From contig OZ024740.1 in NCBI GenBank assembly GCA_964016885.1, forward strand, positions 341,558,001 to 341,622,000: DNA of 64,000 bases, written 5' to 3'. The notes under the pieces were generated by a model. It saw only the letters and a list, made by a program, of their open reading frames with translations, was not told the DNA's origin and ran no database searches. The position numbers were made by a program, and so were the translations under genes. This document shows positions 1-64,000 of the stretch, in pieces; within the stretch, counting starts at the first letter, position 1; each line of letters opens with the position of its first letter. The DNA comes from Eledone cirrhosa (lineage: Eukaryota).

Positions 1-32
1 AGATATGGCTGATTTAAATGCTAAAGGGTTAA
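1..32 (+). mobile_element. Right end of TTAA/piggyBac-like MITE (cut by window edge)
   Basis: tttaaatgctaaagggttaa matches the right TIR+TTAA of the 632-860 copy. Confidence 0.7.
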
Positions 33-79
33 TTATGTGTTGTGACTCATTCTGTCTCCAACTTTCTCATTTCACTCCA

Positions 80-400
80 ACACCTGCAATGTAGAGGAGA
101 GGAAGATAACATAAATATCGGGACTTGACTGACCACTTCCTTTTCACACTGGTCACTGTCTCATGTCGTCAGGTGTCCTTTGGTGTCCTCAATCCTCAAG
201 CTGCTGTTTTCTTCTGCATTATTGGGATGACTGCAGCCTACTTGAGGAAGAAGCCCCATGAGGTGGCGTGGCTGCTGCAGCAGATGTTGCTTGTATGTAC
301 TATACATGCTCCTTTGATGAGTTGTTGTGCACCTGATCACTGTAAACAATAATTTTCATTATATATTTTCTGCAGCAATGCCTTTGTCATTCTGCTTACA
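80..400 (+). pseudogene. Degenerate CRE-clade non-LTR retrotransposon, restriction-like endonuclease (RLE) C-terminus
   Basis: Translates EERKI..YRDLTDHFLFTLV..SFGVLNPQ...AAYLRKKPHEVAWLLQQM; homologous to 3500-3945 and 57180-57420. Confidence 0.6.
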
Positions 401-631
401 AGGCATGGCTGAAACATACTGCCCAGTCTAGGGTATAGAGTCTATCACTCCCTTCCCTTTCCCCTATCTTTTGTTGCTTAATTTGTTATCTTTTTATTCC
501 TTTTAGTCTCTATCTTTTTCGTTTCCTTATTATTGTTTATCTTGTACAGTTTATATGAAAATTGTCTGTTAGATGACTGTATATGATGCACCTTTCCCAG
601 AGGTATAGCATAATAGTAGTAATGGTAAGAT

Positions 632-860
632 TTAACCCTTTAACATTTACATTACTCTATATTTACTATTGTATTTTCACGGTAAACACTTTATTTCACA
701 TAATTATCTCACATGATATCGAATCTACGAGATTTTGATATTATTAATTTTGAGAACAATACCCTAACATAAGTATGAGCAGCTGGTTATGGCTGATTTG
801 AACAGAAAGAGGTGAGAGAATTCTGGCTGGATATGGTCAGTTTAAATGCTAAGGGGTTAA
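632..860 (+). mobile_element. piggyBac-like MITE (~230 bp)
   Basis: TTAA-CCCTTTAACATTTA ... TAAATGCTAAGGGG-TTAA: TIRs and TTAA target; at least 7 copies in window. Confidence 0.85.
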
Positions 861-1099
861 ATACATGAGTTTTTGGTCGCTATACCAGTACCTTAACCTC
901 ACAACTCTTGTGTTTCATCATTGTTAACAGATTGTCTTGTGATATATTTGCACATGATTAAAGAATGCGTCTCTATTATAAAGTTATTTTATTTCACTGG
1001 CCATATAGGATGAGGGTATGAGTCACATAAACTGTATTGTATAGAAGTTTAAATGTAGAATCAAAGATATATTTCATCTAATGTAATAGTTGTATTATT

Positions 1100-1210
1100 A
1101 ATCCCGCCGAGGTTGACTTTGCCTTTCATCCTTACGGGGTCGATAAAATAAAGTACCAGTAATGCACTGGATAATTGCTGGCCTTGTGCCAAAAGTAGAA
1201 ACAATTATTA
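1100..1210 (+). mobile_element. tRNA-SINE family B (Meta-domain-like), 5' truncated
   Basis: cccgccgaggttgactttgcctttcatccttacggggtcgataaaataaagtaccag core shared with >20 copies. Confidence 0.8.
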
Positions 1211-1292
1211 ATACAGCTGCTGCTGCTCACATCCCTCACCATTTACAGTACACCAATAGACACTGTTTGCCTGTCTAGCTTATATACCACAC

Positions 1293-1745
1293 ACATATAA
1301 CATATCTATCTATCTATCTAGGGTGGGAAAATTCCCAAGATCCATGGACGAGTTCTCTCCTGCGGTCTCTGTCTCTCATTATCGCTGCCATGTCCTGCGT
1401 CTCCAAGAGACCAGTGTCTGTCCTTAGGGCATCAACATATGTTAACCTTCGTTACTGTAGTGGAGTCTGTGCTGCTGTCCGGGTCTGAGACTTGGACACT
1501 GACCAAGAAACTCACTCAGATGGTGGATGCCTGAGAATGCTGAGGATGGCTCTGAACATTAATCAATATACACTGAGGTTGAAGAACTCAGAGCTATACG
1601 GGAGCCTCCCAAAAGTGACACAGGAGACTGAGGTTAGCTGGACATGCTCACCGACATCCAGAGTTGACACTGCACTCAGTGCTCCTGTGGGAGCCCCTGC
1701 ATGGACACACTGGATGAAGAAGACCGGGGTTAACATATAACATAT
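1293..1745 (-). mobile_element. RTE/RTEX-like LINE 3' fragment with 5' inversion, (GATA)n tail and 13-bp TSD
   Basis: Minus 1450-1306 encodes LTYVDALRTDTG...MRDRD; the upstream part (LRMLRMALNI..NSELYGSLP..LWEPLHG) is inverted on + at 1490-1735; TSD ACATATAACATAT at 1293-1305 and 1733-1745. Confidence 0.75.
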
Positions 1746-1749
1746 ATAC

Positions 1750-2276
1750 ATCATCATCATCATCATCATCATCATCGTTTAACGTCCATGTTCCACGCTT
1801 GCATGGGTTTGGACGGGAGTTTTCCCACTTGAGGCAAGAGTGGTTGTCTTGCTCGCATAGGACTATCTGGCGGGTTTTCTACAGCTGGATGCCCTTCCTA
1901 ACACCAACCACATTTACAGTGTGGGACTGGGAGGTTTTTACCGTGTTGCCTACACGGCCACATTACAGCGTGGACTGTGTGTTTTTTGTCGTGACACCTA
2001 CACGATCTCATTTGTTTCGGCCTGGATGTTGTGGCACCAACATAACTTTACATTGAAAGGGGCGGTGTGAATGGGGTGGAGGTGGTGGGACGGGGGTGTG
2101 TTTTGTTAGAGATGCCTACTGACTGTAGTAGGTTTTACTTTGTATTTCAGGTAAGGCGGGTCTTCTCTGTTACTGAGTACCGCCAAAGGTCTCAGTCCAG
2201 TGACATTGTCTTGGAGAGGTGTAAGTGTGTGAGGTCGGAATTTATCAGGTCGTCCCAGGTTTTTCTGGGTCTGCCT
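1750..2276 (-). mobile_element. RTE LINE (PHD family), 3' end fragment
   Basis: GRPRKTWDDLINSDLTHLHLSKTMSLD, 3'UTR and (GAT)n tail closely match the long copies. Confidence 0.9.
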
Positions 2277-2465
2277 ATATATATATACATATATATACAA
2301 ACATACACCATATATATATTCCCACATACATGCACATTTACCCATACCACATATATACATGAATCTCAATGAGTTGGTAACAATTAAACTAGCTGAGTCA
2401 ATCTTCATCCAAAACTGGGGTTTAATTTTACAATGAGAGTAATTACATATGGATATGGCTCCATA

Positions 2466-2544
<79 letters not shown>

Positions 2545-2679
2545 GAAAAAAACAAGGAAGTTTCGTTTACATATGAAAAATATTTATTTATTGTTTATCG
2601 ACCTGTTACGCATGTTTCGCAGAGGTTTGGCTCAAGGTAACCTATAGAAGTTAAGGAATCAACTCCAGTATTGATCTGC

Positions 2680-2795
2680 TTAATAATATTAAAATCTCAT
2701 AGATTCGATATTATGTGAGATAATTATGTGAGGTAAAGCCTTTACTCTGAAAGTACAATAGTAAATATAGAGTAATGTAAATGTTAAAGGGTTAA
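2680..2795 (-). mobile_element. piggyBac-like MITE, partial
   Basis: Reverse complement of the left half of 632-860, ending gggttaa. Confidence 0.75.
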
Positions 2796-3054
2796 CTTGT
2801 TATTCTTTGGTAGTCAAATAAGAAGTGTGAGACAATACTGGTTCTGATAGAGACAGAGGGGAAGGGAAGAAGAGGTCACGTCATCGAAGTTCAAAGTAGA
2901 AAGAGAAGGAGGGAGAGAGAGAGAGCAGCTGTATGTCGCTAGTGGCAACTACACCAATTTTAAAGGTAAGTAATATATAAGATATACGAAAGACATTTTA
3001 TAAAGTAGAAAATATAATATAATAAAAAAACAACATACATATACATACAATAAT

Positions 3055-3172
3055 AATAATTGTTCCTAATTTTGGCACAAGGCCAGCAATTACCCAGTAC
3101 ATTACTAGTACTCTATTTTATCGACCCCGTAAGGATGAAAGGCAAAGTTAACCTCGACGGGATTTGAACTCA
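3055..3172 (-). mobile_element. tRNA-SINE family B
   Basis: ggcacaaggccagcaatt...cgaccccgtaaggatgaaaggcaaagttaacctcg. Confidence 0.8.
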
Positions 3173-3196
3173 TAAGAATAATAATGACAACTATAT

Positions 3197-3485
3197 GGAG
3201 GCACATGGCTTAGTGGTTACAGCATTGGGCTTGCAATCGAAAGGTTGTGAGTTCAATTCTCAGACCGGGTGATGTGTTGTTTCCTTAAGCAAGACACTTT
3301 ATTTCACATTGCTCCAGTTTACTCAGCTGTAGAAATGAGATGATAGGGACTGGGGTCCTTATCATTCCACTGCAAAGTGGTCATGGAGGTGCCACGGCAA
3401 AAAAGCACCCAGCACTCACTGTAAAATGAGGTTGGTGTTAGGAAGGGCATCGGATGTAAAATGATGATGATGATGATGATGATGA
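3197..3485 (+). mobile_element. tRNA/CORE-like SINE family A
   Basis: A box tggcttagtgg, B box gagttcaattct, CORE-like ccttaagcaagacactt...cagtttactcagctgtagaaatg, (GAT)n tail. Confidence 0.85.
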
Positions 3486-3499
3486 TTATAATGACGATA

Positions 3500-3945
3500 A
3501 TAATAAAAAAAGGGAAACAAAAGGAAAGAAAGAATAGGGAAATATAGATAAAAAAGAGAGAAAGAAAGAAGAAAAAACTGGAAGGGGAGGGGATGGCAAG
3601 AGCTCGGGTGTCGCAGAAGAGAGGGGAGGTTGGAGGGGGAAGGTGATTGGGCTTTCGGCCTAGAACAAGGGTACGGAATTGCTGCGCCCTGCGGACAAGA
3701 CGGCAAAAACATTCCCACAGATGATGGCCAGTGACACCCTCTGCAACGCCATCCAACCTTGCGGGGGCTCCCTCCTCAGATAGGCTGCTGACACTCCAAT
3801 CTTGTGGAGAAGCTTGGCAGTACGGGGTCTAAGTACACCTGAGGTCACAACGGCGACCAGTGTGAAGAGGAAGTGGCTGGACAGACCCTGGTATTTGTTT
3901 ATTTTACGGTCTTCTATGAGATGGGCCGCGATGCCGGGGTATTCA
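3500..3945 (-). pseudogene. CRE-clade non-LTR retrotransposon 3' end (RLE domain)
   Basis: EDRKINKYQGLSSHFLF..VTSGVLRPRTAKLLHKIG...LQRVSLAIICGNVFAVL matches the CRE RK..KY / ETxG / QRLSxAIxxGNA pattern. Confidence 0.7.
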
Positions 3946-4799
3946 ATATTTTAGAGGAGTAATTCAGAAGTGTGTTGATCACTCCCTTGCATCTCAATGT
4001 TATCCCTATTAAATACTGTAATATGTAGTATTACTAATCATGTTGTAATGTCATCATTTTGGTATACTTTTTACTGACTAGATTCGCTTCTTATCATCAA
4101 TGACTTTACAGCATGAACTAGGTGTATTTGATCATGTCACTAGCACTAGCTAGTTTGTCTGTTGGGACTAAAGTGTTCCTTCTATTCCATCAGTTGCTAT
4201 TAAGTTATTGCTCTTCTTCATAGATGGGTTGTCTTTGCTATGACTTAGAGAGTCCATAGCTCTTTTGTGCAAATATTTAGATCCAAGTCAGCTCTGAGCA
4301 AGTATATCTATATTCATCCTGTCTTCTATTGAGACATGATGTATTTAAGAGGATTATGTGTAAATTAACTACTTCTTCTAATAGGTTCAGAGACTACATA
4401 GAGATTCTAGTTATTTGTTAGTTGTTGTATAGGGTGTTGCTACATACTGCATGCAATGTTATTACATTCTACATGTAGTGTTACAACATGTCACATACAT
4501 CACATTTCTAGTATATCTCATGCAGTCTATACAGACATCTCTCTCTCTATCTCTCTCTCCCTCTCTCTCTCTCCCCCTCTCTCTCTATTATATATATATA
4601 TATATTCTTCAAAATTATAAAAAAGTCAAGGATATGAAATTATATATTCTTTCATTTTTATGAATGTTTCAATACGCATTGAGCTTTTCTCATCTTACCA
4701 AAGAAAATAGTGAAGTACTATACTATAATCACATATATATATATCTTTCTACCTATTTATCTATCTATCTCACACTCTCCATATATATATATATATATA

Positions 4800-5141
4800 A
4801 TCATCATCATCATCATCATCATCTTACGCCCGCTTTTCCCTGCTTGCAAGGGTGGGACGGGAACTGATTCAGGCTTGATTTCTACAGCTGGATGCCTTTC
4901 CTAACACCAACCTCATTTACAGTGAGTGCTCGGTGTTTTTTTGCCGTGGCGCCTCCACAACCACTTTGCAGTGGAATGATAGGGACCCCAGTCCTATCAT
5001 CTCATTTCTACAGCTGAGTAAACTGGAGCAATGTGAAATAAAGTGTCTTGCTCAAGGAAACAACACATCACCCGGTCTGAGAATTGAACTCACAATCTTT
5101 CGATTGCAAGGCCAATGCTCTAACCACTAAGCCATGTGCCT
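4800..5141 (-). mobile_element. tRNA/CORE-like SINE family A, full length
   Basis: Reverse complement of 5536-5884. Confidence 0.9.
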
Positions 5142-5535
5142 ATATATAATATATATATATATATGTGTGTATGTATATATATATATCAAAAGTAAGTGTA
5201 CAAACCAATCAAGGAGAGATAGGAGATCAGTTGTGAGAATTATAAGCCAGCAGTAAAGAGGACTGTGTACTCAATGCGTATTAAGTGCAAGACAAGCGAA
5301 CACTAAAAGTAAGTGAGAGAATTATATGTCATGCAAAAAGTGTATAGGCAGAGCGTTAATATAAACATTATTATATATATATATATATGAATATATATAT
5401 ATTATATATATATAAATTTTTGTCAGAGAATACACAACCAAATTCTTGAAAAAATATTTATTGGTTTACAATTGTTTCAGAAGCTGGATCATAATTCGAT
5501 CCATAAAAATAAGCTTTTTTGAATTACAATGTCTT

Positions 5536-5884
5536 GGAGGCACATGGCTTAGTGGTTAGAGCATTGGCCTTGCAATCGAAAGGTTGTGAGTTCAATTCTC
5601 AGACTGGGTGATGTGTTGTTTCCTTGAGCAAGACACTTTATTTCACATTGCTCCAGTTTACTCAGCTGTAGAAATGAGATGATAGGGACTGGAGTCCCTA
5701 TCATTCTACTACAAAGTGGTTGTGGAGGTGCCACGTCAAAAAAAGCACCCAGCACTCACTGTAAATGAGGTTGGTGTTAGGAAGGGCATCCAGCTGTAGA
5801 AATCAAGCCAGAATCAGTTCCGTCCCACCCTTGCAAGCAGGGAAAAGCGGACGTAAAATGATGATGATGATGATGATGATGATG
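5536..5884 (+). mobile_element. tRNA/CORE-like SINE family A, full length
   Basis: tRNA head, CORE-like body, RTE-type tail ccgtcccacccttgcaagcagggaaaagcggacgtaaaat(gat)n. Confidence 0.9.
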
Positions 5885-5995
5885 TCCTTCTGTTTTAATC
5901 CTTCGATTGATAAGTGGTGTGGTATGTGTTTCATGTATTTTGTAGTCTCCCCCATCAAAGACATGAATTTTTGAATTTTACGTTTATTTTCTTTC

Positions 5996-6122
5996 TGGTT
6001 CTGAAGATGAGGTCAAATCATAGTTTGGTTTTCATATCATCCATACCTATCGATTCTAAAATTGATGGATTTTATTTTTACTGACCGAATTATGGTCTAG
6101 CTTCTGAAACAATTGTAAACCA
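5996..6122 (+). ncRNA. Type I hammerhead ribozyme motif with ~98-nt stem II
   Basis: tggtt-CTGAAGA-tgagg...cttct-GAAA-caattg-TA-aacca; stem I tggtt/aacca, palindromic stem III ACAATTGT, GUA site. Confidence 0.6.
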
Positions 6123-6201
6123 ATAAATATTTCTTCAAGAATTTGGTTGTGTATTCTCTGACAATAATTATCATTATCATCATCGTCATCATCGTTTAAC
6201 A

Positions 6202-6231
<30 letters not shown>

Positions 6232-6237
<6 letters not shown>

Positions 6238-6422
6238 GAGGGAAGTGTGGTAAAGAACCAGGTGGACCATAACACATCAGAGTACTTGATACTTTGGGTA
6301 GTAGAGTGGGTAATAGGAAAAGGTTCAGGACCAAGACGGCAGAGCTCAAGCCGTTTCTGGAGTCCAGAAATAGGCGGCAAAACGGCTTGAGCTCTGCCAT
6401 CGGGGTCGTGAACCTTTTCCTA
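6232..6422 (-). mobile_element. TA-embedded foldback element with half-hammerhead (family H), copy 1
   Basis: Hairpin 6314-6422 plus tail shared with 7515, 24852 and 31103 copies. Confidence 0.75.
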
Positions 6423-6456
<34 letters not shown>

Positions 6457-6531
6457 CAAGGATCGGAATTAAGAGTATTCCGCAGTTCACAGTAATAATA
6501 ATAATATTAACTCAAAGAAGAATAGAGAATT

Positions 6532-7065
<534 letters not shown>

Positions 7066-7075
7066 ATATATTTTC

Positions 7076-7408
7076 ATCATTCATCATCATTTTATTTTAC
7101 GTCCGCTTTTTCCCTGCTTGCAAGGGTGGGACGGGAACTGATCCTGGCTTGATTTCTACAGCTGGATGCCCTTCCTAACACCAACCTCATTTACAGTGAG
7201 TGCTGGGTGCTTTTTTTTTTGCCGTGGCACCTCCACGACCACTTTGCAGTGGAATGATGGGGACCGCAGTCCCTATCATCTCATTTCTACAGCTGAGTAA
7301 ACTGGAGCAATGTGAAATAAAGTGTCTTGCTCAAGGAAACAACACATCACCCAGTCTGAGATTTGAACTCACAACCTTTCGATTGCCTCCATATATATAT
7401 GTGCCTCC
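7076..7408 (-). mobile_element. tRNA/CORE-like SINE family A
   Basis: Matches family A; head partly deleted. Confidence 0.85.
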
Positions 7409-7479
<71 letters not shown>

Positions 7480-7514
7480 TATATACATATATATCTATAC
7501 ATATATATATACAT

Positions 7515-7676
7515 AATGAAGGAGTTGTGGTAAGGAACCAGATGGACCATAATGCACCAGAGTACTCAATACTTAGGGTAGTAGAGTGGGTAATAGGAGA
7601 AAGTATGACTCCGACGGTAGAGCTCAAAGCCGTCGAAACGGCTTGAGCTCTACCGTCGGGGTCATACTTTCTCCTA
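7515..7676 (-). mobile_element. Foldback family H, copy 2
   Basis: Hairpin 7594-7676 plus shared tail, between (TA)n tracts. Confidence 0.75.
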
Positions 7677-7686
7677 TATATATATA

Positions 7687-8076
7687 TGAAGGCACATGGT
7701 TTAGTGGTTAGAGCATTGGCCTTGCAATATGGAGGCACATGGTTTAGTGGTTAGAGCATTGATCTTGCAAGCGAAAGGTTGTGAGTTCAATTCTCAGACT
7801 GGGCGATGTGTTGTTTCCTTGAGCAAGGCACTTTATTTCACATTGCTCCAGTTTACTCAGCTGTAGAAATGAGATGATAGGGACCCCAGTCCCTATTATT
7901 CCACTGCAAAGTGGTCGTGGAGGTGCCACGGCAAAAAAGCACCCAGCACTCACTGTAAATGAGGTTGGTGTTAGGAAGGGCATCCAGCTGTAGAAATCAA
8001 GCCAGAATCAGTTCCTGTCCTACCCTTGCAAGCAGGGAAAAGTGGACATAAAATGAAATGATGATGATGATGATGA
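7687..8076 (+). mobile_element. tRNA/CORE-like SINE family A with duplicated head
   Basis: aggcacatggtttagtggttagagcatt occurs twice (7690, 7733), then full body and tail. Confidence 0.85.
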
Positions 8077-8139
8077 TATATATATATATAAAGAGAGAGA
8101 GAGCAAAACATTTAAACTCCCCGGATGCAATTAAAGATG

Positions 8140-8490
8140 TGATTATTTCAGAGGAAGATATTGCACATGTGATCAGCACCTGCCCCAGAAATATTAACAC
8201 ACCACTGTGCTGGTGATAAAACAATATACAATGCAGTTCATGGGAAAACAAACTGCTTTATGATAAATATAGAAGATGATTGTGATGTTGAGTACAGAGA
8301 TACGTTTCAACACAAGGAATATTGGTGGAACATTCCCATCAAAATGTCCTTCAATTGCAAATATAAGAGATCTGATATGGTTGTTTGGCAGAGAAAATGA
8401 AAATCATGCACAGTCTAAATACCAGCTGCCTTACAGATGAGAATGTTTCGTTCTAAATCATAAAGAAATATGAAATAAAGAAGCCTACAG
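8140..8490 (+). pseudogene. Degenerate R4/Dong-like RLE LINE fragment
   Basis: EDIAHVISTCP and NKEYWWNIPIK...KRSDMVVW; homologous to 11257-11640. Confidence 0.6.
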
Positions 8491-8709
8491 CTTCTTAAAG
8501 GATTGGGAGGATCCTTCAGTTGTATAAAAGACATAATGGCCTCCCTAGTGCTGGGTTAATGATAAAATGCACTTGGTAGAGTGTGGGATTATATGTAAGC
8601 AAAACATGGGCCTTTCAGCTCATCTGAGGAGTCAGCTGTCCCATTTGAGTACTAATTTGGTCTGTGAAGACTTGTCCAATTCTTGCTAGGCAGAGAAAAC
8701 AGATGTTAA

Positions 8710-8890
8710 ATAATTGTTTCTACTTTTTTGGCTCAAGGCCATCAATTATCCCAGTACATTACTGGTACTTTATTTTAACGACCCCATAAGGATGAAAGGC
8801 AAAGTTAACCTCGACGGGATTTGAACTCAGGCCGTAAAGGGACGTAACTCTATGTAGCAAAGCATGGAATCTGATCCTCTACCGATACTA
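8710..8890 (-). mobile_element. tRNA-SINE family B
   Basis: Family B body and part of head. Confidence 0.8.
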
Positions 8891-8954
8891 TCACATCACA
8901 GATGTTAAATAATGATAATGAAGATGATGATGCATATGTATGTATGTATAGACA

Positions 8955-9112
8955 ATAGACTTGAGCAGTTTCTGTCCACCAGATTTTACTTGCAAGACAT
9001 TGGTCAACCTGAGGGTGTAGTAAAAGACACTTCCTTAAGGTGTTGTACAGTGTGACTGAACCCGAAACGATGTGTTGCAAAGCAAACTTCTTAACCATAC
9101 AGCAATGTCTGC
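8955..9112 (-). mobile_element. Older tRNA/CORE-like SINE (family C), degraded
   Basis: Minus gcagacattgctgtatggttaagaagtttgctttgcaac head; similar copies near 21275, 60540, 61000. Confidence 0.55.
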
Positions 9113-9183
9113 ATATATTGTATTATTAAGTGTCTAAGTGATAGTTTCAAATGTTGAAGTTTTAAGACAAAGTGGCCAGCTAA

Positions 9184-9530
9184 CATCATCATCATCATCA
9201 TCATCTTACATCCATTTTTCTAAGCGAGCATGGGTTAGACGAGTTGTCCTGTTGTGGGCAATGCCAGGTCAGGTGACCATGTCTTGCTCATACAGAGCTG
9301 ATTTTGGCTTTGGTTTTTACAGTTGGATGCCCTTCCTAATGGCAACCTCATTTACAGTGAATACTGGGTGCATTTTGTCATGACGCTTACATGACCAGTT
9401 TACAGTGTGGATTGGGTGCCTTTTGTCATGACACCTACATGACCACTTTACAGTGTGGACTGGGTGCTCTTTGTCATGACACCTACATGACTACTTTACA
9501 GTGAGAGAGGATGGGGGTATACTGTATATA
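9184..9530 (-). mobile_element. RTE-tail-type non-autonomous element with ~46-bp internal tandem repeats
   Basis: (CAT)n tail, ggatgcccttcctaa module, repeated gtggactgggtgc..ttgtcatgacacctacatgaccactttaca; second copy 16265-16650. Confidence 0.65.
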
Positions 9531-10914
9531 TGCTTTGCAAATAAAAGCTGTAAGAAGAGTAATAACATGCAAGACTTTTTAAAATTTAACACATATCTCT
9601 TCACCATTGTTATCTAAATACCAACTATTAAGCTTTGTTTCTTTGTAAGAAACCAATTCTTATTTTTATCATCATTATCATCGTTTAACGTCTATTTTCC
9701 ACACTAGCATGGGTTAGATAGGAAGAATTCAAATAATTAAAAAAGAGATATAACATATAGCTAAAAGAAACTATAGGAGGAGACTTAAGATCAGTTCAGA
9801 CTGCCTGTATTAAAGTGTTATTACATATATAAAAACCTTCCAAGTCTTATTTAAGAATTTTTTGTTTAGAAATGTTTCAAAAATCAGCTTACAAATGAAA
9901 AAGTTATTTTATGAAATTCCTCAAAAGTTTTGGTTATTTTCAAAATTAATTGAAACATATTAACAGTGTTCAATACTTATTGAACAAAATATATACACAC
10001 ACACCTTCCATTACCCTCCCTTCTACCAGCATTTGCTCTGGATGACATTTCTCTGATGTAGGTGCCAGAATAAAATGCACTTAGTACAATCTGCAGAGCA
10101 GTTGGTAATAGGAAGTACATCCAGTTATAGAAATATTGCCAATGTATGAACAAGATGTAATCCTCAACCCATCTAGAAGATCAATAATTTTGAATAAGAG
10201 GTGACTCAGCCAGTTTTTATTGAGCATGGGAAAACAGCTGTAAAATAATGATGCTGATATGGGTGTGTGCATGTGTATTTGTGTGTGCATTATATATGGA
10301 TACAGGCATACATACATACAAACACATGCTCACACACACACACACACAAATGCGTATATCATCCTGATCATCAATTTTATGATCTGAATCAGTTCTTATT
10401 CAAAGTTACTGCCCTCTCCCCACATACAATGTGGGCTAGATCGTCTCTGGGCTCTTCACCTCATGGGAGATAAAAAAATTCTCAACTTTTGGGCATTACG
10501 CATCATCATTTAGTGAACAATTCTATTTTTCTCAAATTGTAGGCAGCTTTCCCCAGTCATAAACCACCAAACATTTCTATTCAAAGTGAAATGGTGTCAA
10601 TTTTTAAGGCTGGTGGTATGGATTTATATTTATACCATCATACCATCATACCATCATATAATGTGAGCATTCTTGTCAGCTTAGCTGAAATGATTGTAAA
10701 ACAAGGCATTAATAACTATCTAACCTTGTTCTCTTATCTTTTCATTGTTCAACATTATGTATTTGACTTTGTAGTTTGAATACTCACTGATATATAAGAG
10801 GGCCATTGTACCACAGAAGTGGATAGTACACTTTATCAATTGAGTATTCATCTTAGCACTACATTGAGATCCAAGATGATCATAAGTCCTGCCTTGACTA
10901 AACAGAATACTCAC

Positions 10915-10992
10915 ATGTATGTATGTATGTATGTATGTATGTATGTATGTATGTATGTATGTATGTATGTATGTATGTATGTATGTATGTAT
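10915..10992. repeat. (ATGT)n microsatellite
   Basis: Direct reading. Confidence 0.95.
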
Positions 10993-11641
10993 GTTCTTCT
11001 GGTTTTATAATTTCACAAAGTTTTACCAATATAGAGAGAGTCGGTTTCTAACATAGACACAAGACTCTCTCATTGGAATTTACACAACATCAACTAGGTA
11101 GATATGTATGTATGCATGCATGTGTAGATATGGATGTTATTGTATGTGTGGATGTGTATGTTTTGAGTTGTATGTATGCATGTGTACATGCTTTGTATCT
11201 GTACATGTGTATATGCAGTTATTAGATGCAACATTTTTGGAATACTTTACATATTTTTACTGTTCCATTAATGGATTGTACTTGTATATCCTAACTAGTT
11301 GTGTTCTTTCTGTTCCTGTGAAGCCTAGCTTCTCAAGATTTGTATTGAGGCAGTTACTAACATACCCCAGTGCCTCAATAATCACAGGCATAAATCTGAA
11401 GGTGTAATCAGGGTGGAGTATCTGCAGATTTCTCATCAGTTCTGCATAAATATTCTCCTTTTCACTAATCTTTGATATTATATTGGCATCTGCTGGGCAG
11501 CTAATTTCCACTACTGTGCATGTTTTCTTCTCCCTGTCCCATATCATAATATCTGGTCTGTTATGCCTGCATTTTATTGGGGTTTTTACTGGAACATTCC
11601 ACCAGTACTCTTTCATATTATGTACATGGATGTCTTCCACA
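10993..11641 (-). mobile_element. R4/Dong-clade non-LTR retrotransposon, 5'-truncated (RLE domain and 3'UTR), within (ATGT)n
   Basis: ORF 11257-11640: EYWWNVPVKT..HNRPDIMIWDREKKTCTVVEISCPAD..EKENIY..PVIIEALG, an RPD..E/D..K..Y RLE; ATGT repeats at both ends. Confidence 0.8.
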
Positions 11642-11699
11642 TTGTATGTATGTATGTTTGTTTGTCATGCTGCTCTTCAGCATTACTGGTATTATGTAA

Positions 11700-12180
11700 T
11701 CCAGTGCAACCTGTGCTTGGTTAGGTCATTGGCAACTAAACAGGCAACCACACCAAGCTTGCTTGTTTGGTGAGAAGGGGTTTTTGGATACCCTGCGGTA
11801 TGAAAAATAAAACCCAACAAAGGGCAGGGTATCTCAGGACAGTCAACAGCCATCCAATAAAGAATTTTGTTTTGTGGAGTAAGATACTCCTAGTCTTCAT
11901 TAAGACATCTCTCTAGGAGAAGGTCACACTGATATAAAACCTGCCACTTTATATCCAATGATGGAGACCAGTTAGACCAGTTTTCCTTTTTGGGTAAATG
12001 TATTTAATGTTCAGAGAATCAGATTGGTCCTGTGCAAAGCCATTCCTCACTTAAAAAAGCTTCAAGCACAGTCATTGCTTGATATGTGATATTTTTTGCA
12101 ATGCATGGTATTGTTGGCCAAAGGCAAGTCCCAAGCATGACTAAAAAGCCACGTCTGTGATGCTCATGTTTAAGAATCAA
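11700..12180 (+). mobile_element. Probable old RTE-derived non-autonomous repeat
   Basis: ctaggagaagg..ctgatataaaacc and gtgcaaagcc..cctcacttaaaaaagctt motifs recur at 17145-17290. Confidence 0.4.
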
Positions 12181-12219
12181 GTGATGACACTACTCAAAAT
12201 CAAGTTGTAGCCATCATCT

Positions 12220-12305
12220 TGTATGTATGTATGTATGTATGTATGTATGTATGTATGTATGTATGTATGTATGTATGTATGTATGTATGTATGTATGTAT
12301 GTATG
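12220..12305. repeat. (ATGT)n microsatellite
   Basis: Direct reading. Confidence 0.95.
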
Positions 12306-12922
12306 CATGCATACACACCCGCACACATACATATATACATATACACATATACACATACATGCATGCATGCATGTATGTGTATATGTATATCTATGTGTAT
12401 CAGACATGTCACAAGAGCAATATGCAACATCTGTTCAATATCATATCATCTAATGCCACTTAAATATATATATATATATACACCCACATATATATATATA
12501 TATATGTATATGTGTGTGTACCTGTATGTGTGTGTGCATGTCTCAGTGTGCATATTTAGTTTACAGAAAGCAAGGAGAATTATAGAACAACTTCCTCTGT
12601 TAAATTGGTGGGTCTCTTCAGTTACATACCCTTTTCAACAAATACTCTGACATTTTGTTGTCAAGCAACACAAGCTGTAAGTTTCATCATAGCTTAAGTA
12701 GTCTTCATGTCTAATGTAACCCAGTAGGTTGACAGAGACAACTGTTCTGTGATTACCAAGCATTCTGCAAGCTGTATTGCCTATCACTTAACACTACTTT
12801 ATATATATATATATATACATACTTATTGTGGTTACATAACTTCTAATTGAATGGAAGGAAGTATGGGTGGCGTGTTGGTATAAAGGTAACACATTGGTCT
12901 GGCAAACCAAAGATGTGGGTTT

Positions 12923-13621
12923 GTGTCCCATGTACGTCAAGACTCATCCTTTTTTCCATTCAGAATGATTTTTAAAATCCTAACTAACAGACTAATTCTA
13001 TTTAGTCAGCACAGTCCCAGCAACTACAACAGTCTTGCCAACAATAGGGCAGATGTATCTGGTACAACAAGCATATTAACAGCAAATATCCAGGGTCTTT
13101 ATCCGAAAACAAAACAGTGTAAAGTCCCTTTCTTGGAAGAATTAGCAACAGAAAGCAACTCCAAAATAATTGGAATTATTGAAAGTCATCTCAACGAAAA
13201 CATCCGCAACAGCGAAATCTCAATCAATGGATTCAACATCTTCAGATGTGATAGACAAGGCAGATCCCATGGGGGCGTTATCATGTATATCCATGATACC
13301 TATGCATGCATAGAACTTGTCAATGAATCAAATGCCTACTGCAACCTGCTGTGCATAAAAATCATCCAACTTAATACAGTTGTAACAATAATGTACAGAC
13401 CACCAAACAGCCCAACATTATCCTTCACTGAGCCACTGACAAAGCTCCAACAAATTCTGGGAAACATGGTGAGTCCAATGCCAGACATTATCCTCCTTGG
13501 TGATTTCAACTTCCCTAACATCATCTGGCCACATGGACACATACTAAAACTGGGGACAAAAGCTGAACAAATACAGGCAGCCAAACTGTTGGAAGTCACA
13601 GAGAAATTATACCTCAAATAA
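12923..13621 (+). CDS. LINE ORF2 apurinic-like endonuclease (APE) domain, ends at premature stop
   Basis: NIQGL, IESHL, RCDR..HGGV, YRPP, LGDFN motifs. Confidence 0.85.
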   Translation: MSHVRQDSSFFPFRMIFKILTNRLILFSQHSPSNYNSLANNRADVSGTTSILTANIQGLYPKTKQCKVPFLEELATESNSKIIGIIESHLNENIRNSEISINGFNIFRCDRQGRSHGGVIMYIHDTYACIELVNESNAYCNLLCIKIIQLNTVVTIMYRPPNSPTLSFTEPLTKLQQILGNMVSPMPDIILLGDFNFPNIIWPHGHILKLGTKAEQIQAAKLLEVTEKLYLK

Positions 13622-16060
13622 ATGATGACAGAAGCAACTAGAAATAATAATACGATCGACTTGGTTTTCACCAACAACGAGGACACGCTATTTGACCTTC
13701 ACTCAACCCCAACAATCCTTTCAGACCACAATATTATTGAAATGCATTTACACATTGGTAATGAGCCCAATGACACAACTCTTAAACAAAAGGACATGCC
13801 AAAGCTATGCAGGTATGATTATCACCAGGCAAATTGGGAAACTATTAACAACCAGTTACAAATCATTGACTGGGATCTCTATCTTACTGGGCCAGATAAA
13901 CACAAGAAATTCTTAAACAAGATCGAAGAAATATGTGCAAAAAATATTCCTCTTAAGAAAACCAAATCCACAAAAAAACCTGTACCACAGGAGCAAAAGA
14001 TCCTGATGCGCAAAAGGTCAAGACTAAGAAACAAAACATCTAAGCTGACATCAAAATATGAACTACAGAAAGTCCTTGACCAAATATACAGATTAGAAGA
14101 CAATCTAAAACAACACTATGATGAAGAACGTAACAATGCAGAAAAGAGAGCCATAGAAAACATCAAGAAAAATCCAAAATGTTTCTACAGTTTTGCAAAG
14201 AAATACTCGAATACCAAGTCAACAATAGGACCTCTCCAGAGACAAAATGGGGATGTAGTGAATAACCCTATTGAAATGGCAGAAATGTTGGGTCAACAGT
14301 ATGAAAGTGTCTTCAGTGAGCCATCTAAAACCATGAAGATCCATGACCCAGGAGAATTCTTCAAGGATATCGACCATACTAAACCTACCCTATCCGACAT
14401 TGATTTCAACCCAGAAGACATAGAAAGAGCCATAGACAAGCTCTCCATGCACTCGGCTGCGGGGCCTGATGGTTTCAATGCCATGATACTTAAAAACTGC
14501 AAGGTACAATTGTTGAAACCCCTTTACATGATATGGAAGGAATCTATGGAGAATGGCAAAATACCAAATACATATAAAGAAGCACACATAACTCCAATAC
14601 ATAAAGGGGACAGCAAATCAAAACCAAAGAACTACCGACCAATCTCACCGACATCACACATTATCAAGGTCTTCGAAAGAATAGTTCGTGGAAAACTGGT
14701 TGAGTTCCTGGAATCCAACAATCTGATGAATTGCAATCAGCATGGATTCAGGTTAGGTAGATCATGTCTTTCCCAACTACTGGCACACCATGACCAAATC
14801 CTAGAAAATCTAGAGAATGGATACAACACAGATGTTATTTACCTCGACTTTGCCAAGGCATTTGACAAGGTAGATCATGGCATCCTGGGACACAAACTTC
14901 GAAAGCTAGGAGTAGGAGGAAAAGTTGGTACATGGATACATGAGTTCCTTACAAATAGAACTCAAACAGTCACTGTGAATGGAACCCATTCAACACCATC
15001 ACCTGTGACCAGCAGTGTTCCTCAGGGTACAGTACTCGGCCCGATCCTGTTTCTCATCCTCATCTCTGACATAGATGAAGATACAACTAGCAACGTCTCA
15101 TCCTTTGCTGATGACACCAGGGTCATGAGACAAATCAAAGATGAGGTGGATACAGAGGCCTTACAAAAGGACCTAACCACCATATACAAATGGCAGGAAA
15201 CAAACATGTTGTTCAATGATAAGAAGTTTGAACTAATTCGCTACGGAACAGATCAAGATCTGAAAAATACAACAAACTACAGAAACCCATCAGGACAACA
15301 AATAATGGAAAAACAGTGTGTGAAAGATTTAGGCATCCACATGGGAACCAGCCTAAAATTCAGAGAACACCTTGACTCAGACTGTCTTACTGCAAGAAAG
15401 TACAGCGAGTGGATCTTGCGCACCTTCAAATCAAGAGATACCTCAACAATGAAAACCCTCTGGAACAGTATGGTACTTCCGAGGATTGACTACTGTTCTC
15501 AGTTGTGGTCACCAACAACAAAGGGCCAACTATCTAAGATGGAATCGCTCCAAAGAAATTTTACCTCATACTTCTCAGAAACGAGGGACCTGGACTATTG
15601 GCAAAGACTCAGAACCTTGAAGATGTACTCAATAGAAAGAAGATTTGAGCGATACCGAATTATATACATTTGGAAAATGATAGAGCAAAAGGTACCAAAC
15701 TTTGGTATCAAAACCTACCACTCACTGCGCCACGGAAGACGCTGCCAGCTACCACCAATCAACAAAAGGGCTGGCCAGGCAGCAAAAACCCTGCGAGAGT
15801 CAAGTCTGTTGGTTCGAGGGGCACAACTATTCAACTCCATTCCGGTACATGTCAGAAATCTATCAGGATGCAGTGTGGAATCATTCAAATTGCAGCTGGA
15901 TAGATACTTAAGCACCATTAGAGATGAACCCCATCTCCCAGGATATACACAACGAGCACAAACTGACTCAAACTCGCTCCTACACATGTCAAAATTAAAC
16001 AGAGAATCCAACCTGGCAACCACACCAGACTCTGAGGGTGGAGTCTTCGACTTGGCCTGA
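13622..16060 (+). CDS. LINE ORF2 remainder: APE C-terminus and reverse transcriptase
   Basis: IDLVF, SDHN, NYRPIS, QHGFR, YLDFAKAFDKVDH, VPQGTVLGP, FADD, KDLGI. Confidence 0.92.
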   Translation: MMTEATRNNNTIDLVFTNNEDTLFDLHSTPTILSDHNIIEMHLHIGNEPNDTTLKQKDMPKLCRYDYHQANWETINNQLQIIDWDLYLTGPDKHKKFLNKIEEICAKNIPLKKTKSTKKPVPQEQKILMRKRSRLRNKTSKLTSKYELQKVLDQIYRLEDNLKQHYDEERNNAEKRAIENIKKNPKCFYSFAKKYSNTKSTIGPLQRQNGDVVNNPIEMAEMLGQQYESVFSEPSKTMKIHDPGEFFKDIDHTKPTLSDIDFNPEDIERAIDKLSMHSAAGPDGFNAMILKNCKVQLLKPLYMIWKESMENGKIPNTYKEAHITPIHKGDSKSKPKNYRPISPTSHIIKVFERIVRGKLVEFLESNNLMNCNQHGFRLGRSCLSQLLAHHDQILENLENGYNTDVIYLDFAKAFDKVDHGILGHKLRKLGVGGKVGTWIHEFLTNRTQTVTVNGTHSTPSPVTSSVPQGTVLGPILFLILISDIDEDTTSNVSSFADDTRVMRQIKDEVDTEALQKDLTTIYKWQETNMLFNDKKFELIRYGTDQDLKNTTNYRNPSGQQIMEKQCVKDLGIHMGTSLKFREHLDSDCLTARKYSEWILRTFKSRDTSTMKTLWNSMVLPRIDYCSQLWSPTTKGQLSKMESLQRNFTSYFSETRDLDYWQRLRTLKMYSIERRFERYRIIYIWKMIEQKVPNFGIKTYHSLRHGRRCQLPPINKRAGQAAKTLRESSLLVRGAQLFNSIPVHVRNLSGCSVESFKLQLDRYLSTIRDEPHLPGYTQRAQTDSNSLLHMSKLNRESNLATTPDSEGGVFDLA

Positions 16061-16169
16061 GCATGGACTCAAACTCAAATGAAATGAAATGAAATGGCGT
16101 AAGCACACATTACTACCTAATTTTCAAATTCGCTAGCTGTTTGTAAACAAAGCCTGCTTTGTGTCTCCC

Positions 16170-16212
<43 letters not shown>

Positions 16213-16264
16213 TCATCATCATCACTGTTTAATGTCTATTTTCCATGTTTGCATGGGATATGTA

Positions 16265-16650
16265 TATCATCATCATCATCATCCCCATTTTACGTTCACT
16301 TTTCCATACTAGTATGGGTTAGACGAGTTGTCATGTTGTGGTCAATGTTAGGTCAGGTGACCATGTCTTGCTTATACAGAACTGATTTTGGATTGGTTTC
16401 TACAGCTGGATGCCCTTCCTAACACCAACCTCATTTACAGTGAGTGCTGGGTACTTTTTTTCTGTGGCGCCTACATGACCACGTTACAGTGTGGACTGGG
16501 TGCTTTTTGTCATGACACTTACATGTCCACTTTACAGTGTGGTCTGAGTGCTTTTTGGCGTGACACCTACATGATCACTTTACAGTGGGAGGGTGCGGGT
16601 GGAGGTGGCATACTGTGCATGCGTTTCAGCTTTGGCCTGAGTCCATGGGA
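16265..16650 (-). mobile_element. RTE-tail-type non-autonomous element with ~46-bp tandem repeats
   Basis: Paralogue of 9184-9530. Confidence 0.65.
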
Positions 16651-16763
16651 AGTCAGGTCTTCTGTATTATATATTTATATATAGTTAATAAATAAAACAA
16701 ACAAAACACAGGAGGCAATTTTTACAGTTATATTAGGTTCGTGTTTGGTGGAAGTAGAGGAGG

Positions 16764-16799
16764 TTTCAACGTTTCAGACAGAAGTCCTTCTTTAGGAAA
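16764..16799 (-). ncRNA. Decayed minimal type I hammerhead motif
   Basis: Minus tttc-CTAAAGA-aggac-ttct-gtct-GAAA-cg-TT-gaaa (core G5>A). Confidence 0.4.
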
Positions 16800-18329
16800 G
16801 TTTGAATAAAGAGAGAACAGATACACATAAGAATAGTTAGAGAAGAATAGAGAAGGAAATAAAAAAATATATATATTATTGAACCAACACTTCACAGATA
16901 AGGTCTAATATAACAGAAACAAATCTGGAGTTGTCTCCTTTACTTGCTGGGAAAATGAATGTGTAATGAGAGAAGCCTCAGTTTTGAGTAATCAAATAAA
17001 TTCTTCTCCCATTTGTAAATTCCAACACACACACCATTATGTATGTATGTATGCACAGGGACATGGAAATACTCAGTTTGGTGCATGAGTGCACGGTTAA
17101 CCCACTGGGAGTGAGAGACTACTAGTTCTTGTTAGTACATCATTCTAGGAGAAGGAAATATCTGATGTAAAACCAGTAACTCAATGATAGCCAATGATGT
17201 TGACCTGTTCTTCTTTTTGGATACCTGTCACTGTTGTTCAGAGAGTGGGATTAGTACAGTGCAAGGCTTTGCTTCACCTAAGAAAGCTTTGCATCACTGA
17301 AGCATAGGCACCATTTGATCTAAACAACTTTTGTGTATGTTACATGATCATAGCCTTTTCTTTTTTATTTCACTGTAGAGAAAGAAATCTAAGTCCTTGG
17401 AAAGGATAAATAATCATTTTTGTGCCACCCAAGTGTGAGAAAATGGTCAAGGGATGGCAATTCTTGAAACTGAGATGCAGTCACTATTTATTTATGTATG
17501 TACATATGCATGCATATATATGCATGTATATATATATATATATATATGTGTATGTGTGTGTGTGTGTGTATCTATGTCTTTGTATGTATTTATGTATGTA
17601 AATCTGTCTAAATACATAACTGTGTCAGTGCATATCTGCGTGTATATTATGTGCATGTCTGTGTATAAACTATAAGCTTTGAATATAATCTCTCTTCTAT
17701 ATTTCAATGATTCTAGAATGTGTTAACAGTTAAAAGATATTTTATAAAGAAGCAGTATTGTTTAAAATTCCTCTAAAAACTATAAAGTTAAAGAAATTTT
17801 GCACTTCATTCTTGCCATGTCTCTTTAGAGTTTCTACTTTCTGTCTCCAGAATTCTAACTTTTCTTCTGTTTTCACTTGAGAACTTTGTGAAATCCTGTT
17901 AAACTTTGCTTGTGTTTCATAGACCCACCCATTTCTTTAATTCCAACAGATTTTGGCCAAACAAACAACTGTAAACCTTCATGCTCTGTTTTTGTATAAA
18001 TAATTATACAATATCAATTACATCCTTATAACTGTATGCATGTGTATATGTACTTATATATGTGTACATGTATGGTCTCCCCCCTCTCTCTCTGCATATA
18101 TATATATATATATATATTGGCAGCAATGTTTTAACATACACTTTCCTTGCTAGCAAGGATATATATATATGTACTGTTTGTAAGCATACATGTACTCTCT
18201 ATATATGTATATGCCTATGTGCATATATTATATATGTGTGTATAATATAATTGTACATGTTGTAAGATTGATATCTGTGAGTGTGTGCATTGTTCTTATA
18301 TAGGAACCTATGTAAATAAATGTGAGTTG

Positions 18330-18387
<58 letters not shown>

Positions 18388-18390
<3 letters not shown>

Positions 18391-18650
18391 AAGAAACGGA
18401 TTTGGAAACTCTGCTTCGTAGAATCGAGATGTATCTGAGGATCTTGCGATTTCAGAGTCAGGTTCGATCATTGTATCGATCGTGCCTTGAGCTGGTCGCC
18501 AGAGAAACGATTGTAATATGTCTAATAAATTTTATTCGTCGCACCACTGATTCTTCGTTACTTATGTGATATTATACTCTGCCCTGTAAGAACATCGAGT
18601 GCTCAAACGGCATACTGCTTACGGACGCTTTAAGTATCCCAGACCAATTA
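18388..18650 (+). mobile_element. TA-embedded non-coding HHR element (Penelope pLTR/retrozyme-like)
   Basis: Between (TA)n tracts, contains HHR; its 3' tail recurs inverted at 50520-50572. Confidence 0.65.
18427..18523 (+). ncRNA. Type I hammerhead ribozyme with extended (~62-nt) stem II
   Basis: agatgtat-CTGAGGA-tcttgcga...tcgccaga-GAAA-cgattg-TA-atatgtct; 8-bp stem I with 2 G-U; cleavage predicted after A18515. Confidence 0.75.
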
Positions 18651-18671
18651 TATATATATAGTGTGTATTAT

Positions 18672-19005
18672 ATAATTGTTTCTACTTTTGGCACAAGGCC
18701 AGCAATTACCCAGTACATTACTGGTACTTTATTTTATTGACCCCACAAGGATGAACAGCAAAGTTAACCTCGGCGGGATTTGAACTCAGAATGGGAAGGG
18801 CCGTAACTCTATGCGTCAATATAATTGTTTCTACTTTAGGCACAAGGCCAGCAATTATCCAGTGCATTACTGGTACTTTATTTTATCGACCCCGTAAGGA
18901 TGAAAGGCAAAGTCAACCTCGGCGGGATTTGAACTCAGATCGTAAAGGGACGTAACTATGCTGGAAAGCATGGCGTCCGACCCTCTACCGATACTGCCAA
19001 TCCAC
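18672..19005 (-). mobile_element. Two tandem tRNA-SINE family B copies
   Basis: Family B at 18672-18815 and near-full 18822-19005. Confidence 0.85.
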
Positions 19006-19249
19006 ATAATGACTGATATGTCGTATCAACCATTATATAACATATAATGGTTGGTATGTTATGTATGATTTTCTTCTTCTTCTATATGATATATATATAA
19101 TGTATGGTTATATAGTATATGCTATGATATATGTGAAATGTATGATTATATAATATATGATATAATAAATATAAAATGTATGATTATACAATACATGTAA
19201 TGTTTTGTTTTTATTGGATTAGCTTAGAGAAATGTATTATGCACGTCAC

Positions 19250-19790
19250 AAAACTGGTGGGATAATATTTTTCTTGAAAAGTTGCAAGTCTTTGATTCCA
19301 AGAAAAACATGTACAGGGAGTGAATTACAGAAGGTCGATTTTTAGAGTGGAAAAACTGGTTAGTGTGGGACTAGGTGAAGAGATGAGCAGGGAGGAGATA
19401 AGAAAGTCTGGAGTGTCTGAGTAGAGGTGGTATGAGATCAACCAACTCTGGAGAAGAGAAGCCACTATAGTAGCAGTAGAAGGGAGAAAAAAGAAAGAAG
19501 ACAGTATGTCTACAGGTTACAAGTTGGAATATGTTGGCAACCAGAAGGCTATGGAGGAATGAAGAATTGTATTCTTTGTATTGGAGTGAATGTTGTTTGA
19601 GATGATGAAAAAGAAGTTAATGATGTATAGGAGGAAAACTGTGGAGGGAATACCCCGAAGCCTGGGTATACTAGAGTTGATAGGATGTATGACAAAGAGA
19701 GCTTTATCAGTACATGCCATGATGTGACCTGATAGGCAGCCACCAACCCAAGAAATCAATGTGTAACATAAGATTACATGATATAAGGAA
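19250..19790 (-). pseudogene. Highly degraded CR1/Jockey-group LINE RT fragment
   Basis: HPINSSIPRL..STVFLLYI resembles INSGVPQGS.LSPTLFLLYIN; frameshifts and stops. Confidence 0.5.
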
Positions 19791-22700
19791 GTAATGATTA
19801 ATGTGTAATGTATGATTATACAATACACAGAATATGTGTTGGACCTCCGTCAGTTTCAACAACCAGTGTTCCACTTGTTCAAACAAAGGAACAGCCTGCT
19901 TGTAAAATTAATGTATATTCCACTGACACATAGTTCTCAGGGAGATTCACTATAACTCTGTGTGTGACAAGGAATGACTTATTTTTGCCAGCTTCATGAA
20001 CTGGAGTAATGTGAAATAAGGTGTCTTGTTCAAGGATGTAATGCATGGCAGGGAATTGAACTCATGACTTTAGGATTATGAACCAAACATTCTAACCACC
20101 ATATACCTTCACACATAGAATGTATGGTTGTTTAATAGATCTCAGTGCGCATGTTGCATCTTTCAATATAGATATAGAACTTTGTAAAAGACTTGCAGGC
20201 GATCACTATATCACCAATACAATATTCTTCTCTAAATATGAAGGACATAATTCTCAATAGATTGCTTTCTTCCCAGGCTTAGACAACAACATAAACTGCC
20301 ACTCTTGTTATTGTTATTTATGAAGCACCCATTAGTTATACAGTGCTCCCACTATCAAATATTATTGACTATATCTCTGCATGACATATATCTATATCAT
20401 CTTTATCACCAACCTCACAACCCCCATCCTCATCTTCATCATGTTACACCTGCATTCCATTGTAGCATGGGTTGAACAGGTCCTCAGGCTGCAAATCAGT
20501 AGTTATTTGGAGTTACTACACTCCTAGATGTGTTATGGGGACCAAATATAATTCATACATTTCAATTTTGGCATGGTTTCTATGGCCAGATGCCCTTCCT
20601 AAAACTAACCACTTTAAAATGCTTTTAAGTGTATACTAAGTAAATTTTATTATGGTATCAACACTAATGGGGTTGTCATGTCCTCAATAAAATTAAAAAG
20701 TATACTCTACCCTAAAGTGTCACCATTCGACTGTCAGCCATGTTACAGAGTGTATTGGGTCCATTTTATCATGTCACCAACACTAGAGAAATTCACTTGC
20801 CTCTATATGGCTGTTCACTCTTCTCCAAGGAAGACCATTACTGGCTTTTAAGAGATTTGTACTTTCAACAGTGGCACTTTAAGTCTGCCAGACTCCTTCA
20901 TCTTTTGCTAGACCTTACAAACAAATCTGCACACCAGAATGCAGAGTTGCATGCATTCAGGCTAGGTATCCACTTTGGTGATACCTTCTTCTCTCCCATC
21001 TTGTTGGCCATGAGAAGTGTCATAGGTTCTTCCTTTCCCTCACTTACTAAAAACAGTAAAAGACATAAAATAAAATAAAAACAAACCAAAACAATTGTTT
21101 TTTATTTTGTCACTATTTGCTGCTCAGTGGCCCTAAAAGTGACACCTAACTCTTCATGGCTCACTATCCCAGGTCATGTAGGAAAGAAAGGATTTTGACG
21201 ACTCCCAACAGAGAAAATGGGTAATTCGTAATGTGAAAGTTTTTGAAAAAGTGATCTATATATATATATATGGTAGGCTTCTGTACTGTTTCAGTCCACA
21301 AAATTCACTTATGAGGCATTGGTGAATCCAAATCTACAACAGAATATATTTGCACATGATGCTATATAGTATGACTGAACCCAAAACAATATGGTGGCAA
21401 AATAAACTCCTTAACCACACAGCCATGACTGTACTTAATCTGAAGATATCTAAAAAGAGGAGTTGCTAGAAGTATTTCATCTTTAACCTTTTTGAAACTA
21501 TATATTTTAACGGTCATATATAAATTATCATCTTCCAATATAAATTTATCAGAACCATATGTTAAGTTACTATCTTGGTATTAAAATAATTAATCATTTT
21601 TGAAAATAAAATCCTCCAAGATACTTCATTAATTAATTGAAATAAAGTATATTTCATTAGATATACAGTCACCAAAGTGTTAATCTAGTATTCCAGTTGA
21701 TTACTTATAGAATTTAATCAGTGTTCACCTTGTTTACTTGATAGGGTCCAGATGTTGACAAGTTCTCTCACTAGTTTAGCTTTTTAAAAAAAACAAACAA
21801 AACAAAAATAATCAAAACAACCAACAACAAACAAAAACACACAAAGCAAGAAACCAAAGACCTATCAATGTTTAGACATTGGTTGAAAAACTGTTATATG
21901 ATTTAATCCTGTTTTTTCAGGCCACTATTTTTACTTCTAGGTTTTATGACGCACATATACACATATACATACAAACTACTTCCACATGCACACACACACT
22001 CACACACGCTCACACACACACACATGTAATATACACATATGCACACATCTGCACGCATACATCATACTCTTACACATGCAACATAGGTAATTATAAATAT
22101 TCCTAGCTTTCACTACACATACACACACACACTCTCCCTCTCCCACACACACACTCATACACTCACATACACATACAAACACATATACACACCCTACACT
22201 TATACATAAATTCTCTCTCTCTCACATCTTTCTCTGTTTTTTCTCTAACATACATAATACGCATCCGTGCCTGCACATGTTTCTACGCAGAAATAAATAT
22301 ATACACAAGCAATATATCCAATCAAATTTATTTATTCCTGTTTGGCCAAGAATTTTTGGTGCTATTTATTTCTACTTTCTTTTTTCATGTTTGTTTATTC
22401 AATGGTTTTTTTAACATCTCTGTTTGGAATCTGGCCGATAAATGGCTTCCTTTTACTACCATTCACTTTTAATAAATTGATTTCATTGGTCTTTGAGTGT
22501 TGCATATTTAAATATTAAATTAACAGTCCTCACCATCTAACCCTTACTATATACAATAGGTTCTCTTCTACTTCACCATTACCTTCGCCATCACCATCAC
22601 CACCAGTGAAAAAAAATCAAAATGGCATCTACATAGAACTGCATGTTATTTTACTTAAGAGTTTGGGATCTTGTTTATTTCCTTTTCTTTTTGTTATTTC

Positions 22701-23239
22701 TAACTTTTCACCCTGTTTAGGTTCAAGGGTTACAACTATCTTTTCCCTTAACCCCCTCCACCACTGACACATGCACACACATACACACACACAAACACAT
22801 GTACATATGTACACACATACACAAACGTACACATAGTCACATCTAGAAATATACTGATATCAACACTGAACATAATTTTGGGGTTGCATTTTATTCTAGC
22901 TAAAATGTTACCAAAATAGGAACTTATTATAATTGATTTCTAACATAAGCTCAAAGACTCCAATTTGGGGAGAAAGGAACAGTTGAATATATTACCCCAA
23001 GTACTTAACTGGTACTTTACTTTACTAAACTCAGAAAGATGAAAGTGAAATTTGACCATGGTGGAATTTGAACTCAGAAGATAAGGAGCTGGAACAAAAA
23101 GAACAAGACATTTGCTACCATTTTATGTATACTTCATTGATTCCGTGACAATACAGAGCTTCTGTAACAGTTTTGGGATTGATGGTGGTTGTGCTTAAGT
23201 ATATATACTGTACGTGTGTGTTATTATTATTAGCTCACA

Positions 23240-23428
23240 CTATTGGTAGAGCGTCAGACAACCTGCTTCTTGGCACAGAGTTACGGCCCTTTGCGTTCTT
23301 TGTTCAAATCCTGCCAATGTTAGCCTTATGAGTTTGATAAAATACAGTACCAGTCATGCACTGGGTTGATTTAATTGACTTTTCCTCCCCAAAATTGCTG
23401 GCCTTGTGCCTAAAGTAGAAATCATTAT
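23240..23428 (+). mobile_element. tRNA-SINE family B with ~16-bp TSD
   Basis: Flanked by attattagctcacact on both sides. Confidence 0.75.
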
Positions 23429-23429
23429 T

Positions 23430-24238
23430 AGCTCACACTTTTTTTATCACCAATATGTGACTAAGAAATTAAAAACATGATCATACGAACATATTTAGAG
23501 TCAATAGAAAATGAGTTTAGAAAAACAAAAGCACTAGTATATTGAATCAAATTATTAGAAAGCCACTTAGAATCAGATGTCTTGTAATTCTTCTCTGTTG
23601 TGATTGTTTCACCAGAATTCAGAAAGTTATAGTGGATTAATCTGGCTGTGGACCACCAAACTGTCACCATAACATTTTTTTGGTGCAACTTCAGCTTTTG
23701 GGAGTGTTTAGGAGCTTCATATCAGTTCAACCTCTGAGTTTAATATCATTGGTTGCTGAATAACATCCACTTTTTATCACATGTCACAATGCATTGTTTG
23801 ATCAAACAATGAATCATTTTTATGATTTTCATTCAATTTATGTAGCACCCATTTTTGAGCTTTGATGTTCCAATTCACTTCAAATGTTCAGAAATTGTTC
23901 CAGTGCTTACATCTGTCTTTCTTTCAACCTCTTGAGTAGTTGTGTGAGAATTTGCTTCCACCAAACACTTCAATTTATCATTGCCAGTGGCAGAAGGATG
24001 TCTGCAACTTTTTGTTAACTTCATGAGTTAATTCAAGGTGAAAATACTACTTTGACATATTAACTTCATAGATCTGAAGATTGACAAAAATGCAATTCAT
24101 ATTAAAAATGAATTACATAGCAAGAAAAAGTATAAAATAAGCTTTAAAATTACACACCTCTTGTGTGAGTTTTATTCTTAAAAAAATGTTGAAACAAATG
24201 AAAACATAAAAGCTGTATTATTTTCTAATCATCTGTAT
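23430..24238 (-). pseudogene. Degraded mariner (Tc1/mariner) transposon
   Basis: IVTCDKKWML and KLHQKNVMVTVWWSTARLIHYNFLNSGETITTEK mariner transposase motifs. Confidence 0.8.
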
Positions 24239-24351
24239 GTATATATACAAAGCGAGTCAACAAATGAACAGGAAAACAAAAACAAAATAGAATATGACAC
24301 AAATTGAGACTATTAACTTAACATTGTTGAGAAGTGGGAAAATATTGAATA

Positions 24352-24497
24352 CTAGCAGAATGGCCCGGCGTTGCTTGGGATTTGCTCTAGGGTTCTTATA
24401 TATTTGATATATATTTATCCTTATCGAGCCTCGTGAAATAAATACGTTTGTTTATATTTTGTTATTGTGTATACAAAAATATCTCTACACGAATATA

Positions 24498-24552
<55 letters not shown>

Positions 24553-24690
24553 CAGTACACAGAAGTACGGAATACCTCGGCCTTGGGATGGTGTCTACAT
24601 TTTTTGCTTCGTTTCAGGATGTGCCCTTCTTAAAAAAAATACAGAGAAGGCACAGAAAGTAGAGAAACATATATATATATATAGAGAGAG
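24352..24690 (-). mobile_element. Non-autonomous Helitron (3' end at left)
   Basis: Minus cccaagcaacgccgggccattctgCTAG|t: subterminal hairpin plus CTAG; shares blocks with 26680-26942. Confidence 0.65.
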
Positions 24691-24814
24691 ATATGTAAAA
24701 TACCAACTACTTGGTGCCGCAATTGGGATTTTACATATCTCTATACCACCCTGCACCTCCCCATGCATTGAGTGCTCCCATGATTAGTGGTCTCCTCAGT
24801 CTCAGCACCACAGA

Positions 24815-24851
<37 letters not shown>

Positions 24852-24852
<1 letters not shown>

Positions 24853-25039
24853 AGAGGAACCAGTAAGACCCCGACAGCTGAGCTCAAGCCGTTTCGACGG
24901 CTAATTCAGAATTAGCCGTCGAAACGGCTTGAGCTCAGCTGTCGGGGTCTTACTGGTTCCTATTACCCACTCTACTACCTCAAGTATTGAGTACTTTGGT
25001 GCGTTATGGTCCACCTGGTTCCTTACCACATTTCCTTCG

Positions 25040-25043
<4 letters not shown>
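24852..25043 (+). mobile_element. Foldback family H, copy 3
   Basis: Essentially perfect hairpin 24855-24961 containing gccgtc-GAAA-cggcttgagctcagct-GTC-ggggt, then shared tail and (TA)n. Confidence 0.8.
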
Positions 25044-25075
<32 letters not shown>

Positions 25076-25272
25076 GAGAATATCTGTCTGTCTGGACTCC
25101 CTAAAACTCGAGAACCACCCAACCGATTGTTTTCAAACTTTACACATGTAATATTTATGGTCCTGTGAGTGTTTTGAGCTAAAAATATTCAAATTTTCAA
25201 TGCCCTAGGGACTGCATTAGGCGATTTATTGATCTCTCTCTATAATTCTTAGTCTTTCTTTTTAGATAGATA

Positions 25273-25545
25273 TGTAATGTCTGGGTCACCAATGTGACGG
25301 GACCAGTAAAGTGAAATCAGTTATGGGCCAGTGCTCGGCCAACACTATCCTTCTGGCTTTGGCATAGGAGTTCAGTGTATTGACATCTGTGTGATCTCGT
25401 GGTCCAAAGGCTGTCTGCTGTTTGCTGTCTCCGTGGCTTGTCTAGGAAAGTAATACTGCTGCTTACTAAAATAGTGTTCTCAACCAGGGGGAGACAACTA
25501 GGCCTGGTCCATTATCCGACAGGGGGCGTAAGGCGTCTTACTACA
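25273..25545. mobile_element. Probable solo LTR (273 bp)
   Basis: TGTAAT...ACTACA termini with 4-bp GATA duplication on both sides; GC-richer than flanks. Confidence 0.5.
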
Positions 25546-25814
25546 GATACATAGATATAACGTTGTGCCCTATAATATCTGTCTGTATGTCTGGCTGTCT
25601 GTATTACGACATATGACGCTATATATGTGTGTGTGTGTATATATGTATATATAGTGTGTGTATATATATATATATAGTGTGTAACGTTTTTCTAAATATT
25701 TACTTCTGTGTTCACAGATCGATTTTTTTAGTTTCAGAAGATCCTGTTAAGAGTGAAAGCAGCGATTCTTTGCTTACTCTGCTTAATTCTCTGCTTAATC
25801 TGTTATTTTAATGT

Positions 25815-26615
25815 TTCAATCACATATATTTTTATTTGTTTGACCCAAATTACTTGGTCGTTTCTTTGGCTGTGCGGATGATTGTTTAACCATCGTCTCA
25901 GTGTGTTTGGCCTTTAATGTATGTTGTAGCTCTGGTTCATATGAATCATTGAGCGCTTGCCACACATCTCGGAAGTTGTTTTTCGTTAATTCCTAAGCTG
26001 AAATACGATTCTTGCTAATTTATATTTGTATTAATCTCCAGAGTCTAGCTATTGACCAGTTAGTTTTCTTGATTTTTTTAGTTGATTCTATTGACTGATG
26101 AATATCTTATGTTAACTTTAACCATTCTGTTGAGAGCTTTATTCGATTTGTGATGTTTTGCATTCTTGCAATAATATACACAACTGAATTCATTTGCCTA
26201 AAATAAGGGTTGCCTCCCTTGCCGAACTCCACGTGGGGTCAGTAACAGTCATTCTTTAAATTAGCATCTGAACTAAAACCCGTTGAAAAAGTGGCTTCCT
26301 TGTTCAATCATCTTACCAGAAGCCTAACATTATTTATGTAAGCGGACAGTACTTGATTTAGGAGTCGCAGAAACCCAAATGCTGGATTTTACCAACCATC
26401 CAGGGGTCCGGGTAAATTTTCAATCACATATATTTTTATTTGTTTGACCCGAATTACTTGATCGTTTCTTTGGCTGTGCGGATGATTGTTTAACCATTGT
26501 CTCAGTGTGTTTGGCCTTTAACGTATGTTGTAGCTCTGGTTCATATGAATCATTGAGCGCTTACCACACATCTCGGAAGTTGTTTTTCGTTAATTCCTAA
26601 GCCGAAATACGATAT
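25815..26615 (+). repeat. TA-associated element with ~200-bp direct repeats (25815-26010, 26420-26612); third copy inverted at 49780-49995
   Basis: ttcaatcacatatatttttatttgtttgaccc...gctgaaatacgat repeated. Confidence 0.75.
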
Positions 26616-26618
26616 ATT

Positions 26619-26665
<47 letters not shown>

Positions 26666-27189
26666 TTATATATATATATATAATTATATATTCGTGTACA
26701 GATATTTTTGCATACACAATAACAAAATATAAATAAAAGTATTTATTTCGCGATAAAGTATTGATTTTCTTCACACGGAAAAAAACCCTGGTAATCTACG
26801 ACAAATTTTTTTTATAATCACAAAATGTAGACACCATCCTGAGGTCGAGGTATTCCGTACTTCTCTGTACTGTTTCAGAAAGGAGTGATAAACATGCCAA
26901 TCTATGTTTAGAATCCCGAGCAACGCCGGGTCATTCTGCTAGTATATATATAAAATATATATTATATATCAAAATTAAATGAGAAAAACTCTTATCCTGG
27001 GAGTATAAACAAGATAGACGAAAACATTTTTCTATCTAACTTTGCTTATATATAGATCTCCCAATCAAGGTTTTGTATGGGGAAGAATTGTTATTGGAAC
27101 CACCAATAATTGTGTAATAAATATTTATACTCTGCTTTGTATTGAGTACCTTACTTACTGTGGTTACTCCCGATTGAACCCGGAATAAA

Positions 27190-27307
<118 letters not shown>

Positions 27308-28149
27308 TATATATATATTGTATTTTCAAATATTTCCAATATTACTGTAGATATTCTGTCACAAAATTTGGTAAACATTCAAACAATATTTGTTTCTGGT
27401 GTAATGTACCTCATTTCTTTCCATGTCACTAATGTCACACAAGGGAAAGACTTAGGCTGATTCAGCTTAACATCTGAGTCACCACAACTCATTTTTTCCA
27501 GCTGAATAGACTGGAGTAATGTGAAATGAATTGTCTTGCTCAAGGACACAATGCATCACCTAGTCCAGGAATTGAACTCATGACCATACGAAGATAAATA
27601 CTACAAGTTATATTATATCAATGATTAAATAAGAAGCAGAAAAAGAAAGTGGGTTAGGTGAACATCAGGTAGTGATATTAAATATAGTAAATATCTGGGA
27701 AAGCAATTCATAAACAGATTAAAAAGGTATAGGTCAGTAGAAGTTCATATCTTTTAACATCTTATGTGTTTCTGAGAGATATCAACAGATTGAAAGTTTC
27801 TGTGTTGAGTTTTCCATCTTTTTGCTGTAGTAGTACTCTGTTCAAAATTGTGCATAATAATTCTGAATATCTCCAGTGTCATCCTCATAGTTTCACCCAC
27901 AAACATAAGTGCCACCACCCACGACATGGAGGGGTAGAGGCTGGCTAAGTCTCAGGACAATTTATAACTATTTGACATTTTTGCCTTCTGATTAAAAAAA
28001 AAACTGAGCCCTGTACTTAATACCCAGAAATTGTCATTGCAAACTGAATGAAATAAAGTCTGAACAATACTGAGAAGAAATAAATGTATTCAATATTTCT
28101 GTTTGAATGCAACTCTAATTATAAACTATCATCATCATCATCATTATTT

Positions 28150-28260
28150 AATCCCGCCGAGGTTAACTTTGCCTTTCATCCTTACGGGGTCGATAAAATA
28201 AAGTACCAGTAATGCACTGGGTAATTGCTGGCCTTGTGCCAAAAAGTAGAAACAATTATT
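28150..28260 (+). mobile_element. tRNA-SINE family B, truncated
   Basis: Family B core and tail. Confidence 0.8.
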
Positions 28261-30489
28261 TAATGTTTGTCTTCCCTGCTAGCAAGGATTGGATGTGTCA
28301 TTATAGACCAAGTCAGTCCTCAAGCAGAGCTGCTAACTTCTCAGACAAGCTGGGAGCCTGCATCTCATTTACATATCTTCCTGCACTCTACTGAGTGTTC
28401 ATTCCCATGTTCTACCGTGCACATTTTATCATGGCATCAACATTAGGGAAGTTGTATTGTTTTTGACACAACTGAAGAGTCCTCCTGACCCTTTGTTTGA
28501 CAGGTTTTTTTTATGGCTGGGGACCGCTCCTATCACCGGCCATTTTACAGAGTGTACTTGGTGTGTTTATTGTGTAGATCACCAACACTAGGAAGGTTGT
28601 CATGTCTTTGATACAGTTGAAGTGTCCTCAAATATCTTAAATGATTTTGCTATAATATATATATGAGTTAGCATTTTATAATATACACTGCCTAACAGCC
28701 ACTCCTCCTTCAGATTTTACCTTTGCATCATATTGCATGGATAGGTGGGACACAGGGGCAACCTATTAATTTCTCATTGGTCTACTGCATTGAAAATGTT
28801 TTTTTTCAAGGGAATGGATGGGCAGTAAGATCAAGGACCACTCTAAGCAGTACAAACTCTAGCCAAACCAATGCTTGCATCTTAAAAAAAACAAGAAAAT
28901 CAAGGATACATTAAATATCTCAATCCTAGACACACTATGCTAGAAGAACATCTTTGATTATACGTCTGCTCAATCAGAACTGACCTAGGGCTAAACCATA
29001 ACAATTACTTAACTTCAGATTTTCACTTTAAAATGTACTGAGAGAAAATTGGAGTAAACAAATTCCAAGAGTTTATTTAAAGCTGCTAGCAGAAAAATCT
29101 GGATGAATCAGGTACTGGGATATAAGACACATTCAGTAAAATGGCTGTTAACCAAACAGAGATGATACAGTGAGAGAGGACTGTTGAGTCTTTCTGAGTA
29201 CATGAGAACCTCACTAGTGCTGGTGCCATGATAAAATGCACCAGTACATGATGTAATGGGGTTAGTATTAGGTAAGGTATTCAGCTTTAGAAACTATGCC
29301 AAAATATGGAATTTATGAGCAAGGCATGATATCCACCTATTTTGTCTCAACCTATTCCAGTATGGAAAGCAAATGTAAAACATTTGGGTTGACCAAGATA
29401 CTCTCATGGAATGACCAAATGAGGTTTATTTTTCAACATAATCCTTAGAAAGAAACAATGTAGTTATTAATAAGAAAAGGTGAAACTAATACATGCAAGA
29501 GTTCACAGCTATAGCATCATCATCATCATCATCATCATCGTTTTACGTTCACTTTTCCATGCATGCATGGGTCCTTCTCAGCACAGCATCTCTCCACTTG
29601 ACACATTTCTTCGTCATCTCTTCTGTGAGTCTCAGTAATTTGAAGTCAACTCTCACCACTTCTGCCCAGGCATTTTTGGTCTACTAATATTTGGCATAGT
29701 TTCCACTGGCATTTTCCTGGAACTTCTTCACCCATCAATCATCATCCATGCACATCACATGTCTGTACCAATGCAATCTCCTCTCATGCACACCATCTCG
29801 GATTCCTCTTTAACCCATTTTCTCCCTCAATCCTTTCAGTGTCAATAAATAAAGTACCAGTCCAGGGATTGTAGATTGGTGGCTTTGTTAGAGTTGAATG
29901 GAATGCTTTGTGGTATCTGAACCAGTTCAGTGCATTCTGAGTTCAACTCCTGTGTCCTTCTGCCAGAAATTGCAATCAGCAGATAGCTAGTACCAACAAT
30001 AGAGAGACCAACAGAAACATAGTTTCCTTGGTCTAATCTGATGAACGTTGTTTTTCCTATTTTTTATACACTAGAAAATACGATATTTTCCTCAATACTG
30101 AAAATATATTTTCTTTTTGTGATTATATCCAATGGTTTCATTTATGAAAACAAAACTTACTTAAAGACCACTTCTGAAAACATGGAAAGTTGTTTTTCTT
30201 TATAATGTTGTTTACTTGTTTCCTGATAAACTACTGACTGACCTCCCCCCCCCTACCTCAGTGTCAACTACAAGACGCTATCACTCTATAGCCCCCTTCT
30301 CCCACCTGGGAGTGTTGAGCTATAAAACTACCTCAAAACTTTTCATGAAAAGAAAATTCATCCAGTACAGTGTAAAACATATTTCGGTATTATAACACCT
30401 CATATATCTATCTGTGTATATATATATATACAAAAAAGTTATATATATATATATATATATACAAAAAAGTTATATATATATATATATAT

Positions 30490-31045
30490 ACAAAGTTATA
30501 TCTGTATAAATACAGAGGGTTTATCCAAGACTGCGCCAACATGTATAAATATATACACATATCTAATATGTAGGCATGTAAACATGCTAGAAAATATGGA
30601 TTTCTCTGTAAATTGAAAAAAATCTTTAATTGATTTTCGGATCTTCTTAGATCCTCATCAGAAGACGTGTATATCATCTAATCAACCACAAAGCAGCATG
30701 TATATGATGGGTATATATATATACCCATTCGTTCTTAGTATTATTCTTAAATCGACATACTAATTTGTATATAGTTGGTGCTTGTGTTGGTAATTAATTA
30801 AGATATATAGTAAGAAGTTATAACTGTATAATAAAGTTATATCTGTATATACACAGACATAACTTTATCACACACTTCGGCTGCTAGCACACTTCTTACT
30901 ATCATATTTTCTGGTATGTTTATATGCCTACATATTAGATATGTGTATTTATTCATTAACACAGGTGCAGTCTCGATTACCCACTCTGTATTTATACAGA
31001 TATAAATTTATCATGCACTTCGGCTGCTAGTGCACTTCTTACTAC
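30490..31045 (-). mobile_element. TA-embedded HHR element with inverted terminal copies
   Basis: 30490-30598 is inverted at 30903-31012; intact HHR inside. Confidence 0.65.
30622..30666 (-). ncRNA. Minimal type I hammerhead ribozyme, intact core
   Basis: Minus gtctt-CTGATGA-GGATCT-aaga-AGATCC-GAAA-atcaat-TA-aagat; 5-bp stem I, 6-bp stem II, 2-bp stem III, UUA site. Confidence 0.8.
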
Positions 31046-31056
31046 ATATATATATA

Positions 31057-31102
<46 letters not shown>

Positions 31103-31105
<3 letters not shown>

Positions 31106-31298
31106 CACAAAGGAAGTGTGGTAAGGAACCAGATGGACCATAACGCACTAGAGTACTCAATACTTAGGGTAGTAATAAGAAAATGTTTAACCCTGATGGC
31201 AGAGTTCAAGCCGTTTCGACGGTTATTTCTGGACTATTAATCCAGAAATAGCCGTCGAAATGGCTTGAGCTCTGCCGTCGGGTTTAAACATTTTCCTA
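31103..31298 (-). mobile_element. Foldback family H, copy 4
   Basis: Hairpin 31175-31298 and shared tail. Confidence 0.75.
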
Positions 31299-31317
31299 TA
31301 TATATTATATATATATA

Positions 31318-31610
31318 TCTAGGGCGGGTAAAATTCCTGATATCCACCGGTCTCTGTCCCTCATCATTGCTGCCATGTCCTGTGTCTCTGAGAGACCTGT
31401 ATCTGTCCTTAGGGCATCAACATATGTCAAGCTCAGTCTCCCTCTTCCTTCTAGTGTGTCCGTGCAAGGGCTCCCACAGGAGTACTGAGTGTGGTGTCAA
31501 CTCTGAATGTTGGTGAACATGTCCAGCTAACCTCAGTCTCCTCTGTGTTATATTCGAGGTGACTTTTGGGAGGATCCCGTACAACTATGAGTTCTTCATC
31601 CTCAGTGTAT
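31318..31610 (-). mobile_element. RTE/RTEX-like LINE 3' fragment, collinear paralogue of 1293-1745
   Basis: Same sequence as both halves of the 1293-1745 element, but uninverted. Confidence 0.75.
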
Positions 31611-31742
31611 ACATATATATATATGTATATATGTATACTTCCCGTATGAGTAAGACAAGGTCAGCCGACCTGACACTGCCCACAGTAGGACAACCCGTCT
31701 AACCCATGCTAGCGTGGAAGGATGGACGTAAAATGGTGATGA

Positions 31743-31813
<71 letters not shown>

Positions 31814-31920
31814 AAGAGGAATTGGAAATAGCACGAAAAATATATTTAAAGGATCTGTTTTTCTTTTTTTCTTATTTGAAGTTTTATAAAGGAGTTTTAT
31901 AATGATTACAAAATATATAA

Positions 31921-31967
31921 AATATAACCGGTTTCGATGTAGCAGTGTAATCATCTTATCAAATGTT
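31921..31967 (-). ncRNA. Decayed type I hammerhead motif
   Basis: Minus aacat-TTGATAA-gatg..catc-GAAA-ccgg-TT-atatt; two core transitions; palindromic ACCGGT. Confidence 0.4.
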
Positions 31968-32194
31968 GAATATTGCAATTAAAAAGAATTAAAAATTAAA
32001 AATTTTTAATTAAGCGTTGAAGAAGGTCTGTTCATCTTTATTGTTATATATATTACACACCCAAAACAGGAGGGTACACAGAACAAAGACAACGGAAGCT
32101 CCCCATATATATGTAGATCCCAAATAAAATTGGGGTTAATCACAGTTAAAAAGATACTCAATACATTAGTAGTGTGTAATCATCATTATTTGAC

Positions 32195-32462
32195 AGTTTG
32201 CCTTTCATCCTTACGGGGTCGATAAAATAAAGTACCAGTAATACACTGGTTAATTGCTGGCCTTGTGCCAAATGTAGAAACAATTATTTGACAGAGGGTC
32301 AGACGCCATGCTTTGCAGCAAAGAGTTACGGCCCTTTATGATCTGAGTTCAAATCCCGTCGAGGTTAACTTTGCCTTTCATCCTTACGGGGTTGATAAAA
32401 TAAAGTACCAGAAATGCACTGGGATAATTGCTGGCCTTGTGCCAAAAGTAGAAACAATTATT
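32195..32462 (+). mobile_element. tRNA-SINE family B, two tandem copies
   Basis: Family B core at 32195 and 32360. Confidence 0.8.
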
Positions 32463-33059
32463 TGACATAGAAATGGATTCTATAGGACCAGACCAGAACT
32501 ACACACACACACACACACACACATTAATGTATTAAAGTTATAGTTGCACAAAAGCAACATGTGTTGATTAGCCCAATCAACATTCATTCAGTGATACATG
32601 GAATTGGTTCACCAATAATTCAAAATTGAAAGGACTATAAACAGAAGACATGGACAATATGTAGAGAGAGTTCAGACAGAAAATAAGAAATACACAGCAT
32701 AAAACATAACATAATGTGTGTATGTGTGTGTGCATGGGAGAGAGAATGAGAGAGAGGGAGGAGAGGGAGAGAAAGAGAGAGAGAGAGAGAGAGTTTATTT
32801 TATTAGTCCCCTCTCCTCCTCTAAAAACAGCTCAGCATGGTCCATGCTTTAACACAATATTTGGTAGCATGTGAGATAGAAGGATGAGATAATATCTATC
32901 TATCTATCTATAGCCGGGACTTTCATTATTTCTCACAAATTACCATCAAATGTAGCCACTATGTTTATCATCAAGAATCCATTGAAACATTCATACAGAT
33001 TTACATACATATATATTAGTTTTCTTATCAACTGGTGTGTTGGTTATCTATCAGATCTT

Positions 33060-35050
<1,991 letters not shown>

Positions 35051-35434
35051 CTAACCCCACCCACCCCTATGTAACCCTACTTACTCATACTCCACCCTCC
35101 CACTACTGTCATCTTTTTGCTTCACTTGGGTTTCAGTTGAAGTTTGGCTGTCATATTTATAATTTTCTTGGGTTGAAAAGGGGTTAGCTACTCCCTATCC
35201 TTACCCCAATACTTCAGGGTATCTGTGTGTGTGAACCTCTTCCCCCTGTATGTGTCTGTGTAAGATTTATGTACATAATTAATACTTATATAGACATTGG
35301 TGTTTGTCTGTGACCATATGTATATTCTCATTTTCATGGCTTGAAGAGGTTGGGTTGGGGTGGGGTGTATCTTGTCCTTCCCACATCTCTTATTGACTTC
35401 AGGCTATCTCTGTGTGCACATGTATAAATCCTGA

Positions 35435-35468
<34 letters not shown>

Positions 35469-35471
<3 letters not shown>

Positions 35472-36353
35472 CTAGAATCAAAAGGACTTAAAATTAACCT
35501 GGCTAAGACTAAAGTTCTAGTTTGTAGGAAAGAAAATAAGGCGACGGTCCCTTCCGGGAAATGGCCATGCTCAGTGTGTAGGAAAGGCGTAGGTAGAAAC
35601 TCCATTTTATGTCCCAAATGCAAAGTATGGGTGCATAAAAGATGTAGTGGGATCACAGGTAAGCTAACTGAGAACATAGATTTTACATGTGGCCGGTGCT
35701 CTGGTGCAATAAGTAGCAGCAAGTGCCCACAAAATACTAGCTCTTTCAATTGTGCAGAGGGTTCTATAGAAATAGTGGACAGCTTCCGTTACCTGGGTGA
35801 CAAAATCAGCAGTGGGGGAGGGTGCTCTGAAAGTACAGTAGCTAGAGTCAGAACTGGATGGAAAAAGTTCAGAGAGCTTATACCACTATTAGCTGCTAAA
35901 GGGTTCTCCCTAAAAATGAAAGGCAGGTTGTATGATGCCTGCATACGAACAGCAATGTTGCATGGCAGTGAGACCTGGGCATTGTGTGCAGAGGATATAC
36001 GCAGACTAGAGAGGAACGAAGCTTGCATGCTCCGCTGGATGTGTAATAGTAACATACGTGAATGGCAAAGCATAAGCGAACTAAGGAAAAAATTAGAAAT
36101 AAGAGGGATCAGATGTTGTTTACTCGAGAGAAGGCTACGTTGGTATGGTCACGTGATGCGCATGAAAGACGACAGCTGTATAACAAAGTGCAGGGCAATA
36201 AAGATAGACGGTAGCTACGGAGTAGGCAGACCCAGAAAAACCTGGGACGAGCTGATAAATTCCGACCTCACACACTTACACCTCTCCAAGACAATGTCAC
36301 TGGACCGAGACCTTTGGCGGTACTCAGTAATAGAGAAGACCCGCCTTACCTAA
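35469..36353 (+). CDS. RTE ORF2 C-terminal part (RT thumb with PHD-like finger), truncated
   Basis: GLKINLAKTK, CSVC..CPKC..HKRC..CGRC, FRYLG, LHGSETW, RLRWYGHV, GRPRKTW. Confidence 0.85.
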
Positions 36354-36835
36354 ATACAAAGTAAAACTTACTACAGTCAGTAGGCATCTCTAACAAAATA
36401 CACCCCCGTCCCACCACCCCCACCCCATCTACACCGCCCCTTTCAATGTAAAGTTATGTTGGTGCCACAACATCCAGGCCGAAACAAATGAGATCGTGTA
36501 GGTGTCATGACAAAAAAACACACAGTCAACGCTGTAATGTGGCCGTGTAGGCAACACGGTAAAATCCTCCCAGCCCCACACTGTAAATGTGGTTGGTGTT
36601 AGGAAGGGCATCCAGCTGTAGAAAACCCGCCAGACAGTCCACGCTGTAATGTGGCCGTATAGGCAACACGGTAAAAACCTCCCAGCCCCACACTGTAAAT
36701 GTGGTTGGTGTTAGGAAGGGCATCCAGCTGTAGAAAACCTGCCAGACAGTCCTATGCGAGCAAGACAATCACTCTTGCCTCAAGTGGGAAAACCCCCGTC
36801 CAAACCCATGCAAGCGTGGAACACGGACGTTAAAC

Positions 36836-36873
<38 letters not shown>
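35469..36873 (+). mobile_element. RTE LINE (PHD family), 5' truncated, inserted in (TA)n
   Basis: Open ORF2 C-terminus, 3'UTR with duplicated module, (GAT)n tail. Confidence 0.92.
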
Positions 36874-36874
<1 letters not shown>

Positions 36875-37009
36875 ATATATGTTACTTGCTATACTACCCA
36901 AGTATCAAGTACTCTGGTGAGAAATGGTCTAACTGGTTTTTACTGCATCCATTCTGATATATATATATATATATATTTATATATGAAGGATTAGTTCAGA
37001 TCTAACTGT

Positions 37010-37178
37010 TGAAACAGCAGGTAGACCATGAAAAACATGGGCGGAGGTGGTGAGAGCAGACCTCAGATCGCTGAAGCTCGCGGTGGAGGAGACGAAGGAC
37101 GGTGACAAGTGGAGAGATGCTGTGCTGAATAGGACCCGTCCCAACCTTGCAAGCAGGGAAAAGCGGATGTAAAATGAT
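37010..37178 (+). mobile_element. 3' end of a second RTE family whose tail matches SINE family A
   Basis: GRP*KTWAEVVRADL..DKWRDAV then ccgtcccaaccttgcaagcagggaaaagcggatgtaaaatgatg. Confidence 0.75.
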
Positions 37179-37192
37179 GGTTTATTTCAAAT

Positions 37193-37250
37193 CCACTCTA
37201 TATATTTCGCTGAGATCTATCAGTTATGACATCCTGAGCTCCTCAGACGG
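37193..37250 (-). ncRNA. Hammerhead-like motif, intact core, poor stem I
   Basis: Minus CTGAGGA-gctcag..tca-taac-tga..ctcagc-GAAA-tata-TA. Confidence 0.4.
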
Positions 37251-37499
37251 TAAAACCTATAAAACAGTGAAATTTCATTAAAAAAACCTTTAAGTTTGGA
37301 AAAATCCAATAATGCAAACATGAAAAGGCAGAGATGAAGACGACGATGATGATGTGATGATCCGGCTTGTCTGACGATCCTGTGTATGTACAGGTGAAAC
37401 TCCAGAGTAACAAACGCATTACTTAGCTATAATAAATGAATATATATCCTTTACTACCTCAAATATTAAGTACTCTGTTGAACAATGGTCTGACTATAA

Positions 37500-37877
37500 A
37501 TAATGGGCTACTCAGCCGTTAATATGGATAAGGTAAGTATATACGTTCAACAATCTGGCAGGAAGGTATACGTTGCTGACGATAGCTAATAAGCTTGAAA
37601 CTAGTACAGCGTTCCTTTGTCAGTATTGAACAAACGAGCAACGATGGTTGCTAGACACTATGGCTTAATACGGGATGTTTGTTTACAAACACACCGAGCA
37701 TTATAATAAATGTTCGGTGAATCCATACGTGCATATATGTATGTGTGCATGTATGTATATATATATACATACAACTGTACATCTGTATACATATATGTAT
37801 GTGCGTATACATACTTATATTTAAGTAACAGCCGTACTAAGAGTGGGAAATGAAATTTCGTTTCATTTTTTCCGTTT
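37500..37877 (+). mobile_element. Retrozyme-like HHR element, single truncated monomer (same family as 62458-63230)
   Basis: Closely matches 62835-63218; ends in (TA)n. Confidence 0.8.
37570..37612 (+). ncRNA. Minimal type I hammerhead ribozyme
   Basis: acgttg-CTGACGA-tagct-aata-agctt-GAAA-ctag-TA-cagcgt; palindromic ACTAGT stem III, GUA site, U-U at the base of stem II. Confidence 0.75.
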
Positions 37878-38099
37878 ATATATATATATATATATAAACG
37901 AAGATGATGATGTTTAACCCATGCTAGCGTGGAAAATGGACATTAAACGAAGATGATGATGATGATGATGATGAGGCTTATTCAACCCATGCCAGGATGG
38001 AAAAGCTACCCCTTTTGTTATATTTCTAATGAAAGATACACACTGCCTATAATTTTCAAATACTTTTGAAAATAATGAAGAATTTGGACAAATTTTGTA

Positions 38100-38490
38100 A
38101 TTGGGGTTCCTTCGAAGGGTCTTTAGAGTAATGTTACTTGATAGAGTGTGTAGTTTAGAGATCAGAGAGTCACTCCAGATAGAAGTGCTACTTCTCCGAA
38201 TTGAAAGATCACAGCTCCATTACTATGGGCATGTGGTTAGAATGTCTCAGAAAAGAATTGCTGGATAGATTTTACGAGCAAAACCAACTGGCTGGAGACC
38301 GAAGGGTAGACCCTGAGCAAGATGGTTGGATAACATCCATGAGCTTGGCTGGTCTCGCTTGGGGATCCAGCTGGATCAGTTGGAGATAGTTGCTTCTGAC
38401 AGGACCCACTGGAAGGAGTATTTGAGGACTCTGCCCCCACAGTCCTTGGGAGAAGAAGAAGAAGGAGAAGAAGGAGGAGGAGGAGACTAA
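38100..38490 (+). pseudogene. RTE (Expander-like) LINE 3' fragment with (GAA)n tail
   Basis: FLRRVFRVMLLDRV..EIRESLQIEVLLLRIERSQLHYYGHVVRM..RPKGRP*ARWLDNI. Confidence 0.75.
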
Positions 38491-38517
38491 TTTATGATTA
38501 TTATGGATTTATTATAC

Positions 38518-38706
38518 GGCGGTGGATTGGCAGTATCGGTAGAGGGTCGGACGCCATGCTTTCAAGCATAGTTACGTCTCTTTATGATCTGAGTTCAAAT
38601 CCCGCCGAGGTTGACTTTGCCTTTCATCCTTACGGGGTCGATAAAATAAAGTACCAGTAATGCACTGGATAATTGCTGGCCTTGTGCCTAAAGTAGAAAC
38701 AATTAT
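38518..38706 (+). mobile_element. tRNA-SINE family B, full length
   Basis: ggcggtggattggcagtatcggtagag (A box), gagttcaaatccc (B box), Meta-like core. Confidence 0.9.
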
Positions 38707-39103
38707 GGATTTATTATACAAAACTTCTCATTTTAGAATGTTTGTCCTTATATTAAAACTTTTCTTCATAATTTTATTATAGAAATGTTAAATAATATTC
38801 TAGATATCAGCTTATTAATGAAAAACATTTATTAAATTCCTTCAAATGTTTGGTTATTTTCAAAATTAATTGAAATACATAGGTAGTGTATTTCATTAGA
38901 AATGTATTTAATGAAAGGTTTAAAATGGTATTTGGTGCATAGTTTGCCAACATTCTTAGATAAATTTATGATGAATGGTTTGTAAACAAATCTAAACTTT
39001 TTAATAGAAACAGTCAGTTATCATTGAACCAGGGTTAGTTGGTTTAGTTTTAAGAGGGTTAAATGAGGATGATGATGATATATACATACACATACACACA
39101 CAC

Positions 39104-39149
<46 letters not shown>

Positions 39150-39339
39150 ATTTGTCAGTTTATGAGTATGTGTGAATGTATTTGTGGATATATATATGCA
39201 TGTGTATGCATGTGTAAGTGTATATGTAAGTGTGAATGCATGATTTATATTCACAATTATACATGCTGGCTTTTGTCAAATATTTGTGCATATGTTTAAT
39301 TTCACTAACTCACATTCGAAAGATGAAGCCAAGAATGTC

Positions 39340-39877
39340 TTGATACATTAACATTTTGTAATGATTTGCTGAAAATATCTACATAAAAGTTTGTTAATTT
39401 GAATGTGCCACCCAAAAGCCACCTTAAATTCAGGAAAAGTTTCCTAAAGAACGTCACACCTCTTGGAACATCAAGCATAAGTAGTGAAAGAGTTACTCGC
39501 TGGGAAGAAAAACTTAACAACCTCCCATCTCTAACAACAATGCAGCTAAAGGCAATCAAGGCACTGTCCCCCCCCCCCCCCAGCAGATACAAACTATGCA
39601 GTGTGTAAATGCCTCAACAGATTAAGATCTGGTGTTGGTCGTGAAAAAGCCAATCTGGCAAAATGGGGTTATTTAAAGGATGGGGATGTGTGTGAATGCA
39701 GCATCGAACCACAGACTACATAGCACCTCCTGATATGCCACCTGCTGGAACACCCATACACAGCATTGGACTTGGCAGAGTTTAATGAGAAAGGACAGCA
39801 ATGTGTTCAGCTGTGGCAGAACTACATCTGGTCAAGCTTTGTAACCGACACTCTTGTGGACATGATAAGAAGAAAAA
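39340..39877 (+). pseudogene. Vingi/Ingi-clade LINE 3' fragment
   Basis: KFRKSFL..LNRLRSGVGREKANLAKWG..CECS..QTT*HLLIC..DL zinc-knuckle C-terminus. Confidence 0.7.
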
Positions 39878-40228
39878 TTCAAATGTTTATAGTATCTTTA
39901 CTAGTGGGTAGATCATTGTGAAACTTTGCAGTAGACTAAAGTTGTAAAGATATCAATTTTTAATGTGATGCAGTTACAGTGTTGTTTTGTACTTTTCAAT
40001 AATTTCTTGTTAATGTGGTTTCAGGATGTAATAAATTAATGGATGTAAGGACCATATTGTTACAAACTAAACATAGAGAACTAATAAGGAAATAGGAAAG
40101 TTCCTTCACCATCATCGTGTGGAGGGTAAAGTCGGTGACATTGACCCCTAGTACGTTACTGGTACTTTATTTTATTGACCCCAGAAGGATAAAAGGCAAA
40201 AGTTGACCTCAGCAGGATTTGAACACAG

Positions 40229-40299
40229 ATCATCATCATCATCACCACTACCACCACCACCATCATTATCATCACCACCAGCGCCATCACCTTCATCAC

Positions 40300-40370
<71 letters not shown>

Positions 40371-40443
40371 CCACCACCATCATCATCATCACCATCATCA
40401 TCAACATCATCGTCGTCACCACCACCACCACCACCACCATCAT
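40229..40443. repeat. (CAT)/(CAC) trinucleotide microsatellite
   Basis: Direct reading. Confidence 0.95.
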
Positions 40444-41089
40444 TTAACATCCTATTTGTTCCATGCTAGCTTAAGTTGGATGTGTTGTCACAGACCAAGT
40501 CAGCACTCAATCAGATGGACCAGGAGATGCTTCTTGCTTACATACCCTCCTATACTTTAAAAGTGTATTGGGTGCATTTTATTGTGTCACCAACACTAAG
40601 ATTGTCATGCCATTGACACAACTGGAGAGTTCTCTCTACCCTATGTTTGGCAGGATTTCTATAACTGGCTGTCTTTCCTAATTCCAAAAATTTTACAGGG
40701 TATAGTTGGTGCCTTTTATTGTGGCACCAGTATTATAGAAGGTAGGAGCAGGGTTGTGCCCTAAAGCGCTGTTCCTTATATATAAAAATATAATCATCAT
40801 CGTCATCATTTTATGTCTGTTTTCTATTCTGGCATTCATTGAATAGGTTTTCACATTTTGAAACTATGACAGGTCAGATGATTACATCATGCTCAGAAGC
40901 TCCATTTTGACATGGTTTCTATGGCTGGATGTCCTTCCTTACATCAGCCACTTTACAGAATGTACTGGGTGCATTTTATCATGGCACTAACACTACCTTT
41001 TTAAAGAATAGACTGAGTGAGTTTTATTGTGACACCAGCACATGGTCATGACTTGCTCAATCATAGTTGATATATTTCTAAACAACAAC

Positions 41090-41320
41090 AACACTATACT
41101 ACACAACACCACCCTACATTACACTACACCACAACAAATTATACTACAGCATACTATAGCACATCATGCTATTCTACACCACACTACACCACTATACTAC
41201 ACCACACAACACTCCACTACATTACACTACACCAAACTACACTACACCACATTACACCACACTACACCACACCACATTACACCACACTACACCACACCAC
41301 ATTATACTACATCATATCAT
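41090..41320. repeat. Degenerate (ACACT/ACTAC)n pentanucleotide repeat
   Basis: Direct reading. Confidence 0.85.
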
Positions 41321-41823
41321 ATTAAAGGCACATATGATGAAATATTTGAAAAAATATCAAATAGTAGTTGCTTAAATGCCTTTGTTAAAAAGTTTGATGG
41401 ATTAGGGCTGACCCAGTGCCAAAGAACATCTACAATAATGGTTTAACTCATTTGTGACCATATTTCTAACAAGAATATACTGCATCTCTGTTTTGCTTAT
41501 CAAAATAAAAAAATAAAAAATTATATTATATTAATAATAGTTTCTGATTTAGGCACAAAGCCAACGATTTTGGCGTGGGACGAGGAGTGGGGGGTCGATT
41601 AAATCAACCCGTGTATTACTGGTGCTATATTTATTGATCCTGTAAGGATGGAAGGCAAAGCTAACCATGGCAGGATTTGAACTCAACTTTCAACTTAATT
41701 ATAAAAGATAAATATTTAGCTATTGAAATGTAATATTATCTGTCATGTAATAATGAGTCTTCAGTACAACATTTTAATTTAAATTTGAACATTTTAACTG
41801 AACCAGTTTTGACCATGTTTGGT

Positions 41824-42047
41824 TTAATCCTGTAGCATTTAAGCTGGCTGTATCCACCCAGAATTCTCTCACTTCTTTCTGTTCAAACTGGCTGTAACCA
41901 GCTACTCATACTGATGTTAACGTATTGTTCTCAACATAAATAGTATATCAAAATCTCATAGATTTGATATTATGTGAGATAATTATTTGAGGTAAAGCCT
42001 TTACCATGAAAGTAAAATAGTATATATAGATTAATATAAATGCTAAA
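41824..42047 (-). mobile_element. piggyBac-like MITE
   Basis: Reverse copy of 632-860. Confidence 0.75.
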
Positions 42048-42117
42048 AAAAAAAAAGCATACTGATACATCTTTTACTTAGCACCCCTTATGTGCCAAAA
42101 ATATATTATTATATATT

Positions 42118-44080
42118 GGGCCTTCGGAAATAGTTGCTGAGATGCTGAAGGCATCTGGCACGGTGGGACACACCATGGTCACCCGCATAGTTAACCAAGT
42201 CGTACAGAATGGGGTTGTTCCGAAGGACTGGCATAGCAGCATCATCGTTAACTGTTATAAGGGTAAAGGAGACGCCCTAGATAGGAGTAACTATAGAGGC
42301 ATTAAATTAATCGACCAGGTCATGAAGGTCACGGAAAAAGTAATAGCGCAACTAATCAGAGAGAGAATTGATCTAGATGAAATGCAGTTCGGGTTTGTGT
42401 CAGGCAAAAGCACCACAGACGCTCTTTTCATAGTACGACAACTACAGGAGAAGTACCTAGCTAAAGGTAAACCCCTCTACTTAGCTTTTGTCGACCTGGA
42501 GAAAGCCTTCGACAGAGTCCCCCGCTCCATTATCTGGTGGGCTCTTAGAAAACTAGGCGTTGACGAATGGCTTGTGAGGGCTATACAAGCCATGTATAAA
42601 GAAACAGTCAGCAAGGTTAGAATTAACAACGAATATAGTGAAGAGTTTAGCGTAAAAGTTGGCGTCCATCAGGGCTCTGTTCTCAGCCCCCTACTATTTA
42701 TTATTGCCCTTCAGGCTATAACAGAGGAGTTCAAGACAGGCTGCCCATGGGAACTCCTATACGCAGACGACCTGACACTCATAGCGGAATCAATGGCCGA
42801 GCTAGAGAAGAAATTCCAAACATGGAAGCACGGCCTAGAGTCAAAAGGACTTAAAATTAACCTGGCTAAGACCAAAGTTCTAGTTTGTAGGAAAGAAAAC
42901 AAGGCGGCGGTCCCTTCTGGGAAATGGTCGTGCTCGGTATGTAGGAAAGGCGTAGGTAGAAACTCCATCTTATGTCCTAAATGCAAAGTATGGGTGCATA
43001 AAAGATGTAGTGGGATCACAGGTAAGCTAACTAAGAACATAGACTTTACATGTGGCCGGTGTTCTGGTGCAATAAGTAGCAGCAAGTGCCCACAAAATAC
43101 TAGCTCTTTCAATTGCGCAGAGGGTTCTATAGAAATAGTGGACAGCTTCCGTTACCTGGGCGATAAAATCAGCAGTGGGGGAGGGTGCTCTGAAAGTACT
43201 GTAGCTAGAGTCAGAACTGGTTGGAAAAAGTTCAGAGAGCTTATACCACTATTAGCTGCTAAAGGGTTCTCCCTAAAAATGAAAGGCAGGTTGTACGATG
43301 CCTGCATACGAACAGCAATGTTGCATGGTAGTGAGACCTGGGCATTGTGTGCAGAGGATATACGCAGACTAGAGAGGAACGAAGCTTGCATGCTCCGCTG
43401 GATGTGTAACAGTAATATACGTGAACGGCAAAGCATAAACGAACTAAGGAAAAAATTAGAGATAAGAGGGATCAGATGTTGTTTACTCGAGAGAAGGCTG
43501 CGTTGGTATGGACACGTGATGCGCATGAAAGTCGATAGCTGTATTACAAAGTGCAGGGCAATAAAGATAGACGGTAGCCACGGAATAGGCAGACCTAGAA
43601 AAACATGGGATGAGCTGATAAACTCCGACCTCACACACTTACACCTCTCCAAGACAATGTCACTGGACCGTGACCTTTGGCGGTACTCAGTAACAGAGAA
43701 GACCCGCCTTGCCAGTAGGCATCTCTAACAAAATACACCCCTCCCGCCGCCACCCCCACCCCATCCACACCACCCCGTTCTATGTAAAGTTATGTTGGTG
43801 CCGCGCCATCCAGGCCGAAACAAATGAGATCGTGTAGGTGTCACGACAAAAAAACACACAGTCCACGCTGTAATGTGGCCGTGTAGGCAACACGGTAAAA
43901 ACCTCCCAGACCCACACTGTAAATGTGGTTGGTGTTAGGAAGGGCATCCAACTGTAGAAAACCTGCCAGACAGTCCTATGCGAGCAAGACAATCACTCTT
44001 GCCTCAAGTGGGACTACCCCCGTCCAAACCCATGCAAGCGTGGAACACGGACGTTAAACGTTGATGATGATGATGATGAT
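42118..44080 (+). mobile_element. RTE LINE (PHD family), 5' truncated
   Basis: Uninterrupted RT ORF, 3'UTR, (GAT)n tail. Confidence 0.95.
42142..43728 (+). CDS. RTE ORF2 reverse transcriptase (N-truncated) with internal PHD-like finger
   Basis: NYRGIKL, QFGF, FVDLEKAFDRVP, GVHQGSVLSP, YADD, FRYLG. Confidence 0.92.
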   Translation: MLKASGTVGHTMVTRIVNQVVQNGVVPKDWHSSIIVNCYKGKGDALDRSNYRGIKLIDQVMKVTEKVIAQLIRERIDLDEMQFGFVSGKSTTDALFIVRQLQEKYLAKGKPLYLAFVDLEKAFDRVPRSIIWWALRKLGVDEWLVRAIQAMYKETVSKVRINNEYSEEFSVKVGVHQGSVLSPLLFIIALQAITEEFKTGCPWELLYADDLTLIAESMAELEKKFQTWKHGLESKGLKINLAKTKVLVCRKENKAAVPSGKWSCSVCRKGVGRNSILCPKCKVWVHKRCSGITGKLTKNIDFTCGRCSGAISSSKCPQNTSSFNCAEGSIEIVDSFRYLGDKISSGGGCSESTVARVRTGWKKFRELIPLLAAKGFSLKMKGRLYDACIRTAMLHGSETWALCAEDIRRLERNEACMLRWMCNSNIRERQSINELRKKLEIRGIRCCLLERRLRWYGHVMRMKVDSCITKCRAIKIDGSHGIGRPRKTWDELINSDLTHLHLSKTMSLDRDLWRYSVTEKTRLASRHL

Positions 44081-44952
44081 AAGTTATTTTGTGAAGCACA
44101 GGTCCAGACCAAGTAAAATAAAGCAAATTTAATCAATTATCTTATTAATTTTTACAATTTTTTTAAACGAAAAAATTAATATGTAATCCCAGTCTGGGGA
44201 AGTAAAATACCCCCCCCCCCCCCCACACACACACACACCAAAAAACAAAAAAACAAAAAAAAACGGCACTGACACTGGAGTTAAATATCTCTTGCTTTTT
44301 CATTAGAAAACTAAAACCAAAAATAAGTAATTGTTAAAGATTATGGTGTGGAATAGATATCTCTTGTTTTCTTGAACATGTCTGTAGTCTTTCTTCTGAT
44401 TTCCAGTGATAGAGTTTCAAACATATTCCACTTCCATTTCTCAAATCTCCAAGTTGGTTGACCTTTCTGAAGTGTTGCGTTAATTATTCTGTCCCACATA
44501 GGTTTTATTTCAAACATAAATGTCTGTCAAAAATCTGGATTGGTTTTCACTTGTTTATTGAGACAGTTTTGCTTCAGTTAAGACATTTCTACTTAATTCT
44601 ATTTGTTCTAGAAGAAAAGGGAAAATGGAAAAAATATATATATAATAATAAAGGAAAAGAGAAACTTGATATTGTGTTTTTCTTTACATAAATTCTTTCT
44701 CAATCGTCCTCCACCTCCTCTCTTTTCTATATCGTCATCATCGGACCACTTTTAATAAGTGGCTTCATCTGTTGTCTTGAAGCCTCAAGCAGCAGGAAAG
44801 CTTCCTTAGGAAGGAAATGTCTCCCCAAAAAAGGGGAATGGTCCAGTGGGAGCAGTACCTACATTCAGGATGTTCTTAGTTGAAGTCACTTTTTGATATC
44901 GTCTCAGTTTCCTGTTGTTATTTTCTGAATTCTGTGTTTGTGTTCTGAGAAC

Positions 44953-44983
<31 letters not shown>

Positions 44984-45239
44984 GCACACATACACACACA
45001 CACACATATATACACACAAACACCTACACACACCATGCACATACCACACACACATACATATTTATATATATATATTCATATACACATACAGGCTACATAA
45101 ATGTTAATGGGGACATAATATATATACATATATACATTTTTTCATGATTTAGTCAGTATAGGCTAGAACTCATGATTTATACAGGGCCTTCAAGACAGGT
45201 TGAGGAAGAGTGCAAATATACTCAGACCAGTAATCTAAC

Positions 45240-45370
45240 AGCAAATGTCTTCATACTCGATTTGGGTACTGTCACTGGTAAAATAGAAGAATAGAAGAAA
45301 TCCAAATGACAGGCTTTGACTGACCACTTCCTTTTTGTGCTGGTTAGTATTGGGACCTCCTAGTGTCATC
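45240..45370 (+). pseudogene. CRE-clade RLE remnant
   Basis: ttgactgaccacttcctttt matches 125-143; EE*KKSK*QALTDHFLF. Confidence 0.45.
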
Positions 45371-46069
45371 ATAAGACTGTGACATTTATTAGTAAAACAC
45401 TTAAGAAACATTGTATGAGATGCAGGTTTATAGGTGGTTATCTAAACTTATGTGTGAGTTGTAGCAACAAGAAATGTTATATATAAGAAGCAGAGGTGTA
45501 ACTAGGGAAAATAGTGCCTATGGCAAGCAGTGAAATTGTGCCCAAACATCTGACATTAATCTTTCAGAAAACCATAAAATCATCTCAAAAATAACAATTG
45601 CTTTCATTAATTTTTTAATTGAAAACATTACATGAAAATCACAACTGCATCTTCTTTGCTTTTACAGATGCAAATTTGTGTATGATGTGATCTAAGTTAG
45701 TTTTTTCAATTTATTCTGTTTCTACACTTCAGATCATACATCTGATGAAGTTTCTTCTTTCACTCTCTGACTATAATTTATCTGACTTTAATAGAAGGTG
45801 CTCCCAGTCCAAGTAACACTCCCCTCCAAGTGGCACTCATGGAACGTGCCATGCTTGCCATACTCAAGATGTGCCTCTGATAAGAAGTGACTTTGAGAAA
45901 TTATCTGAGAAAGAAAAATCAGAAGTAGCATGCAAGAGAGAAAACGGCATTGAAATGGACATGCAGTGTGCATGGATGATTGTTTTGGCTTGGTTTCTAT
46001 GGCTGGATTGCCCTTCCTAACAAACACCAATATATATATATATAACGTTAAAACAATGATGATGATTAT

Positions 46070-48694
46070 ATCATCATCATCATCATCATCATCAGGTTTA
46101 GCGTCCGTGTTCCACGCTTGCATGGGTTTGGACGGGGGTTTTCCCACTTGAGGCAAGAGTGGTTGTCTTGCTCGCATAGGACTGTCTGGCGGGTTTTCTA
46201 CAGTTGGATGCCCTTCCTAACACCAACCACATTTACAGTGTGGGGCTGGGAGGTTTTTACCGTGTTGCCTACACGGCCACATTACAGCGTGGACTGTCTG
46301 GCGGGTTTTCTACAGCTGGATGCCCTTCCTAACACCAACCACATTTACAGTGTGGGGCTGGGAGGTTTTTACCGTGTTGCCTACACGGCCAGATTTACAG
46401 CGTGGACTGTGTGTTTTTTGTCGTGACACCTACACGATCTCATTTGTTTCGGCCTGGATGTTGTGGGACCAACATAACTTTACATTGAAAGGGGCGGTGT
46501 GGGTGGGGTGGAGGTGGTGGGACGGGGGTGTGTTTTGATAGAGGTGCCTACTGACTGTAGTAGGTTTTTACTTTGTATTTAGGTAAGGCGGGTCTTCTCT
46601 ATTACTGAGTACCGCCAAAGGTCTCGGTCCAGTGACATTGTCTTGGAGAGGTGTAAGCGTGTGAGGTCGGAATTTATCAGCTCGTCCCATGTTTTTCTGG
46701 GTCTGCCTACTCCGTGGCTACCGTCTATCTTTATTGCCCTGCACTTTGTTATACAGCTGTCGTCTTTCATGCGCATCACGTGACCGTACCAACGTAGCCT
46801 TCTCTCGAGTAAACAACATCTGATCCCTCTTATTTCTAATTTTTTCCTTAGTTCGTTTATGCTTTGCCGTTCACGTATATTACTATTGCACATCCAGCGG
46901 AGCATGCAAGCTTCGTTCCTCTCTAGTCTGCGTATATCCTCTGCACACAATGCCCAGGTCTCACCGCCATGCAGCATTGCTGTTCGTATGCAGGCATCGT
47001 ATAACCTGCCTTTCATTTTTAGGGAGAACCCTCTAGCGGCTAATAGTGGTATAAGCTCTCTGAACTTTTTCCATCCAGTTCTGACTCTAGCTACTGTACT
47101 TTCAGAGCACCCTCCCCCACTGCTGATTTTGTCACCCAGATAACGGAAGCTGTCCACTATTTCTATAGAACCCTCTGCGCAGTTGAAGGAGCTAGTATTT
47201 TGTGGGCACTTGCTGCTACTTATTGCACCAGAGCACCGGCCACATGTAAAATCTATGTTCTTAGTTAGCTTACCTGTGATCCCACTACATCTTTTATGCA
47301 CCCATACTTTGCATTTGGGATATAAAATGGAGTTTCTACCTACGCCTTTCCTACACACTGAGCATGGCCATTTCCCCGATGGGACCGCCGCCTTATTTTC
47401 TTTCCTACAAACTAGAACTTTAGTCTTAGCCAGGTTAATTTTAAGGCCTTTTGATTCTAGGCCGTGCTTCCACGTTTGGAATTTCTTCTCTAGTTCGGTC
47501 ATTGATTCAGCTATGAGCGTTAGATCATCTGCGTATAGGAGTTCCCATGGGCAGCCGGTCTTGAACTCCTCTGTTATAGCCTGAAGGGCAATAATAAATA
47601 GTAGGGGGCTAAGTACAGAGCCCTGATGGACACCAACTTTTACGCTAAACTCTTCACTATATTCGTTGTTAATTCTAACCTTACTGACTGTTTCTTTATA
47701 CATGGCTTGTATAGCTCTCACAAGCCATTCGTCAACACCTAGTTTTCTAAGAGACCACCAGATAATGGAACGGGGGACTCTGTCGAAGGCTTTCTCCAAG
47801 TCGACAAAAGCTAAGTATAGGGGTTTACTTTTAGCTAGGTACTTCTCCTGTAGTTGTCGTACAATGAAAAGAGCGTCTGTGGTACTTTTGCCTGACACAA
47901 ACCCGAACTGCATTTCATCTAGATCAATTCTCTCTCTGATTAGTTGCGCTATTACTTTTTCCGTGACCTTCATGACCTGGTCGATTAATTTAATGCCTCT
48001 ATAGTTACTCCTATCTAGGGCATCTCCTTTTCCCTTATAGCAGTTAACGATGATGCTGCTACGCCATTCCTTCGGAACAACCCCATTCTGTACAACTTGG
48101 TTAACTATCCGGGTGACCATGGTGTGTCCCACCGAACCAGATGCCTTCAGCATCTCAGCAACTATTTCCGAAGGCCCAGCCGCCTTACCCGTCTTCATAT
48201 CTTTGATTGCCTTACTTATTATACTACCTTTAACTAACACTGCTGGTCCCTCTATTGGATCGATCTGGGGGAGACTGTCTTTCTCCCATTTGTTCTCCTC
48301 ATTTAGAAGCCTTTCGTAGTGACACTTCCAAGCTACCTTCTTATCAGCGTCGGTGATGGCAAGTATGCCATCATCGTTAAGTACACACTTCTCCCCGACA
48401 ATATCACGGTTTTCCTTGACACATTGCCTGGCAATCCTGAACACCTCACGTTTTTGGTCCTCACGTTGTAGAACATGCTTGAACTTTCTTTCCTCTGCTT
48501 CCCTTCTTGCGAAGTACACTTGTCTCCTAGCTTCCCTCCTGGCCACTTGATAGTCTTCTCTACTTCCCCCATCCCGCCATACTTTCCAAGCCTGCTTTTT
48601 GGCCTTAATTGACTCCTCCACCTTACTGTTCCACCACCATGTTACTCTCCTCCTACCTACAGGCCTGCTCCAGCCACAGACTTCGTCTGCCGCC
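46070..48694 (-). mobile_element. RTE LINE (PHD family), longest copy, 5' truncated
   Basis: Open frame from AADEVCG..TWWWN through RT to the stop; 3'UTR with duplicated module; tail. Confidence 0.95.
46579..48621 (-). CDS. RTE ORF2 reverse transcriptase (APE missing by truncation)
   Basis: GKAAGP, NYRGIKL, DLEKAFD, QGSVLSP, YADD; one PHD cysteine changed to Tyr (SILYPKC). Confidence 0.92.
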   Translation of the reverse strand: MEESIKAKKQAWKVWRDGGSREDYQVARREARRQVYFARREAEERKFKHVLQREDQKREVFRIARQCVKENRDIVGEKCVLNDDGILAITDADKKVAWKCHYERLLNEENKWEKDSLPQIDPIEGPAVLVKGSIISKAIKDMKTGKAAGPSEIVAEMLKASGSVGHTMVTRIVNQVVQNGVVPKEWRSSIIVNCYKGKGDALDRSNYRGIKLIDQVMKVTEKVIAQLIRERIDLDEMQFGFVSGKSTTDALFIVRQLQEKYLAKSKPLYLAFVDLEKAFDRVPRSIIWWSLRKLGVDEWLVRAIQAMYKETVSKVRINNEYSEEFSVKVGVHQGSVLSPLLFIIALQAITEEFKTGCPWELLYADDLTLIAESMTELEKKFQTWKHGLESKGLKINLAKTKVLVCRKENKAAVPSGKWPCSVCRKGVGRNSILYPKCKVWVHKRCSGITGKLTKNIDFTCGRCSGAISSSKCPQNTSSFNCAEGSIEIVDSFRYLGDKISSGGGCSESTVARVRTGWKKFRELIPLLAARGFSLKMKGRLYDACIRTAMLHGGETWALCAEDIRRLERNEACMLRWMCNSNIRERQSINELRKKLEIRGIRCCLLERRLRWYGHVMRMKDDSCITKCRAIKIDGSHGVGRPRKTWDELINSDLTRLHLSKTMSLDRDLWRYSVIEKTRLT

Positions 48695-48974
48695 TATATA
48701 TAGTAATAAAAAATGCAAGGACCGAAATCCAAAGAGGACTCGCATGTATGTGTATGTATGTATATATTTGAATGTGCACATGCAAACGCTTGTGCACATA
48801 CATGTACATGTGTATATATGTATATGTGTGTGTATCATTTTTATACACTATATCTTCGTTTATGCATGCATCCACACTGATCAGTACATAGTTATGTACG
48901 AGCCTAAATCCCAAAACATTGCTATTAATGTTCTCATTATCATCATTACTTTTATTATTATTAATATCTTAGAG

Positions 48975-49142
48975 GGTGGTGGATTGGCAGTATCGGTAGA
49001 GGGTCGGACGCCATGCTTTGACGCATAGAGTTACGGCCCTTGCCATTCTGAGTTCAAATCCCGCCGAGGTTAACTTTGCCTTTCATCATTATGGGGTCGA
49101 TAAAATAGGGTACCAGTAATGCCAAAAATTAGAAACAATTAT
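48975..49142 (+). mobile_element. tRNA-SINE family B
   Basis: Head and core match 38518-38706. Confidence 0.85.
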
Positions 49143-49521
49143 TATTAATACCTTCAGTATTTTTAATTTTAATCATATTACTTTTATTAATATCATTTTC
49201 TATATGTGGTAGCTGGAAATCATTTGGCTATTCTAAAAAAAATATTAGTCTTCTGATTTTCTCATAGCAAAAATAGGTTTTTTCCATAACAAGAATTTGT
49301 TCTTCTTGCTCCACATAATGATGTAATTTTCCTTGCATACATTTCGCCCATCTCAAGAGAACGTCTTCACACGCTACTGTCATATCTTCATGTTTTCTAA
49401 AGGCAATATTTGATCATAACTTGTTTGAAATCTACAGATTAATTTTTCTGTTTCAAAAGATCTTGCTTAGGGTGAAAGCAGAAATTTATTGCTTAAACTT
49501 TTAATCTGTACTAATATATAT

Positions 49522-49770
49522 ATAGGAAAATGTTCAAGACACTGACGGCAGATCTCAAGCCGTTTCCATGGGCCAGAATCCATGACTCGCTTGTTAGTTA
49601 TATTTCTTAACATGCTTATTTTATTATTATTTTATTTCTTAATATGCTTAGCAGGTTTCTTAATTTATATTTTTATTTCTTAATATACCTCACAGGCTTT
49701 TAAATTTATTTTTTCTAAATTAATGGATCTATAAATAATCAAGTGAGTCGTGAATTCTGGCCCACCCTGT
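49522..49770. mobile_element. Family H arm fused to a second foldback
   Basis: taggaaaatgttc..gacggcagatctcaagccgtttc followed by inverted repeat tgggccagaat..gactcgcttg / caagtgagtc..attctggccca. Confidence 0.55.
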
Positions 49771-50104
49771 ATATATATATATAAATATAAATTAGCGAGA
49801 ATCGTATTTCAGCTCAGGAATTAAGGAAAAACAACTTCTGAGATGTGTGGCAAGCGCTCGATGATTCATATGAATCAGATCAACAACATACGTTAAGGGC
49901 CAAACACACTGAGATGGTGGTTAAACAAATCATCTGCACAGCCAAAAAAAAACGACCAAGTAATTCGGGTCAAACAATAAAAATATATGTGATTGATATA
50001 TATATATGTGTGTGTGTGTGTGTGTAGATGTAATCTAACTCGTGCTAGCATGGAAAGTGGACATTAAACGATGATGATGATGATGATGTAGATATATATG
50101 TATA

Positions 50105-50510
50105 TCTAAAGTCTGTCTTAAGCCAGAAGGCTCATTTGACCGGTGCTTATCCCGGTTTAATGGCGTGAAGCAACGGAGAGTACAAGACTCCCTCTGGACA
50201 GGACGCCAGTTCATCGCAATATATGTATATATATGGGTATATATATAATTGTGAAGGCGCATGGCTTAGTGGTTAAAGCATTGGGCTTGCAATCGAAAGT
50301 GAGTTCAATTCTCGGACCGGGTGATGTGTTGTTTCCTTGAACAAGACACTTTATTTCACGTTGCTCCAGTTTACTCAGCTGTAGAAATGAGTACCGGCCA
50401 ACACGCCAAGCCAGTGGGATGGTGTTATCTTATGGCTAAAACAGCATGACGTGCTATGACCAACGGCGCCAATTGGTGCCCGACAGACTGGTCGGTCAAG
50501 GTGATCAAGG
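50105..50510. mobile_element. SINE tail remnant (minus, 50105-50220) and a family A head with a different tail (plus, 50252-50510)
   Basis: gcgatgaactggcgtcctgtccag..aaaccgggataagc tail; family A head and CORE followed by an unrelated 3' end. Confidence 0.7.
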
Positions 50511-50999
50511 TGATATATATAATTGGTGTTGGATGCTTAAAGCGTCTGTATGCGGTAGGCCGTATTTCTGTGATATATATATATGTTTTGTATTACTGTT
50601 GAGCTGGTCAATATCGCCATCTGGTATATAAATAAATATTTTATTTCTTAAAATACTATGATCCAGACAGCAAAAGTATAGAAGAAAATGTCACCAAACG
50701 ATTAAAATGTTGGATACTTGAGTTTCAGCTACGAATCAACATCAACCTTATATTTCCTTGTTTTGTCTACACTATATTGTTATTTGAGTTTACTTTTGAC
50801 AAACATTAAGCAACCTACTCCAGATTATAGAAATCTGACCTTGTCTGTAATAGCTTACTGATCGGTTTCTGGTTTTCTAATCTCAAGAGAAGTAAGAGAT
50901 CCAAATAAAAGTCTTGAATGTCTAAATGTTAAAATAATGTAAAAGAAGAGAAAGAATACTTTTAAAAATGCTGACTGAACAGCTAAAAAAAAAAAAATA

Positions 51000-51425
51000 A
51001 TGGTTTCTGATTTATTAGACACAAGGCCAACAGTTTTGGTGGTGGTGGGGGGAATTGGTTAAATCAACCCAGTGTGTTATTGTTACTTTATTTTATTGAC
51101 CCTCGAAAGGATGAAAGGCAAAGCTAACCTCGGTGGGATTTGAACTCAGGAGGTAAAGGGATGTAACTCTATGCCATAAAGTATGCCTGACGCTCTACTG
51201 ATTCTGCCAACCCCCTACCCTTTATAATAATAACAATGGTTTCTGATTTAGGCACAAGGCCAATCATTTTTTGGGGAGGGGAAAGTCGATTAAATTATTC
51301 ACAGTGCATTACTGGTACTTTATTTTATCGACCCTGAAAGGATGAAAGGCAAAGTTGACCATGGTGGGATGTGAACTCAGAAGGTAAAGGGACATAACTT
51401 TATGCTTCAAAGCATGGTGTCTGAC
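51000..51425 (-). mobile_element. Two tRNA-SINE family B copies
   Basis: Family B cores at 51085-51150 and 51310-51380. Confidence 0.8.
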
Positions 51426-51592
51426 AATAATAATGGTTTCTTTATTAACCACACAGGGCTCACATCATGAAAACATTAAGGATGGCACAGGATGGTACAA
51501 TGTGGGTTTTGGCCTGTAAAAATGTTTTAACAAAAACAAGGAAACAAAGAAAAACATATAGTTCCATCCCTGATCTTGGCCAGTTTTCTCTC

Positions 51593-51602
51593 TGGCTGGC
51601 TT

Positions 51603-51635
<33 letters not shown>

Positions 51636-52490
51636 ATGGCTGGCTGGCTGGCTGGCTGGATGGATGGATGGATGGCTGGATGGCTTGCTGGCTTGTTGGC
51701 TTGCTGGATGGCTTGCTGGCTGGATGGCTGGATGGTTGGCTGGCTTGCTGGCTGGCTGGATGGTCGGCTGGCTGGATGGTTGGAGGGATGGCTGGCTGGC
51801 TGGCTGGCTGGATGGTTGGTTGGAGGGCTGGCTGGCTGGCTGGCTGGATAGATGGATGGAGGGCTGGCTGGCTGTCTGGATGGCTGGATGGCTGGATAGA
51901 TGGATGGAGGGCTGGCTGGATGGCTGGCTGGCTGGATAGATGGATGGAGGGATGGCTGGATGGATGGATGGATGGATGGTTGGCTGGATGGAGGTTGGAG
52001 GGATGGCTGGCTGTCTGGCTGGCTGGATGGCTGGATGGTTGGATGGAGGGCTGGCTGGATGGCTGGATGGATGGATGGCTGGCTGTCTGGCTTGCTGGTT
52101 GACTGGCTTGCTGGCTGGCTGGATGGCTGGTTGACTGGCTTGCTGGCTGGATGGATGGCTTGCTGGCTGGATGGCTTGCTGGTTGGCTTGCTGGTTGACT
52201 GGCTTGCTGGCTGGCTGGCTGGCTGGTTGACTGGCTTGCTGGCTGGATGGATGGATGGATGGCTTGCTGGCTGGATGGCTTGCTGGTTGGCTTGCTGGTT
52301 GACTGGCTTGCTGGCTGGATGGATGGATGGATGGCTTGCTGGAGGGCTGGCTGGAGGGCTGGCTGGAGGGCTTGCTGGCTTGTTGGCTGGCTGGCTGGAT
52401 TGCTGGCTGGCTTGCTGGCTGGCTGGCTGGCTGGCTTGCTGGCTGGCTTGCTGGCTGGCTGGTTGGGTTGCTGGATGGATGGCTGGCTGG
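51593..52490. repeat. ~900-bp mosaic tetranucleotide repeat (GGCT/GGAT/TGCT)
   Basis: Direct reading. Confidence 0.95.
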
Positions 52491-52959
52491 TCAACTTAGT
52501 GCTTAACAGGCTTGTTGGTTGGCTTGTTGCTTTTTCATTTTTGTTGTTGTCACTGTTTCTGCTGTTGTCATTGTTGTTGCTGCTGTTGTCATTGCAGTTG
52601 TTGTATCTGCTACTGCTGTTGTTGGTGTTGTTGTGGCTGTTGTCGTTGGTGGTGGTGAAAGTGCCCTTGTTAGTGATGTCTATAGCGGTGGTGATGACAA
52701 TGGTGGTGATGTTATTACTATTACTCTTCAGAGTCCAGTCTGAATTGCTGTGATGATGAATGCTTTTCTTGAGGAACATTTTGCCATTCTAGCTGGATGT
52801 GGAAGGGGGTGCAACATTCATTTTCAAAAGCTTTATGGGCGTCAATTGAATTTTAAAATTCAAATATTTAGGCCAAATTTAAATGGGTGAAAGACAACAA
52901 ACTTACAACAGCAATTTGCAATACGTGCCAACAAATGAACAAAAAAAAAAAGATATTAA

Positions 52960-53483
52960 TAATGGTTTCTGAATTAGGCATAAGGTCAACAATTTTGGAG
53001 GAGGCAAAAGTCGATTAAATCGATTCCGTGTGTTACTGGTACTTTATTTTATCGATCCTGTAAGGATGAAAGGCAAAGCTAACCTTGGCGGTATTTGAAC
53101 TCAGAATGTAAAGCTACATAACTCTATGCTGCAAAGCATGTTGTCCGACCCTCTACCGATACTGCCAATCCACCACACTAAATAATAATAATTGTTTCTA
53201 CTTTCGATGTAAAGTTATGTTGGTACCACAACATCCAGTCCGAAACAATTGAGGTCGTGTAGGTGTCACAACAAAAAAACACACAGTCCATGCTGTAATG
53301 TGGCCGTGTAGGTAACACGGTAAAAACCTCCCAGTCCACACTGTAAACGTGGTTGGTGTTAGGAAGGGCATCCAGCCGTAGAAAACCCGCCAGACAGTCC
53401 TATACGAGCAAGACAACCAATCTTGCCTCAAGTGGGAAAACTCCCGTCCAAACCCATGCAAGCGTGGAAGATAGACGTTAAAC

Positions 53484-53514
<31 letters not shown>

Positions 53515-54248
53515 ACTGGTACTTTATTTTATCGACCCCGTAAGGATGAAAGGCACAGTTAACCTCGGCGGGATTTGAACTCAGATCGTAAAGGGACGTA
53601 ACTACGCTGGAAAGCATGTCTGACCCTCTACCAATACTGCCAATTCACCGCCCTAAATAATAATAATAGTTTCTTATATAGGCACAAGGCCAGCAATTTT
53701 TTGGGGAGGGGAAAGTCGATTAAATTGACCCCAGTGCCTGCCTGGTACTTTATTTTATCGACTCCTGTAAGGATGAAAGACAAAGTTAACCTCAGCACGA
53801 TTTGAACTCAGACCATAAAGGGACGTAACTCTATACTGCAAAGCATGGCGTCTGATCCTCTACCGATACTCCCAATCCACCAGTAATAATTGTTTCTATT
53901 TTTGGCACAAGGCCAGCAATTGTCCAGTGTATTACTGGTACTTTATTTTATCGACCCTGTAATAATGATAATACTTTTACATCTGTTTTTCCATGTTTGC
54001 ATTGATCAGATGACTCTTTTCCAGCACAGCCTTCCTTCACTTGTTGTGTTCATCATTTCTGTGAAGTTCAGCACTTTCAGATCTGCTTTCACCATTTCTG
54101 CCAAGATCTTTCTTGGTCTTTCTCGGCATTACTGGTACTTGATTTTATCAACCCCCCCCACCACCACAAGGATGAAAGGCAAAACTAATCTCAGCGGTAG
54201 TTGAACTCAGAACGTAAAGGGCCATAACTTAGTACCAATCCACCACCG
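52960..54248 (-). mobile_element. Cluster of five family B SINE copies with an RTE 3'UTR fragment (+, 53207-53512)
   Basis: Repeated family B cores; 53207-53512 matches the RTE 3'UTR and tail. Confidence 0.8.
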
Positions 54249-54369
54249 AATGGTAGTGACAGTAATTATGATAGCCACAATATAACAATACCAATGATGA
54301 CTGCTGTATGATTGTAATATTTTAGCAGCATTTATTCTGGCTCTTTACATTCATCCTCCTCCAACTCTT

Positions 54370-54370
54370 T

Positions 54371-54401
<31 letters not shown>

Positions 54402-54625
54402 CCATCATCATTATCACCATCATCATCATCATTGTCCTCCTCCTCCTCCTCCTCATCATCATCACCACCACCACCACCACCACCACCATCACCACCACCA
54501 CCATCATCATCATCATCAGCATCATCATCATCACCATCATCACCATCATCACCATCATCATCATCATTGCCCCCCCTCCTCCTCCTCATCATCACCACCA
54601 CCAGCACCACCATCATCATCATCAT
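54370..54625. repeat. (CAT)/(CAC)/(CCT) microsatellite
   Basis: Direct reading. Confidence 0.95.
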
Positions 54626-55539
54626 TTAATGGGCATTTTTCTATGCTAGCATAGGTTCTGAGTTCAAATCCTGCTGTTGTCAACTTTGCCTTTCATCCTT
54701 CCAGGATTGATAAAATAATGTACCAGTAAAAAACTGGGGTTGATATAATCAACTTTCTTCTCCCCCTCCCCACCTCAAAAAGAAAGATTGCTGGCTTTGT
54801 GCCTAACGTAGGGCCCATTATAACAACCAGCATCATCAATGAAGTAGCATCATCATGTGTTGTTGTCAGACCTCTCTCCTTTCCCTGAAGATGAACGCTC
54901 CAGCTGATGCAATCAACTGAACAGCCGGCTCATGAAATCAATGAGCAAGTGGTTAAGCATTCCACAGACATGCACACTCTTAATGTAGTTTGCAGGGAGA
55001 TTCAGTATCAAACAGTGAGTGATAAGGCTGGCCCCATGAATTACAGGTACAACCCATTTTTGTCAGTTGAGCATACTGAAGCAATGTAAAATAAAGTGTC
55101 TTGTTCAAGGACACAACACACTGCCAGTCAAAGAATCAAGCTCATGACCCTACAATCATGAGCCTAGCACTTTAACAACTAAGCCAAATGCCTTCTCAAG
55201 TAAAGTCAGATATTTATAGATGTAGACAGACTTATCTTTCTTCTTATAGATACCAAGTTTTATCAAGATTTTAATATATAGGTAGGCATGCCGGTGTGGT
55301 TAAGAAGTTCTCAGTTAACTGCACTTTCATATTTAACCACACTACCATAGTTAACCACACTACCACAGTTGAGCACACTACTATCAATCAATACCATTTG
55401 GATTTTAGACTACTGTAAAATTTGATAGAAATTACATATATAATATTTCGGACATTATTTATGGGCTGACCTGATACATTTCCACACTTATCCACTTTTA
55501 CAGCTGTTAAAAAAACTTCATCATCATTATTATCATCAT

Positions 55540-56420
55540 CACCACCACAACCACCACCACCACCACCACTCTAACTACCACTTCCACCACCACCACAATC
55601 ACCACTACCACCACCACTATCACCATAACCACCACCATCACCACTCAAACCACAACTTCCACCACCACCACCACCACCACCACCACCACCACTCTAACTA
55701 CCACTTCCACCACCACCACAATCACCACTACCACCACCACAATCACTACCACCACCACCATCACCACTCAAACCACAACTTCCACCACCACCACCACCAC
55801 CACCACCACCACCACCACCACTCTAACTACCACTTCCACCACCACCACAATCACCACTACCACCACTACAATCACTACCACCACCACCATCACCACTCAA
55901 ACCACAACTTCCACCACCACCACCACCACCACCACCACCACCACCACCACTCTAACTACCACTTCCACCACCACCACAATCACCACTACCACCACTACAA
56001 TCACTACCACCACCACCATCACCACTCAAACCACAACTTCCACCACTGCCACCACCACCACCACTCTAACTACCACTTCCACCACCACTATCACCATAAC
56101 CACCACATCACCATCACCACCACCACCATCACCTCTCAAACCACATGGTGATGATGATGATGGTGGTGGTGGTGGAAGTCACCACCAACACCACTCTAAC
56201 TACCACTTCCATCACCACCACCATCACCACCACCACTCTAACTACCACTTCCACCACTACCACAATCACCACTACCACCACCACTATCACCATCACCACC
56301 ACCTCCATCACCACTCAAACCACAACTTCCACCACCACCACCACCATCACCACTCAAACCACAACTTCCACCACCACCACCACCTCCATCACCACTACCA
56401 CCACTACCACCACCTCAATC
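55540..56420. repeat. CAC-derived higher-order minisatellite (~120-130-bp unit)
   Basis: actctaactaccacttcc and actcaaaccacaacttcc recur about every 120-130 bp. Confidence 0.85.
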
Positions 56421-56711
56421 GTTATCATCATCCTCATCGTGTTACGTTCACTTTCCATACTGGCATGGGTTAAACTACTTACATTCAACAAAATAATTAT
56501 AGCCCCCACCAAAAAAATACATATCTCACAAAGCAACATGATATATATACCTGCAATTACTCAACATGAGCAACAAACCAGATTAAAGGTATGGGCACCC
56601 TCAAACACAATACCAGACATGTCAATTCTCCCCATCTGACACGGAGATCTCCCACCCACTTTGGGGTGGGTGAGAGATGTCTTCTCTTGTGAAAATGTGT
56701 ATAGCTTACAT

Positions 56712-56900
56712 GCGGTGGATTGGCAGTATCAGTAGAGGATCGGACGCCATGCTTTCTAGCATAGTTACGTCCCTTTACGATCTGAGTTCAAATCCCGCCG
56801 AGGTTGACTTTGCCTTTCATCCTTACGGGGTCGATAAAATAAAGTACCAGTAATGCACTGGGTAATTGCTGGCCTTGTGCCTAAAATAGAAACAATTATG
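56712..56900 (+). mobile_element. tRNA-SINE family B, full length
   Basis: Matches 38518-38706. Confidence 0.9.
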
Positions 56901-57179
56901 TAAAATTTCCTCATTTTGCCTCATTTCTCCCTGTTTTGGAGCACTTTTTTTCATGGTACTCCCTATTTGGGTTTTTAGAGGTTGGCAGGCCTGCAATACA
57001 CCAACACCACATACAACAGAAATAGCATTCAGCCTAAACATAAAACTAAACAACAAAATAACAAAAATAAATAAGTAAATAAAATAAATATTTGAAAAAC
57101 AGAAAAGTGTCAAATATTTTTATCTGATATAAAATTCAGAACAAACAATAAAACTCTGTATAGAGTAATTAGCTTCATT

Positions 57180-57420
57180 ATCATCTCCAACAACAGTGAA
57201 GACTACATCACCTTCCATGTCACAATATTATAACTCTACAGTGGAGACTCTGATGTCATTGACCCTAGGACTACCTCCCTACTCACCACCATTGACACAG
57301 AGTTGGCTAGCCGCAGGTGTGAGCCTCGCAAACTGAAATGGCTCTTCCAACGCGTCTCCCTCACCATCCTCCAAGCAAATGTCTTCTTTACTCTGTTCGC
57401 TGGGGCCATCAGGCAACCAG
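57180..57420 (+). pseudogene. CRE-clade RLE remnant
   Basis: SDVIDPRTTSLLTTID..RCEPRKLKWLFQRVSLTILQANVF. Confidence 0.6.
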
Positions 57421-57581
57421 AGCATGGGCCTCCATTTGTTTATAATAGTGAGAGATAGGGAGAGCAAAAGAAATGGAGACAGTGACAATGGGAATTTGAT
57501 TCCATTATGTTCAGACCTAATACATATGCATATATTTATTTACCACACCATATATAAATTCTATTCCATATTAACCAAATA

Positions 57582-57804
57582 TTAACCCTTTAGTATTTAC
57601 ATTACTCTATATTTGCTACTGTATTTTCATGGTAAATGTTTTAGTGCACATAAACATCTCACATAATATTGAATCTATGAGATTTTGATGTTATTTATTT
57701 TGAGAACAATACATTAACATCAGTATGAGCAGCCAATTACAGCCGATTTGAACAGGTGAGAGAATTCTGGCCGGATATGGCTGGTTTAAATGCTAAAGGA
57801 TTAA
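57582..57804 (+). mobile_element. piggyBac-like MITE
   Basis: TTAA-CCCTTTAG...CTAAAGGA-TTAA. Confidence 0.85.
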
Positions 57805-60292
57805 TGTTAAGAAGATAACTTCTCTGTTTGTTTGTTTTTTATTTGTCTTTGCGGCATTGTCAGTAATGAATTATAAACTGAATAATGCAACTCTACAGTT
57901 GTCACTGACAATCGAGTATCACTTAGTATGTATCTTACTTTTACTAAGAGTTTTTGGTCCTCATTCAGTTGTGAATAGACACAAGCACACTTTTGACCCT
58001 CACTCTCTTGATCCAGTGGAACATTCAGGATGTGACAGCTATAGAAGGAGAGAGGGTTACACCAACATTGGGTTAGTATTTCCTTTATATGAAAGATGAA
58101 AGACTGAGTGGATCTCAGTAGGATTTAGACTCAGAATGCAGAGACCAGAAACAAATATCGAATGCCCTAACAATTCTCCCAAATCAGTTACTCTCAGGTC
58201 TGGAATAATTGTCCCCACTCCACTTATTAATTTTTCATACAGCCCCCCCCCGCCCCTTATGAAAATTTGCTTATCTATCTCCAGCGAAATTTTATTGTAA
58301 GGGAATCATATTGATACAGCAGCTAGAGAATCTAATAATAATTTCATTTTACATTAAAAAACATTATTATACGACAAAAAAAGAGCATTACCAGAAATCC
58401 CATATTTACAAACATACGCTACACAATTACCCCCCACCCCTACGCACTTACAATAAGAACTTAAAAAAATGTCCAACCCCCCCATTTATTCCCCCCCCCC
58501 CCTGTTATTTGGGACCCTAGAATACCTTATGTCACAATGACATCTCCAAATAACATATATACACTCTAACACCAAACAAATGCCATTTCCAGACATTTTT
58601 TAAAAAGTAGGCCATGCAAAGCTACGCAAGGAAAACAGGAATATAAAATGAAAAATATGCATATTCCTCGTTGACCATGTTTTTTATCCCTTTCTTCCAC
58701 CAGACACATCAAAACCAATAACAAAATTTAAAACCACAAAAGTATGATAACATCCCAACATGCACCTATCTCAGCCTGAAGAAATAAACAGTCATTCACA
58801 TTCTCTTATCATTCTCAAGAAACAGGCGAAACAGCATAGGAACCTGGCTACACAATAACACACTAGATAGCAGCTACCACTGTCTCTCTTCTTACTAGCA
58901 ACAGCAGATACAACAAATACAACAACAACTACACTCAGAAACAAAATCATACCACACATATATGTATGTATGGACCTGTAACTCCTAATAAAGGTAAAGG
59001 GCTGCTCCTAATAAATGTAAAGGACAGCATGTCTTGGGCATTGAAGCCTGGCAGAGTCCATTCCTTTACAGGTCTTAATACAGCTGATTTCTTCCAGAGA
59101 AGGAAATAGAGTGAGGGAGAGAAGTGAAAAGAGATATAGATGAAGAATTTCCCAAAACTGGACTGGTACTTTTTTTTATTAACTTTGAAACAAGGAAAGG
59201 TAAAGTTGACCTCAGTGAGATTTGAACTCAGAGAACACAGAGAGCTGGAATGAATACTACAAAGCATTCTATCTGTCTTTTCACACCACACATACAAAAG
59301 ACAAAAATACAAGGAGTTACATACCCTACCACTACAATATTAACAGCACACATTAGGCGACATAGTAAGGAGAACAAAGCAACACACACATATTTGGAGA
59401 AATCACAAGCCAACAAAAGGAAACAACAATAATTCTGTACAAACAGTACAGTAGATCCAACATGGGCTATGCCAGTTCTGTCTGGGCCCTAAATCTCTCC
59501 ATAATAAACTACAAAGAACACACAACACTACATTTGATATCATCACAGATTGTATACAAACAGCTCCATTGACCAATGATGAGATTGAACCAAGGACCAC
59601 ATCATTGTAAAGTCAACTTCTTATACACACAGCCATGCCTGTGCCCTTAACACTTTGTCCCAGTTTATACTGTTCTAATATTAAGAAACTAATTTTTTTC
59701 ATATCCCAGTCTTATCTTTCTGCACTACTGATTAATACATCTTCTGTTTGATAAGTCAACTATATTAACATCATTTAAGAAATCTTTCCCAATTCACTTT
59801 CTATAGCTTTATTCTGCTAGATATACAATCCTGCCTTATTGGAGTGAACATAATATATATCAGCTGTATTTTGGATAAAGTTTTTGGAAAGGGATGTTAT
59901 TCTTTGAAAGTGAATCCCTTAAAGCATCTTTTATTTATCAAGAGTTCCTGCTAATTAACTAGAAGTAGTTTACAAATTGTCTGTCCATATTGACGCCATA
60001 GAGATTTTCTTTATTTACAAAGACAGGACGTGTGATATTTGTGAGGTTTGTGGCAGTGAAAGGCCAATGCATGTAATAGATAGGGAAGAATTAGAACAAG
60101 AATCAACTTGATGTTATAGCTCTAAATTAAAATAAAACCAGATTTTTTATTAGACTATGTAAGTCTATGTGAATACATTCCAGCCTATACTAAAATGTTG
60201 CTACAATATTAGTGAATGATTGAATTTATTATGTCTATTTAATAAACCATAGCTGTTCAAATAATCATTTTCATGGCCATAGACATTGTGGC

Positions 60293-60521
60293 TTAACCCT
60301 TTAGCCTTTACATTACTCTATATTTACTACTGTATTTTCATGGTAAAGGCTTTACCTTACATAATTATCTCATATAATATTGAATCTATGAGATTTTGAT
60401 ATTATTAATTTTGAGAACAATGCCTTAACATCAATATGAGTGGCCAGTTGCAGCTGGTTTGAGCAGAAAGTGGTGAGAGAATTCTGGCCAGATATGACTG
60501 GTTTAGATGCTAAATGGTTAA
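60293..60521 (+). mobile_element. piggyBac-like MITE
   Basis: TTAA-CCCTTTAG...CTAAATGG-TTAA. Confidence 0.85.
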
Positions 60522-61399
60522 ATTATGTTTGCTGTATTATGCAGTCATGGTTGTGTGGTTAAGAAATTTGTTTCACAACTATGCTGTTTCAGGTATGATC
60601 TCACTGTGCTGCACTTTGGGCAAGTATCTTCTTTCATAGCCTTAGGTTACCAAAGCCTTGTGAATAAAATTAGGTACATAGTCAGCATACAGTTGGTGTT
60701 GTTATAGTTTAGTCATAGACATATGGCATGCAGGTAGTCAATCAAACAACTAGGGACAACTCAGGTCCATTATTCCAGATGTATCATATCTCTACACAGC
60801 TGAGGATCATACTACACACCCAACATTCCAATACCCTTTTGATACCAAACTGCCTGAAACCTCTCCTGGTTTTGTTACAAATATGTTTGTTTTAAAATGT
60901 TTATATTTAACTAAAATCTTTCTGTCATAATTTTATATAACAACCCTTGTTAAGTTATGTTCTAAATACTAGCTTGATAATGAGAATGTTAGGCTATAGT
61001 AGAAAAGACTTGTTCAAAGCATCACTCAGTGAGATAGAACTTGAAACTACATAACTGCACAGCCATGCCTACAGTCATATGGATTGTGAAATATGGGTAG
61101 GGATAAAACCACATAGTTGCAAAGCAAACTTCTTAACCACACAGCCATGCCTGCAGCTATATAGATTGTGAAATATGGGTAGGGATAGCAGAATAGTGTT
61201 ATTGAGAAGAAATGAGATAAGTGTAGTTTAATACGTAATATAAATATGAGAGACATGTTACATGATGCTAGTTATATAAACAACCAGTGGAAATGTTTAT
61301 GTGGTTCATGCATAAAGGGAAAATGATAGTATTGAATTAAATCGTTAGAAATACAAAAGTACATCATGCTTAAGAAGTTTATCATTAAATTTGGTATTA

Positions 61400-61900
61400 A
61401 GGAAGCTTTCTTTTTCTCTTCTTTTTCTTCTTCTTTGCCCACTTATTTCTGAGAAGGTCGTGGGGGCACAATCCTCAAACACACTTTTCAGCTGGTCTTG
61501 TCAGGAGCAACCATCTCTAATTGATTCAGCTGGATCTCCAAGTGAGACAGCCGAGCTCATGGATGTTATCCAACCAGCTTGCTCAGAGTCGTACAGTTGG
61601 GTTCCATAGGTAAGATTTGGCACAAATACCAAATTGAAGATAGCAAGTTTGGCTTTTTATATCTACCTCCTTTTTCTGATTATCAAATACTGAAGCTGGC
61701 ACTTTACTGCACCAGCTCCTGCAATTCTTGCACTTAATTCAGTCTCCTGCCTTCCATCACTCGTGAACATGGCACCTAGACACTTCAACTTCTCCACTTG
61801 CTTCAGTTGCTTTAGTGAAACTCCACTCACATGTAGAGTGCACATTTGAAAGGACAAACACCTCAGTCTTCACAGCACTGATTTTCATTCCAGCCATGCA
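61400..61900 (-). pseudogene. RTE (Expander-like) LINE fragment, internally deleted
   Basis: GMKISAVKTEV..QVEKLKCLGAMFTSDGRQETELSARI; 3' part matches 38320-38450. Confidence 0.7.
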
Positions 61901-62457
61901 GAGGAGAAGGAGAAGAGTGAAGAGGAAGGGAATGATGATGATTATGATTATTAATTTTGCCAATTGCCAAAAATGTAGAAAGAGTTAGATACTACAGCCT
62001 GCAAGTTTGATCTATTATAATCCATGCAATGACTCAGAGGCTGGCCCAATGCTGTTGATCACACAAATGCATGACATAGATAAAAAGAAAAAAGATAACA
62101 TTCATATCCATTTCTACTCTCTTTAGTTTATGTCAATGTCCTTCTTCAGTCTTTGAAATATAATGACTGTGACTATCTAGTCAGTTAGCTGCAGTCAGAG
62201 ATGGAAATTTGACAGAAATGGTTTATGTAAAGGAAACTGGAGAATCAGTAATAGTCTTAACATCCTGTGCTGTATGAAACTGCATTAACAAGACATTCTT
62301 AACAAAAAGCAAACAAAAAACTACACTATGACTGCATCACATTGAAAATTTATGTATTTTCTGTAATGTTGCAAACTTTCATGAAGATTTGTCTAATAGT
62401 AAAGATACTACAAGCATTTGAATTAACAAACCCACTTTTAGATATTTTCTATTAAAT

Positions 62458-63230
62458 GATTACAGTATATATAAGTATGTATACGTACATACATATATGT
62501 ATACAAACGTATATATATATACATACATGCACACATATATATATGTACGTATGGATTCACCGGCTTAATTCACGGCTTAATACGGGATGTTTGTTTACAA
62601 AACACCGAGCATTATAATAAATGTTCGGTGAATCCATACGTACATATATATATGTGTGCATGTATGTATATATATATACATACTACTGTACGTCTGTATA
62701 CATATATGTATGTACGTATACATACTTATATTTAAGTAACAGCCGTACTAAGAGTGGGAAATGAAATTTCCTTTTATTTTTTTCCGTTTTATCGTTTTCG
62801 GTGCACCCGGCCGATTAACCCACTCGATATGCAAATTAGGCTGCTCAGCTGTTAATATGCATAAGAAAGTATATACTTTCAGATGTTCAATCATCTGGCA
62901 GGAAGGTATACATTGCTGACGATAGCTAATAAGCTTGAAACTAGTACAGCGTTCCTTTGTCAGTGTTGAACAAACGAGCAACGATGGTTGCTGGACACTA
63001 CGGCTTAATACGGAATGTTTGTTTACAAACACACTGAGCATTATAATAAATGTTCGGTGAATCCATATGTACATATATATATGTGTGCATGTATGTATAT
63101 ATAAATATATACATACTACTGTACGTCTGTATACATATATGTATGTACGTATACATATTTATATTTAAGTAACAGCCGTACTAAGAGTGGGAAATGAAAT
63201 TTTGTTTCATTTTTTCCGATTACAGTATAT
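62458..63230 (+). mobile_element. Retrozyme-like non-autonomous Penelope-type insertion: inverted segment plus ~1.5 tandem 428-nt monomers, 13-bp TSD
   Basis: TSD GATTACAGTATAT at 62458-62470 and 63218-63230; cggcttaatacgg at 62573 and 63001; 62471-62561 is the inverse of 62628-62730; HHR at 62910. Confidence 0.8.
62910..62952 (+). ncRNA. Minimal type I hammerhead ribozyme
   Basis: acattg-CTGACGA-tagct-aata-agctt-GAAA-ctag-TA-cagcgt; core identical to the 37570 copy. Confidence 0.75.
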
Positions 63231-63463
63231 TAAGAGTTAAACTAGTGTGTTTGTGTTGAACTCGATCAGTTTTGACAAGAGATGTTCCAGTTGTTTGAAC
63301 AATAGAACAGCCTGCTCATGAGAATGTGTAAGTGGCTGAGCATTCCACCGAAACATGCAACATTAATGTAGTTTTCAGGACCTCTATTGGCCATAATGAC
63401 AAGTGCTTCAGTTGATTGATCTATGGGACAAATTGGTTGTGAAATTAATAGACATGTGTATCC

Positions 63464-63679
63464 TTAACCCATTAGCATTTAAACTGGCCATATCCGGCCA
63501 GAATTCTCTCATCTCTTTCTGTTCAAACCAGCCATGACCGGCCACTCATACTGACATTAAGGTATTGTTCTCAAAATAAATAATATCAAAATCTCATAGA
63601 TTCGATACTATGTGAGATAAAGTCTTTACCGTGAAAATACAATAGAATATATAGAGTAATGTAAATGCTAAAGGGTTAA
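63464..63679 (-). mobile_element. piggyBac-like MITE
   Basis: TTAA-CCCATTAGCATTTA...TAAATGCTAAAGGG-TTAA. Confidence 0.85.
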
Positions 63680-64000
63680 CCTAATTCTCAGTGTGTGGCA
63701 TGTCTGGCACTTTGAATTACTGGTACAGGTCATTTTTACCAGCTGAGTGAACCAATGCAATGTGAAATAAAATGTCATGCACAGTTATTTCTGCTAAAAT
63801 AATTTTAGTAAATCTCTCAAAATACTTAATTAATTAATTGAAATATAGTTTATTTCAGTAGAAATATAGTCATGAAATAGCTAATCACAAGGGTATGCAC
63901 CAATATGAGGCTGGGCCTACGTGAAATTATTTCTCTGGGACATCAAGGAATTTGAAATGAAAATTAGTTACATTACAACACTGTGTCCATTAATGGTGCA

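Follow-up and report, generated by a model that had tools for sequence, protein, structure and literature searches.

We consider with good confidence that the insertion at positions 62,458–63,230 of the window (the whole 64,000-nt stretch of Eledone cirrhosa DNA analysed here) is a copy of a hammerhead-bearing non-LTR retrozyme made by a Penelope-like reverse transcriptase-endonuclease, and that both cut target strands likely served as primers for the copying. Taken alone, the locus is an unremarkable, ageing copy; the value of its family lies in being short, abundant and in part very young, which provides statistics on how Penelope-type inverted insertions form and on whether circles are their templates.

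Architecture of the insertion and its hammerhead

The insertion comprises 773 bp and is made up of a TSD, an inverted arm, a linker, a half monomer and a full monomer with one hammerhead. Sequence comparison in the window thus confirmed the layout proposed in the initial annotation, namely a 13-bp TSD, an inverted segment of ~90 bp, and a partial plus a full monomer with one hammerhead. The TSD, GATTACAGTATAT, has exactly two matches in the 64-kb window, at 62,458–62,470 and 63,218–63,230, and none on the opposite strand; the terminal AT of the left copy is compatible with the inverted arm too, and the first G of the right copy is also the last base of the element. Monomer coordinates (q) start at window position 62,787, the first base of the full monomer, with the predicted ribozyme cut after q160. 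The 94-nt inverted arm (62,469–62,562; minus strand, the other parts of the insertion being on the plus strand) has its outer end at a site common to the family, site A (q~376–378), and its inner end at q269; positions 62,466–62,562 are the reverse complement of 63,055–63,167 and of the matching part of the half monomer, from which the arm differs by one internal mismatch and a 12-nt internal deletion. A 9-nt linker between the arms (62,563–62,571), which is a local duplication of CGGCTTAAT, is followed by the 5′-truncated, upstream half monomer (62,572–62,786; q214–432), a pseudo-LTR-like partial tandem without a hammerhead that ends 4 nt before the boundary first placed at 62,790. The half monomer is 94.4% identical over 216 nt (5.6% difference) to the full 432-nt monomer (62,787–63,218; 35% GC), whose outer end is the second family site, B. 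The tandem period, initially given as 428 nt, has that value where the overlap begins and, owing to indels, is 432 nt where it ends. The ~55 nt between sites A and B (63,163–63,218) constitute a tail that is found at one end of two-armed insertions.

An older host repeat (62,255–63,240, strand not assigned; ~77% identity to its paralogues) is split at its end by the insertion. Three of the four paralogues examined carry a single TSD-like copy joined straight to the right flank, so that the repeat at 62,458 and 63,218 is a true duplication. A clean TSD, as found here, is unusual, since most relatives touch (TA)n. The older repeat has 3,456 first-look candidates at ~77% identity, with the terminus TTAAGAGTTAA, and it looks MITE-like. 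The whole locus, including the insertion, is duplicated 751 kb downstream (L001, G000:C1:342370294-342373563), with 2,693 of 2,694 aligned bases identical and a further 7 kb at 99.6%, pointing either to a duplicate in the assembly or to a segmental duplication that happened recently; this filled copy was the sole find in a search of the assembly for an empty allele. Likewise, none of the listed matches of contigs from runs X1–X4 to the left flank, the only flank compared, bridged the insertion site.

An independent, one-armed second copy (37,506–37,879, plus strand), belonging to another subfamily haplotype and with an intact helix I, matches the monomer of the insertion from 37,506 with 90.8% identity. 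As first noticed, it stops at the same terminal position: it has the same TTTTTTCCG(TTTAT) end running into (TA)n as the B-type end of the insertion.

The hammerhead of the full monomer is of type I (62,910–62,952, plus strand) and was called by its core motif and helix pairing, not by Rfam, which returned no hammerhead over the whole window at gathering score or in the second copy at E ≤ 10. Its core is CUGACGA...GAAA...GUA, with CUGACGA starting at 62,916 and GUA at 62,944–62,946, and cleavage is predicted after A62946; helix I has 6 bp, helix II 4 bp over a U–U pair, and helix III 2 bp within the palindrome ACUAGU. By core and helices, a type I hammerhead is present in each unit, as in non-LTR retrozymes. 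Among 16 copies, 93% of the cells in the structure are paired and one helix I pair varies as AU/GU/UG, which lends modest support to the hammerhead structure, the rows being related and the structure itself drawn from them. In the insertion, A62912 creates an A–C mismatch in helix I where most copies have G–C, and the predicted pairing of this helix is 0–0.05, vs. 0.45–0.94 in the second copy. Upstream of the hammerhead, positions 62,827–62,878 contain a ATGCAAAT word and a palindrome that are kept across subfamilies; we presume them to be an octamer-like word and a TATA-like palindrome, possibly forming an internal promoter.

The sizes of helices I, II and III are those of canonical metazoan type I hammerheads, which are thought to work as dimers (available text of PMC4209133), and helices I and II agree with the "canonical" retrozyme hammerheads, not with the minimal type of Penelope-like elements. 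A U–U at the base of helix II is likewise described for the axolotl HHR_Amex2 (PMC7229834, as accessible). Two consecutive hammerheads define an "active" element in the accessible text of Li et al. (10.64898/2026.07.22.740005), where in vitro cleavage failed in eight out of nine retrozyme dimers from Xenopus; loci L131, L134 and L228 contain two consecutive complete hammerheads, whereas the locus under study, with one, differs from the "active" retrozymes of that work. Having a single, weakened hammerhead, the insertion cannot release unit-length RNA by double cleavage.

The insertion differs by ~3% from the column majority, and much younger copies exist; additionally, several of its monomer differences are transitions of CpG type, the kind produced by decay after insertion. 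It is therefore a moderately decayed copy, neither very recent nor likely a source of circles. This weakens two initial suggestions, that the insertion was recent and that this locus was a candidate for forming circular RNA, the latter also because it has only one hammerhead, with helix I predicted unpaired.

Family structure and priming of the arms

Exact-pattern searches of the 3.0-Gb genome (G000) retrieved at least 10,046 hammerhead cores (0 with the reversed control), 13,270 matches to the 23-mer just downstream of the core, 4,447 junctions of B to the start of the next monomer, and, running into (TA)n, 4,059 ends of type A and 3,450 of type B; the A-to-start junction, searched genome-wide in a single form, gave 0 matches. 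Among the first 100 cores listed, 22 fall in nine same-strand clusters. Two sets of loci were analysed: one of 91 pattern-chosen loci, all within the initial 37 Mb of contig C1, and one of 28 top BLAST hits. The unit is ~425 nt long (420–432 nt in the subfamily of the insertion), has 35% GC and is non-coding, with a longest ATG ORF of 40 aa in sense and 99 aa in antisense, and its structure is retained in subfamilies that are 70–95% alike. It thus falls within the 150–450 bp of the short, low-GC, non-coding tandem units of non-LTR retrozymes, with one sister subfamily at ~475 nt. Genomic dimers and multimers, which also characterise non-LTR retrozymes and which the initial annotation looked to as a test, do exist genome-wide: besides the 4,447 junctions, there are arrays of up to ~40 units, and L228 has nine near-identical monomers spread over both arms. 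(TA)n is contacted at one or both ends by 88 of 101 insertions, so that the family has the AT-rich or microsatellite target of Penelope-type elements, the present locus with its clean TSD being the exception; a TSD census was uninformative, most flanks being (TA)n.

The ~475-nt sister subfamily (L091:7277-8501, L197–L226 and L229) is 70–75% identical to the window monomer, has a longer TA tract and shows the same two ends A and B; it includes an 11-mer arm. Its scored hits include 24 out of 40 at top score, with 100% identity over 201 nt, and judged from this sequence identity the subfamily is very young.

The arms of the relatives have variable inner ends, and their outer ends are mostly fixed at A (q~376–381) or B (q432 plus TTTAT), ~55 nt apart. 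The 91 pattern-chosen loci contain 50 two-armed insertions, and in the 33 with both ends classed the pair was always one A plus one B (17 AB, 16 BA, 0 AA, 0 BB; p = 2e-10 against 50%). An end at neither site was seen in the other 17 of the 50, probably due to later deletions or insertions. The top-hit set included 16 two-armed insertions, of which ten were AB or BA, five unclassed and one AA (L014); the "A" segment of the latter sits inside a B-ended arm. The longer arm was the A arm in 17 of the 33 pairs and the B arm in 16. Together with the two fixed 3′ ends and a one-ended tail, the locus displays the partial tandem and adjacent inverted 5′-truncated copy of Penelope-type insertions. Its initial description as a retrozyme-like, non-coding, Penelope-type insertion is supported.

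The inverted arm likely arose from a second priming event of its own and not from the foldback with which the initial annotation had the reverse transcription finishing. Self-priming is put forward as a hypothesis for Penelope inversions (PMC3846280, as far as accessible), and would here imply that the first cDNA folded back and primed its own copying, the endonuclease trimming one end. Such an origin agrees with the 20 of 33 pairs, and with the present locus, in which one arm is contained within the other, with three pairs that have matching inner ends (≤10 nt apart) and short palindromes, and with the inverted arm here being nearer to the half than to the full monomer. Foldback requires, though, that one arm be copied from the other, and in 13 of the 33 pairs neither arm lies inside the other; they could not have templated each other, which excludes foldback for those 13 and argues that it is not the general route. 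Additionally, inner ends are more than 10 nt apart in 30 of the 33 pairs, and either arm can be the longer. At the present locus the arm starts at fixed site A and the inner ends, q269 and q214, do not coincide. We hence regard foldback as improbable, and the arm data fit two priming events, at A and B, each from a different DNA strand.

Under this twin priming, a Penelope-like reverse transcriptase-endonuclease would nick both target strands ~13 bp apart; one DNA 3′ end would prime at B and be extended over 1.5 monomers, and the other would prime at A and be extended over 94 nt. The two cDNAs would then be joined head to head through microhomology and slippage, the CGGCTTAAT linker likely reflecting a slip and re-priming at the joining of the arms. 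As a rule, the two arms would derive from one RNA, or from RNAs nearly identical to each other, reaching across the B-to-start junction and the ribozyme site in its uncut state. In the available text of PMC11167929, the Penelope-like protein PAc, a predicted dimer, cuts and extends both strands in vitro; its two internal start sites delimit the tail, and it used unprocessed RNA. The A-plus-B rule and the non-nested arms match this recent in vitro work and favour twin priming over the published self-priming hypothesis. A more specific version is that a dimeric Penelope-like protein acted on one circular RNA, with two reverse transcriptases rolling from A and B, each primed by one strand, which would leave one end of each type on every inverted insertion; we advance it tentatively, as a serious possibility short of an even chance. 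If true, the family would prove from genome sequence that twin-primed rolling-circle retrotransposition occurs, and its very young subfamily would allow the process to be observed under way.

Coding partner and template RNA

Coding elements with RT and GIY-YIG domains are abundant in the genome (10,597 GIY-YIG candidates), and several are Neptune-like and inserted in (TA)n. From the insertion signature that they share with the retrozyme, the latter would be mobilised by these resident coding Penelope-like elements. At least four families with RT and C-terminal GIY-YIG (L081:1991-5062, L082, L084 and L094) have a CxxxxCxxC motif before the nuclease, and are like Neptune by the description available in PMC8557442. 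In L081 an open frame starting with Met extends over 1,024 aa, and some coding families have hammerhead-like variants, e.g., with UUGAAAA cores. The coding two-armed copies L081 and L093 also show the tail at one end only. No coding partner was found via the GIY-YIG hits or the most divergent subfamily, and no resemblance to the monomer was found in 34 coding loci, representing few families of the 10,597 candidates.

The unit could in principle be only the pLTR of a coding Penelope-like element with 5′-truncated copies, a reading we hold to be very improbable. The layout does match that of Pen2a_Av (inverted pLTR, direct pLTR, tail and a 9-bp TSD; accessible part of PMC3846280), and the hits examined were 36 of the 150 listed among 10,597 GIY-YIG candidates. 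L091 and L092, which contain retrozyme insertions, were left out of the 34-locus comparison. Against it, B is joined directly to the next monomer at all 122 tandem junctions, with no intervening ORF, and thus without the RT and GIY-YIG ORF that lies between the repeats of an autonomous element; furthermore, arrays reach ~40 units, the unit structure is kept across subfamilies 70–95% alike, and the monomer matches no coding element's end in the 34 coding loci, as the initial annotation had anticipated for a monomer that is not merely a pLTR.

As to the RNA that was copied, all the tandem junctions are B-to-start and no accumulation of inner ends is seen at the ribozyme cut (three of 157 at q156–166, vs. 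~4 expected if uniform), so the template likely spans both the junction and the cut site. An apparent pile-up at q2 (17 of 157) was discarded, being mostly due to short upstream pieces missed by BLAST. Our confidence that the template was a ligated monomer circle is evenly poised; an uncleaved linear multimer is a real contender that falls somewhat short of that. Monomers differ by 3.7–4.2% within one insertion and by 8.0–8.5% between loci (L131 left out), and in insertions with at least three overlapping segments 248 variants were private, 104 were present in all and 37 in a subset, a count from which nine loci were excluded because their insertions were adjacent or had expanded. Together with L228, this homogeneity fits either a single circle that served both enzymes or a single homogeneous multimer left uncut. 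Conversely, the insertions at L183, L138 and L184 are subfamily mosaics, and these count against a single monomer circle, which does not give them.

Such mosaics, a minority of the arrays (L183, L138), would be accounted for if tandems arose by the reverse transcriptase jumping between cleaved linear monomers, with neither a circle nor a multimer as template. Jumping is nevertheless unlikely, in view of the absence of an inner-end pile-up at the cut, of the switch in L183 lying between columns 215 and 395, away from the cut, and of the haplotypes, which the arms of one insertion mostly share: discordance was 13.8%, while in comparisons between loci it was 47.3%, and three loci in which separate insertions are chained account for 40 of the 94 discordances. 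If circles are made, they would come from arrays with at least two hammerheads, not from the single-ribozyme insertion. In coral, mussel and axolotl, retrozymes are expressed as circles, which are proposed as templates (PMC7229834, accessible text). The predicted folding of the unit has a z-score of −8.3 (40 shuffles), much of which is likely due to TA-rich palindromes, and we do not take it as evidence for a circle. A circle closed at A62946 would have the genomic sequence, so that junction reads and divergent-primer products would also be expected from linear multimers.

Arrays L097, L227 and L230–L231, which show period-2 or higher-order variants, grew by duplication at the DNA level, and multimers alone are therefore no proof of rolling-circle copying. 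Period-2 arrays were considered as evidence for dimeric circles and rejected, because the opposite arm and the 5′-most part lack the repeated variants (L097, L227). These arrays, together with a satellite of ~40 units derived from the retrozyme monomer, offer a view of the birth of a satellite from a retrozyme. Separately, L139 contains two distinct two-armed insertions, each tandemly duplicated after insertion.

Relation to known elements

The Eledone cirrhosa family is a further non-LTR retrozyme, of a type already argued to be non-autonomous Penelope-like sequences (PMC7229834; 10.64898/2026.07.22.740005, available portions of both). According to the same portions, it shares with metazoan non-LTR retrozymes a non-coding tandem unit of 150–450 bp with a type I hammerhead, a GC content below 50%, TSDs longer than 4 bp, thousands of copies, a predicted circle that is self-paired, and coexistence with coding Penelope-like elements. 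It differs from them in its species-specific sequence. The portions available of these two sources contain no description of fixed ends, tail or inverted arms.

With EN+ Penelope-like elements the family shares the partial tandem, the adjacent inverted 5′-truncated copy and the one-ended tail, already known in that group; the preference for (TA)n is common to Neptune and Naiad, with a TSD where the target is not a microsatellite (PMC8557442 and PMC3846280, as accessible). It differs from them in lacking an ORF and in its tail of ~55 nt, vs. 30–40 nt in theirs. Non-autonomous Chlamys elements (MRC1) are similarly non-coding Penelope-type units with pLTRs and head-to-tail multimers; however, in the accessible text of PMC8557442 their 3′ ends generally resemble those of an autonomous family, and hammerheads are absent from most Chlamys, whereas the Eledone cirrhosa family has a hammerhead and no partner was matched to it. 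The present data provide insertion-level evidence for a hammerhead retrozyme moving by Penelope machinery, the earlier case, in the portions available, having consisted of co-occurrence and repeat similarity. The literature covered, with few subscription papers and without Repbase or supplements, yielded no description of the family and no A-plus-B count.

Elsewhere in the window, long open frames at 13,622–16,060, 42,082–43,728 and 46,579–48,693 are by eye LINE-RT-like, the latter two forming a 1.6-kb inverted pair, and tRNA-like heads occur at 12,869 and 5,543.
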